From Guillardia theta CCMP2712 (taxonomy: Eukaryota; Protista; Cryptophyta), in assembly GCF_000315625.1 (NCBI RefSeq), contig NW_005434610.1, forward strand, positions 170,265-234,264: a stretch of 64,000 nucleotides of DNA. Direction: 5' to 3'. The notes under the pieces are model-generated. The model had not been told where the DNA came from. It ran no database searches and saw only the letters and a program-made list of their open reading frames with translations. The translations under genes were made by a program, and so were the position numbers. This document shows positions 1 through 64,000 of this stretch, piece after piece (position 1 is the stretch's first letter; each line of letters opens with the position of its first letter).

Positions 1-368
1 GCTCCCTGTTGAAGTTTATCCCTGTCGTTAGGTACTAGTCTGAGTATATGAACGCTACATTTAGCCTCTGATCGGATTCAGGCATGCTGCGGCAGTAGTA
101 ACGCTGTGCCGCCAGTAAGCCGCACTGCAGCCCTCTGCGGCACTCTGTTACAACTGAGGGGAGAAGCTGGACAAGATCCACCGTGACTCGAAGTTCAATA
201 GGGCTCCGGCTCGGCAGCCTGGCACTGACGGGGTCCGAGTCTCAATCAGGACTCCGGAGAGCCCCGGGCCGGGCCGCCGGGCGACCCCGGCCGGCCCGGG
301 GAGTTCTAGTGTAGGACAAAAGATGCGATAAGGGTGTCCAGCAGGAGGTAAGAAAGTGGGACAGGAGG

Positions 369-3899
<3,531 letters not shown>

Positions 3900-4450
3900 T
3901 TGCATAATTATAAGCATTATACATAATTATATGATAAAAAATAAAAATAAAAAATGACCAGTCGGAGTAAAACAGAGTTGACTAATTTCGGAACGTCATG
4001 TCGAGAAGGCGAAGGGGAAGGAGGAGGGGGGGGAGGAGGAGAAGGGAGGTTGAGGGTAGTGAAGGGAGTTAAGAGTAGGATAAGTAAGAGAAAATGGTCA
4101 GAGATAGAGGAGCAAGTGGAAGCATGGGAGAAAGTGGGGGAGGACGAAGTAGTTGAACGCAAGTTAGAGGAAGAAGTTGAAGAGGAAGTATGGGGAAAGG
4201 AGGAAGGTCCTGCGCTTCTTATGGTGAACCAGACCAAAGTGCATGCTGAAGTGTCTTACATTTGCGTGTGGTCTTGCTTTACTTGTGGAGAAACTAGAGT
4301 TCTTTGCGGAGATCGTTTGACAGCTTAGCACTCAGGGGGTCTTACTGGAAATCTTGTCGTTTTGCTTTGCATGACTTGTACTCAAGCTCGGGATATTAGC
4401 TGACATATGTCACAGTGCATGATCAAGATGAGCAGGACCTGAAGAAGAGG

Positions 4451-6210
4451 ATGGCGTTTGCTGCCGAACCTCCCCGCAAGAGGGACATGAAATATCACGA
4501 GGACGACAATAAAGAAGTTCAAGAGACTGCTCTGAAGAGAGAGCTTGATGTGTTCGATCTCACAATCATCGGTGTCGGAGGGATCGTGGGAGCTGGGATC
4601 TTCGTCCTCTCCGGGCAAGCAGCAGCCATGTACGCGGGCCCTGCGGTGGTTCTTTCCTTTGCGATCGCAGGAGGGTGTTGTACAATCTACGCTCTGTGCT
4701 TTGCCGAGCTCTCCACCATGGTCACAGACACTGGGAGTGCGTACACGTACGCTCGTCTCGCCTTCGGGAATTTTGTCGGGTGGATCGTGGGATGGTCGCT
4801 GGTGGCAGAGTACTTGTTCTGTGTCTCTGCTGTCTCGGTGGGATGGAGCGGTTATGCGAGCGAGATCTTTCAGCAGCTGGGAGTTCCTCTGAGCTCCCGA
4901 TGGAGTACTCCACCCTTAGCCTTCGACGAGAACCACAACATCTACTTCACTGGTGCTGTGCTCAACGGCCCTGCTGTCTTCCTCGTCGTCTTCGCCTCCA
5001 TCATCGTTGGGCTCGGCGTCAGGATGTCAGCCATCGTTGCCAAGGTCAGCGTGCTGATCAAGCTGGGGGTGATCGCGACGTTCCTTGCCTGCGGCATGTT
5101 CTTCATCCACGGAGAGAACTACAGCCCCTTCGTTCCCGAGAACAAGGAGGGCGACTTCAAGGACTTCGGGCACTTCGGGTGGTCAGGAGTCTTGAGAGGG
5201 TCGAGCATTGTATTCTTTTCCTACGTCGGTTTCGACGCCATTACTACAGCAGCATCAGAAGCCAAAGATCCGAGCAACGACCTTCCCAACAGCATCTTCT
5301 TGAGCCTGGGGATCTCGACTGCGCTCTACATGCTGGTCCGCTTGCCCTATTCCTCATGCTTCCTGCCCTCTGCCTCCTCCTGCTTCTTTTCTCCTGCCTG
5401 CTTCTTGCCTTGAGCGAGCTATTGACTCCTCTCTACAGGTCGCCTTCGTCATGTGTGGCCTCGTCTCCTACACAGCCCTGGGAGTTGCCGACCCCATTCT
5501 CGTCGCCGTCAAGGCTGCAGGCCCGGGGCTGTCCTGGCTTGTCCCCCTCATCGCCGTCGCCGTTGTAGTCGGGCTGCCTGGGGTTGTGGTGGTGTCGCTC
5601 TATGCTGTGACCCGCGTGCTCTACGTCATGGCGCTTGACGGAATGCTCCCTCGGCAGTTCCAGGAGGTCAACGAGACCTTCAGCTCCCCGATGTTCAGCA
5701 CGGGCTTTGCTGGAGTGCTTGCTGCCATCATCGCTGCCTTGTTCCCCATCTCGGCCATCGCTGAGTTTGTTTCCATTGGCACCCTGCTGGCCTTTGCTGT
5801 CATCTGCTATGCTGTCGTCTCCTTGAGGGAGAAACGCCCCGACATGCCGCGCAACTATCGCGTAATCCTCCTCCCCTCTCCTTCCCCCTTCTTCGTGCGT
5901 CCGCCTGACCTTTGTCGTCAGGTACCTTTCTCACCCTACCTGCCTTATGCAGGCATGGTCATCGCTGTTTCTCAGGTTTGACCTCCTGCCACCCTCCATC
6001 GCTCCTTCTGCACGTTCCTCTTGCACGTTTGCTCCTCTTCTCTCTCATTTTCCCTTGAACTTCCTGTCGTGACTTGCGCAAAAGATCCTCTTCCTCCCCT
6101 GGATGGCGTGGGTGCGGATGTTGTTCTGGATCTTGATGGGCCTCGTCATCTGGTACTTCTATGGAAACCGTGTGGAGGAGAAGCCATACTCCTACGATCG
6201 GGTAGAGTAA
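4451..6210 (+). CDS. APC-superfamily (cationic amino acid transporter-like) permease, multi-exon
   Basis: LKRELDVFDLTIIGVGGIVGAGIFVLSG, AGPAVVLSF, GSAYTYA, FFSYVGFDAITTAASEAKDP, RVLYVMALDGMLP, SIGTLLAF; last exon ends ...YSYDRVE* at 6210; start codon uncertain. Confidence 0.92.
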
Positions 6211-6372
6211 GATATCAGAGCGAGTGCAAACAAAATCTTGGGGCTGAAACAAGGGAGAGGTGAGTAGGAAGGCGAGAGGCAAAGGGATACAGAGCATGAG
6301 CAGCGAAGCGTGAGCAGCGCATGCCTTGATACCTAGTCTCTTCCTCCGCTTGCTCCATCCCCTTCAGCTCCC

Positions 6373-9300
6373 TTACCAATGCTGGACCCCTCGAATGAAG
6401 AGCTGCTTCAGCTTGCTCATCAGCTTCCAGTCCTCACTAGTCATCTCCTCCGCGAAGTGATCTTTCATTGCCTGTATCCCGTCCCGGGTGATCTTGCTGT
6501 AAAGTTTCACCTTGTGATCGAACTGCCGCCCATAGAGGATGTGTGACTGCTGGTCGTTGCTGGGCTCGATCTTCACTGCGACGCTCATCCCGACCTTCGC
6601 CACCTTCACCTCCTTGTGGTTGTTCTGGATGGACGTCACTTTGCCGATCTCTAGAAAGTTGAGCTCAGGAATGCAGAGAGGCGTTCCAACCTGCCAGATG
6701 ACAGTTGAGTCTGAGCCGCGAGGAGGGGGGGGGGGGGGGGAAGGGGGGAAGGGTCAGGTGAGGGCGAGGAAGAAGAGGGAGAGAGCTAAATGTGAGCTTG
6801 ATCAGTGGGAGGCATGAGGGAGAGGCAAGAATCAGTGAGGCAGGAGAAGAGGTAGCAGGGCAGGGGGAGAAGGAGGTACAAGAGGAGGGAACATGAGACG
6901 GGGAGCAGGGGAGCTAGAATGGAGTACCTTGAGCGAACCCTCCTTCACCTCACAACCGAGAATGATCGGATTTCTCTTGTTGAACACGTTCTTTGGGATG
7001 ATACTGAGGATCACAGGGAAGACGGCGACGCCATTGGAGTACAGCTGGACAGGTTGTCATGCACGGAGCGGGTGCGGGGTGACTTGACCTGCTCCCTCTT
7101 TGCCGCCTTCTTCTCCTCCATGAAACTCTTGAACTGATCGAAGAGATGGTAGATGATGTTCGCTGTAAAGATCTTGATTCCAGCCTTCTTTGCAAGCGCC
7201 TCTGCCTCAGGCACAATCTGCTCGCTGTCAGCTCCGTTGCTTCCGCTTCCTCCTGCTCACCTTCACATCGAAGGCCAAGATCATGGCCAGGTCTGGCGCT
7301 CGTTCGAGCATTGCACTGCATGAGATTGAGAGGAAGCAAACGCATAGATGTCGATCACAAGTGACAAGAACAAGAGGACGCGACAAGACATAGCAGTCGC
7401 ATCAAACACCCACCACGATGTTCAACTCTCCCACATCATCTCAACAAGGGACAAGATCTTTCCAACCTGGCTCGGATGACATCTTTCTTGTGCACGGGCC
7501 CGATGTTGATGGAGGCAACAGGAATGCTCGAGTTGTGCAGGAAGTCCAAAAGTGCCTCCAGAGCTCCCAAGGTCGATGCCTTGGAAAATGTCAGTCTGAT
7601 AACTCCTTCCTCCTCCTCCTCCTCCCTCCATCTGCTTGCCAACCACCTCCCTTCACCTTACTCTTTACCCCCCCCCACCCCCCCCCATTCTTCTCCCAAC
7701 TCCTTTCTCTTCACTCCCTCCTCTTCACTCTCCCCTCCTCTGCCCTTCCTCGCATGTTACCTGGACATGAACACCTTTCCCGGACTTGTCCACGTCTTTC
7801 TTCAGCTCCTCAAGGTCTTCCATCACCGAGCTGGGAAATGTCAATCGCCGCCAACAGTACCCTCCTCCCACCTCTTGAGCTCCTCTATATCATCTTCCTT
7901 CTCCAGTCTGAGCAGCGACGTTCCTGAGAGCGAATCAAGACTAAGACGTCTCCTCGCCCTTGTCACCTGCTACTGCTCCTTCCAGACCGCTCGCTGCAAT
8001 CTTCACGCCCATGGCGGCCTGCAGACTTGATGTCACGGGCGGGAGAGCGACGGCCATGCTTGCCTCTATGCTCTTGTGGTGGACATACTCGTTCTTCACG
8101 CGCAGTTCTTTCATAGGGTGAGGAGTGAGGAGAGTCCTGATGGTCGTGACGATTGGGCCCTGCATGCCGCAAACCACAATCGTGTCGCCCTCGTGCAGCT
8201 CTCCATGGACTGCCGAAACGACCGGCGTCAGCATCTGACACTCGAGGAGGGGAAGGAACCAAGGATAATATCGAGCGTGGTCCCGAAGCCTTCCGTCACT
8301 TTGACCTTTGGTGAAACTTCAGTGGGGAGGAAGAGGAGGAGAGGAGGAGAAGCAGAAGTGAGAGGAAGCGAAGGGAGTTGCCAGGACGAGCAGCGGAAGG
8401 CGATGAGCAGACCTCAAGAACCGTCGCCTCAAGAGCTTCGCTGAGCATCAATCTGAAGGGAACGTTCAGCGAAGAAGGGACGGTGAGTGGGAATATCGAC
8501 CTGTCGACCAACATCTTCTGGGTCAACTGGATGCCGAGGAGGAGGAGATCAGGGACGCCTTCACCGGTGATCGCCGATGTTGGAACCACCGAGACCACCT
8601 GCGACAAGCAGAAGTGAATATGCACGCGCAACCAAATCAATCTGTTTGTGACTAGGAGAAATTGATGGCAATCGCCAGTTCTTACTTTTCTTGGGTTCTT
8701 GTTCTCGTAGTAGAGATCAGCATTCAATCCCTGGCTAGCTATCTCTCCCTTCATTGGGTGTTACCATCCACTGAGTATCCGTACTTCAATCACCTTAATC
8801 CCTTGCCACCTGCTTTCAAACTCTCTGACTGTATGGCTCTTCTGCTTGGCTAGCGTATCCTGTCGATGAAGCGATATTACAATGAAAGGTTGGCTCCAGC
8901 AGGACAAGCAGCACCTGTATCGGAGAATCTTTGTTCGGCTGCCAATCATAGCATCTGATCTCGAGTTACAACGTCTTTGAGTGTTCAAGAACATGGAATG
9001 ACCGATCGATCTTGTTCAAGGCGACAAGAAAAGGGCACCTCCTCCTCTTCAACAGCTGCAGAAATTCAGCACGGAAATCTCCGACACGCCTTCCCAGTCA
9101 CCTGCAGAGATTCGATCGTCTGGGGCTCCAGCCCGTGCATGATGTCGACAACGAGGACGCAGATGTCGCAGATCGAAGTTCCTCGTGACCGGAGGTTGCT
9201 GAACGATTCGTGTCCGGGGGTATCGATCACCAGCAGCCCGGGAATCTTGTAGTCGACCTTAACAGAATGGGACACCTGATCCGTGAGCTTGCGCAGGTTT

Positions 9301-10084
9301 GTCATGGGGAAGAACGTCGCGCCAATCTGCTGTGTGATCCCTCCCGCCTCTCCCTCTTGCACGTTGGTCTTCCTTACTTTGTCCAACAACTTTGTCTTTC
9401 CGGTGTCCACATGTCCCAGTACACAGAGGATGGGCGACCTCAATCTGGCAAGATTCGTCAGAGAGCTGAGAGAGGCGAACAAGATCATCGAGAACAGTCC
9501 TTTCACCTGTCTTTGCTTCTCGCTTGCTTCGCGTCTTCCTTCCTTTGCAAACGATCCTGCTTCGCTGCTTCGATTCTTGCCAGCAGTGCCTCGTCGACCT
9601 GCGCACTTTCCTCCTCGTCGCTCTCCTCCTCCTCGCCTTCTTGCTTCCTCCTCCGCTTCTCTTCCTCTTGTTTCCTGGCTGCCAGCAATTCCTCTGGTAT
9701 CTTGTACTTGTCGTCTGTATTGAGATACTGGATGTCCTGTGTCAATTCCTCCAGGTCGACCGCCTCTTCCGCCTCCTGCGTGTTCGCTCCTGCCACGTCC
9801 TGATCGTCACTGTCGTCTGATGAAACATAGCTCGATGTCCCCAGCTCCGACGAGCTCTCCCCTTTTGCTGCTCCTCCCCGCAACCGCAGTCGCGCCGAAG
9901 ATGAAAGCTGTGAAAAGTCGTTCAAGAAACGCTGCGAGGTCGACCCTGAGGAGACGATTCGAGGAAGATGGATGCCAACCTTGTGCTGCGAACTCTCAAG
10001 AAGCGTTGTGCATCCAACAAGCAGCAAGATTGCAACGGAAACGTAAAACTTGCTGTGCGCGTCCACGGCGAATTCCCGAAACAT
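6373..10084 (-). CDS. eIF5B: Eukaryotic translation initiation factor 5B with an N-terminal signal-peptide-like presequence, multi-exon
   Basis: [84 protein letters not shown]...SKITR...DWKL (eukaryotic-type C-terminus). Confidence 0.95.
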
Positions 10085-11322
10085 ATTAATCGAACTATGT
10101 GGAGGAAAACTCTGGGAACTCGGAGACCGGCTGAACCATCAGACGCTGCGAGCAAGATCAGGTTGCAAGAATGAACACCATCGATGAAAGAGCTTCAATC
10201 CACTCTCTCTTCAACTTCTATCAAGAATGTGTGGGAGCACCAACTCAAACGGGTTAGAGATAGCGGTCGTGAATCAATGACTTTCGGCTTTCGTCACCCC
10301 AAGACTAAGAGCATTTTGTCTTCCAGAGCATCAAAAAGCCGTCCCTCATGTACTGTCTCCTTTCTACCATATCTTTCATGCATCGAAAGTACATGATCAC
10401 TTGGCCCCCGTATCGCCCTCAGCAATCATTCCATCCCTCTCTGGAGTTCTTCACTTTCATGCTCATCCCCTTTCTCTAGCACTGTTCAAAGGACATCTTT
10501 CATCCTAATCCTTATTCTCCTCCTCCTCCTCCTCCTCCTCCTCCTCTCGTAACGGCGATCGCATTTCATCGATCCTCATAGCGACCGCCCCCGCAAGTAC
10601 CCCCACCCCCTCTGACCAGTTTCAGCCAACAAAATCTTTCCTACCCCACTTTGAGTTAATCCACCTACCACTACCACCAACGACATTACTATTGAGCACC
10701 CGTCCTAGACTACCCATAGATACAATATACCCCACCACTTTGTATCCACCCCAGCTTTCTCCCCACCCCGTCTCCTGTAGGGAATTCTGGTGAAATGCAA
10801 GGGTGCTTCGAGCTATTGCCTGCTACTCCCCCCACCCACCCCCACCCCACCCTCCTGATGAGGTAGGCTAAGCGTTTCACGCCAGGCCCAGAGGTCCAGA
10901 TGTCCAGATCCCGTGGTACTAACTTTACTCAATAAATTTGAAATCATCTGGACCAATGGCATAAAAGAGAATTATATTTCCAAAGGTCGAGATGGTGAAC
11001 CGTTGTGGTCGAGTTTGTCAGCAGGGTGATTGCACCCTCATACCCATGCTTCCCGCCCTTCCCTTCCTGCCTTGCTGTGTACCCCGTGCGGACTCCAGTG
11101 ATGAAGCTCGAGTTTGCCATTAGCTCGAGCTAATGGCAAACTTGAGTACCTTGAGTACCTTGAATCCCTGTCGCATGATGACGAAAGTATTCTGGAGACA
11201 TGGACACGTTGTGAGATGCTTCTGTTGATGTGCAATGTGACGGGCAATGACGAGAAAGCGCCTGAACTGGGGGGAATGGGTGGAGACCCTATTGGACAAG
11301 GAAGTCATTCTTCGCCTTTAAC

Positions 11323-11925
11323 GTGCAGGCCGTGTGTGATGCCAATCGAAAGGGTGCAGCCCTAGCAAGAGATGGCAGAAACATTGGAAATGGAATGTAT
11401 ATAGTTGGAGATGCAGCATACAAAGGAATTCCTGGAATAATCACTCCTTTTGATGGATCAAAGCTCCCAATTTGGCAAGACAGTTATAATTTTCATCAAT
11501 CTCAAATCCGGACTAACATTGAGTGCGCATTCGGAATGTTGAGGAACAGATGGGGAGTGTTCTGGCGTGGATTACGCACAGACTCACTGGAAATTGCAAG
11601 CACTAGTGTGAGTGTATGTTTGCAATTGCACAATTTTATATTAGACATGGATGGAACAGATGCCGATCCTCTTGAGGAAATTATTGTAGAATAGGAGTAC
11701 TGCTCCCCCGTGCCATGCCAGGACAGATTGTCAGAACAGCATCGACCTATCTTGAATGAAAACGGTGGTCCAGCTGATTTTTGGTCGAGTTCTCCCATCA
11801 ACGCCATGGTTACTGACGAGTTTGACAGTGTCAGTATCAGGAACAGTCTAGTTGAAACACTGCAAAACATGCAGATACCAAGACCATCCTGGAATCAAAG
11901 GCCGCCGCCAGATTCTTCGATGTAA
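11323..11925 (+). pseudogene. Truncated Harbinger (HARBI1/DDE_Tnp_4) transposase
   Basis: NVQAVCDA, IVGDAAY, TPF, YNFHQSQIRTNIECAFGMLRNRWG motifs; the GSxHD segment is missing between CDA and GDAAY; in-frame TAG at 11692-11694 with the same frame continuing to 11925. Confidence 0.85.
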
Positions 11926-11961
11926 AAGGTCATTACTGGATCATTCAGAGAAATAAATTTT

Positions 11962-12462
11962 TTATGTCATACCTTGCATAGACGCAGCAGCTAATGCATT
12001 ACGTCTCGCTCTGATTTCTTGAAGAGAAATTTTGATTTGCGATATTTCATCCTTGAGGGTCTCAGCAATCACATGGTCAACATTAGAGCCATATGACTGC
12101 AACTGATTGGTGATATTTAACAGGTCGTTACGTCGAAGACTCTCCTGCTTGCCCAACTCTGTTATCTGTCTCTCTGTCTCCGTTTGTTTCAGACGATTCA
12201 CCACTTGCTGAGATGTTGTGTCGTCATCGTCGTGTTTCACAGAGATGTTCTTTTGAAGAACGTTTTCCTTCTTGGAGGAAGATTTGCCGAACTGAAAGTC
12301 TTCCCTTGAAGGCTTTGAACGATACCTCTTGCGAACCAAATGACCTTTGTCATTACCGGACATATCCTTCATGAGTGGCTGATCAAGTGGATATCCACAA
12401 TCATCCTTAGGTGATTCAGGAGAGGTACCAATGGCAGCAGATTGACTGCAATGCTCTGGCAA
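11962..12462 (-). pseudogene. Remnant of the second Harbinger gene (accessory protein, coiled-coil C-terminus)
   Basis: ORF inside the TIRs, convergent with the transposase; Harbingers carry two genes; no Myb motif recognised. Confidence 0.4.
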
Positions 12463-13494
12463 GCCCTTACCATCATCATTGATAGCAAAACTTCAACCAA
12501 CATGACGAGCACAAACGATGGTGACATACATGTGCAGAGCAGAAACGATGGTGAGATACATGTGCAATCATGGAACCGGCAGGGTCGATTGGTTGGCAAC
12601 ATTGCGCACAGACAGTGAACCCTCTGCCTGACATGAAGTTCTGCGCGGCCGTACCGATACCGGCCAAAGCCAGGTAGGGGAAGGGCCGGACATCAAATGT
12701 ACCTAGTCCAAGCTCCGCACTATGCCGTAATACATATCTAGGTATTTAGACGATGGCTAACCTTGCCTATACCACCCAACCTAAACGACGGGCTCGGGCG
12801 GGAAACGACCGTGACTGGATCGTGATAATTTCATATTTAAAAATATGTATATTTGAAATTTATTTGAAACAGGTTCTGGGGATCTGGACCTCTGGGCCTG
12901 GCGTGAAACGGGGTCAGCAGAAGTCAGGATAGGTGGGTAGTTGTAAACCAGGGGGGTAGGGTTATATTCCTAGAAGGAAGGGTTCTTTTTGAGAATGTAG
13001 GGTGGGGTACTGTACCGCTGAATCTGACTGTTAAATGGGTGGGTACTGACATGGAGTTTTTTGGGTAGGGGTGATCAATGGGAGCGTGAGGAAGGGCAGA
13101 GCGCGGGAAATGTCGGATTCTGCGAAAATCAGGTGAAGAGAAGAGAGGAAATGGAAGGGGGAAGGGATAGAAGTGAAGGAGAAGATAGGGGCAGAAGGAA
13201 TGGCGGACGGGAAGGTAGGACGGCAAGGTAGGACGGGGGAGAGGAGGAGAGAGGACAGGTTCAAGTCAAGCTGACAAGAACGAAGAAGTTGGACAGCAAC
13301 AGATTTCAGCAGATGATAGCTTCACGAGAATAGTCGAAGGGCGAGAGAAACAGATTTTTGAGCAAAGCACATGGGATCTGGGAATGGAGATTGATCAAGC
13401 TTATGGAATCAGAACGGAATAGCCGTGGGGTTGTGAAGCAGGACAAGATGAGAAGCAGATTATGAAGGGCTATGATGCCTAAGTTGATGATCTC

Positions 13495-16400
13495 ATGGAG
13501 ATTTGCTTCATGCCACCACGACATTGTGTGACTTCCTACTTTGACAGCCCAAAATTTCTGAATTTTGCTACTCCGACATTTCGTGGGATCTGTTCCAGAC
13601 TCCATTTTCCCCTTGTCGGGGAAAGGAAATCCGACAAAAAAGCTATGGAAGAGGAATGTGGTAGAGAAGAGGTTGAAATGACACCCGACTGTAACTCGTG
13701 TGTTTCTGCCGTCGGAAACCATGAACAGTCTCGTCAACACAAGTCAGATGTAGCGATGGAGGACAGTACTCTGAACAACAGTGTTTCTGTATCCTTGAGG
13801 TTTGAGAATATGGTTGTCAGTCCTCCAACACAGATCAAAGACAAACGCAAGAGACGACGTCCTGGAGCGCGGGACCTCGACCTTTTCACTCTGACTGACA
13901 AGTCAAAGAAGGCTCGTGGATCACCTTCCTTACGTGAAAGAAGAGAATGTGAAACATCTACAGAAGATTCGAAAAGCATGGATCCTGCTAACATGATGGA
14001 ATCTCCATGTGTCAACAACCCAGTATCGAATTCGAGGGTTAAGCTCAAATTTGGAATCGAGGACCTTGTGCTTCATGAGAATTGTAGCATGGACTTTAGT
14101 GACGAGAGCCCGGAGAAAAAATTGATTTGCATCAAATTCAAGAGCGAAGAACAGATCCATTTCTTTTATGTGTATGGTTTTGCAGTGACTCCGGATTTGT
14201 ATGCTCAAGATTCATATTTTGTTACTGATGGCAAAAGAGTTTTTGCAATTTTTCTACATCCCAACAAAAGAATTACAGACAAGAATCTTGTAGTTTTTGC
14301 AGACGACTCTTGGGCAATTCTGAAGGTAACAGACTTCTTGATAGAACCTATGCAACCTCCATTGCCATCTCCAGCCAAGCTCAGAACCAGACAAACCAGA
14401 CAAAGTCAGGATCTCTGTTCACTACTTCGCGGATGCGTGGTACTTCCACGTTTTCAATCTTTCGTTTTCTCGTGTTGCCAGGGAGAACAAGCAACTATTT
14501 TGTACAGATTCAAAGATCAATGGAAGAAGGTGATCATTGACAAAAAGGAAAAGAGGAGTTCTTACTTCGTCGTTCTGGAAGATGGAAGCAAAACTAAAGT
14601 CAGAATGCTAGAATCAAAATACTTGAATGCGTCGGATCTTGGCACGAAGTTGAAAAGCAAACATGGAGTGGATGATGACATGGGACGATGGTTCGCAGTG
14701 TTCAACTTGTCATCAGTACTGCAAAATCCCTCCTTTTTTGATTTCGATGTTCGAGGAGAGTCTCAGTCTCTTGTAAAACTTGAAGAACCTGATGATTCAG
14801 ATGTTTCTGGTGCAGCATTCGCATCAGAATCTGACGTGGAATTTCAATCACCTCCTAGATCTGCTCAAGGAAAAAGGAGAGTAAGTCGAAAACATCATGG
14901 ACGTGATAACAAAATTTCAAAACTCCAGGAAGAGATCACTCCAACTCCCGATGAAGGCTTATACGAGATTGTTGAGTTTTTTGAAGAAACCGATGCTGCG
15001 GAAGTATCAGAATCTAGAACGGACCTGATGGAATTCGACGAATCTCCGATAGAAAATCGCAAACCAGATTTTGCATCAGTGCCGTACATGTCGGACATTC
15101 CACCTGAAAGGCCTCAATCTCCTTGTCAACACGACGCAAACGTGTTAACAGAATCACAAGAGATCGGACCGGCAGTCAATGATCAAGAATCATTGAAAAT
15201 CAATCATGAAGTCGAGCATTCAATCAAAGAGGATCATCAAAGTCCATTGGAAGACGATAATCAAAACGTTCTGGAAGATGATCGTGTTGGAATATTGGAC
15301 GATGAAACTGACACAATACCGGGAGGGGATTATCCAAGTGTATCACAGAATGATGATGCAATGGTGTTAGAAAGGACAGGAGCTGTACCGGAGAAGTATG
15401 GAGAAGCTTCATCTGAAAACAAGACACAAGCTGTATGTGAGAACAACAATGGAAATGTTCTGAAGAACCAAGAAGAAACTGTTAATCTTTTGAGGAACCA
15501 AGACGAAACTGTATTCGTCAATGACAAAACTCAAGAAGTCGAAAGTGAGAAAACGCAGCAAACTGCATTGGAGGAGACAGCTGACAATGTATCAGAGCAG
15601 TTGCAACAAGGGGTATCGGGCAAACCAGAGACTGTAACAGACATGACACAAAATATTTCATTGGAGAACACGCAGGAACCCATATCGCTGAGTGCGCAGG
15701 AAACTGTATTGAAGAACGAAATGCAGACTGTATTGGCGAAAACACAAGAGACTGCATCGGATAGAACAGAAGAGAAGCAAGAATCTGGATTGGAGAAGAT
15801 ACAAGAATGTGTATCGCAGAACATCGAGGATAACGTGCAAATCGAAGACAACAACCAGCACGATGAAAAAGTTGAAATGTTCTGTAAACCAGAATGTGTC
15901 TCGGAGAACAACGAAGAAAAGGAAATGAGGAACAATGATGAGATTGTATTTGAGATGCCACTCGAGACAATGATAGATGAGAACGAAGAAACGGTTCATC
16001 GAAACAACGATGTGATGGAGAACAAAAATGATTGTGATTTCAAGGAAAAGGAAGAACATTCGTGCGACGATAAGTCTATGGAAATACTAGAGGATGAAGC
16101 ACCCGAAAACACACATGCGATGGCGTGCGATGCAAACCTGGATGAAGAGCCCGCACACAAGAAGATGTCTGTAAGGGACGAATTGTTGATTTATCCTGTG
16201 GACCAGCGATTTCTCAACGAAGTGGAAAAACAGTTCGACTTAACGAGAATGGTTGGTTCGGGAACTTTTGGGGAGGTTTATGAGGCGTACGATAGGGTGA
16301 ATCATCGCAAAGTTGCAATCAAACGATTGTTTCCCTATCAGACTCTTGATGCCCACAAGAAGGAGGCTGGGTTCATATCAAGCCTGAATGGCAAACCCAA

Positions 16401-17687
16401 CATTGTACAGCTTCAATACAGCCCGCCGTTAGCGCCTGATGGAATCATCCTCGTCGAAGAGCAGCAGGCTTTGCTATTCGAATTCTTCGAGCATGACAAT
16501 CCTTCGGATTACGTCAAGGACTTAACGATCAAAGAGATCAGCCATTACATGAAGAATCTGTTTGTAGCCCTACGATCCGTCCATTCCCTCGGGATCATAC
16601 ATCGAGATGTGAAGCTCAACAACTTTCTCTACGACAGGAAGAACAAGAAGTACTTGCTGGTAGACTTCGGGCTGGCAGAGAAGAAAATCCCCAAGGGCAC
16701 TATGGGTGCTTCAAGGCCAAAAGAACAGGTTCAGCCCTCTGGCCGCAGGGCGACGTCAGAAACGGCGAGTAAGAGCGGCCATCCGACGAAGAGCAACGGC
16801 TACATCCTGAGCTCTGACGTCTCGACCGCGAGCTCTCGCACCTCTCGGCCTCAGAAGGAGAAGGAGAGGATAGAGATGGCGCAGCAGATGGCCAAGAGGC
16901 GCATGATGAGCGGCAGGAAGACCAAGGACGCGCAGACGGTGAGCAGCTCCAGAGTCAAGCTCGAACTCCCCGCCAACCGCGGAGGGACTCGAGGGTACAG
17001 AGCTCCTGAGGTCGTGATGGGCAGTCAGCACCAGACGACGGCAGTCGACGTGTGGAGCGCTGGAGTGATTCTGCTGAACCTGCTGTGCCGCAAGACCCAC
17101 TTCCAGTGGTTTCGGCATGACAATGACAACCTGGCGACCATGGAGATCTACGGGTAAGCGCTGCCTTGACAGTCTGTTGTTGGGTAGCCTGACTGTGTTG
17201 TAGTCTTCGGCTGTATATTAAGACCATGGACGCTGTGTGGAGGCAGAATTATGGGTATACGGGTCAGTACAGGGACAAGATGAGGGACGTGATCAAAGAT
17301 TTCAACCTCGACGTTGAGGTGATCCCGCTGTAGTTGTTGATGCTTGTTGAGTTGTTGATGTGCCTGATGATGATAGAGATGACGACGAGATTGCAATAGT
17401 TAGTGGAGGAGGAGGAGGAGGAGGAGGAGGAGGAGGAGGTAGCTAACATCGTCTTCTAGTTCGGAGAGTTCGAACAGTATTTTAACTACGCTCGCGGCTT
17501 GAAGCAGACTTGGCGAACCTTATGCAGTGCCTTGAGCACAGAAGAAGGATGCAAGGACTGGCTGGAGGTGGAGGAGAAGCATCCCATGTGGGACTTTCTC
17601 AACCGCTGCCTCGACATCGACCCCCGTACGAGGATCACAGCACAAGACGCGCTGAAGCATCCCTTCCTTACTGGTGCTATGAAGTAA
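13495..17687 (+). CDS. CDC7: CDC7-like Ser/Thr kinase with a ~890-aa N-terminal extension
   Basis: GSGTFGEVY, VAIK, IHRDVKLNNFLY, LVDFGLA, long insert, ANRGGTRGYRAPEV, QTTAVDVWSAGVI (CDC7 signature); small 3' exons end RITAQDALKHPFL...* at 17687. Confidence 0.85.
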
Positions 17688-18176
17688 ACCATGAAGTATG
17701 TCTGTAGCTTCTCCTCCTGCTCCTCTGCCATCCCAATTCCTCCTCCCTATTCTCACTCTGCTCTTCACGCTAAAACTCCTGTGACTATACAACTATTTCT
17801 TCTACCCGCTTACCCACCTCCTCTAACCCTTCCCTCCTGGTCCTCTTTCCTTGTCCTCCCTCCTTTTCCTCTCTCCTCCTCTCTTCTCCTCCTCCTCCTC
17901 ACTACTCTCCTACACCATTCCTTTCAGCAGCATGGCGGCATTCAAACGCTCATCGACGCCACCGATTTTCAACAGCCGATCACACAGCAACGAGATGCGT
18001 CAGGCCAGCCCCTCCAATCCTGTTCCTCCCGATTCCCTGCCCGATTCCTGGCCCCCATTTGCCTCAGCATTTGCGTCCCTCCTCCTCCTCCCTCCACCGC
18101 TTAGGCTATGTCCTTCGACTGCACCTCATCAGATTAAGGTGCTCACGCCACACTGCCAAGTTGAGATCGTCTGCAT

Positions 18177-18968
18177 NNNNNNNNNNNNNNNNNNNNNNNN
18201 NNNNNNNNNNNNNNNNNNNNNNNNNNNNNNNNNNNNNNNNNNNNNNNNNNNNNNNNNNNNNNNNNNNNNNNNNNNNNNNNNNNNNNNNNNNNNNNNNNNN
18301 NNNNNNNNNNNNNNNNNNNNNNNNNNNNNNNNNNNNNNNNNNNNNNNNNNNNNNNNNNNNNNNNNNNNNNNNNNNNNNNNNNNNNNNNNNNNNNNNNNNN
18401 NNNNNNNNNNNNNNNNNNNNNNNNNNNNNNNNNNNNNNNNNNNNNNNNNNNNNNNNNNNNNNNNNNNNNNNNNNNNNNNNNNNNNNNNNNNNNNNNNNNN
18501 NNNNNNNNNNNNNNNNNNNNNNNNNNNNNNNNNNNNNNNNNNNNNNNNNNNNNNNNNNNNNNNNNNNNNNNNNNNNNNNNNNNNNNNNNNNNNNNNNNNN
18601 NNNNNNNNNNNNNNNNNNNNNNNNNNNNNNNNNNNNNNNNNNNNNNNNNNNNNNNNNNNNNNNNNNNNNNNNNNNNNNNNNNNNNNNNNNNNNNNNNNNN
18701 NNNNNNNNNNNNNNNNNNNNNNNNNNNNNNNNNNNNNNNNNNNNNNNNNNNNNNNNNNNNNNNNNNNNNNNNNNNNNNNNNNNNNNNNNNNNNNNNNNNN
18801 NNNNNNNNNNNNNNNNNNNNNNNNNNNNNNNNNNNNNNNNNNNNNNNNNNNNNNNNNNNNNNNNNNNNNNNNNNNNNNNNNNNNNNNNNNNNNNNNNNNN
18901 NNNNNNNNNNNNNNNNNNNNNNNNNNNNNNNNNNNNNNNNNNNNNNNNNNNNNNNNNNNNNNNNNNNN
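18177..18968. other. Assembly gap (N run); further gaps at 22269-22368, 41671-41770, 48052-48151
   Basis: Runs of n. Confidence 1.
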
Positions 18969-19064
18969 CCTCACTCAGTCTCGTTATCATTCACGGATCC
19001 CCTCCTCCTCTCTCTCTCCCTCCTCTCCCTCTTCTGTCTGTTACCTTCCCTCCTTCTTCACTCC

Positions 19065-21949
<2,885 letters not shown>

Positions 21950-21969
<20 letters not shown>

Positions 21970-22089
21970 CGACGAGCAGGGGGATCATCCCTCCATGGAG
22001 TTGTCTTGAGCAGAGATGACACAAGCAGAAATGTTGATGAGATGCCTGCAGACCATCATCACCACCATCATCACTATCACCATCATCAT

Positions 22090-22121
<32 letters not shown>

Positions 22122-23064
22122 AACCCCCGCCCCCTCATCGACTACTCACCTCGCTGTCATCCCCTCGTTGTTGTACGAGTCCAGGCATCCTCCATGTTGC
22201 ATCAGAAATTCAAGTACCTGACACAAAAATGAACGCCCCCTTCCTCCCTCTCCTCCCATCCTCCTCCCNNNNNNNNNNNNNNNNNNNNNNNNNNNNNNNN
22301 NNNNNNNNNNNNNNNNNNNNNNNNNNNNNNNNNNNNNNNNNNNNNNNNNNNNNNNNNNNNNNNNNNNNTCTCCCTCCCTCCCTTCCCCTCCAATCCCTCC
22401 TGCCCTCACTCCGTCTCTCCCCTCCTCCATCCCGTTCACTCACCGTTGCGGAGGCCAGGTGCAGTGGAGTATGCAGTAGGGCATCGCGCGCGTTCACATC
22501 GGCCCCGCTGCTCACCGCTCTCTCCACCTCACTCAGATTCTCCGCTATCACCGCAGCCACCAGTTGCTTGTTCACATGCTTCTTCCCCTTCTCTCCTCCT
22601 CCTCCTCCTCCTCCTCCTGAGCCTCCCTGCTGCAGGCACCCTCTAACATGGAGCTGCTCGCACGAGCTCCTTGACAGGTGCACCGCTGCCCTCTGCTGCC
22701 ATACTGCTACAGGAGCAGGCACACACACAGTCTCTTCCTCCTCCTCCGCGGGCTTCGCCGGTGTGACTCGCCTCTTCCCTGTAGAATCGTCTCAGAGCCA
22801 CATCGCTTTCTCGGAGGAGGAAGGGGATAGCAGGGGGATAGGATAAGGGCCAAGAAGAGGGCGGAGTGCAGAACGACAGGTGAGCGGCGAGGGGAAGGGG
22901 AAGGGAGAAGGGGACAAGGAGGGGGGGGAGAAAGGGAAGAGGAGGGAGGAAGAGTGTTGAAAACTCTACCTACTCTCCCGTTAGCAGGACGATGAGCTGC
23001 TCTGTCTCGCGTGTCATTCTCAATTTTCTTTTCACCTGGCATCTCTTTCAGCAAAGAAAATCAC

Positions 23065-23095
<31 letters not shown>

Positions 23096-24420
23096 TTTGC
23101 TCCTCTCCTATGCTCACCATTTTCACCCTCTCCTCGCAGATTGCTGCGCAGCGATCGACCAGCATTTGCCTCCTTCATCAAGGCATCCTTCTCAAACACC
23201 AGCGCGCTATCGCTCTTCCTCTCCTTCCTCTTCTCCTTCAGCTCGTGCTGCTGCTGCGGCTCCTCCTCCTTCTCCTGCTTCTCCTCCTGCTTCTCCTCCT
23301 GCTTCTCCTCCTGCTTCTCCTCCTTCACATTCCGCAGGTTCTTCAAGTGGCCCCTCTTGAAGCAGAACAGCAGGCCCTTGCTCCGATGGAAACATGTCGA
23401 GCAGCACTTTGGGGGGTTTCCCTCCTGCGTGAGGAACAGATGCCCCTCCTCAAGGCAGTGCTCCAGCTTCAAACTCAACGCGCTGCACTTCTTGCACATG
23501 CTCAGGGAGACCTTGCCGCCCTTGGAGGCTGCAGGTGTGTCCTCTGCTCCTCCTGCTGCTGGGGCTGCTGCTGGGGCTGCTTCTGCTGGTGTAACAGCTG
23601 CCGCCGTCGCCGCTTCCGTTGCTGCTGCTGCTGTTGCTGCTGCTGTTGCTGTTGCTGCTGCTGCTGCCGCCGCCGCCGCCGCCTGCTGGCGTTCCTCTTT
23701 GACTGCCTGGTGCCGCTCCTCCTTGGCAGCCTCAGCATCCGCAGCCTTAGCTCGCTTGTTGCTGGGGGGATCACGAGGGAGCGGAGAGGGCATGCTCCCA
23801 AGGCTCTTGCTCCGCTTCCCAGTCGCTGACTTGGGAGCAGGAGAGTCTTTGGCGGAAGCCTGCTGGGCGTTGGCCTCTTCTTCCCTCTCCCTGCTGAGAA
23901 AGTGTGAGAGGAGGAGGCGGAGGAGAAGGAGGCGGAGGAGGAGGAAGAGGAGGAGGGAGAAGGGGAAAGGAAAGAGGAAACGGCTGAGGCGGAGGATTAG
24001 GATACCTTGTGCTTGCATTCTCGACCTCAACCTGGCAGGAAGGGTCACCCAACAGCACAAGGGGCGAACGAATTGGCGCAGACCTTCTCGGGATTGTAAA
24101 ACTCAGTCTGCTTCCTCTCCCTGCCAATAGTGTATCACAACATATCCATGTTGCCTTGTAATGACTGCACCTCCTCTGCCGCTCGAAGGGGATCACCAGC
24201 TCCTGATCATAGATCCCTTGACCTTGGCCCTTCCCCTTGACCTCGGCAGTAGCTCCACCGTCTCCTTGGTCGTTCGGCTGGAGGGAGGAATAGGACGAGG
24301 ACGAGGACGACGAGAAAGAGGAGGAGGAGGAGGAAGGAGAAGATGGAGGAGAAGGTGAATTTCGGCATCACAGCTCAAGCACAGTACCTTCTTCTGCTTC
24401 TTTCCGGCAGGCGGGGCCAT
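21950..24420 (-). CDS. Ankyrin-repeat protein with basic N-terminus and paired Cys/His motifs, multi-exon
   Basis: MAPPAGKKQKK start; AVSSGADVNARDALLHTPLHLA and LEFLMQHGGCLDSYNNEGMTA ankyrin repeats; 3' end uncertain. Confidence 0.7.
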
Positions 24421-25603
24421 CGTGCGCACCAAGTCCCCCTCGACTCTCCCCCTGCAGTCAAAGTAGACGGGTCAGCTGATAAGGTCCCCTGCTGCCCGGA
24501 GGATCGACCATGACGATTCCTCTGTTGTCCTTGTCACGTTACTCTTGCCTGGATCCTGTTGCTGTCTCCTCTTCCTCACATCTTCATGCTCCCTGCTTTC
24601 TTGTTCCCAACTACCTTGTTCCTTCCTCCTGCCATGTTGTCTCCCTAGCCTTTGCTTTTAGCTTCTCTCCTCTTCCGCCGGCTGCACCGTCATTCGTCCT
24701 ACTTGCTTTGCTTCCTTTCCCCCCTTCACAATCACTTTCCTTTCACTGCTCTTGCATTCCTCTCATCGCTCTCTGTCCATTCGGCAAGCCTCCTCTGTCC
24801 TGCCCTTCTCGCCAGCTCCTCTAATCGCCACTCCTCTCCTGTTGTCTGCCCTCTGCTCTGCTCTGCTCGTCACATCACAGGCGCTCTTCTGTCTCCAGTA
24901 CGACTTCCTCTCATCTCATCTTCGACTTGTCTCCTCCCTCCTCTCTCCTCTCCTCCCTGCCCTCCCTCCCGTCATCACCAACACCATGTTTGCATGTTTC
25001 GGCTTTCTTCCGCCAATCCGGGGGTAGGGGTCCTTTCTTACAAAAATCGAATACAGATGGAGGGGTACTTTTACTCATGAAAGTGGGTGGGGTATGCTAA
25101 TGGTCATATTGAAGGGGTGGGCGGGCATTTGGAAGTTGGATAGGAAAATGCAGATCATAACATGGCGAGGAGGGAGAAGCGAAAGATTAGGAGGAAGACT
25201 AAGCAGAGGAAGAGGAAGAAAGAAAGGATGGGAGGAGGAGGAGGAGGAGGAGGAGGAGGAAATGAAGTGGGATGAGTATGGGTGGGAACAGCGGAGGATG
25301 AAGGAGGGCGAGTACAGAAGAGGGAAGGGGGGAGCGGTAGGTTGTAGTCAGGTCAAGAACTGATAGGATAGCACAGAAGCAAGATCATCATGGTTCGGAC
25401 CTTGGAGGGAAGCAAAGACAAGATGCAGGACAACTTGCTTTGAAGCTTGGTAGATAGAGGAGACGTAACGGGAGAGTATACGATTCAGTGCAACGACAGC
25501 GTAGAGGTCGGAGTTAGTGCGTTGCCAGGGGCTCGCATGTATCAATGTGCATCCAACTTAGCGTCTCGGCAGCAGAGTCGCATGCTCTCGAGGGACATCC
25601 CAC

Positions 25604-28443
25604 ATGGTTGGAGCTGAACGTGTGATGTGCAGTGCATGTTTCCAGGAGCATGAGGGTATGGAGCCGTCAAACAGAGCTCCCAGCACCACAGGCAAGTCCA
25701 TCGAGGACTACTACGAGATAGGAAGCAGGTTGACCCAGGAGTCAGTGGGTGCGAATGCAGAGGTCCTGAGGGCGGTGAGGAGGTCGGACGGCAAACATTT
25801 CGCTGTCAAAGTCCTGCGTGTCGGGCACACCAGGGAGGACAGGTCGCAGATCCGAGCGCTGCAGTCGGTGAACCATGTCGGGATCATCAAGCTGGAAGAC
25901 TGGTTCGAGACCTCGACGTCTCTCTACCTGGTCATGGAGCTCGCTCTCGGCGGCGAGCTCTTCACGAGGATCCAGCACAGGGGGAGGCTCAGTGAGCGGG
26001 AGGCTGCGGCAGTGGTCAAGCAGATGCTCGAGGCGATAGGCCACATGCACTCGAGGGGGTTGGTACACTGCGACTTGAAGCCCGAGAACATCCTCTATGC
26101 CGACATGTCGGAGAACAGCCCCCTCAAGATCGCCGACTTCGGCTTCGCCCAGTTCTTGCCGGGGAGGCTGGAGAAGCTGAAGCAGACCCTGGGCGGGACT
26201 CCGAGCTACACGGCTCCTGAGATTCTGGTGGGCCAGCCGTATGACGGGAAAGTGGACATGTGGAGCCTGGGGGTCATCCTGTACATCCTCCTCAGCGGGA
26301 TCAAACCTTTTAAGGTCTCCGGGCGCACTCCCGAGGAGCTCCGGGCCGCCGTGAGCACCGTGCTGAGAGGGGAGTACACGTTTGTGGAGCCTCACTTCAC
26401 CAATGTATCAGCTGAGGCCAAGGATCTCATCGCAAGGCTGCTGGTCGTGGACCCGAAGCAGAGGCTGAGCTGGGATCAGGCGCTGGCCCACCAGTGGATC
26501 ACCGGGCTGGCTCAAGACACGCCTCTCGGGGCCCAGTACATCGAGGAGTTGTCGCGATTCAACCAGGGAAGAGGCCTGTCCTCGCACGCGCTCGCCGGGA
26601 TGGTTTCCAGGATCTCTCAGCCTGACGCCATCGCTGCGATGAGCAGCGCAGACCCGGCGAGCCTGGCGTGCATCTTGCAGGAGGGAAGCATACAGCCGCT
26701 GATCTCGCTGTCCTACTCAAAGTCTGCCGACGACTGCAAGAACGCCTGCAACGCCATGGCGAACCTTGCTCTCAAGGAGGAGTTCCAGTTTAAGATCGTG
26801 TCGGAGGGAGGGATCCGCCGTCTCAATGAGATGGCGTTCGAGGCCGCCACCAACGAGATCAAGTTCTTCGTCGCCCTCGCCATGGCGCGCATCGCCAAGA
26901 ATGCCCAGCTCCGGCTGGATATGGTGCTGGCCGAGGAGGGCTCGCTCTACAAGACGCATGAGGCTCTGATCCGCCTCGCTCTGCCCCCACCTCAGAACTC
27001 AGAGAGGGTACAGACGCAGGCAGCAGAAGCTCTGGGGCTGCTGCTCTTAGAGGAAAACCTTCACTGCACTCTCGTGCACGCCGGGGTCCTCCCTGTGATC
27101 ATGCGGCAGGCCAATCCTTCCCAACAGTCCGACTTCCGTCGCACAGCCCTGCACGCCTTGAGAGGGCTTTCTATCGCGTCGTTGAGGAACCAAGCGTCAG
27201 GTTGCGTCCAGATTTCCCAGCTGGAGAGCGAAGTCCGCAAGTTGGCCGAGATGGCACAGGCAGACGCTGCTCTGCGCTTAGGACTCGCATGCTTCGGCCT
27301 CATGTTGAAGAAGGAGAAGATCGACGCCACTTGGTCGCTTGCTAGCCCCACCTACTCCACGATGATCGAGAGAATCACTTTCAGTGATGACTCGAAGGTT
27401 CGCGCCGGGCTGAAACTTCCCAAACTGGATCCCATAGATCCGCTAGAGGTCCATGAGCACCATGTTCAACCTCATTCCCACCATTCGTCGTCTCGGTAAT
27501 CGCATGACTCGCCCTGGCATGCCCGCTGACGTGTTTCTGCCTGCAGGAAGGAGTCGGAGGTAAAGCTCTCCGTGCTAGCTCGCTGCCAATCTGCCGCCTT
27601 GACTTTGAGCTCTTTAGAGGAGAGAAGAGGAGGAGTTTGCATCGCTAGGAGGAGCTGAGAACGGGGGGTTGGAAGAGGAGATTCAGTCATGCATACAGCA
27701 CCTCCTGGAGGCGCAGAAACTGCTGCACCTGGTGACTGGGAGGTCAGTTTCCTTTGTGGTTCCTCCTTGCCTCCGGGTGAGAATGGCTCCAGGTCTCCTC
27801 CGAGGACTTGGCTGGAGGACTGCGACTCCTTGGAGGTCTGGGGGGAGGGAGGCGTCGAGGGACAGTAAGCCCTTATCTCCTAGGCTCACTCGGATCCCTT
27901 CAACCCTCCGCTCCGCGAACCTCCGCAAGGTCAGTCAGTGGTGTCCGAAGGCAGAGAGTTGGTAGATGACGAGATCGCAGACGAGATTCAGCTGAGCGAG
28001 CCCTACTACCAGGCGGTGAGGAAGCAGCGCAAGAGCTCAGTGCGGCTCTGACGGATGGCAGGATGTGCTGGAGGTAGAGGAGGGAGAGGAGAACTATCTG
28101 GTGCAGCCATCGGAGGAGGATCGAGCTCTGCTGGACTCGGTGAACAAAGGGGAGAGGAGAAAGAGGCGTCTGAGCTCTCTGTAGATGCTGAAGCAGCTGG
28201 CGCTGGATAGAGGGATCATTGCCGACGTACTCTCGAGGGCAAAGGGGTGATACCCCCGTCCCTTGACCTTCCAGCTGGGATGTTGATAGTTCTTTCAGAG
28301 CTCGGGGAGCAGACAAGGCTCAGAAGCTGATCCATGCGATCGGAGACACCATCCAACTGATAGCAGGTGATGGTTGATGCTGCCTTACAAGTGCCATATC
28401 TGACGCCAGGCGGCTTTCAGACACTCTTGGAATTCACTACTAA
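25604..28443 (+). CDS. CaMK-group Ser/Thr kinase fused to armadillo-like repeats
   Basis: FAVK, LYLVMELALGGELF, VHCDLKPENILY, IADFGFA, GTPSYTAPE, VDMWSLGVILY; then ARM-like EGSIQPLISL, ACNAMANLA, AGVLPVIM; several small 3' exons. Confidence 0.88.
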
Positions 28444-28489
28444 GAAATTCATTTTTCCTTTTCTTTGTACATAAAGTTCAAAGCAGTTC

Positions 28490-29152
28490 ACATCGATGAA
28501 CTTGAATCCTCGGCCATTGGATTGCGAGCGTCACAGGAGCTCAACCTCCGTTCATGTCTGCTTCTAGCAAGACTCTCGGGAGGCAATTTTATCTACCGTA
28601 GAGGACTTGGCGTTCACCTACATCATATCTGATGAGACTTCTTTCAACAAAACACAACGTTTTCACCGATGTATAGATATAAGTGTCTGAAGTCTGAATC
28701 CTGCCCTCGTCTTCGTACTTGTTCAGATCTTCCCCGAATGAATTCCGCGTTTCTACCACGTTGGCGAGCCAGTTTGCAACTGTACAAGGTTGTCACAATC
28801 TCGTTCAATCATCCCAGTAAATTCTTTTGAGCAAAAACGTGTTTTCTTTGTCTAACATTCAATGCTGCAAGAATACAACACTTGAATTCTTTAGATTTTT
28901 GACTGTCCACCTACCTACCTGCCTCTCTGCATCCTACCCTGTCCCCTCCCTGACCCTCTGTCTCACTCACCCCCTGTCTCTCCTCTCCTCCGAGGACCTC
29001 CTTCGCTCCCTCTCATCGATGTATCCTGTTTCCAGCCTCTCTCCTCTCTCCCTTCTCCTCCTCTTCCTCTCCCCTCCCCTCCTTGTCTTACCCAAAGGAG
29101 CTGCAACAGCTCCCACCACGGCGATCGCCGGCACAATCAGCGGGATGGGCAT
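28490..29152 (-). CDS. Small hypothetical protein with hydrophobic N-terminus
   Basis: ATG 29152 MPIPLIVPAIAVVGAVAAPL, GTAAG donor at 29091, acceptor at 28780 gives VANWLANVVETRNSFGEDLNKYEDEG; 3' end uncertain. Confidence 0.4.
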
Positions 29153-29450
29153 CTCCGCCGCCTCCTCGACTCAGATTGACCTTTTTCTTTCATCATAATT
29201 ACTCAATAAATTTTATTGAATGTTTTCATAAAAACTTTGTAAGATAGAAATAAGTCAATATTTTATGTACCAGCCTCGTAATAAACAGAGAGAGCCAATG
29301 AAGTTGAATTTAAGTTGAGTAATAAATTGCTCTTGTTTGACTTTTTTTTCGACAACCGGCGTCTCCTTCACATGCTAGGGGGGAAGGGAGGGAGGGGAGA
29401 GGAGGAGAGGAGGGAGGAAGAAAGTGGAGAGAGAAGAAGGGAGGGTGGAA

Positions 29451-29570
29451 GAGAGAGCAGGAGAGAGCAGGAGAGAGCAGGAGAGAGCAGGAGAGAGCAG
29501 GAGAGAGCAGGAGAGAGCAGGAGAGAGCAGGAGAGAGCAGGAGAGAGCAGGAGAGAGCAGGAGAGAGCAG
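29451..29570 (+). repeat. 10-bp tandem repeat (GAGAGAGCAG)n
   Basis: About 12 direct copies. Confidence 0.95.
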
Positions 29571-29820
29571 GAGACAACAGGGACAACAGGAGACAACAGG
29601 AGAGTGAGACGAAAGTAGAGTGAGTTCAAAACAATCCCATCCCAGGATTTCATCGAATATAAGTGAATAGGAGGATACGTTAGCAATTGGAGAGTAGAAG
29701 TCTGGAGTTGATCGGAGGTTGAAGCAGAATATTTAAGCCGAATGAAGGAGAACGAAGCAGAAATCTTTCTTTCGTCTTCACTTTGATGATTTGACAGTCA
29801 ACAGGAACATTCGCTTCAGA

Positions 29821-30691
29821 ATGGCTGGCATGAGCTTCAGTGCTGCCATGCAGTTTGCCTCATTCTTGGCGTTCTGCCTCTTCCTGTGTTCTGCTCCTGC
29901 TGCTGGCTTGTCACAGTTCGACCCGGCGAGCTGCAACCAGACGAATCCTTGCTGGTGTGTGCGACGTCACAGCTGTTCCCTCCTCACCCGTGTGCACAGC
30001 ACGTCAGCAGATGTTGTGACAGCTCTGATAGGATCGGCTTCAAAAAGCTTCTGCAAGATAGAGTGAGATCTTATCAGCTCTCTTCTCGTCCCTTGTCATG
30101 CACCCTCACCACATCAACAGGTATCCAGTCAGGAACGAAGAGAATTGGGACATCGAGCTGGTCAGGAAGAAGAACAGAGCGGCGATTAGCAAGCTAGCCG
30201 ATCTCGAGGCGCTGGGATGCAGTCATGAACCATGCAAAGGTTGGGCTGGCACTCGTGCCAACAAGTCAGGGGCAGATGCTCATGGTGTTGTATAGGGTAT
30301 GTGTGTGCTGAACAGTTCCCCCGGTGCTTCTACGTGGATGAAAAGTCACAGGCAGTCGGCTGAGTTGCTTTCGTCCACATGACCCGTTGACGTCAGGGTG
30401 AGTTTCGTTTCGAGACTTGTCGAGAGACGTGCCAGGACTGCTACAGCACGTGCAAGGTCGACACGAGGTTGGAAACGCCGGATCCCGTCCGATCTCGTTT
30501 GACATGCCTGTCAGCGCTCAATGTCTGGGGAACCCGTCGCAGTACGAGATCGCCTGCAGCTCGGAGAGCAACATGCTGATATGGCGAGTATTTCCCGATG
30601 CTTCATGCTGGGCATGAGTGACTGTGCCTGCAGGTCAACGCTGAGTTTCACAAGCGCGATACTCCTCTGCTTGCTGCTTGCAACATACTAA
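29821..30691 (+). CDS. Small Cys-rich secreted, possibly GPI-anchored protein, multi-exon
   Basis: Signal peptide FASFLAFCLFLCSAPAAG, Cys-rich exons, hydrophobic tail STLSFTSAILLCLLLATY*. Confidence 0.55.
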
Positions 30692-32836
30692 ACGATGTAA
30701 ACTATAAAGACGCGATGTTCATTCGACGATGTATGTTTCCATCGTGGCGATTCTGGCCGCACCCTAGAGCTCATCCTCGAAAATCTTTCATTTTCATAGA
30801 TTACAAGCAGAGCGACAGGAGGGCATTGAAGCAGAGGGGGCTGAGCATATTGAAGGCGATGAGAGCAAACGCCGACGCAATCGAGAAGTTGTAGTTCACC
30901 CACTCACCCCTGTGGTTCACCTCAAACGGGAAAGAGCCGAGCATGACTTTGCTGAGCAGATACCAACAGCCTGCAAGGACGTCAGAAGCGAATTGAGAGG
31001 AAAAGCAGTCGAACATGTTGGCAAGGCAAAGAAAACCATAAGAGCCTGAAAAAGAGACGTCAGGTCCATGGCACATGGCGAGTCTCCTCCGAACCGTTGA
31101 GGGGGTTGCATTCAACGATGCCTGTCGCCTCCTTGCACCAACTGCCGTTTGTTCTGCAAGGGAACGCCAATGAGAAGGGATGTTTCAGCTGTAAGTGAAG
31201 AGAGGAAATACCTCTTCGAACAGGTTTGGTGTTGGCCTGGTCGCGAAGTTCCGCTCTGTCCGGGGAAACTCTGATGTTTGGCTGGTCGCAAAGTTCCGCT
31301 CGATCAGGGGAAACTCTGGTGTTCAGTTGATCGCGCAGATCCACCCTTTCCGGGGAGGCTCGATCGGGAGAGGCACTGGCAACATTGTCTCTGAGAGGAG
31401 ATCCCTTAGCTTTCTGTGCAATGACATCAGTGATGCACGTTGGTGACCAAATATGACAAACCTTAGTGCTGTCAACCTCAGCTCTCCAACAAGTGATTGC
31501 GTCTTGCAGGGCCTGTTTCGACGATTCGAGACCCCCGATAACCCGGAAAAGTCTTTCGCAGTGAGCGTTGAGCACATCAGGGAGTGAAGAGGTCTCGATG
31601 GAAGGTTGCTGAGGCTTCGCCGACAAGCGAGCAGAATCTTCATGGTGCTGATATCTCTCCTGGTATTGGTATTCTTCCTTGTCTTCTCTTGCTTTGACCT
31701 GATCCATCTTCGTATTCAAGCTGATTCTGTTTGCAAGATCAAACCTGAAGTCGTACGGAAGCGAGAAGAATCAATCAATGTACCGTTTCACACTGTTCTG
31801 CTGAGGGCTTGACTTGGTGGTGGACGTGGCATGGTTTGTTGCGATCGCCATCATTTCCTGAGCTGAAGTTAGAAAACTCAATACCTGTGAAATTTGAGCG
31901 AACCTCGAGTTTGCTTTTCTGATGTCGGGAGGCCTCAAACACATCTTTCTCAATGGTTTTGCCGTAGTCCGCTACTGGGGGCCTGCGCTCCATAAGATCT
32001 TCGGAATAGTCCTGAAGGCAATAAGTGACAACCCAACAAATCGGCTGTTTATTACCTTGTGATACGCTTCAAGAGCTTCCGGACGGGGGAGCGGAGTCTT
32101 GAAAACCGCCTTCTCGACGTTTGCAGTGGATAGAATCTTGTAACAAAACAAGAGACGTTGAGTGCACATGTGCATCAAGAACTTATCTCACCTCATCTCG
32201 CTCATACCCGGTTGATCTCAGGGTCTCGTCGAGCTGAAGCGCTCTATTGACAACCTTCTCTGAAGGAGTCATGGGGTGTGGGCTCGATCGCTCGCGAAAC
32301 ATGACCTGCCGTTAGATGTCTCAGTCAACAACAACAGAGCAAGATCGCGCACCCGATGCTGAACAGGCTGTGTGTGCGTAGATTGCTGCTCTTCGTCCGT
32401 CACGGGCGAAGCCGGCGAAAGTTGAGCAGGAGAATTCGCCGCCTCAGAAATTCTTTGCACGGCTCTTGGAGTCATGTACGGGGACCTAAGGAAAAGGTGA
32501 GGAGGAGCTGTAAACCCGTAATGGGAGCAATCACTTTGAAGCCTTCAAGGCGCTCTCTGACTTCCAGGAGTTCCTCGAGTCAGTCTCGAACGGGATAGAA
32601 TCGAGCCTCCCGGTGTATCCCGCCCTGTCATTGTGCTTGTGGTTGTACGAATCGATCAAGTCCGAAGAACGCCGTGTTTGCCACTGTGCGCGATAAATCT
32701 CTGAGTCGACGTCAAATTCTCCGCAGCCTCGCAGTCTAAGACCACTAACGAGGTTTGGGACTGGTTGGGGGATACCGAGAACAAGGGGAAGCAGGCACAA
32801 CAGACACGTAATGGACAAGATAGACATGGTGTTCAT
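30688..32836 (-). CDS. Hypothetical multi-exon protein: signal peptide + LRLRGCG, coiled coil, SP-repeats, possible C-terminal TM (may be two genes)
   Basis: MNTMSILSITCLLCLLPLVLG...LRLRGCG; successive minus-strand ORFs separated by short GT-AG segments. Confidence 0.5.
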
Positions 32837-34431
32837 CCTTGGGAGAACTGGGCAAGTTTTCAGACGATGCAAAGGCTTCAGATTACTCTGCTAGAAGAAT
32901 AGTCATCTCCGGATAGAGCTGGAAGTGATAAATCATTCTTACCTACTCCAATCGGGATTCTACGATCTGCGAAAATCCATGCAGGGGTCATTCCCATTCA
33001 CCAAAAGACCGTTCTCCAATTCTCTGTCTGCCTGAGAATGATGTCAGACGCAAGCGAGAAATGTGTACACCTTCTCTTCAGATCTTTTGTATTTGCACTG
33101 CCATGATTCCACATTGATCCTCTCCGTAAGCCCAGACCTACATGGAACTCGTTCGAAAGCTGCGGTGCTTGCATCCTTCCTCCCTTCTACTTGTTGGCTT
33201 CTGCGATATCTCTTTCTACAACTACAGAGTAGTCTCTCTTCAATTTCATGAGCGCAACTTTCAAGGCTCTCAAGCACTCATCGAGTGTTCCCCTATCGCC
33301 TCGTTCACGACCCATCTTGATCTGTTCTCAGAATCGACCCTCTTCGTCTGGCTTTCTGCTCGATCTCTCTCTATCTTTTCATCCTCTTCACACATCTTGT
33401 CCCTTCCCCTCTCTCCTCCTCCTTCTCCTTCTCCCCCCTCTCATTCTTCTCCTCCATCCATACTGCCGTCGCGCACTTTTCGCAGATTCATCGCGCCCTC
33501 CATTTTGGCCACCCTGTATTGGGAGGGGTGGGTTTGTTTGGAGAGGGGGTAGTGAAGCAGCCAGGTAAGGATCTGGTAGGGTTTTCACTGTAAAATCACC
33601 TATCAATCATGGGGTAGGGGTACTGGGGATCAGGGGGTACATACAGAGAGTCAGGGTAGGGGTGTGGGACGGGCAGAGGGGGGTAGGCGGGAAATTCGGA
33701 AAAAGTCTGAAACAAATTGAGTAAATTTTAAAATAAATTTATATTTGAACTTTCTTGTCGATTTATATTCAAAATCACATTCAGACATTGAAAATTAAAA
33801 ATCATTTGTTGAACCCTTGTTAAGTGATATTAATACGGTACAAACCGTCGGAACCCGGGCCATCAATGATTGCCTCGGCCGGGCCGAGCCTCGGAGGCCG
33901 GGCGGCTCGGACCGCCCGGCCGGGTGGCACGGTCACGGGTGCCAAGCCCGGCCGGGCGGGGGCCGGGCCGGCGGCGTCCCGGCGATCATCATAGAGTCCA
34001 GTCCGATAATAGAGTCCGATTGACCGTCCGACAAGGCTGGCGAAAGGCTCTCCGAAGCCGGTCATTCACATTGAAACCATTGTCAACTTCAAGGCTGAGT
34101 GCCCGGCTCCGCCGGGCTTGGAGTCACGGGCCGAGTGACCATAATGATGCCAGCCAACTGATGATTCGGCTAGCTTCTTCACTGTGTCAATATCTGGCGA
34201 TCCGACTGACTCGATATGCAGGCACTGCGGCACTTGGCAAGGCAATCGCGGCTATGGAAGGCATGACATGTGGAGACAGGAATGCAGATAGTGCGAGCAT
34301 GCATGCAATGCACCTAGCGCTAGGTTTAGAACCTTACTGCTAGCTGAGTAAGACACAATCATCGTCTTCGGTTGTCATTGGATAACCGTCCTCACTGCAG
34401 ATACACCACCCTACATCCGCACGCCTGGGAT

Positions 34432-35223
34432 CTAATCGTCGTCCTCGTCGTCCACGATGCTTTGCTTTGTGATCTTTGTCCCAGGAGAACAAAGAAGTGT
34501 CGACCGCTGCGCATCCCTGCATCGCAGCCTGAAGCCGATCAGGCGCATCTCCAATTTCTCCTCCTCCGTCATTGAGTGCTCCTCTCGCGTCTTGAGGTTC
34601 TCGAGCTGAACAGCCAGCAGGTCCATCTCGTACTGGTCTTTGCGCGCATCAACCAGATTGTAGTCGATGAACCATGGCGGCAGATGCTCCGCCGTTGGCA
34701 GTGAGACCAAGTCCACGTCAAAGAACTCGATGTACTGTTCGTGCACAAGTCTGGCCTTCAACCCAGCAAACGCCCTGTACTCGTCGAGAATAGACGTGAG
34801 ACTCCAGTTCTGCAGCCTCCTAAGGCAGCCAACCAGGGGAGCCGTTTGAAACACACCTGTGTCAACTGCGAATCAGTCGTACTGGAACTCGCTACATGCA
34901 ACACCGCACGGACCTGAGGTGCAGCAGATCAAGAGAGGATGTTTGCGATGATCGAGCACCATCTCGAGGGCATCTTTGATGAAGTCATCACATATCGGCG
35001 TCCATTGGGGATCAGGCCTCCACGCCTGCACCCCCAGGTTGTGCAGATCCACGTTCTGTTCCTTGAAGAACTCCACCACGCTTCTCAGCAACACCTCCGG
35101 AGACAGGTAGAGCACGGTCTTGAGATTGAGGCCAGTGAGGAAAGGGAGGTTCTCATCGACAGGAGCATTTGACCTGTACAGTCCCTGCTGCACGATCCCA
35201 AACGCGTTCGGCGGCTTCAGCAT
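34432..35223 (-). CDS. PFA-DSP (Siw14/OCA-family) phosphatase-like protein, likely inactive
   Basis: PPNAFGIVQQGLYRS, LNLKTVLYLSPE, HPLLICCTSG|VFQTAPLVGCLRRLQNWSLTSILDEYRAFAG, EQYIEFFD; one short intron near 34858-34914. Confidence 0.88.
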
Positions 35224-35709
35224 TTTTCACTCCCCACTGCCTGTCGTCCCCTCCATGGCGCAGGTGAACCCTCTTCCCCGCTCTATCCCTGGCCCTCATC
35301 CCCCTCCTCCGCTCCAGCGAAATGAAGCTGTTCATGACCCCACCCCCCTTTGTCAACGATGTGGTGCAACTGGGTGGAAATGGAAGTCAATGTTTTTGTT
35401 AAAAGTAGGGGTACAATGACTACCCTACCTACCCGCTACGTCTCAGCCTCGTTTGTGCGAAGTTGCATGCTGTCGACAATTTTGTGTGGGGAGGGAATGC
35501 GCGAGGAAAGGAAGGAGGAGGGGCGAGAAGAGGAGGTCAGGATGAAAGGAGACACGGGGAGAGTACAAGATAGTGTGTGTGTGTGTATGGAGCAGCAAGA
35601 TGCGTGAGGAAGCAGTTGTAACAAAGTTTGATGGTTGAGAACAGTGAAAGATAGGTCGCTGTAGGACTCGTGCCTTGGATCAATAGAGTCTTTCTGCCTT
35701 TCTGACATA

Positions 35710-38332
35710 ATGGCAGAGGGGGCAGGACAACGCATGGGATGGAAAGGACGCCAGCCTTGTAAGTGACAGGCGGCCAAAATGTACGGGGAAAACAACCCTG
35801 TCGCGTCTCAGTTTTGGCGAGAAGATCTGGTTGTTTCTCGTCGAATCTGTTCGTTCAAGAAAGACATCAAGGAGTGCTCTGGCAAACGTTGTCTGATCTC
35901 ACTACGGTAAACTCGCAACCTTCACTACAACATGTGCTGATAATGTTCGAAAGGTGCTCTTTCTTAAAGAATCAGCGATTCTCTGTTTCTTGCAATGTTC
36001 GTTTGGTGATTTCTGACTGCACGTCATCAATGACAAACAAGATTGCTGATGACTATCAGCTGACCTGCAAGCAGTATATGCTGCAGACTGTCTTTGACAT
36101 GCCTGTGCTTAGTGACGAACGAGCGGAGTTGCAAGTCGAAATTAGCTCGGCTCCTATCTTCACCAGAGTACGCGCCGAGCTGTCCTTGTTTCAACTACCT
36201 TCAAGTGTTATGCAAATCATCGGTGCTCCTGCTGGGTCAAGCATCGAGGCCTCTCCCAGTTCTGACCTATCCGATACCATGGAAGGAGAGAATGATGAGC
36301 AGCAAGATGAGCAGCTCGGGACGTCGCCAAGCAAAACCTTCTTGGGTTTCTTGGGCATGAGGCCAGGAAAGCATAGGATTGGTCAATACGAAAATTCAAT
36401 GCAGGAGCAACCGACGATTAGCGCTGAAGATGACATGAAGGATTCTTCACTTGACTGTGTCAGTCCTGAGAGTTTCAATGCATCATATCGCAGCTGGTTC
36501 CGCCCTAAGGTCCGAGAAATGGATCAGGACGTTCAGAGCCATTCCATGTCCTCTGACTTCACTGAAGACATTCTATGCCATGAGACTGAAAACATGCAAG
36601 CTGCCAGTGCCTCAGTCGAAAAACATAGCACTACTGTGTCCTCACCGGTCGGTGATAACATGGTTGCTGAAAGAAGAGGATGGTGGTGGGAGAGGAAACA
36701 CAAACAAGAGATCGATCTCGACGGATCTGGAGGCAGAATGGACTCGGTATTGAATTTGTAGTTGGATGACTCCATTTTATTGAGAGAATTGAATTTCACA
36801 GCCTGACAAACAAACCTCGGGCGAAGCTCAACAAGTTGCCTCGGTGTGCTCGAGTTGATGAGAAGGGAACCTTTCTCAGATGATTGCAGGTCTGGAAGGA
36901 GGAGAGCAGAGTGCCTGCTTTGGGGCTGAAAGGTGACTTCACATTGCGGGTAAGAACTTAGTCGAACAACCCTGTTCAATCTTGTTCTTTTCTCATCTTC
37001 CTTCTAGGAGCCTGGCAGATACAAATTTTCCGCGAAGACTTTGGCAAATCGATTTGTTCCAAACAGGTTCATTCTTCTCGAGCACGATACAGTCATTGCT
37101 TGACATGAGGACTACAGGGCCATGGGCTACGTCATGACGATCAGTTCAGCGCGTCCAGGTGTGACTTTGGAGATCGGGGCTCCGGGTATTTACCTTTTGA
37201 TTGTGAGCATAGTGCCCATGATATTTTTGACCATGCCTTTCCATTCAGAGTTCATTCAGACTGAGGAGTTCTTCCACTTGATACCGGAAGATATTCCTGT
37301 GAGGTGACAGAAGACACTGGATCTATGAAGAGGAATGAATGCTTCTGGGCCAGGGTGAGTTGGACCCTGTGGTCGCACGCAATCTTCAAGACAAGCGCTG
37401 CTTCTGCACAGCTCGAAGTTGTCTCACCTCAGCAATACTCGTCTCTGTATAAGTCGGCGGATTGGCTGGTGCTGTCTAAAGGAGGGGGGTGCCGGTGACA
37501 TATAGACGCCTGCCAGACGTTTGCACCTAACATGAAGTTTCAAACAGGGAAGAAGAATATGCTCGGAGCATGGTAAAGAAAGGAATCGACCAGGAGCTAC
37601 AGATTCTGCTGAGTCATGTATTGCTGTCGACTCAACTGAAGGCTGTGTTGCTGATAACACTCTCGTCTCTACAGATCCATACCCGCGAGACAGTCCAGAT
37701 GGTCCTTGTTCTACTAGCACTGCTCTTGGTCTCCTGTACAAACGAAGTATCGAAGGATCACCTTCTTCTTTTTAGATCTGACACTTTGCCTAAGGTGGTT
37801 TCTAATCCCATCTTCCACATCCCAACGCTGTGGTCAACTTGTATTGATGTATGCTCCTCGCCTCACGGCTTCTGCCCTCCAACTGATCTCGCGGGATGTT
37901 GTCCAGATCTCGATCCGAGGGATCTTGATTGCGCTGTCATTCGCATGGTGCATTATGCATCCTGAGAACGTGAGTGAGCAGATCGCCACCTGGCATCGAG
38001 ACTGGCTCAACTATCGGTCCTGTGTAACATCGAGATCGCGCACTTGCCTCATGCTGGTGGCAGGCGGGTGAAGAAACTGAACCAGCGAGCGCGGGATCTT
38101 TCACAGAGGATGAAGCACAAGGGCATCTGGGGTAAAGTTAAGCTCGTGCACAGGTAAGCGGATGCCGCGGCAAGGTTTGACGTCTGCGGTTCTTGATAAC
38201 ACTGTCCTCCCCGACAGTGAGTACATGCGGACATTGCATGAGAACCAAGTGGAGCCCCGAGCCTCGAACCAAGAAGACTCGTCTGCTGCTGCCACCAGTG
38301 CGGCTCTGCAAGCATCACCACCTAAGAGATAA
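35710..38332 (+). CDS. Hypothetical multi-exon protein
   Basis: 332-aa open frame plus a chain of downstream exons with GT-AG introns; no family recognised. Confidence 0.5.
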
Positions 38333-39125
38333 TACCGCACTACCTTAATGTACTGAGTCCGTACTGCCTGCCACCCCCTGAGCGAGGCGCGGAGTCCCCA
38401 AGCTCCCAGTGCCCCCGACGTCATCTCATCCAAAGTTCAAGGTTGCATGCATCTGACGGACTGACTCAGTGAGTCCGATCCGTTCAAGTCCTGAGCCGCT
38501 GGCGGCCGGGCCCGGCGCTGTGCGCCAGCCGCAGTGTGTGTTAACTACGGTCCGAAATTCCCGGAGTCCCGTGTCATCGCCGCGTGACTGGAACTCCGGG
38601 AGTCCCGTCGACTCGGAGGCTCGCCGCGGCACGCCGCGGCCGGCGCCGCCGGGCCCGGCAGCCTGGTCAGTCACTTTTACTCAAAGTGATCGGTCAGTGA
38701 ACCGCTGTGCGTGACCGGCCGCTCAACAACTATTTAAAGCTTGATTATACTACCACATATTTATGGTCGTAGTATAATCTGTATCTAATATTCAGAACTG
38801 AAAATATTTTTAATTCTGTTGATAAAGATATTAATACTATTTTTATGATATTGTACCATGTAAAAGTATTCGAGGACTTCTGTACCACATTCTAAAAAAC
38901 TCAAAGCAACCTCTACGCCATCATTGTAGTCTGAATAGGAAAATTTCATCTGCAATGCTCAAAATTTCCAACATAATTTGAATATTAATACTCTGTTGTG
39001 ATTTTTAAATATTATTGTTACTGTTTATTAAAACATGGTCAGAAAACTTTTATAAAAAACGAGCGGCGGCATGTACATCCTCGACATCCACGGCAGGTGG
39101 GAGGAGGAGGAGGACGAGGACAACC

Positions 39126-39160
<35 letters not shown>

Positions 39161-39198
39161 TGATGAGGAGGACGAGGACGAGGACGAGGAGTGATGAG

Positions 39199-39233
<35 letters not shown>

Positions 39234-39563
39234 TGAGGACGAGGAGGACGAGGACGAGGATGAGGACGAGGAGAACTAGGACGAGAACGAGGACGTGGAC
39301 GGGGACGGGGAGGAAGCAGTGGATGAAGAGGTGGAGGTGCCTGGGTGAACGGATGAACAGAAAGAAAAATTCTTGAAACACGCAAGAGAGGAAGTATAAT
39401 CCACCTATCCATGGGAAATGCAGTAGGAGATGCCAGAATCCCTCGATGTTTGTCAACGATGAGAATTTGTACTTTGGAGTATATGAATCTTTGGTGTTGA
39501 GTGTGTATTTCGTAACATTGTTTATCCTTTGTTCCATCTATCAACCTCTTGTCTCACATTTCA

Positions 39564-39964
39564 ATGGTGAAATTCTTTAGTAATGACTATTTGATTCACC
39601 ATAAATTTCCTATCACGTTGACTAACCAGCGGTTTTGTCAGGTCCTTCAAGCAGATCTATACTGCTGTTGACAACATTCTGAAAAGGTGATGTCTAGCTG
39701 TCAAGCCCAGCGTCTTTATTCACTCATGCCTCCTCTTCTTGTTTCTTTCAGGAAAATTCTGTTCTCACAGCAGATTGCGGGATTCGCTCGCTTTGGGGCG
39801 GCAGCAGGGTGTGCTCTGTTGTGGTTCACACATCCCCATGGTAAGCTAGGATCATCCGTTACCTTGTTTGCCTCGTTGAATCTGCAATGGCAGGCGTGAA
39901 CTTCATTCAGGGGGCAGTCAACGACATGGTCAACCCCCCTCCTCCCAAGATTCAGGAGGAGTAA
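39564..39964 (+). CDS. Probable cytochrome bc1 complex subunit 10 (QCR10/UCR11-like)
   Basis: Spliced ...KRKILFSQQIAGFARFGAAAGCALLWFTHPHGVNFIQGAVNDMVNPPPPKIQEE*, resembling the plant QCR10 pattern; first exon not resolved. Confidence 0.5.
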
Positions 39965-40159
39965 AGTGTGTCCTCTTACAGGGTGCATGTCACGCAGTCA
40001 GCTATACATATGAGATCCTTCTCGTTAACAGAGCAATAAAGCACAGGGAAAGTGTGGAATTTTCATCCTTTTGGGCCTCCGCACTTTCTTACACATCTCA
40101 AGCATCTTTACTGTTTGTGTGATTCAGAATAGAATCTTTGCTTCAAGCAATGCAACGAG

Positions 40160-40900
40160 CTTCATTCCCCCAACACCAGCCTATTCCTACATATCACAAG
40201 CTAATTTAACTGAACTGGTTGTAGATGCTCGAGGGATCGGCAGCAGGTCCTGGCACGGTGGCAGCGGGATCAGTGCTGAAAGGGAGGGGAGAGGGTGTGT
40301 AGGCAGCCTTTTAGAAGAAGCTGTCAGATTAAATCCAATGAGACTTTCCGCATAGACCTGAGGGAAAGTCCAGGATCCGCATGGTGGGGCTCCGCAGGAA
40401 TAGTTGTCGACGATGTCGAAGTCGGTGCTTCCTGTTGTTATCGAGGTGGTCAGGACATTACAGCACTGCGAACATCTCATGATTGGGTTTGAGGATAACA
40501 ACGCGGGGAACATCAAAGCAATAAAATTTCTGCATTCTTCTCCACTCTTGATCTCTTACCGTCAATGCCAGCGTTGGCAACGTATGCCTCGTAAACGGGA
40601 TCCGGGGTGAGGATGGTTCTGCAACCCGATCAGAGACCGACCATAGGATGAACATTCATGTGAAGCTGATATGGATATTATGCACATAAGTTTGCAAAGG
40701 GCAGGACAGGACAAGACAAAACGACACATCAAATGCATAAACAACCCACCCACCCAAGACACATTTTTGTGTGTTGCCTCCTGACACATATCAACTACCG
40801 AAGACCGATATAGAACGAACACAGCAGCATGCATAGCGACCAACAAGAATCAACCCGTATCTCGCTCAGTCCTTGTTCAAACTACAAAACACCTCAGCAT
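40160..40900 (-). CDS. Small hypothetical multi-exon protein
   Basis: Plausible spliced reading TPDPVYEAYVANAGIDGSTDFDIVDNYSCGAPPCGSWTFPQ...; ends unresolved. Confidence 0.3.
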
Positions 40901-41272
40901 CCTTTGTGGATAACGAACTCTAAATTAGGCTGCCTTCTCCTGTTCTCCCACTCCCCTGACCCCACACTTGATCATTGATAATCAAGAAGCTGCTTGCTTC
41001 AATTCTCACTCTCACACTTTCACAGCATCTCGTCGCCTTCTCCCAGTTTGAAACGTGTTGTTGCATACCCAAACCTCGCATCCCACCTGGTCTACATATC
41101 CTCTCTCACTGCTACCTCCCAGCTCGTCATCACAACTCAGAGCAACGCTTCCATCAACCTCCATCATCAACCTCCATCATCAACCTCCATCATCAACCTC
41201 CATCTCTCCCTCTCTTTCGGCTTCATCTCTTACCCTCGAACAAGCTTCAGTGCCGGGATCATCGAGAGGATC

Positions 41273-41559
41273 ATGGCGGCGGCGTCCCTTGATGTTGCCT
41301 CTTCGTGCGTAACGGTGTTTCTATAACGGTTTCCAACCCGGCAAAGGGCCGGCCCGGCCGGGTTGCCGCCGGACACTGAGAGGCTCGACCTTCTCAGTGG
41401 TGCTGGATATGAGGGTGATGATGTTGAGGCTGCTGGACATCAAGATGGAGTGGGCAGGAGAGGTATGAAGGAGGAGGAGAGGAGGAGGTGGTGGTGGTGG
41501 TGGAGGAGCAGATGGACGAGAAGGAGCAGCAACGGCAGCGGAGGCGGAGTAGGGAGCAA

Positions 41560-41626
<67 letters not shown>

Positions 41627-43704
41627 TGCAGGAGCAGGAGCAGAGCAGGAGCAGGAGCAGGAGCAGGAGCNNNNNNNNNNNNNNNNNNNNNNNNNNNNNN
41701 NNNNNNNNNNNNNNNNNNNNNNNNNNNNNNNNNNNNNNNNNNNNNNNNNNNNNNNNNNNNNNNNNNNNNNGGTGAAGCTGTCGACGTTGCTGGACAAATG
41801 GATGGAAAGGCCGGATAAAGTTTGTGGGTGGTGGAGAGGAGGAGGTGGAAAAGGTGGGTGAGATCCAGATGAACGATCAGGAGGAGCAGGCGCAGAACAA
41901 GGAGCAGGAGCCCCAGCAAAAGCAGGAGCAGGAGCCGAGAGGAGGATGGAGGAGGAGAGGAGATGGACGAGGAGGAGAGGAGATGGAGGAGGAGGAGAGG
42001 AGGATAGACGAAGAGGAGAGGAGATGGACGAGGAGGAGAGGAGGTGGACGAGGAGGAGAGGAGGATGGAAGAGGAGGAGGACGAGGAGGAGAGGAGGAGA
42101 GGAGGAGGAGGAGGAGGAGGAGCTGTAATCACCTTCATTGGCTGATACCTAGTTCTTGCCTTCCGTGAATCGTGATAGAGAGATGATGGACGACAGTGTC
42201 GGTTATGTTGCGCCTCACCTTTGATTGCAATACAGGCATGGATACTTTTCGAGATGACTGTTTACCGCGTGGTCGAATCATCGTCAAGAGCGATATCGTG
42301 GTTAGGGACAAAATTTCCCAGGTGAAGACAATTGCAACAGCTCTATAAGACCTCGGTTTAAGGCTAATGCTTCGCAAGAGGTTGGCTCGACAATAGATAT
42401 ATTCCGAGTCCGGTGAAGCGGAATATACAAAATGGTGTCTTGTGTTGTAATCATGTTTTCGCCTCATGTTGATATTGACAGGAAATGCTGTCTTGTGGTT
42501 TCTTGCATTCTCTCTTGGCCATGCCTTCACTTGGAGCAATCTTGTAGATACATCGAAGTTTGTGTTGCGAACCTCGCAAGCGGTTTGCTTTCGATCTTCA
42601 AAGATTCTACAGTGTCATGCTCACGGTGCTCCTCCATGTTCTAGGTGGCAGCGTTGCACGCTGCTTGTTTCATCTGCTGCTTCCTATTGGATCCCGGCAC
42701 CATCAAGCACCAAGGTTCATGAAAAAAGCCTCCTCGAGGGAGTGAATCGACTCGATGGACAGATAGCAACAGCGAAAGGGTTGATCCTGAAGACGCTCGT
42801 TACTGCTCAACATGCAACGTAGCACGTCCCCTGCGATCAAAGCATTGTTCGAATATGTACCATCGAAAGGCTGTGGGATAACATCTCACCCGCTCCTTTG
42901 CAGACTGTGTAATCGCTGTGTAGCAAGATTTGATCATCACTGCGAATGGACCAACAATTGCGGTGAAAAATTTGAATCCTGCGAGTCAACAACGATTGGT
43001 GAGTTTAACCCTTCCATCCTTTTAAAACAAATGCAGTTGGTGCGAACAATCACATCTACTTCCTTCTGCTCCTTGTGTAAGGCCAGTGCTTGTCTGGTAC
43101 TTGTGAGAATCGATGGCAGGTTTTGTGATACGGACATGATTATATGTTTATTCCTTTTATTCTCGAATCTCGGCTCCATTCTGAGGTGAACTGCTTACAA
43201 CAGTACAAAATTGAAAGAGCCTCATTGTATTTCACAGTTGGTTAAGCTGTATTTTCCTGCTCTTGACCATAATCTTTGTTTGGCACCTCCTTGTCGATCA
43301 GGTGACTTCCATTACCTGATTTTTGACAATGAGCTGATCTTCATTGAGCAGATACGATTGATTTCTAGAAACTTAACGCTGAACGAGCGATTCTTCAGCG
43401 AGAGGTTTGATAGAAGCAACAAAACCAATATTGACTTGAGTCAGATATGAGTACCTTGCGGACAGCAACGGCATGTTCTACAATCCATTCGATCAAGGAA
43501 TGGTAAGACAAACTCTAAGTCAAAGCTTCAATTCAACCACGCAGAACTCACAAAATGTTTCACGTGTTAATCCATTCATCTCTGAATGTCACACAGGTCA
43601 AGAATTGGATTGAGTTTCTAGGTTGCGGTGAACGTCGATGGTTGAAAGACCATGTGTACACAACAGGTGACATGTTATTAGATGAGAACATGCTGCGAGT
43701 ATGA
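41273..43704 (+). CDS. DHHC palmitoyl acyltransferase 1, multi-exon
   Basis: [63 protein letters not shown]; 5' end uncertain and crosses a gap. Confidence 0.88.
41560..41670 (-). repeat. (CTGCTC)n microsatellite (reads GAGCAG on +), running into a gap
   Basis: Direct tandem array. Confidence 0.9.
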
Positions 43705-44039
43705 TAGTCTTGCTTACAAAGAGACACTCTCGTCGACAACTGGCGATCCTGAAAATTCCCAAGGAATGCCTTCAGGATACGAAGAAACAAGTTTAGTGAA
43801 TGGACTATGACAGCATGTTTGAATCAGAGCTAGCCTCTCAAAAGGCATCTTGCTCCCTTTCCCGCTGCACAATCACAAATGACAACGAAAGGGAGCACCC
43901 CGGAAAGATTGAGGAACAGAGCAACGAGCGAGTCCTGAACGAATCTATCCCGTTCGACTTTCAATCACAAAAAAGCTATTCATAGACAACCCCCCCACAC
44001 ATCAGCAGTTTAGGCCTTCACGAGAGGCATTCCACCTAT

Positions 44040-44400
44040 TCAAAATGTTGGCATGGATGACAACAGCACCGTTATTCTATACCTGAGGCACCCCATGCGT
44101 CCAATGCTGACTTCTTTCCGTTCGCCATCACCTGACAAGAAAATCAGGAGAACAAAGAAGACACAACATCTCACATCTCTGGTGGATGACTTGGACAATC
44201 CCTGCTCGCTCATGGCTTGCTTGAACATCTTGTACTCGGCTTCAGTGACGGGCTTAGCTGCGAATGGTTTTCAGTCTCACAGGAAGAGCCGAGTGCAGAT
44301 GAGATGAGGAAGAGTACAGCGATGAACAATCATGAAATGCACATCAAGACTGTGATAGGTGAACCGAGAGAGCACGACGAAAGCACATGAACACATGTCG
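44040..44400 (-). CDS. Possible small hypothetical gene
   Basis: Exon-like KPVTEAEYKMFKQAMSEQGLSKSSTRD followed by a GTGAG...CAG intron. Confidence 0.3.
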
Positions 44401-45479
44401 TCAGTAAGTACATATGAGAGCCCGTGTTATGAAAAAATGGTCAAGAATTGGGAGCGGGGAACGAGAATGACAATGAAAACGCATGAGAAGAGTGGACGAG
44501 AAAGCAGCAAGAGCACTCCATGAGGAAATGTGAAAGGGGAAAGGACTCGGACAATGTGGAAGGAGGGAGATGAGGTAGGAGAGACAGCAGGGGTGAGTTG
44601 GGTAGCTGACTGATGGACGGGAAGGTTGGACAAGGAGATGAAAGAGATCGAGGGAAATGGGAAAAGGACATGAGGGGGACGAAAAAGGATTAACAGGAGG
44701 AGGAGAGGAGGAGAGGAGAGGAGAGGGGCAGAGGGGGAGAGGGGGAGGGGGAGAGGAGGAGAGGAGGAGACGATTACAGGAGAGGAGACGATTACAGGAG
44801 AGGAGAGGAAGAAGAGGCAGGAGGGAGGGAAGTTGTGTGTGCATTTCTGCATTAATTCGCTTACCGCCAGAAGCGACCTTGAGCATGCGGGTGAACATAG
44901 CGGACGACTGAAGGGACAACTGGCGGTTCAAACTTTGAAACTTTAAAGTTTCTGAGCTAACTTTATCAGAGTGGAATGTTGAGAAGTTGAACTTGCCGAA
45001 ACTTGACTTGAGTGACTTGAAACTCGGCCGGGCGGACTGAGCGGCCCGGCCGTCCGCCGATCATCGGATGACGGTCAGTGACTCTTCCGGGATGCGGCAT
45101 GCTTCGGAACTCACTTTCGGCAAGCGGCCAAAGGCGGCAGCCGGGCCAGTGATCAGACCCCGGGCTCGACGGGCACCGTCCGGGCCCCGTCCGACACTGG
45201 CCGGGCGGCAGTCGGAGCCGCCCGGCGGGCGGCCGCCGCCCCGGTGCCGCGGTGGCTCGGACCGAGCCTCAGTGTGACGGTGGGCGGGCCCGCGCGCATT
45301 TGAACTGTCACTCGGAACTTCACGGTCCACCGTGACTCTCGGGCTGACGCACCGCGCGGCCCGCATGTCGGAACTGTCGGTCCCGGATCTGCCCGCGGCG
45401 GCGGCCGCGACTCTGACTTGCTAGGACGGTGGAGTGAGTAACCGGTATATGATGCGATATGGATGACGTGGCACATATA

Positions 45480-45553
45480 GCTTCCGTAGCTCAGTCGGTC
45501 AGAGCGAACGGCTGTTAACCGTTAGGTCGCAGGTTCGAGCCCTGCCGGGAGCG
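45480..45553 (+). tRNA. tRNA-Asn (GTT), intronless
   Basis: Acceptor GCTTCCG/CGGGAGC, D arm TAGCTCAGTCGGTCAGAGC, anticodon arm AACGG-CT-GTT-AA-CCGTT, T loop GGTTCGAGCCC. Confidence 0.97.
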
Positions 45554-45561
45554 AGAAAATC

Positions 45562-45566
45562 TTTTT
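45562..45566 (+). terminator. Pol III oligo-T terminator
   Basis: TTTTT 8 nt after the tRNA. Confidence 0.7.
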
Positions 45567-45879
45567 GTGAGGGATTGTTGAAATGGCGAGAGAGCGCGGG
45601 GAAGGAGGCGTACTTTTTGCAGGAGGACGAGGAAAGCACGAGCAGAAGCACGAAGACGAGAGGACGAGGACGATGGGAACAACAAGAACGGGGAGGGGAA
45701 GCACGAGGACGAGAGGACGAGAGGACGAGAGGACGAGAGGACGAGGACGATGGGGAGGGGAACGACGAGGACGAGGGGGGTAGCAGGACGATGAGCAGGA
45801 GGGGGAAGAAGCAGACGATTCATACTGTGCACTGACTTATGATCGCATGCAGCGGCCGCTGTTCCATCGTCTCCTCCTC

Positions 45880-47731
45880 ATGTGCTGCCTGGACGGGTGA
45901 GGAGTTGAAAGTGATGCTTCTGTTTAAATTGCCGCTGTAAGGGAGGAGACGGATGTACAGAAACAGAACAGGCAGGAGCGAGTGAAGGACGTCGGCTTCA
46001 TCCTCGTCTTCTTCCTAACGTGGGAGCTGGTGGTGGCGACGTGTTTCCTCCTCACTCCCGTTCCTTGCAGCGCCCTGCTCCTCCTGGCCACCATAGGAGC
46101 CTGGCTGGTCATTATACCTAACTTCGCCTCCCTCGTCTCCCTCTCTCCGGCCATCCTCTCCTTCCTGGTGGCACACCATGCCATGTACGAGCACGCACAG
46201 CGAAGGGGGAGGCTGATGATGAACGAGGAAGATGCAACCTGTCTTTGCTGCGCTGCTGGAGGACAGCGACCGTTCGTCCCCCTGGCGACTTCAAACAATC
46301 ATGTGAGATGGTCGGAGGCGAGGAGGAGGGGCGAGACAGGAGGCAGCAGGAGAGGAGAGGCAGCAGAGGAGAGAGGCGAGAGGGTAGAGGGAGAGAGAAG
46401 GGAGGAGGGATGCAAGGAAGGAATGGGAGGAGGAGCAGGGGGTACAGCAGGCAGCATGCAGCTGGGACTGACTCCTCTTCAGCCCCGAGCTCGGTGATCA
46501 AGAGGAGGAGGGGGGCCACCCCCTACGACTTCGCCGCGTTCGAGCTGATGAGGAAGCGGCCCTGCGACAAGTGCATGTCGCTGTCGGGGTGGGAGGAGGA
46601 GGAGAGCGACCGATGGCATCACTGTGGAGTGTGAGGAGCTGGGAGGATGCTGGAGGCGGGAAGATGAGGGAGTTGCTGGTGCAGGTGCAAGAGGTGCGTC
46701 CCCAGGATGGACCATCACTGCCCCTGGCTCAACCAGTGTGTGAGTCTCAGCTCCTCCCCTTCCTCAGCCTCTCCCCCTCCTCATCCTCCTCGCCCACGCT
46801 GTCCCTTCCCCTCCTCTACTTGACCTCCTCCTCCGCTTGATCTCCTCCTCCTTCACTTGTTCCCCCCTCACCACCTTGCGTCATCCTCTCGCAACCTACA
46901 CTTGCGCAAACCCTCTCCTGTTCGCTCCCCTTCCCCATGCAGCTCTTCTGCCTACTCCTCGCTCTTCATTTGACCTCTCTCACATGCCGTTGCAGATCGG
47001 TCGGGACAACTATCGGTACGTCTCACGTCCCCTTCCTGTTGCCTCTGACCCTCCTGGACCTCCTGCCTCTTGCTCCCCTCCACTAGTCCACATCTCCTCC
47101 TCGTACTTGACCGCACTTGCTCTTCTCCTTCCTCCGCTCCCTCTCTTCAACTCTCCTTTTTCCCTCTTCTCCCTGTTGACCTCCTCCCTTCTCTTGACAT
47201 GACGATCAAGGGATTATGTTCTCGTGCTCCTCGTCTTCCTCTACTGCTCCATCTGGATGCTCGGCATGTCGGTGAGCTCAGCTCTCCTCTCTCCTCTCTC
47301 CTCTCTCCTCTCTCCTCTCTCCTCTCTCCTCTCTCCTCTCTCCTCTCTCCTCTCTCCTCTCTCCTCTCCCTCCTCTCTCCTCTCACCTGTCTCCCCATGC
47401 CCCTCATCCTCCACTCACCCCAGGCTCTCATCGTCTTCGACAAGTCTAAGACCTTCGAGCTCCCGGCCGGGCCCAAGGGGCTACTCTGGTTTCAACAGCT
47501 CCTCCACCTCCTCTCCCGCGACCTCGTCTTAGCCAGGAGCATCCTCATGTCGGTGAGCCCGATCCCGCAACATCGCGAGCGCTCGAGCGCGTGAGGCTGC
47601 GGCAGGTCTTGTGCTTCATCGCGCTCCTCATCTGCGGACCTCTTGCAGGCTGGGCTCTGCTCCTCGCCTGGGTGAGCAAACGACCTACTCCTCCGCCCTT
47701 TCCTCCTCTCCCTCATCATCATCAACATCAA

Positions 47732-47771
<40 letters not shown>

Positions 47772-48305
47772 TTCAACATCAAGGATCACAACAACAATAT
47801 CGCTGATGTCCTCGCCATCATCTGCTCCTCCCCTTCCCCTTCTTCACACTCTCCTCAGGCAGGCGTCTCCAACGTCGACTTCATGAAGAATATCAGGAGC
47901 AAGCTTCAAGGGGTGGTACTTCCCTCCTCCCCAGCCCCAGGGTCTACCTGCTCCTCATCCCCATCCTCCTCCTCATCCCCATCCTCCTCCTCGTCCCCAT
48001 CCTCCTCCTCGTCCCCATCCTCCTCCTCGTCCCCATCCTCCTCCTCGTCCCNNNNNNNNNNNNNNNNNNNNNNNNNNNNNNNNNNNNNNNNNNNNNNNNN
48101 NNNNNNNNNNNNNNNNNNNNNNNNNNNNNNNNNNNNNNNNNNNNNNNNNNNCCCTCCATCTGACCATCAGCAGCACCACCAGACCCCCCAGCTCGACGCG
48201 TCATCATCTGAGGGCATCAACGGTCTTATTGTAAAGAAAGCAGCAGCACTTGTATCCAATGACTGCACGAGATCGTTCACGAGGACACGGCGGCAAGGAC
48301 CATAG
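45880..48305 (+). CDS. DHHC palmitoyl acyltransferase 2, multi-exon
   Basis: TM-rich first exons, RPCDKC...RWHHCG, CKRCVPRMDHHCPWLNQC, IGRDNYR, GVSNVDF. Confidence 0.85.
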
Positions 48306-51300
48306 GGCGAGCTTGCACGATATGAACCTGCGGCTCCTTGCTGTCCAGCACCACCACACCCTCCACGTCCTGCTCCGTCCCTCGCTCCTTGGCCAGCAGC
48401 ATCACAGCCTTGGCGATCCTCTTGATGAGCGATGAGCGAAGAGCCTCGTCGGTGTGGAGGGGGATAGATGAGTAGTCGATCACCTCCTCCTTCAGCTCCT
48501 TCCCCTTCCCGTCCGCGGGCACGAGAGCGAAGGAGAAGCTCGCGAGGGAGGAGACGGCGGCCTCTCCCTTGGACTTGTCGTAGGTGAAGCGATACGGAGT
48601 TCCTGCCTGCCCTGCACTTGCCAGCGTCTCTCCCATCCCGACGCACATCTCGATGTAGACCTGGTTGGGATCGCGGGTGATGGGGTTGGAGGAGAAGGCG
48701 ATGAAGGATAGGTCCCCTGCCACCATCTGCTGTACCAGCACTCCCATCACCGCTTCCTCGTGCTTCAGCCCAGCTGACCTCCTGCTGAGCGCTGCTCGCT
48801 TCGTCCACAAGCTCTGCCACACTCTCGAGATGGCAGATGCGAGCGCCTCCTCCTCCTTCACCTCCACGTTCGCGATGGAGTCGTACAGCCCAGCTCCGCT
48901 CACCTTCTGCAGGTCCTCGCAATTCGCGCTTGAACGCACCATTACTCGCGCGTCAGCTGGGAACGATCGCATGATCGCACTCGTCACGTCCTTGGGCACC
49001 TTCCACTCCGACGATGCGAACGATCGCATTCTCGCCGCCAGCTCCTCCGCCAGCTGCCCTGACGTTGCCTGCGCGTCGAACTCCTTGGCCTGCTCCACGT
49101 ATCGCCCCCAGCTGGGCTTGGCAGCTTTCATCATGACTCCGAAGGGCAGGGCACAGCCGGGCGGAGCCTTGAAGTCAGCTCCTCCCTTGGCTGCGATCCT
49201 CGAGATTTCCCCGGCGGCTGCCGACTTGGCTCCACATGTCTCCTCCGACGCCTTCTCGCACGCCAGGACCTCCGAGACCGTCAGGTCCGCGTTCGACTGC
49301 AGGTCAACCACTGCAGCCGCCTCCTCCTCCTGCCCCCTCTCGGGCCTCAACTCCGTGCGCGACACTGTGACTGAGCCTCCGACATTCACGTTGAGCTCCA
49401 CAAATTGACCCCAGCTGGAGCCTTGCTTGCCCTTGAGCTCCTTGAACGCCTCAGGGCCATCGCTGCAAACGAACACAACACCCTGCTGCCTTGCCCGCAC
49501 GCCCAAGTGAGAGAGGAGGGGGAGTTCCTCCGCCAAGACGATGCCCTTCACAAACGGCGGAATATCTTCATCTCCCTGCTCACAGCTCAAGGTCAACAAC
49601 GGAAGAAGAGGAGGAAGGGGGGGAGGAGGGAAGCAGAGCAGGAAGGAGGTTCCCGAAGGGATAAGAGGGACAGCCATGTTGGGAGGGGAAGGAGGAGGAA
49701 AGAGAAGATGGGAGGAAGGAAAGGAGCGTCAAATCGCAGCACCTCTGCATGCTCCAGGAAGGCAATCAGAGGCTCCGTTTCTCCTCCCTTGTGATGATCC
49801 AGCAAATTGGCGAGACTTTGATGCTCCACCAGCCGCCCCGCTGCTTTTCCAGGCTGCAGGGCCGCCCAGGGAGGAGCGTTCATGGCCTTCTTGGCGAACT
49901 TGATGGAGGCTGTAAGGATGCGGGAGAGCTGGAAGACGACGCTTGCTCGGACCTCCGCCTTGCAGGGGGCGAGAGACGTTAGAGGAGAGAGAAGAGAGGG
50001 GCAGGCGCTACCTCGACGAAGACAGCAGCAGCGTGAGGGTCAACCTGAAGCGAATTGCCGAGCGGTCCGACGTGGGCGAGGAAGAGGTCCTGCATGGCGT
50101 CGGAGAACGAGGTGCACAGGCGAACTGCGAGAGGGTGAGGAAATTGTCTTGTTCCGCTCTCCTTATGACTCACTTGAGCGATCTAGCCAGGCCTTGAGCC
50201 GATGGAGGTTGAGGGAGGAGGACGAGAGCATCGCTTCTCCCTGTTGACAACCCAGTGAGCGATAGCTGGAAGCGCAGGATTCATCGCTACCTCCTTCCTC
50301 AACGCTTCTGCTTCTTTCACATCCACGGACTCGGAAAGGTATCCGTTTTCAAGCGCGCCTATCGCCGCCTCCACTGCCATCTTCCAGTCCAAGTTCGCTC
50401 CTTGTCCTTCTAAGATCTGAGCTGCCTCGGCCAGTAGCACAAAGGCAAACTGAGAGCAAGTGAGAATAGCAGTAAAATCGATCTCCGTGAAGAAGCAGTG
50501 ACGGGATCCTCGTCTCAACCGTCTGCCTGTCTTCTTACCTGCTCCAACGAGACGTCGGTCAGTCTTGCTCGCTGCTTCGCCTCGCCATGTGGGACAGTGG
50601 AGATGAAGGAGTCAAAGTTCTTTCTGAGCTTGATCAGCGCCTTCAACTTCGCACGGAAGTCTGAGCTCGTCCTGTTTCCATCGTGGTACAAGCAGAAGGC
50701 AAAGTTCAGACGATGACGCGTCAGTGAGCAACATTCGTACCTCTTCTGCGACAAGAACTCATCTATCAGCTTGATTCCTTCCGCATTTGGTTCTCCCTTG
50801 CCCTTCATCTCCGTGAGGCGATCCTCGAGCCCACCAGCATTGAAGAATTCTCTCAGCTCAACCTGCCTCAATCAATCAACGCGGGCTAGGCCCTTTAAGA
50901 GGTCAAGAGACCATGAAGATGCGCATCTGCTCCATGAAGGCCGCGCTGTAATGTCCTGATTCTGCCTGCTTCATGATCCGTTCGGCAGTCACGAGGTCCT
51001 CCTGCAAGGGGCGTCAATGGCATGGCAATGGCGTCGAAATGGCAACCGGGCCGGCACATCTGTGCAGCTTGTTCTGCAGGTTGTGCTTGATGTCGTCTTT
51101 CATTTCCTTTGGAATGTCAGAGCGATGGGCAATGTCTCGGATCCTTGTCAGGGGGACCTTTCGACACCATCACACAGAGAGCAAGGAAAAGAAGATTTAA
51201 ATTGCACTTGAGCTGTGTAAGCCGACGAATATGACGGGAGGAGAGGATGAATTTTGCGGATCACTATCATGACAGTCAGGGAGCAGACGAAAAACGAGGG

Positions 51301-53107
51301 ATAGAAGTTACCGTAAGCATTTTCAGGAGTTTTTTTAATCTTGTCAAGCGCCTCGTCGATCGCACTGCAGATAGACGAATGTTACAATCATGCGGATAAA
51401 AACAGCAAGGCGGAGTGGGACAGATGAGAAAAGATTCGATGCGGAGTGCACAAGATAAGGAAGACTTCATGCCTGGCCATCATTGAATGGTGGTTCGGCC
51501 GATAATGCCGCCCATCCTCTACGCATGTGACCTAGAAGGAGGGAGGCGAGGCGAGGAGGAGGAACCAGGGAAGAAGGGGGGAAAAAAATGTCACAAACCT
51601 TGCTAACATCGCATGCCGATTTGGGCGGTTGTGCCCTCCCACATCGTAACAAGGAACCTAATCTTTCTACTCAATCGCTCATCACATTCTTGTGGATCGG
51701 AGGAGAAATGAACAATCCTCTTCTGGAAATGACAACTGAAGCTCTGTTGGCTCCAGGTTGAAATCACCTGCCCCGTGCTGAGGAAGTGCAGGTATATGGC
51801 GATCATCGCAAGGTGGGAAGTTTCCGGTTCTTGCTGATTGAAACCAGATGCCGTCGCAAGATCTAAAGGACTATTCAGTACCACCAGGAGTGCATGGATC
51901 TGAATCACTCTTATCGTAGAAAAGTGTCTTCACAAATTCCAGCTTCTGCCGCCATGATCCCTACAAACATCAATGGCATCAGATATTGTTCGATGGAGGC
52001 AATAAGATTCTACATTCTCTTGGTTTGCCTTCACGATCGCAGCACCAAACTTGTCAAGCTCTTTGGAAGTTATCTGCCAGTCGACATGCCCTGCAAAACT
52101 TTGACCTTCCCTTCTTGACAAAACTCAGAACCGACCCGAAGGCTTATGGTCGTCCCTCTTGCTCGTTCCGTGGCTTCTCTCGATCTGAAATGGAAAAGTC
52201 AAGACGGAACAGGCGCCATATGTGACGAATGAACAACAGCAAAGCTGCAAACAAAAGTACTGATGATGCCACGAGTCGTGATCACCTTGCTCGACGAATG
52301 CGAGTGGCTACCGGATCCTCCAGCGTCAATGCCGACGGGAGAATCGTGAAATTCTCCCTTTGAGAGCACGTCCGATGTGACCTTGGGGATGGTGACCTTG
52401 ATAGGCGAGCAAAGAGCACAGGAGTAGCCACCGTCAGCTTGCGATTCGACGAGCTTCCTTGTCCCTCCCATCGCAGGACCTTCCCTGAGTCACCAATGAT
52501 GCAGTACCTGAGAAAGAAAGCAAGGTCAAACCACACAAAGGTGAGGTCAATCCATAGGTTTTGAACGTCAAGACGTGGCGGGTGATCATGAACGGCAACG
52601 ACCAGGCTCGAAGAAACACTCACTTGTACTCGATGTTCTCGCCTTCATTCAACGAAACGCTTGCCTTCCACTTCGGAAAGTCTGAGGAGGCGATGACGGC
52701 AGGCGATATTCCGATACTCTCCTCGCTCACCTTTTCCATCCATCTTGATAGGGTTCTTCCATCGCCCCAAAGAATCACAGGATCCCACAAGACCTTCCAA
52801 TCTTAGTCTCAGCTCACGACTATGAACCAAGTTCTTCACCAACACACTCCCCGAACTTCGTGCTGTCGCAAGTCGTGACAAACTTCACGTTTGAGCCGCC
52901 GCCTCGCAGGTTTCTGTGACGGGGGAAACATTGTTGAGTCAGAGGATAACGACTTGGAACATCGGCTCACAGTCTGCTGCTGGAAGAAACTGCACTCCCC
53001 GGCTGAAATCGCCATCGGAGGCTGTCGCTGCTTATCTCACTGCATGAGCACTTTGCGAGCAGGAATGAAACCAAGAGTGCCAGGGCTCCGGCGATGAAAC
53101 TTCGCAT
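48277..53107 (-). CDS. PWD: Phosphoglucan, water dikinase (GWD3/PWD type): signal peptide, CBM20, phosphohistidine and PPDK-like nucleotide-binding domains
   Basis: CBM20 VKF...TKFGECVGLVGSCDSLGRW; VPLTRIRDIAHRSDIP, KHNLQNKLHRCAGP; LPLLSHLGVRARQ phospho-His; VRSSANCEDL...SGAGLYDS, QDVEG, VQARP. Confidence 0.92.
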
Positions 53108-53991
53108 TTTCGGTCTGAATGAGCACAGTCAAATAGCCGGTTTACCAAGTTGAATGACAATATCTCTTCATTTATCACACACTCATCTTCCATCACATTC
53201 CATAGTCTATCACAAGTGTTGTCTTGTCTCCCCTCCTTCTCCTGGACATCGTCATCAACTTGTGCATCCTGCCTCTCGTACATGTGCTCCTTCTCCTGAT
53301 CCTTCCCCTGATGCTCCTCCTCGTCATGCTCCTGCTCCTTTGTCTGTTCCTCCTGCATTCTTGCGTCCTTCCAGCATCACCCCACCCCATCAGATGATGA
53401 TCCTGTGATGACACTACCCTCATATCTAACTAAAACGTACCCGTGATTACATGTAAAAAATACTACCCCACCCCACAGATCCTGACAAAGATCCGATTAG
53501 GGAACGCGATGGAGGAAAAGCAGTGAGGGAGAGAAAAAACAGCAAGGAATGTTGCTGGTAATCTTCATGACAATGAATAGAACTGAGCATTTTTGCGAAC
53601 AAGCTTGACTTCAGTGCTGAATGTGTCAGGATTAGGAAGCAGGAGCTCATTCAGGAAAGTATGAGATGCAAGCTCCCTTCGTACTCCTCAAGGTGAACAA
53701 GGCATGTGCTGTGATGAAAGACAAGTGCATTACAGGGGATTCGAACAGAGGTGATAGAGAAATGATTGGTGAAAGGGGAATCATGAAAGTGAAGGTCAAG
53801 GTCGATCACTCAAAAGAAGTAACATTCTCGATCCTACATCATCCGGGCAAGAAGAGAAGGAATCGCTACGGATGATCTCCAATGGGTCGAAAGAGAAGAG
53901 GTGTACGCCAAACACTGAGTCATGTGGTACATACAATCATCTAAATTAAATCGTCTATAGCGCATAAAGAATAACTCCCGGGGTTGCAAAA

Positions 53992-55773
53992 TCATTGTTC
54001 AACCAATTTCCCAAACTCCCTTTCCATACCTTCGAAAGAAGGTCTTGCCATCGCATTTCTGTCCCAGCAGCTGGAAATGATTTCATTCACATCCTCACCA
54101 CCGTTGTGAGGATTTCCCAACGTGCTCCCCTCCTGCAACACTGCTTCTCTCACCTCGTGATCTGATTTCATCTGGTAAGGCATGTCTCCGTCCGACCACA
54201 TCTCCCACAGCACCACACCGAAGGACCAGACGTCGCCGGGCACGGAGAGCAGACCAGTTCGTAACACTTCAGGAGCCATCCATCTTATGGGTGTCGCTAT
54301 CTGCACCGTATCCCCTGTGGCTCCTCCGAGGCTCTCCGCGCCCCTCAGGATCTCGAAGAGCATATAGTCTCCAACCTTCACCTTCGTCTTCGTGTAGTCC
54401 GTCGGGTCGAAGGACTCGACGTGGATGTGCTTGGCCGCAAGGTTGCCATGAATCACTCCACAACAGTGCAAGTGATGCATACCAGAGCAGATCTGCCTTG
54501 CCATCTGCATCATGTTCTTCGTGTGCGTCTCATCCTCCTCCTTGTCTGCCAGCTGAAGCAGAGAGTCTAGAGTTCCCATCGAAAGATTTTCCACCACCAA
54601 GAGAAGCTCCCTCTCCAACACTGACGAAACTCCGATGATGTCAAGAACATGATCGTGCATTTCAAGATTATTGAGGCGATTCAGATCTGAGTTGACTCGG
54701 GCAAGTCGCCAGTCTTGCATGTCACACAAGGAAAGCAAGGTGACTCGCTTGGACACACCCTCTCCTGAGACCAGTTTCGCGAATCTGAATGTCTTGTAGT
54801 TTGTAAATCTGAAGGGTTCGGTCACATCCGAAAAATCCTGAAATTCAATCAGAGGAAACGAATGCATCTGAAGCCCGCTTCCACGGGGTAAAGGTGCTGT
54901 TGGCATCTGAAACTCTTGAGGAGAAATTTGTCTGTTCACTAGGGACGTCTGATTCCATGGACGGAGTGGCCCGGGTGCATAGGCCAGCTCTGAGGATGTT
55001 TGTGCAACCATCGTTTGCGTTTGAGCTCGAGCAGGGAGTTTCCTCAGCATCAGCAGCAGGATGAATAGAATCACCAGCGCTGACGTCGCCCCCACAATGA
55101 CGACGGTCAAGGAACCTAGCGGCACCCACAGGCACGAATCCGATTCAGGCTCAGCATACAGCATGCCGGGGAAGCAGCGCCTGCACGACACCGAGGAGGT
55201 TCCATTGGGAGGAGCGAAGTAGCCCGAGGGACAGGAGAAGCAAGAAGTCGCAGCCTCCGTCCTGGAGTACGTCCCGCTAGGGCAATTCTGACAGACCCCT
55301 TGACTCGAGTTGAGGAATGTGCCAGGAAGGCAGGCTAGGCAAGATCCACTGGCATTGATCATGTATCCTTCCCTGCACGTCGTGCAAGTTGTTGCCGCAA
55401 CACCCGAGTACTTTCCTTCTGGGCAGCTCCGACAAAACGTTGCTGATGTAGAGGTCTGGAACGTTTGTGCCGAACAGTTCTTGCAAGTTCTGTCTGGTGT
55501 CAAATATTGACCTGGCAGGCATGAAGGCGCAAAGAAGAATTGCCGGGATTGCACTGTCTTTATCCCTCCCATTAGGTCGCCATAGCTTTCTGAGCACGAC
55601 GTATCAAGTGTGCTCGCCTTCTGATCGATACAAGACAACATCTTTTGATGTTCAAGAGCATGCATTGGATCTGAACCGACCACTAATCGGATATACAGTA
55701 ACAGCGTAATAGCTGTCTGCATAGATCCAGGCATCCGAGGCTTGAAAGGTGATAGACCAGTTACAGACGGCAT
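53992..55773 (-). CDS. Intronless receptor-like tyrosine-kinase-type pseudokinase with Cys-rich (GCC2/GCC3, ephrin-receptor-like) ectodomain
   Basis: Hydrophobic N-terminus, CxxCPxGxY repeats, TM LTVVIVGATSALVILFILLLML, IHGNLAAKHI, KVGDYM, PIRWMAPE, DVWSFGVVLWEM, CW...RPSF. Confidence 0.88.
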   Translation of the reverse strand: MPSVTGLSPFKPRMPGSMQTAITLLLYIRLVVGSDPMHALEHQKMLSCIDQKASTLDTSCSESYGDLMGGIKTVQSRQFFFAPSCLPGQYLTPDRTCKNCSAQTFQTSTSATFCRSCPEGKYSGVAATTCTTCREGYMINASGSCLACLPGTFLNSSQGVCQNCPSGTYSRTEAATSCFSCPSGYFAPPNGTSSVSCRRCFPGMLYAEPESDSCLWVPLGSLTVVIVGATSALVILFILLLMLRKLPARAQTQTMVAQTSSELAYAPGPLRPWNQTSLVNRQISPQEFQMPTAPLPRGSGLQMHSFPLIEFQDFSDVTEPFRFTNYKTFRFAKLVSGEGVSKRVTLLSLCDMQDWRLARVNSDLNRLNNLEMHDHVLDIIGVSSVLERELLLVVENLSMGTLDSLLQLADKEEDETHTKNMMQMARQICSGMHHLHCCGVIHGNLAAKHIHVESFDPTDYTKTKVKVGDYMLFEILRGAESLGGATGDTVQIATPIRWMAPEVLRTGLLSVPGDVWSFGVVLWEMWSDGDMPYQMKSDHEVREAVLQEGSTLGNPHNGGEDVNEIISSCWDRNAMARPSFEGMEREFGKLVEQ

Positions 55774-57646
55774 GTTGCAGTCACACTAGCGCAAGGAACT
55801 GATCATCTTGGTTCAGAATCGTTCTCCGGCAGGTCTGCAAAGAAAGATTCAGTCGCTGCAAATGAAAGATTGATTGCAATATTCACAATCAGATTTGTTT
55901 TCAATGGATGCAACTTATGTTTAAACCCAGGACACCAACTTTTCCTCCCTGCTCCGACCACTTCGGTACAACAAACTGCCGAGCATCTCAACAGCTCACT
56001 CGTTTGCTTCCTCTACTACGCTCGCTCGCTCCATCAATTGTCACTTCTCCTGAATGATTTGGCAATAACATACATCACCTCATGTTTCCTCCTCGCAACT
56101 CTCTCATTCTCATCACATCATAGGAGGCGCAGCTGAACAAACCTGCGGCATTCCGGCTGAAGTGGTTCAATCGAGTCCACCCCTCCCCTTGACCCCCTAC
56201 CCCCCTATATACTACCGTTATCACCCTATTACCCCACATCCGTCTATAGTACCCACCCCTTTTTCTCTATTCAGACAAAATGGCAGGTATTGGGTCGTAC
56301 CTACCCTCATCGATCCCCTCTTCAAAAAACCCTTTCCCCCGACTACCCCCGACGAGAATATACCACCCTTGTGTAGATTCTGAAAAATTTCCATCACACC
56401 CCTCCTATTCCGTCTAAAACTACCCATCCTCTTAGTTCTTCTGGACGACCCCTGGGTCTATCTTCTACCCCACCGGTAGTTACCTACAGCTCCTCCGATC
56501 AAGGACTACTGTACCGCTACAGCTGCTCGGAAACCTCTTGACTACCCCTCGTCACATTCCTACCCCTCCTTCGGCTGGGTGATCAGGTCCCGCCGTAAGG
56601 GACCAAAACACTGTCAAGTCCCCTACCACCCCTACCACCCATCTGCTCAGTGCAAACCTTGCAGATTCCAAAAACCACCCCCTGTTGGGGTCTTACACCC
56701 CGCCTACTACCCCTGACCCCCACCCCTGCCCAGGATGCTGCCATTTACGGTGGTGCGGTCACCAGCGACTTTTGGTCACCAACCGACTGACGCTTTTACA
56801 CCCCGTTTTTCCCCATGGACTACCCCCCCTCATAGGATCATTTTCTATGATCCTACCAGTCGGACATCCCGAGTCCCCCATGGGTACCCCACCATATTTT
56901 TTTAAAATTGATCAGACCCCGCCACGTCCTCGGCATGCCTCCATCTCCCCCTGGTTTTTGCCCGATAATCCCACTAGTATATATACTTGCCATCAGCCCA
57001 GGCTTCCGTTGCCGCTGACTGAGTTTTAAAACATGATAGAGTACCCCACCCCCCACGTAATGTCCGCACTGCGGCAAGGAAATGCCGCCAGGACGGTACC
57101 GGGCCCTCCGAACTCCGGCATTCGGGATCCGGCGATTGAGTCGCGTCCGACTAGCCGGAATGGCGATGATGCGGCCGCGGCCGCCGGAGCCGGGCCGGGC
57201 CGGTCACCCAGGTGCCCCCCGGGCGCTGTCACTGTCACAAGTTGACTGACCGGTGACCCTACCGGACGCGCCCGTTCGCCGGAGGCTCCGAGGGTCACCA
57301 GGCCAGTCTTAGGCAGAGATCACCCTGTCATCATCTAGAATCGGGTACTATCAGGCTCGCCGGAGCATGAGCGGCAGTCAGTGATCTCCGACTAGCCGCG
57401 GCGCTCTTGTGAAAACTGCCGCATATACATCGGAAACTGATAAGTACTTCAAGTTCCGAGGCTTACTACCAACGCCGTGCCAGACTCCGGCGACATGGCA
57501 TGATGGCGCTGATGAGGCTCAGCAACACACGAGGCTCTATCAAGACTCTTTCACGACTTTTTAAGTTCAACATGAGAGCTATCCGGTGGCATTGAAGCTC
57601 AACTCTTCCACCCGAATGGCTCAATGGCATTTGTTCGGCTCACCTA

Positions 57647-59463
57647 TTATACAACTCCATCTTCTGTACCTACCTTGCTTCGACCGCTGAATTCAAGTGA
57701 TGTGCAATGTGCAACGCTATTTCTTATCCATATTTCCTTCCAGCCTTCGAATCCTTTAATTTCTGATTGGAGCTGCTTTTCTGTATCTGACCAACTCAGC
57801 TGACATTCCCTCCACCATAACACCAAGATACCAACGGAAGTAGTACTCATTCCGAAGAAGAGCCCAGCGCGAGTTCTATCATACTTCAACAACGTACCCT
57901 GTTCTCCTGAGTAACTCTGAAAACAGATGTCGAATAAATTCGGCAGGACGCCAAAAAGAATCGTGAAAAACGAGATGGAAGCCAATCTGTACCGTTTTTT
58001 CAGAATCAATTCGTAACAAGCTCCTATTGGCGAAACGTCCCCCGCTGCCAATGCTGCAATGGAAGTTTCTAGCAGGTTCATGAACACTCCAAGTCTGTAG
58101 AGAATTTCTGCTAGGTTGTCTTGCTCCGGTAATGACGGCTGCCCCAGACACACGGCTACTATTGAAGAACAGAATGCAATGGAGGCGCTTATTACATGAG
58201 GTTTCCCTTGGGTGATTTCAGCAAAGCATTGTCCCAACGCAAAAATGAGACACGCGGAAAGAATCATCAATCCCGCAATCTTCAGGTCAAAAGGTGATTT
58301 GGTTATCAGCAACGTTTGAATCAGGACAATAGTAAGTAGAACGTTGTACGCCTGCATTGCCCTCATCTCACCGAAGAAGGAACCGCATGACATTATGCAG
58401 AATAATTCTATCAAGATGTTCCACAACTGAACATAATTGATCCTAGAACTTATGTTCGCAAATTCAGTTGTATCAGCATCCGTCGAATTTTGATAAAAGA
58501 TTTGAAAGCAGGCAATTGCAGTAACGATTTCTCGTATGATACCCCGAAGTGGAAAATGATACAACCTTCTCTTCAAGTATTGAATGGTGTCAGCATACCC
58601 AGCGCAATTATCCCACAAGGTAACAAACAGCTGCGCAATCAACAAAATCACCCAGGGAACCAATAAAATAGGAACCAACAATTTGAAAAGAGGTGTCTGG
58701 TAATTATGTTCTCCTCGTGCTTCAGTTTCCTGCGACATATAAACAGCTTGATAGGTTGCGATTGCTATTGCTGCTGCGATTGTCCCCACAGCAATCTGTG
58801 CTCCTAGATTATTGTTACATTTCTTCATGCAGTCGTGCCTGAATGATAGCTGAAACCCTTTTGATTCCGATGAATTAGGGCCGAGTGAAACCAAAACCCT
58901 TGCATTTCCTGTTGGGATCAGTATCAGCTCTTTGTTGGATCTGTTCGTGTACTGCCAATTAAGTTACAGTCATGTGCTGAAGCGCAAGACTGAACTTGTA
59001 GGCTATCCACAGCGACGTCTAAGTTGATTGACGACATATAAATCTTAAGCGTGCTCCATGCAGGTTTGCCAAATAGAGTCCAATTACAAGTGAGATTACT
59101 GTGATTACTGTCCATCGTTATCGTTCCCGCGAATGGAGATAGAATCGCGCTGTCAGCATAAGGGAACATTTGTTGGCAAAGACAATCTATACAGCTGCTT
59201 GAGCCGTTGCGAGTGCAAAGCGGGCATAAATTGCAATACGAGGATCCCTGTTTATCAGTGTAAGTGCCAGTTGGACAATCTTTGCAGTACGTGGATCCCT
59301 TGATGTCTGCATAAGTGCCAGGTGAACAGGATTTGCACAACGTGGATCCCTTCGTATCTGCATATGTACCAGCTGGACAGCCGTGGGCACCTTCACTTGC
59401 ATCCACCAGCAGGCAGCACAGGAGACTAGCAAGCAGCTTCTTCCTCCTCCTCTCGTCGCTCAT
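57647..59463 (-). CDS. Signal peptide + Cys-rich repeats + CUB-like segment + multi-pass membrane domain
   Basis: LLASLLCCLLVDA, three 17-aa CPxGTY repeats, CNWTL...GFQLSF, then a ~400-aa hydrophobic ORF; the two ORFs are joined by an intron or frameshift near 58910-58952. Confidence 0.7.
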
Positions 59464-59749
59464 CGTTCTTGCTCGTCAAACCTGAGGGCCTCTGCTAGGA
59501 AGTCAAGGCTAGGTAGGAATTGTATTCATTTTATTTCACTCAAATAAATACCAACCCGCCTCAGACTGGAAGGTCTTTTATCTTTTACTCAAATTATTCA
59601 GTACTGGACCCGGAAGGTGTGAGTACCCCTTCTTATCAGCCTGACAGTTTTTTCGGGATCTGGTGGGGTAGTCGCTCAGGGGGCCATGCAATCCTGGAAT
59701 GCTGGAAGTGGAAGATGACGGCGAAGCGAAGGTGAGAAAGAGAGGAGAG

Positions 59750-59852
59750 GGGAGAGAGGAGAGAGGAGAGAGAGGAGAGAGGAGAGAGGAGAGAGGAGAG
59801 AGGAGAGAGAGGAGAGAGGAGAGAGGAGAGAGGAGAGAGGAGAGAGGAGAGA
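59750..59852 (+). repeat. (GAGAGGA)n heptamer; same unit inverted at ~47285-47370
   Basis: Direct tandem array. Confidence 0.9.
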
Positions 59853-60250
59853 GGAGGAGAGAAGAGAAAGAGGATAAGAGGAGGTAACAGTGGAGAGAAT
59901 GGAGCAAGAAGGTGATGGAGAAGATAAGAGAGGAGGATGAAGGGAGATGCGGTAAGAGAGGAAAGGGAGGAGGGGGAGAGGGAGAACGAACGGAGGAGAG
60001 GAAACAGGAAGGGGAATCAAAGATAAAAACCGATGTTATATGGGACAAGAAGTCATTGGGGAGGTAGAGGGATTAACGAAATGTAAAGACTGCGAAGGGA
60101 GGAGAATGAGACTAGGAGAATTCACTACTGAAGTCAAACTAAAGGAATACACACGAGATCACAAGAAGTTCATAGAACACTCTTCACCATACGTGCTCAT
60201 CGCAGCTCTGACATAGAGACTGAGGGCAATTTGTTGAACTTATCCAGCAG

Positions 60251-60572
60251 ATGAGAAAGACAGAGAGGAGACGAGCGGCCTCATTGAGGAGGTTCTTTTA
60301 ATCTCTCAGCTTGCGACCTCTCTGACTTCAGGAGGAAGAAGGGTCAAGCTCTGCTGTCTTCTCCTTGTATCTAGTGCCTCCATCGCTCAGGTCGCGCACG
60401 GCTGCAGCTCTTCTTTCCCCATCCCGTCCTCAAGGTCTGGCAGGTCTTCGCCCTCGAGAAGCCAGCGGTGCATGTCCGTGCGTGCGAGAAGAACAAGCTT
60501 CACGAAGTGATCAACAAGTGAGGACTTCTCCCTTCCCCATCTCCACATCCTCCTCGGCCAAGTCCTTTCTGA

Positions 60573-60626
<54 letters not shown>

Positions 60627-62320
60627 TCAATCTCCTGACCGACTGCGCAAGGTTGGAATTTGAGCACTCCAGCTCAGTCTTCTTGACTGGAGGTCAGAGC
60701 GTTCGAGGAGAGGGGTGATAGAGGGTTTACAGCAGGCAGGGCAAGAGATCGTCTGCGAGCCAGGGACCCATCAAGTGGCTGAGCCTGAGGAGATACGAGG
60801 ACGTTTGCGGTTGCGATCGCTACGAGGTAGGATGCTGGACCGGCTTGCACCTTCCCCCCCCACAACCCCGCATCCTGCTGCTGCTGCTGCTGCAACGTGT
60901 CAACCACTACCAACTTCATTCTTCTCCCTTCCTTTCTGAAAACCTTGTGTTGTTTTCCCTCAACAGCAGCGGATGCCTCCACAGCGATCGCAGGGTCATG
61001 GAAGCTCCTTCCTGGAAGCCATGGCCGGTTCAAAGATGTGGTCACGCAGCAGGAGGTAGCGAAGAGGTCGTTCGTCTTCCTGGTAGAGGGAGGGAGGTGG
61101 AAGTGGAAGAGATGCGAGCTGAGCATGAGGAGGAGGAAGGACGATGAGAACTTGCCGGCAGCTGGGCAGAAGCTGGGGAGAGCGGGCAAGAAGAGCGCGT
61201 ATTGCACTGTGATGAGCGTCATGGGGAACGCGGACACATCCCTGGTTCAGTGCGACATCTCTGCCCTCGTGGAGGAGGAGGGGGAGAAAACTCCAACGAG
61301 CGGGGATCAGCGAGCTGACCAGCAGGAGGAGGACGAGGGCAACGGGCAAGCGCTGCACGAGGAGGGGGGGGGTCAGGAGGGGAACAGAATGTTAGGAGCG
61401 TTCCCCATCGTGGGCGTTCGGCTGGCCGAGACGTCAACGTGCAGCATCAAGCAGTGCGATCTCAACGGTTTCCTGGTGAGCTGAGAAGTTTGATGACTAG
61501 TTTGACAAGTGACCCACCATCCTCTCACAGCGAGCTTGTTGCCTGCACGACTCCAGCTGCATCTCAGCAACCTACTGCGCGTTCAAGCAGAACAAGGAGT
61601 GCTTCCACTTTGAGGTGCCTCGCCCTCTGCTCCTCCCCCAGCAGCCTCTCTTCCCTCATCTTCCTTCCTCGCCCTCCTCCATCCTCCTGCTTCTCCTCTT
61701 CCTTTCGCTCTCGACAGGCTTCTTATCTCCTCCATGGCAGGTGGAGACTCGAGCTAACATTCGCCGATGCGTCTTCGACCAGGCCAACCACGCTGCTCTT
61801 GCCTGCCAGTATGATCTTATCTCACCCTCCTCCCCCCTTTCCCCCCTCCCCTTCCCCCCCCTCTGTTTCTGCTCCTCTCTGATTCAGCGGAAGGTACTGG
61901 TGTCCTCCTCCCGAGACGCTCGAAGCAAGCGTCGCTCAGACGGTCAGCAGCAACTTAGGATCCTTCATCTCCAGCAGGATCTTTCCGCTGCTTGCCACCT
62001 GTCTCCCACCCCCCATCCTGGACAACTTTTATGGCGAGGAGCAGGTCCTTGCCTTCTCCCACCCATCCCTTCTCTCCCTTCCCCATCCTCCTCCTCTCCA
62101 ACTCCCTCCCCCCCACCCCCCTAACCTTATCCCTCCCCATCCTCCTCCTCCCTAAACCCCTCCCCTCCCTGCCGCGCTTCCACCATCGTTGGCGTCCTGT
62201 TGGGCTGACTTCTCCTCTAGATGGCAAGACCTCCCGGCCTTGTCCTCACCTTCCGCCACAACTACGTCTGGTGTCCGACGTGGAGCCGCGGCGTGTGACG
62301 TCACTTGTACATTAATGCAG
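60251..62320 (+). CDS. Hypothetical multi-exon protein, possibly right-handed beta-helix
   Basis: EIVCEPGTH, FLVEGGRWKWKRCELS, VMSVMGNADTSLVQCDIS, GVRLAETSTCSIKQCDL, ANIRRCVFD resemble parallel beta-helix repeats; ends uncertain. Confidence 0.45.
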
Positions 62321-62329
62321 AGAGAGTAA

Positions 62330-64000
62330 GTCAATACACGAGAGTCAATCTCTTCGCCCCGGCGCCCACGTCAGTAGACGAAAAGCTTCGGGTCACATCC
62401 TGTTGCCCCGGGGCCCGAGGGCGGCACTGCAAGCAAGAGGATCAGTACGAGGAGGAGGAGGAGGAGGAGGAGGAGGAGGAGGAGGAGGATCAAGGGAGGA
62501 GGAGGAGGAGGAGCAGCAGCAGCAAGGGAGGAGGAGACGTAAGGGGAGGATGAAAGTAGGAGGAGGGGGAGGAGACGGCAGTGGGTGGGGGCTGGAGGCC
62601 TCTATCCCTACCGTTAATTGGTCTCCTCACTACTTGACCCTGCATGCTGACGTCATCCGACTGCCTGACAGCCACACGTGACTTACCCGCTCGTCCGTTC
62701 TCAGCTCGAGCATCGAGTTGTCATAGGCGTCCGTGTCTTCTTTCTCTGCAGAAGGGCCTCAGCTGGAGGGAAGGGAGAGGTGGATGGCAGTTGGAGGTAG
62801 AGGAGGAGAGGCAGACCGAGGAGAGGAGCCGGCAGGTCCATCCCGTTGGACGTGGCGTGGAAGTGCCGGACGGGACGGGTCCCAGGAGACGTCTCGCGAG
62901 CCTTAATGAACTGCTCGTGCTCGACTTGAATCTGTAGCAGAGTCATCGAGAGAAGGAGGAGGAGGAGGAGGAGGGAGAGGAGGAGGAGGAGGAGGAGAAA
63001 GGGAGGAGGAGGAGAAGGCTGGGGCACCTCCGAGTTCAGATGAGCCAGCAGGACGTCGTCGGTCACGATGTATCCCGTCACCTTCCCGTTCACGTCTCGC
63101 TGCCCCATCGCGTCAGCGCAAGTCCGACGAGTCGAGGGTTCAAGTGTTCACACACCTGCTGGTAGCCATACAGCTCGAATTTCTTGTTCGTCTGATAACC
63201 CAAGAACAACCGTCAGGTCACGCACATGACTCCTCCTCCTCCTCCTCCTCCTCCTCCACCATCCTCCTCCTCCTCCCCCATTCTCCCGCTCCTCTTCATC
63301 TTTCTCCTTCCTCTTCTGCTTCTGCTCTCCTCACCATCTTCGGATCTTCAGCAAAGTGATGTGCTCTGCTCCCCTCGGGCGGCTCCCTGGCATCCAGTCA
63401 AAATCTCTCCAACACATTTCCCTCCCCACCCCTTCCCTCCTTCCCTGCCCTCTTCCCCCTTGCTCTTCCGACCTCCCATCCCTCTTGTCCTCTCCCACCC
63501 TTCTCCTCACCTCAGGAAGGGAATGCTGCCTCTTTCTAGCGTTGGCCTGCGGGAGCAGGTCAAATCTCACAGGTAGGAGGCAGAAGCTCCGACCTCGACC
63601 AAGTGCAGGATCTGCAATCAAAAACAGGGACCGGGGACGCTACCGTATCTCCCTGCCCACCAAGTGTCAAGCACGTACGAGAGGAAGAGCGAGAGAAGGA
63701 GCAGGAGAAACGAAAAGGTGGTGTTGAAAGGGGGGGAGGGAGAGACGGGATGAGCAAAGGGAGGAGGAGGCGATGGTTTCGCGCTCGGACGACCTGCAAG
63801 GCAGGGTCTGCCAGGTAGTTGTCGATCTCAAGGTATCGAGGAGAAGAAGTCAAGTCGAAGAGCCGGGGGCACTCGTGGGCGACGGCGAAATGCAGGTCAA
63901 TGCCATGATGCCCGATACCCTAGGGCAGGAAAAGAAGAGAGAGAGAGAGAGAGAGAGAGAGATCACCAAAAAACCGTCATGTTTCTCGCCCCTCACCTCC
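62330..64000 (-). CDS. 3' part of a hypothetical multi-exon gene (5' end outside window)
   Basis: Exons GIGHHGIDLHFAVAHECPRLFD, KFELYGYQQ, GYIVTDDVLLAHLNSE with canonical splice sites. Confidence 0.5.

What the first reader, a model, noticed from the sequence alone, without database searches (positions are those of the whole stretch)
9503..10084. Cytosolic-type eIF5B with an ER signal peptide: likely imported factor for nucleomorph ribosomes
A eukaryotic eIF5B should be cytosolic, yet this one begins with [19 protein letters not shown], a Ser/Arg-rich transit-like stretch and RLRLRGG before the acidic N-terminal region. Inference: a nucleus-encoded copy serving 80S ribosomes of the endosymbiont's remnant cytosol.
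Basis: partly seen in the sequence, partly recalled or inferred. Interest (0 to 1): 0.7.

Follow-up and report, generated by a model that had tools for sequence, protein, structure and literature searches.

The report
Imported eIF5B for the nucleomorph's ribosomes
The cryptophyte alga Guillardia theta has a second, expressed eIF5B gene. Its first exon, missing from the public gene model, adds a secretory-type import leader ending in ubiquitin's last six residues, so the factor is most likely shipped to the ribosomes of the relict endosymbiont cytoplasm.

Summary
Window 6376-10084 (minus strand) holds an 18-exon, 791-codon eIF5B gene of Guillardia theta CCMP2712.

- **Transcript:** spliced transcript contigs from two studies join exon 1 to the GTPase exon and reach 39-63 nt upstream of ATG 10084.
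- **Public model:** GUITHDRAFT_75289 (629 aa) starts inside intron 1 and lacks the leader.
- **Leader:** hydrophobic core (aa 13-25), a Ser/Thr-rich basic spacer, then LRLRGG (aa 66-71), followed by an acidic and a Lys/Glu-rich region.
- **Conservation:** the metagenomic orthologues whose 5' end is held show the same leader build, and LRGG is invariant in all seven sequences aligned.
- **Precedent:** the G. theta histone H2A that was immunolocalised to the nucleomorph has the same leader type.
- **Other copies:** the genome has a leaderless, tRNA-binding-domain eIF5B (contig C9) and a degenerate copy (C28).
- **Nucleomorph:** a published gene table for eight cryptophyte nucleomorphs lists no eIF5B.
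- **Origin:** unresolved. The tree does not place the gene with red algae, but the AU test rejects neither red-algal (p 0.086) nor host (p 0.32) ancestry.

The scan noted the LRLRGG leader motif before on other DNA of this genome. I class this as a new member of a known kind.

The parts
10085..10147 (-). 5' untranslated leader covered by transcript contigs. It holds a 14-codon upstream ORF (10139 down to about 10095) in a different frame from the main ORF.
   Evidence: The X1 contig ends at 10123 and the X2 contig at 10147. Sequence read.
10004..10084 (-). Signal-peptide-like N-terminus, aa 1-27 ([12 protein letters not shown] + [13 protein letters not shown] + TT). The hydrophobic core is aa 13-25 (10010-10048).
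   Evidence: Kyte-Doolittle 2.87 over 11 residues. The equivalent hydrophobic start is present in orthologues P0003, P0029, P0117 and the extended L015 ORF.
9890..10003 (-). Transit-peptide-like spacer, aa 28-65: Ser/Thr-rich with net positive charge.
   Evidence: Composition. Length and sequence vary among orthologues.
9872..9889 (-). LRLRGG, aa 66-71, identical to the last six residues of ubiquitin. Candidate site where the leader is removed.
   Evidence: LRGG is invariant in all 7 aligned leaders (A2). Only 3 of about 520 other eIF5B homologues have LRGG anywhere. The nucleomorph-localised H2A leader also ends in LRLRGG.
9695..9871 (-). Acidic, Ser-rich start of the presumed mature protein, aa 72-130, with the conserved SS.VSSD and [13 protein letters not shown] blocks.
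   Evidence: Alignment A2; composition.
9507..9694 (-). Lys/Glu-rich region, aa 131-192. This is the short counterpart of the charged N-terminal region of canonical eIF5B and forms the end of exon 1.
9445..9506 (-). Intron 1 (GT..AG, 62 nt). The start codon of the public model GUITHDRAFT_75289 (9486-9488) lies inside it.
   Evidence: Joint 9444|9507 in X1 and X2 contigs. P0402 begins [15 protein letters not shown], which is translated intron.
9102..9444 (-). Exon 2: GTPase domain with [13 protein letters not shown] and DTPGH motifs.
   Evidence: Pfam GTP_EFTU, E 2.3e-24. 65-84% identical to eukaryotic eIF5B G domains.
6376..9055 (-). Exons 3-18 with their introns: rest of the G domain (NKID), domain II, domain III (IF-2) and domain IV. 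The stop codon is at 6376-6378.
   Evidence: Fifteen joints come from transcript contigs. Two further introns (8955-9002, 8749-8793) were placed so that the model fits the X1 contig length. Pfam domains on P0402 are above their cut-offs.
8019..8063 (-). GC..AG intron, which the public model reads through as 15 residues ([15 protein letters not shown]).
   Evidence: Joint in X1 and X2 contigs; intron ends. The 15 residues form a gap against P0403, the C9 copy and Cyanidium eIF5B.

Best explanation
This is a nucleus-encoded paralogue of the eukaryotic subunit-joining GTPase eIF5B, made with an N-terminal import leader and delivered to the periplastidal compartment (PPC), the remnant cytoplasm of the red-algal endosymbiont.

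**Shown here**
- The gene is expressed and spliced so that the leader sits in frame with a complete four-domain eIF5B.
- A leaderless eIF5B exists elsewhere in the genome.
- Orthologues keep the same leader build: hydrophobic start, variable Ser/Thr-rich basic spacer, invariant LRGG.
- The same build heads the H2A that was localised experimentally to the nucleomorph.

**Inferred**
- The hydrophobic start drives co-translational entry into the chloroplast ER.
- The spacer takes the protein through the ERAD-like SELMA translocon of the periplastidal membrane.
- The leader is removed in the PPC, probably right after LRLRGG by a ubiquitin-type protease.
- The mature protein of about 720 aa joins 60S to 40S on nucleomorph-type 80S ribosomes, working with nucleomorph-encoded eIF1A, because nucleomorph genomes carry no eIF5B gene.
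For: - **Gene and transcript:** (spliced contigs from two studies; 5' ends at 10123 and 10147; 18 exons, 2376 nt, in frame).
- **Family:** (GTP_EFTU, D2, IF-2 and D4 all above Pfam cut-offs; 55% identity to Cyanidium eIF5B over 614 aa).
- **Other copies:**. There are only four IF-2-family loci in the 87 Mb assembly: one bacterial-type, C9, C28 and this one. In one search the C9 upstream ORF holds a tRNA_bind domain and no hydrophobic start.
- **Orthologous leaders:** (LRGG invariant in 7 sequences).
- **Precedent:** searches show the H2A locus leader as MRGLRIFLGTLLLLQLFVSSTSA..LRLRGG, in frame with the histone core. One search covers the immunofluorescence to the nucleomorph (PMC5443833).
- **Need for import:** (no eIF5B in eight nucleomorph gene lists; about 2,400 nucleus-encoded PPC proteins estimated; PMC4494062).
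Against: - No localisation data exist for this protein.
- No trained predictor (SignalP, ASAFind) could be run. The n-region is long and carries two acidic residues, which is untypical of signal peptides.
- One review states that the G. theta nucleomorph encodes eIF5B (PMC3388326). That list omits eIF5A, which the nucleomorph does encode, so a mix-up is likely, but I could not search nucleomorph DNA itself. It is not in the assembly I could reach.
- Contigs cannot exclude additional, shorter transcripts.
- Cleavage at LRGG is inference only. The known SELMA deubiquitinase ptDUP is reported absent from cryptophytes (PMC12412216).
- In one orthologue (P0029) a naive -3/-1 reading puts Phe at +1, the stromal signature.
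Confidence: 0.8

Rival explanations
1. The protein enters the ER but stays in the endomembrane or secretory system, or is degraded there. On this view the leader is an evolutionary accident with no role in the PPC.
For: Only the hydrophobic start is needed for ER entry. No localisation was measured. The n-region is atypical.
Against: A ribosome-dependent GTPase has no substrate in the ER lumen. The whole leader build, including LRGG, is conserved in orthologues that are 69% or more diverged in the leader itself, and it matches the nucleomorph-localised H2A. The core keeps all GTPase motifs.
Confidence: 0.05
2. The protein crosses all four membranes and acts in the plastid stroma.
For: Bipartite leaders also serve stromal proteins. 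One orthologue (P0029) may have Phe at +1.
Against: Stromal ribosomes are 70S and use bacterial-type IF2, and a bacterial-type IF2 gene is present separately. Plausible cleavage sites here give T, T or L at +1, not an aromatic residue, which in cryptophytes is the PPC signature (PMC5443833; PMC4494062).
Confidence: 0.04
3. The leader is mostly bypassed. The gene is a second cytosolic eIF5B, made from shorter transcripts or by leaky scanning, or it is dual-targeted.
For: Contig ends are not true transcript starts. The raw RNA reads gave no coverage of exon 1. The public model starts downstream.
Against: Exon 1 has no second in-frame ATG. The public start codon lies in an intron that is spliced out in both RNA assemblies. 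The next in-frame Met lies inside the G domain, after the P-loop. The leader is conserved across orthologues.
Confidence: 0.06
4. Exon 1 is an assembly or annotation artefact and does not belong to the eIF5B gene.
For: The public annotation omits it.
Against: The exon 1-exon 2 joint is present in contigs of two independent studies, at the same depth as the rest of the transcript in X1. Orthologues P0003 and P0403 carry leader and G domain in one uninterrupted ORF.
Confidence: 0.01

Closest known systems
[quoted passage not shown] 2017, PMC5443833)
   Same: It is a nuclear paralogue of a factor the nucleomorph does not encode, and leaderless paralogues exist for the host compartment. Its leader has the same build: hydrophobic start, basic spacer, LRLRGG. 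Its origin is likewise unclear in trees.
   Different: It is a histone, not a translation factor, and its localisation has been shown by immunofluorescence. For the eIF5B, localisation is only inferred.
Canonical cytosolic eIF5B (yeast Fun12, human EIF5B)
   Same: It has the same four-domain core (G, II, III, IV) with all GTPase motifs, and is 50-57% identical to red-algal, plant and fungal eIF5B. A charged region precedes the G domain.
   Different: The canonical factor has a charged N-terminal region of 400-600 aa where this gene has about 120 aa, and it has no hydrophobic start. The host-type copy of G. theta itself (C9) is more divergent (43%) and carries an N-terminal tRNA-binding domain.
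Predicted nucleus-encoded PPC proteome of G. theta (about 2,400 proteins, Curtis et al. 2012, as cited in PMC4494062), including PPC-targeted aminoacyl-tRNA synthetases
   Same: The principle is the same: the host nucleus supplies the translation apparatus of the relict cytoplasm through signal-peptide-plus-transit-peptide-like leaders. The same paper notes that gene models are often cut at the 5' end.
   Different: I could not check whether eIF5B is on that list, because the paper is not held. The deposited model lacks the leader, so a prediction based on that catalogue would miss it.
Ubiquitin C-terminal tail (LRLRGG) as cut by deubiquitinases in ubiquitin fusion proteins
   Same: The hexapeptide is identical and sits exactly where the variable leader ends and the conserved mature part begins. 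Gly-Gly is invariant in the orthologues.
   Different: No ubiquitin fold precedes it (Pfam finds nothing at E up to 1). Cleavage has not been shown, and ptDUP, the SELMA deubiquitinase of diatoms, is reported missing in cryptophytes.

Membership tests
eIF5B / aIF5B (IF2 superfamily, eukaryotic-archaeal type) | Translational GTPase domain with G1 (GHVDxGKT), switch I (GGITQ), G3 (DTPGH) and G4 (NKxD) | tested here: met
   Exons 2-3 read [19 protein letters not shown] and NKID. Pfam GTP_EFTU E 6.2e-36 on P0402.
eIF5B / aIF5B (IF2 superfamily, eukaryotic-archaeal type) | Four-domain architecture: G, domain II, IF-2 domain III, domain IV (GTP_EFTU_D4) | tested here: met
   PF03144, PF11987 and PF14578 are all above their curated cut-offs on P0402.
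eIF5B / aIF5B (IF2 superfamily, eukaryotic-archaeal type) | Closest relatives are eukaryotic eIF5B rather than bacterial or organellar IF2 | tested here: met
   Named top hits are eukaryotic eIF5B. 55% identity to Cyanidium eIF5B. The bacterial-type IF2 is a separate locus.
eIF5B / aIF5B (IF2 superfamily, eukaryotic-archaeal type) | Ribosome-dependent GTPase activity that promotes subunit joining | not testable with these tools
   Needs biochemistry.
Cryptophyte PPC-targeted preprotein (bipartite leader) | N-terminal ER signal peptide | tested here: inconclusive
   A 13-residue hydrophobic core (KD 2.87) sits at aa 13-25, and small residues follow that fit the -3/-1 rule. No trained predictor was available, and the n-region is long with two acidic residues.
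Cryptophyte PPC-targeted preprotein (bipartite leader) | Transit-peptide-like stretch: hydroxylated, net positive, few acidic residues | tested here: met
   aa 28-75 hold 11 S/T, 7 K/R and 2 D/E.
Cryptophyte PPC-targeted preprotein (bipartite leader) | No aromatic residue at +1 of the transit-peptide-like part (PPC retention rather than stromal import) | tested here: inconclusive
   Candidate cleavage sites VGC|T, GCT|T and CTT|L give T, T or L, but the site itself is not predicted by a trained tool.
Cryptophyte PPC-targeted preprotein (bipartite leader) | Localisation in the PPC or nucleomorph | not testable with these tools
   There is only the analogy with the immunolocalised H2A, which has the same leader build.
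Leaders ending in the ubiquitin tail (scan notes s1-432835, s1-431643, s1-434697) | Hydrophobic start, spacer, then (L)RLRGG directly before the conserved mature part | tested here: met
   LRLRGG at aa 66-71. LRGG is invariant in 7 orthologous leaders. The same holds in the H2A locus.
Leaders ending in the ubiquitin tail (scan notes s1-432835, s1-431643, s1-434697) | Proteolytic removal of the leader after Gly-Gly | not testable with these tools
   Needs N-terminal proteomics or a cleavage assay.

The most novel reading that the evidence does not exclude
The invariant LRGG at the end of the leader is a maturation signal. PPC and nucleomorph preproteins of cryptophytes would then be trimmed by a ubiquitin-specific protease after a ubiquitin-tail mimic. 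That would tie leader removal to the ubiquitin machinery of the SELMA translocon and give a sequence marker for the PPC proteome. eIF5B and the nucleomorph H2A would be two clean test substrates.
Probability: 0.4. Interest if true: 0.8.

Novelty: new member of a known kind. Interest (0 to 1): 0.5.

Why it matters
Cryptophytes run two eukaryotic translation systems in one cell. The published nucleomorph gene lists include no subunit-joining GTPase, so this gene names the missing factor and shows that it comes from the host nucleus.

The deposited gene model hides the leader, so catalogue-based predictions of the PPC proteome would miss this protein. The orthologue set also gives comparative evidence that the ubiquitin-tail motif LRGG is the one constrained element of the leader. 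That makes a processing step after import directly testable.

The gene's origin is a further point. It does not visibly derive from red algae, and the host-type copy is the more divergent of the two. This bears on how host and endosymbiont genes were re-assigned after endosymbiosis.

Tried and rejected
1. **Exhaustive HMMER search with the G-domain exon.** The domain is too conserved. The top 150 hits came from all over eukaryotes, and the gene's own model was not returned.
2. **Word searches with a euglenid (P0050) and a red-algal (P0090) eIF5B.** The best 120 hits held no cryptophyte orthologue. Only the search with P0003 brought up the public model and further orthologues.
3. **MAFFT alignment of separate exon pieces to a full-length protein (A1).** The pieces were scattered, so it was not used.
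4. **68-row tree under the mixture model.** It did not finish. It was replaced by an LG+G4 tree of 68 rows and a mixture-model tree of 34 rows.
5. **Red-algal origin.** The tree does not favour it, but it is not rejected (AU p 0.086). Sisterhood with the host-type copy is also not rejected (p 0.32).
6. **Raw RNA reads of run X13.** Only 52 reads were laid and none on exon 1, so no true transcript start was obtained.
7. **Ubiquitin fold in the leader.** Pfam finds nothing at E up to 1.
8. **Nucleomorph DNA.** It is not part of the assembly I could reach. An eIF-5a search finds only two nuclear loci, although the nucleomorph encodes eif5A. Absence of eIF5B there therefore rests on a published table alone.
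9. **Curtis et al. 2012.** The paper is not held, so its PPC list could not be checked.
10. **Search with the joined model.** No database search was made with the joined 791-aa model. Exons were searched one by one by reference, and the public model P0402 served for full-length comparisons. Exon translations of the C9 and C28 copies were strung together only inside the tree script.

Full report
**What is there.** The window is G000:C64:170265-234264 of an 87.1 Mb, 669-contig assembly. The public protein made from this locus is GUITHDRAFT_75289 of Guillardia theta CCMP2712 (P0402), so the organism is the cryptophyte G. theta. Downstream on the same strand lie pieces of an IF2/eIF5B-type GTPase. 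Pfam finds GTP_EFTU, domain 2, IF-2 and domain 4, all above their curated cut-offs on P0402.

**Gene model and expression.** Contigs of public runs laid on 6200-10480 include a fully spliced 2,459-nt contig in X1 (depth 226) and spliced contigs in X2, which comes from a different study. An unspliced contig in X8 looks like genomic DNA. Two further short introns (8955-9002 and 8749-8793) were placed to remove in-frame stops and account for the 93 nt by which the X1 contig is shorter.

The result is 18 exons and 2,376 nt, giving 791 codons with every exon open in its expected phase. One intron (8019-8063) has GC..AG ends.

The contigs reach 10123 (X1) and 10147 (X2), which is 39 and 63 nt upstream of ATG 10084. 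The longer one includes a 14-codon upstream ORF in another frame. Contigs cannot give true transcript starts, and the raw-read run X13 put no reads on exon 1. What is shown is that mRNA includes the hydrophobic segment, not that no shorter transcript exists.

**The public model misses the leader.** P0402 (629 aa) begins [15 protein letters not shown], which is translated intron 1, and so lacks all 192 residues of exon 1. It also reads the GC..AG intron through as 15 residues. Those residues form a gap against an orthologue, the host-type copy and a red-algal eIF5B.

**Anatomy of exon 1.**
- aa 1-12: [12 protein letters not shown].
- aa 13-25: hydrophobic core [13 protein letters not shown] (Kyte-Doolittle 2.87 over 11 residues).
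- aa 28-65: a Ser/Thr-rich, net-positive spacer.
- aa 66-71: LRLRGG.
- aa 72-130: acidic and Ser-rich.
- aa 131-192: Lys/Glu-rich, running into the G domain.

M1 is the only Met in the exon. Among 317 full-length-like eIF5B homologues collected here, four have a comparably hydrophobic stretch (2.5 or more) within the first 60 residues. One of those, P0003, proved to be an orthologue of this gene.

**Orthologues keep the leader.** P0003, P0401, P0403, P0029, P0117 and P0439 are unnamed proteins from metagenome or run assemblies. They share diagnostic stretches of the core with the window gene, and P0403 is 69% identical over 484 aa. They form a clade with it in trees (99% SH-aLRT).

Where the 5' end is complete, each starts with a hydrophobic segment:
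- P0003: MRQPVLLVLWLAATVWA.
- P0029: ALLARNAMLMALLSAIV.
- P0117: LGALLLAALSAQICCLA.
- P0403: an in-frame upstream Met at L015:1590 gives MRPWLRRGLKVKLHLVVLVAITLASY.

In the alignment of seven leaders (A2), the spacer is variable in length and sequence. LRGG is invariant and is followed by the conserved blocks SS.VSSD and [12 protein letters not shown]. Pfam finds no ubiquitin fold, or any other domain, in the leaders. That these orthologues come from cryptophytes is my inference, because the sources give no organism.

**A published precedent with the same leader.** G. theta has one histone H2A with an N-terminal extension, and an antibody placed it on the nucleomorph (PMC5443833). I located the H2A loci in the genome. 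Only one, L020, has an upstream leader exon. It reads MRGLRIFLGTLLLLQLFVSSTSA-LRPVDLGKHAVPKSRKSRHGPRADLS-LRLRGG-QDAGEKKE. A GT donor and an AG acceptor put it in frame with the histone core. The build is therefore the same: hydrophobic start, basic spacer, LRLRGG.

Earlier notes of this scan report the same motif on other genes of this genome. Those are unchecked AI notes, and the H2A test is my own. A library search found no paper that links LRLRGG or RLRGG with periplastid import, SELMA or Guillardia.

**Other copies in the genome.** Searches with the G-domain exon and with the IF-2 family find only four loci.
- C9:270k is a bacterial-type IF2 in a 777-codon ORF.
- C9:945k is a complete eIF5B. 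Its upstream ORF holds a tRNA-binding domain (PF01588, E 4e-13) and a long Lys/Glu-rich region, with no hydrophobic start. Its orthologues (the P0033 cluster) start directly with that domain.
- C28:315k is a close relative of the C9 copy. It has a degenerate switch I (FEMPGNHQ in place of GEAGGITQ) and its ORF stops before domain IV.
- The fourth locus is the window gene itself.

The window gene is only 43% identical to the C9 copy but 55% identical to a red-algal eIF5B. The leader-bearing copy is therefore the more ordinary-looking eIF5B of the two.

[quoted passage not shown] It lists eif1A, eif2B, eif2G, eif4A, eif4E, eif5A, eif6, sui1 and tif211, but no eIF5B. A 2012 review says the G. theta nucleomorph encodes eIF5B (PMC3388326). 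Its list omits eIF5A, so I take this for a slip, but I could not check the DNA. The nucleomorph is not in the assembly I could search, since an eIF-5a search found only two nuclear loci.

**Origin.** I built an LG+G4 tree of 68 rows and an LG+C20 (PMSF) tree of 34 rows. In both, the leader-bearing clade sits in a well-supported group with two labyrinthulids and three unnamed sequences. Red algae form their own clade, and the C9-type forms a long separate branch. AU tests do not reject a clade with red algae (p 0.086, delta lnL 15.7) or with the C9-type (p 0.32). The question of red-algal versus host origin stays open. These are quick searches supported by SH-aLRT only, with long branches and few cryptist taxa.

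**How it most likely works.** See the best explanation. The mRNA, the frame, the complete eIF5B core, the conserved leader and the H2A parallel are shown. The import route (Sec61, then SELMA), the removal of the leader after Gly-Gly and the role on nucleomorph-type ribosomes are inferred. The rule that a non-aromatic +1 residue keeps a protein in the PPC is from the literature. ptDUP, the deubiquitinase of the diatom SELMA system, is reported absent from cryptophytes, so the enzyme that would cut at LRGG is unknown.

**Verdict.** The kind is known: nucleus-encoded PPC proteins have been estimated at about 2,400 since 2012. This is a new, well-documented member whose leader is absent from the deposited annotation. 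The LRGG motif was already noted elsewhere in this scan. This locus adds the comparative evidence that it is the only invariant part of the leader.

No database search was run with the joined 791-aa model. Exons were searched singly by reference.

Noticed in passing
L012 (G000:C28:309000-318999), minus strand about 7733-5098: A third eIF5B-like locus, close to the C9 host-type copy. The P-loop is kept (GHLHTG|KT), but switch I is degenerate (FEMPGNHQ instead of GEAGGITQ) and the last ORF stops before domain IV. It may be a pseudogene or a pseudo-GTPase.
   Followed up: partly
L011 (G000:C9:940000-949999), 3548-5128: The leaderless host-type eIF5B of G. theta carries an N-terminal tRNA-binding domain (PF01588, E 4e-13). 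Its orthologues (P0033 cluster) do too, and precomputed Pfam hits list the same domain on one green-algal eIF5B (Closterium, P0341) and on one unnamed protein (P0352).
   Followed up: partly
window 8019-8063 (minus strand): A GC..AG intron, removed in both RNA assemblies but read through as 15 residues in the public protein model.
   Followed up: yes
window 10095-10139 (minus strand): A 14-codon upstream ORF in the 5' leader, present only in the longer transcript contig (X2).
   Followed up: no
L020 (G000:C4:100750-103806), 430-639: The leader exon of the nucleomorph-targeted histone H2A ends in LRLRGG, like the eIF5B leader.
   Followed up: yes
literature (PMC3388326 versus PMC9548191 Table S1): A review lists eIF5B among nucleomorph-encoded factors and omits eIF5A, while the gene table of eight nucleomorphs lists eif5A and no eIF5B. 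This is probably a slip in the review.
   Followed up: partly
window 11323-11694 (+) and 13495-17157 (+): A 123-codon ORF (IITPFDGS...NIECAFGMLRNRWGVFW) and a 1,220-codon ORF with a protein-kinase motif (HRDVKLNNF...DFGLAE) lie next to the eIF5B gene. From memory, the first resembles a Harbinger/PIF-type transposase. Neither was searched.
   Followed up: no
window 6741: A/G difference in RNA reads (24 of 28 in X13) and in X1 contigs. The position lies in the intron 6691-6927, in a low-complexity stretch, so it may be a polymorphism or come from reads of another locus.
   Followed up: no

What the first reader, a model, noticed from the sequence alone, without database searches (positions are those of the whole stretch)
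52880..53107. Hidden RLNLRGG in PWD assembled across a 19-nt micro-exon, directly before CBM20
Exon 53107-53041 (MRSFIAGALALLVSFLLAKCSC), intron 53040-52990 (GTGAG..CAG), exon 52989-52971, intron 52970-52914 (GTGAG..CAG), then exon gives ISSSSRLNLRGGGSNVKFVTTCDSTKFGE. The ORF track does not show this. The presequence after the signal peptide is only ~12 aa and is almost nothing but the motif, ending at the domain boundary. No aromatic residue follows the signal peptide, consistent with PPC rather than stroma.
Basis: partly seen in the sequence, partly recalled or inferred. Interest (0 to 1): 0.8.

Follow-up and report, generated by a model that had tools for sequence, protein, structure and literature searches.

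The report
Ubiquitin-tail motif ends cryptophyte PWD leader

Summary
The window is Guillardia theta CCMP2712. The gene on the minus strand (53107 to 48277) is a phosphoglucan, water dikinase (PWD). I model it as 22 exons and 1084 aa.

The motif RLNLRGGG is real and is assembled across intron 52970-52914. Spliced transcript contigs from three runs in three studies cover 52971-53116 without a break. So there is no 19-nt micro-exon. The leader is a signal peptide plus about 30 aa, not about 12, and it contains W and F.

All four cryptophyte lineages with a complete N-terminus have signal peptide + divergent linker + [R/G]LxLRGGG. These are G. theta, Chroomonas CCMP1168 (an exact LRLRGG) and two environmental lineages. 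The codons differ between lineages, and the CBM20 fold starts at the next residue. Red-algal PWDs have no leader.

A second, unrelated gene in this window, an eIF5B-type factor, has a signal peptide followed by [12 protein letters not shown].

The best reading is a periplastid-compartment leader whose conserved end is a processing site, possibly cut by a deubiquitinase-like protease. Cleavage and localisation are inferred, not shown.

I found no paper describing the motif.

The parts
48277..53107 (-). Complete coding region of the G. theta phosphoglucan, water dikinase (PWD): 22 exons, 21 introns, 3255 nt, 1084 aa
   Evidence: 15 junctions are listed. The remaining introns were placed by open reading frame and by the Hanusia phi protein P0001 (874 of its 967 residues are identical to my model). 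The mRNA length of 3341 nt equals X1 contig positions 13-3353. Pfam finds PPDK_N and GWD1_pHisD.
52971..53107 (-). Coding part of exon 1. It encodes the signal peptide (MRSFIAGALALLVSFLLAKCSC), the transit-peptide-like linker (SEISSDSLRWRFQPGSAVSSSS), then R45 and the first two bases of L46
   Evidence: Gap-free transcript pieces cover 52971-53116 in X1, X2 and X6. The hydrophobic core IAGALALLVSFLL has mean Kyte-Doolittle hydropathy 2.67.
52990..53040 (-). It is kept in the mRNA, is in frame, and encodes 17 aa of the linker
52914..52970 (-). The real first coding intron (57 nt, GTGAG..CAG). It splits the Leu codon of R-L|N-L
   Evidence: Transcript pieces end at 52971. Only this splice keeps the frame open into CBM20.
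52895..52975 (-). The RLNLRGGG motif, encoded by 52975-52971 (AGA CT) and 52913-52895 (A AAC CTG CGA GGC GGC GGC). The span given includes the intron
   Evidence: The motif is kept in the orthologues with different codons.
52432..52913 (-). Exons 2-5 (52913-52848, 52801-52731, 52681-52624, 52507-52432), encoding the CBM20 starch-binding domain that starts right after GGG
   Evidence: Model. Pfam CBM_20 is found in the orthologues and, as a partial match, in P0168.
48277..49575 (-). Last exon: phosphohistidine domain (PLLSHLGVRARQ) and nucleotide-binding domain
   Evidence: Pfam GWD1_pHisD at 45.9 bits and PPDK_N at 120.4 bits.
9503..10084 (-). Exon 1 of an unrelated eIF5B-type gene. It has a hydrophobic signal-peptide-like segment, a linker and [12 protein letters not shown], with the motif RLRLRGG at 9892-9872. 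This is a second leader of the same kind in the window
   Evidence: GTP_EFTU, D2 and D4 are found in the downstream exons. The motif is kept in the 94.6%-identical relative L014.

Best explanation
Shown. This is the nuclear gene for the Guillardia theta phosphoglucan, water dikinase. Its true N-terminus is a 52-aa leader missing from the public model. The leader has an ER-type signal peptide of about 22 aa, a serine-rich, net-positive, lysine-free linker of about 22 aa, and an eight-residue element, RLNLRGGG, that resembles the ubiquitin C-terminus LRLRGG. The element is formed across one real intron. It sits immediately before the first strand of CBM20. It is the only part of the leader conserved among cryptophyte PWDs.

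Inferred. The leader is a bipartite signal that takes the enzyme through the ER and the ERAD-derived SELMA translocon into the periplastid compartment (PPC), where cryptophyte starch is made. The RLxLRGG(G) element is the leader's processing site. It would be cut at or after Gly-Gly by a periplastid protease that recognises a ubiquitin-tail-like peptide, most plausibly a deubiquitinase-type cysteine protease that also matures ubiquitin there. The cut would release a mature enzyme beginning 0-2 residues before CBM20.

My step probabilities are:
- conserved functional leader element, about 0.85;
- PPC targeting, about 0.8;
- the element is a cleavage site, about 0.55;
- the protease is DUB-like, about 0.3.
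For: Gene and leader.

Conservation: G. theta SSSSRLNLRGGGSNVKF; Chroomonas CCMP1168 APAAGLRLRGGGRDIEF (P0172); environmental lineage P0170 LRPSRLCLRGGGNEVEI; environmental lineage P0277/P0169/L007/L010 VPGRLSLRGGGAFEI or ...TLEM. Each has a signal peptide, and the rest of the leader cannot be aligned. Synonymous codon differences show selection on the peptide.

Specificity: among 275 dikinase homologues, LRGGG ahead of CBM20 occurs only in the cryptophyte ones. Red-algal PWDs start with Met plus 1-8 aa and then CBM20.

Boundary: Pfam CBM_20 starts 1-3 aa after GGG. In the AlphaFold model of P0170, residues 1-50 have pLDDT 50-60 with no secondary structure, and the strand begins at residue 51 with pLDDT above 92.

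Not specific to PWD: eIF5B in the same window has a signal-peptide-like segment followed by [12 protein letters not shown], with different codons. Two RL.LRGG are seen against 0.06 expected.

Context: starch metabolism is periplastidial in G. theta (bioRxiv 10.64898/2026.09.25.754361). An aromatic +1 residue marks stromal import (PMC3017844). SELMA depends on ubiquitin, yet its deubiquitinase ptDUP is absent from Cryptophyta and an alternative enzyme is postulated (PMC12412216).
Against: There is no experimental N-terminus, no localisation and no protease, so cleavage is pure inference from position and resemblance.

Classical UCH and USP deubiquitinases bind the ubiquitin fold. The leader has none; it is predicted to be disordered.

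P0170 may have Tyr at +1 of its linker (..VGNA|YVID), which by the aromatic rule would point to the stroma.

No signal-peptide predictor was available. The signal peptide rests on hydropathy and small residues at -3 and -1.

Generality beyond two genes in this window rests on about 20 unchecked first-reader notes.

Key older papers (Gould 2006, Curtis 2012, Deschamps 2006) could not be read, so prior description cannot be fully excluded.
Confidence: 0.5

Rival explanations
1. The motif is a sorting or recognition element, not a cleavage site. It would mark preproteins for SELMA or Cdc48 handling, or for retention in the periplastid compartment, and the leader would be removed elsewhere or not at all.
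For: Conservation and position fit a recognition element equally well. The linkers are almost lysine-free, so a ubiquitin-tail mimic might substitute for, or direct, ubiquitin-dependent steps. ptDUP is missing in cryptophytes.
Against: A sorting signal has no obvious reason to abut the first residue of the folded domain in every orthologue and in eIF5B. Known ubiquitin receptors read the fold, not the tail.
Confidence: 0.2
2. It is a cleavage site, but for a conventional presequence peptidase (for example a stromal-processing-peptidase-like metalloprotease or another periplastid endopeptidase). On this view the likeness to the ubiquitin tail is coincidental.
For: It has the same positional evidence as the best explanation. 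The leader lacks a ubiquitin fold, which most deubiquitinases need.
Against: The match to LRLRGG is exact in Chroomonas PWD and in G. theta eIF5B. Such a strict consensus is unusual for transit-peptide peptidases, which have loose sites (general knowledge).
Confidence: 0.2
3. One reading: the 51 nt are spliced out, giving a 19-nt micro-exon and a ~12-aa presequence as the main product.
For: The segment has good GTGAG..CAG ends and the typical 51-nt length of G. theta introns. Removing it keeps the frame.
Against: Transcript contigs of three runs in three studies keep it. The X1 mRNA length fits only retention. The orthologues have ~25-32 aa between signal peptide and GGG, not ~12.
Confidence: 0.05
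4. The motif is a chance or merely flexible Gly linker, or an N-terminal cap belonging to the mature CBM20, and has no role in targeting.
For: Gly-rich linkers are common. The sample is four lineages.
Against: L, L, R, G, G and G are invariant while the flanks diverge and the codons differ. The motif is absent from all non-cryptophyte PWDs. It is present in the unrelated eIF5B leader. Chance expectation is 0.06 per window.
Confidence: 0.05

Closest known systems
Bipartite targeting signals (signal peptide + transit-peptide-like region) of red-lineage complex plastids; periplastid-type leaders lack an aromatic +1 residue (Gould et al. 2006, from memory; PMC3017844; ASAFind 2.0, PMC12136025)
   Same: An N-terminal hydrophobic signal peptide is followed by a hydroxylated, net-positive linker. 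The residue after the likely signal-peptide cut is non-aromatic. The cargo is a starch enzyme whose pathway is periplastidial in cryptophytes.
   Different: Known descriptions stress the start of the transit-peptide-like region (the +1 residue and charge). They give no consensus for its end. Here the conserved part is the end, a strict RLxLRGG(G). The linkers are almost lysine-free, whereas N-terminal lysines are reported to matter in diatoms (Lau et al. 2015, from memory).
C-terminal tail of ubiquitin, ISG15 and NEDD8 (LRLRGG / LALRGG), cut by deubiquitinases; LXGG sites of papain-like viral proteases
   Same: The hexapeptide is the same or nearly so: LRLRGG in Chroomonas PWD and G. theta eIF5B, LNLRGG in G. 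theta PWD. It is followed by the start of another polypeptide, as in ubiquitin-fusion precursors.
   Different: There is no ubiquitin fold upstream. The element sits in a disordered leader behind a signal peptide. Cleavage has not been shown.
Double-glycine leader peptides of bacteriocins and quorum peptides (cut after GG by C39 peptidase domains)
   Same: A short N-terminal leader ends in Gly-Gly, with hydrophobic residues at -4 and -6, and would be removed by a papain-like cysteine protease at the point of translocation.
   Different: That system is bacterial, has no signal peptide, and pairs the leader with an ABC exporter. There is no evidence of homology. It is a functional analogy only.
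Plant and red-algal phosphoglucan, water dikinase (PWD/GWD3)
   Same: The architecture CBM20 - phosphohistidine domain - PPDK_N is the same. The protein is about 40% identical to the Porphyridium and Rhodosorus PWDs.
   Different: Red-algal PWDs are leaderless. Plant PWD has a simple chloroplast transit peptide. The cryptophyte enzyme has the signal peptide + linker + RLxLRGGG leader.

Membership tests
Phosphoglucan, water dikinase (PWD/GWD3) | N-terminal CBM20 starch-binding domain (not the CBM45 pair of GWD1) | tested here: met
   Pfam CBM_20 scores 48-55 bits in the orthologues P0170, P0172 and P0169, and 25.6 bits (partial match) in the truncated public G. theta model P0168. The G. theta N-terminus aligns through the whole domain.
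Phosphoglucan, water dikinase (PWD/GWD3) | Phosphohistidine domain with the catalytic His, plus a PPDK-type nucleotide-binding domain | tested here: met
   GWD1_pHisD scores 45.9 bits and PPDK_N 120.4 bits on the last exon. The LSHLGVRAR motif is present.
Phosphoglucan, water dikinase (PWD/GWD3) | C3 phosphorylation of pre-phosphorylated glucan | not testable with these tools
   This needs an enzyme assay.
Periplastid-type bipartite targeting signal | Cleavable ER signal peptide at the N-terminus | tested here: inconclusive
   The hydrophobic core IAGALALLVSFLL has mean hydropathy 2.67, is preceded by MRS, and is followed by small residues (A-K-C-S-C). No signal-peptide predictor was available.
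Periplastid-type bipartite targeting signal | Transit-peptide-like region: hydroxylated, net positive, non-aromatic at +1 | tested here: met
   The linker SEISSDSLRWRFQPGSAVSSSSRLNLR has 4 R against 2 D/E and 10 S. The +1 residue is S if the cut follows CSC. Caveat: P0170 may have Y at +1.
Periplastid-type bipartite targeting signal | Localisation in the periplastid compartment | not testable with these tools
   It is inferred from the periplastidial location of starch metabolism in G. theta.
Ubiquitin-like C-terminal tail | L-R-L-R-G-G (or L-x-L-R-G-G) hexapeptide | tested here: met
   LNLRGG in G. theta PWD, LRLRGG in Chroomonas PWD and G. theta eIF5B, LSLRGG and LCLRGG in the environmental lineages.
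Ubiquitin-like C-terminal tail | Beta-grasp ubiquitin fold preceding the tail | tested here: not met
   Residues 1-50 of P0170 have pLDDT 50-60 and no secondary structure. Pfam finds no ubiquitin family. This is therefore a tail mimic, not a ubiquitin-like protein.
Ubiquitin-like C-terminal tail | Cleavage after Gly-Gly by a deubiquitinase | not testable with these tools
   No proteomic or enzymatic data are available.
Double-glycine leader peptides (C39 peptidase substrates) | Leader ending in GG together with a dedicated C39-ABC exporter | not tested
   Only the GG end and the hydrophobic residues at -4 and -6 are shared. No exporter context exists in a eukaryotic nuclear gene. It was considered as an analogy only.

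The most novel reading that the evidence does not exclude
Cryptophyte proteins imported into the periplastid compartment carry a ubiquitin-C-terminus mimic (RLxLRGG) as the last element of their leader. A periplastid deubiquitinase-type protease cuts there. Presequence removal would then be done by the same ubiquitin machinery that drives SELMA import. That would be a new class of organellar presequence processing. It would also explain why cryptophytes lack ptDUP and why their leaders are nearly lysine-free.
Probability: 0.3. Interest if true: 0.85.

Novelty: new variant of a known kind. Interest (0 to 1): 0.66.

Why it matters
How proteins that stay in the periplastid compartment lose their leaders is unknown, and so is which enzyme replaces the missing deubiquitinase ptDUP in cryptophytes (PMC12412216).

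A strictly conserved ubiquitin-tail-like element at the leader/mature junction gives a sequence handle that can be tested directly:
- it predicts mature N-termini;
- it gives a search pattern for the periplastid proteome of cryptophytes;
- it points to a protease class.

The work also corrects the public gene model of a key starch enzyme. GUITHDRAFT_164559 lacks its leader and half of CBM20. Taken at face value, that model would look cytosolic.

Tried and rejected

2. A brute-force intron search timed out, and a memoised search gave too many solutions. The middle of the gene was resolved with the Hanusia phi protein instead. This revealed a GC-AG intron.

3. Several orthologue sources gave no N-terminus:
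- Hanusia phi P0001 is N-terminally truncated and has no contig on record.
- The Baffinella frigidus locus L001 starts at about residue 592 and contains repeated exon-like segments, so its N-terminus is out of reach.
- The environmental loci L002-L004 start at about residue 280.
- P0171 and P0173 are truncated.

4. The 12 extra bases at the 5' end of the X1 transcript contig are not in the window.

5. The G-domain of eIF5B is too conserved to pick out cryptophyte orthologues. Only a 94.6%-identical relative was recovered, so cross-lineage conservation of the eIF5B leader is untested.

6. The RGG hit at 2289 (-) and other LRGG-like hits lie in non-genic or low-complexity frames.

7. Deschamps 2006 and Haferkamp 2006 (starch-granule proteins of G. 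theta) and Curtis 2012 are not held.

8. The third word-search of proteins was left unused, because no query that could be given by reference would have tested how general the motif is.

Full report
**Identity of the locus.** The window is Guillardia theta CCMP2712. The public protein GUITHDRAFT_164559 (EKX40827.1, P0168) maps here. The last exon on the minus strand (49575-48277) carries Pfam GWD1_pHisD and PPDK_N. Homologues are named phosphoglucan, water dikinase, for example in Porphyridium.

The coordinates and arithmetic are right. I laid one raw RNA run and three runs kept as contigs on 48200-53400. The contigs of X1, X2 and X6 skip many short GT..AG introns, so they are spliced transcripts. 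All three cover 52971-53116 as one uninterrupted 146-nt piece.

I completed the gene model from four sources: the 15 listed junctions, open-frame constraints, alignment to the Hanusia phi protein P0001, and one GC-AG intron. The model has 22 exons, 21 introns, a 3255-nt CDS and 1084 aa. The summed introns give an mRNA distance of 3341 nt between 53116 and 48200. That is exactly the span of X1 record 1 (positions 13-3353), and it is possible only if the 51 nt are retained.

The 51 nt are in frame and stop-free. The motif survives, but the leader is longer: MRSFIAGALALLVSFLLAKCSC / SEISSDSLRWRFQPGSAVSSSS / RLNLRGGG / SNVKFVTTC... The motif is still assembled across a splice, at intron 52970-52914, between the second and third base of Leu46.

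A rare isoform lacking the 51 nt cannot be excluded.

**The public model.** P0168 starts at internal Met88 (MDGKDFPKW). It lacks the leader and the first half of CBM20; its Pfam CBM_20 match covers only profile positions 46-88. It also differs from the transcripts and from Hanusia at two internal junctions.

A profile-free search with the last exon and a word search with the Hanusia protein gave every cryptophyte PWD available. Four lineages have complete N-termini:
- G. theta;
- Chroomonas sp. CCMP1168 (P0172 and P0276);
- an environmental lineage P0170 (transcript contig L006);
- an environmental lineage P0169 and P0277 (transcript contig L005), with genomic relatives L007 and L010.

All four have a hydrophobic N-terminal segment, a linker of about 25-32 aa that cannot be aligned between lineages, and then RLNLRGGG, GLRLRGGG, RLCLRGGG or RLSLRGGG. 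One to three residues later comes the conserved E/K-[FI]-x-[IVT]-x-C strand of CBM20.

The codons for the invariant L, L, R, G, G and G differ between lineages, so the peptide is what is selected. Among 275 dikinase homologues collected, an LRGGG ahead of CBM20 is found only in these cryptophyte sequences. Red-algal and other PWDs begin Met plus 1-8 residues and then the same strand.

Pfam places the start of CBM_20 1-3 residues after GGG. In an AlphaFold2 model of P0170 residues 1-150, residues 1-50 are unstructured (pLDDT 50-60). The first strand begins at residue 51, directly after R47-G48-G49-G50, with pLDDT above 92.

**A second instance in the same window.** Scanning all six frames for RGG found [12 protein letters not shown] at 9892-9872 on the minus strand. 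It lies in a 193-aa first exon: [29 protein letters not shown]...[20 protein letters not shown].... The downstream exons carry GTP_EFTU, D2 and D4, the eIF5B/IF2 set.

eIF5B is a cytosolic-type translation factor. Behind a signal peptide it is the kind of protein expected to serve the ribosomes of the periplastid compartment. The motif again lies where the leader meets the charged N-terminal region of the mature factor. Its codons differ from those of the PWD motif.

A relative 94.6% identical in DNA (L014) keeps [10 protein letters not shown] while its neighbours change, but that is little divergence. RL.LRGG is expected 0.06 times per shuffled window, and 0 of 300 shuffles reach the two seen here. 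The receptor-type kinase next door (53992-55773), an ordinary secretory or membrane protein, has no such motif.

**Interpretation.** Starch metabolism of G. theta is periplastidial (citing Deschamps 2006 and Haferkamp 2006, which I could not read). Stromal import in red complex plastids needs an aromatic residue at +1 of the transit peptide. Here +1 is Ser if the signal peptide is cut after CSC. That cut site is inferred, because no predictor was available.

The leader is therefore best read as a periplastid-type bipartite signal. Its one conserved element matches the ubiquitin tail LRLRGG, exactly so in Chroomonas PWD and G. theta eIF5B. It lies exactly at the leader/mature junction, which is where a processing site would be.

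Import across the second membrane uses the ubiquitin-dependent SELMA machinery. Its deubiquitinase ptDUP is reported absent from Cryptophyta, with an alternative enzyme postulated. Ubiquitin made in that compartment must in any case be matured by a protease that cuts after LRLRGG; this rests on general knowledge.

I therefore favour cleavage at the motif by a deubiquitinase-like protease. Three points stand against it. The leader has no ubiquitin fold, and most deubiquitinases need one. Nothing here shows cleavage. A recognition role, or a conventional peptidase, fits the same data.

The four PWD leaders contain 0-1 lysine, and the one in G. theta lies within the signal peptide. That is notable given the reported role of N-terminal lysines in diatom SELMA import (from memory, not checked here).

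**Novelty.** Full-text searches found no paper that combines LRGG with Guillardia, cryptophyte, periplastid compartment, or plastid plus signal peptide. ASAFind 2.0 and Felsner 2010 describe no such element. Subscription papers and the 2012 genome paper were not searchable, so this is absence in the held library only.

I treated them as leads only.

**Verdict.** I class it as a new variant of a known kind, a bipartite leader with a strictly conserved ubiquitin-tail-like end. It gives a testable route to the unknown periplastid processing protease.

Noticed in passing
window 9503-10084 (-), motif at 9892-9872: An eIF5B-type gene whose first exon encodes a signal-peptide-like segment, a linker and [12 protein letters not shown], containing the exact ubiquitin tail LRLRGG. 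The downstream exons carry GTP_EFTU, D2 and D4. It is a second, unrelated leader of the same kind as the PWD leader.
   Followed up: partly
window 48277-53107 (-): The public model GUITHDRAFT_164559 (EKX40827.1, 1011 aa) starts at internal Met88. It lacks the leader and half of CBM20, and it differs from the transcripts and from Hanusia at two internal junctions (an extra TIPKV, and a wrong exon after FYDK).
   Followed up: yes
window 51365-51472 (-): A GC-AG intron (GCATGA...CTGCAG, 108 nt) is needed to reproduce the Hanusia sequence HHSMMASAIDEALDK and the transcript length. All other introns in the gene are GT-AG.
   Followed up: partly
window 51532-51767 (-): A 236-nt intron in a gene whose other introns are 45-167 nt, most of them 45-57 nt.
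   Followed up: no
P0170, P0172, P0277 and the G. theta PWD leader: The linkers between signal peptide and motif contain 0-1 lysine, although lysine ubiquitination of the presequence is thought to drive SELMA import in diatoms.
   Followed up: no
window 53115-53117 (-) and the 5' end of the X1 transcript contig: The transcript contig carries 12 bases upstream of 53116 that are not in the window. The genome reads ...ttcag|accgaaaATG there. This suggests a 5'-UTR intron, a spliced leader or an assembly artefact.
   Followed up: partly
L001 (Baffinella frigidus MU646556.1) 3400-11600: The PWD locus shows several tandem, slightly different copies of exon-like segments (GVRARQQGVVFACS four times, RRAAGMKH...VLVQ four times). 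This may be exon duplication or an assembly problem.
   Followed up: no
window 53992-55773 (-): An intron-free 593-aa ORF encodes a receptor-like protein with Ephrin_rec_like/TNFR-type cysteine repeats, a transmembrane segment and a Tyr/Ser-Thr kinase domain. It lies directly upstream of the PWD gene.
   Followed up: no
window 48052-48151: A 100-N assembly gap lies about 125 nt downstream of the PWD stop codon, within or just beyond the 3' UTR.
   Followed up: no
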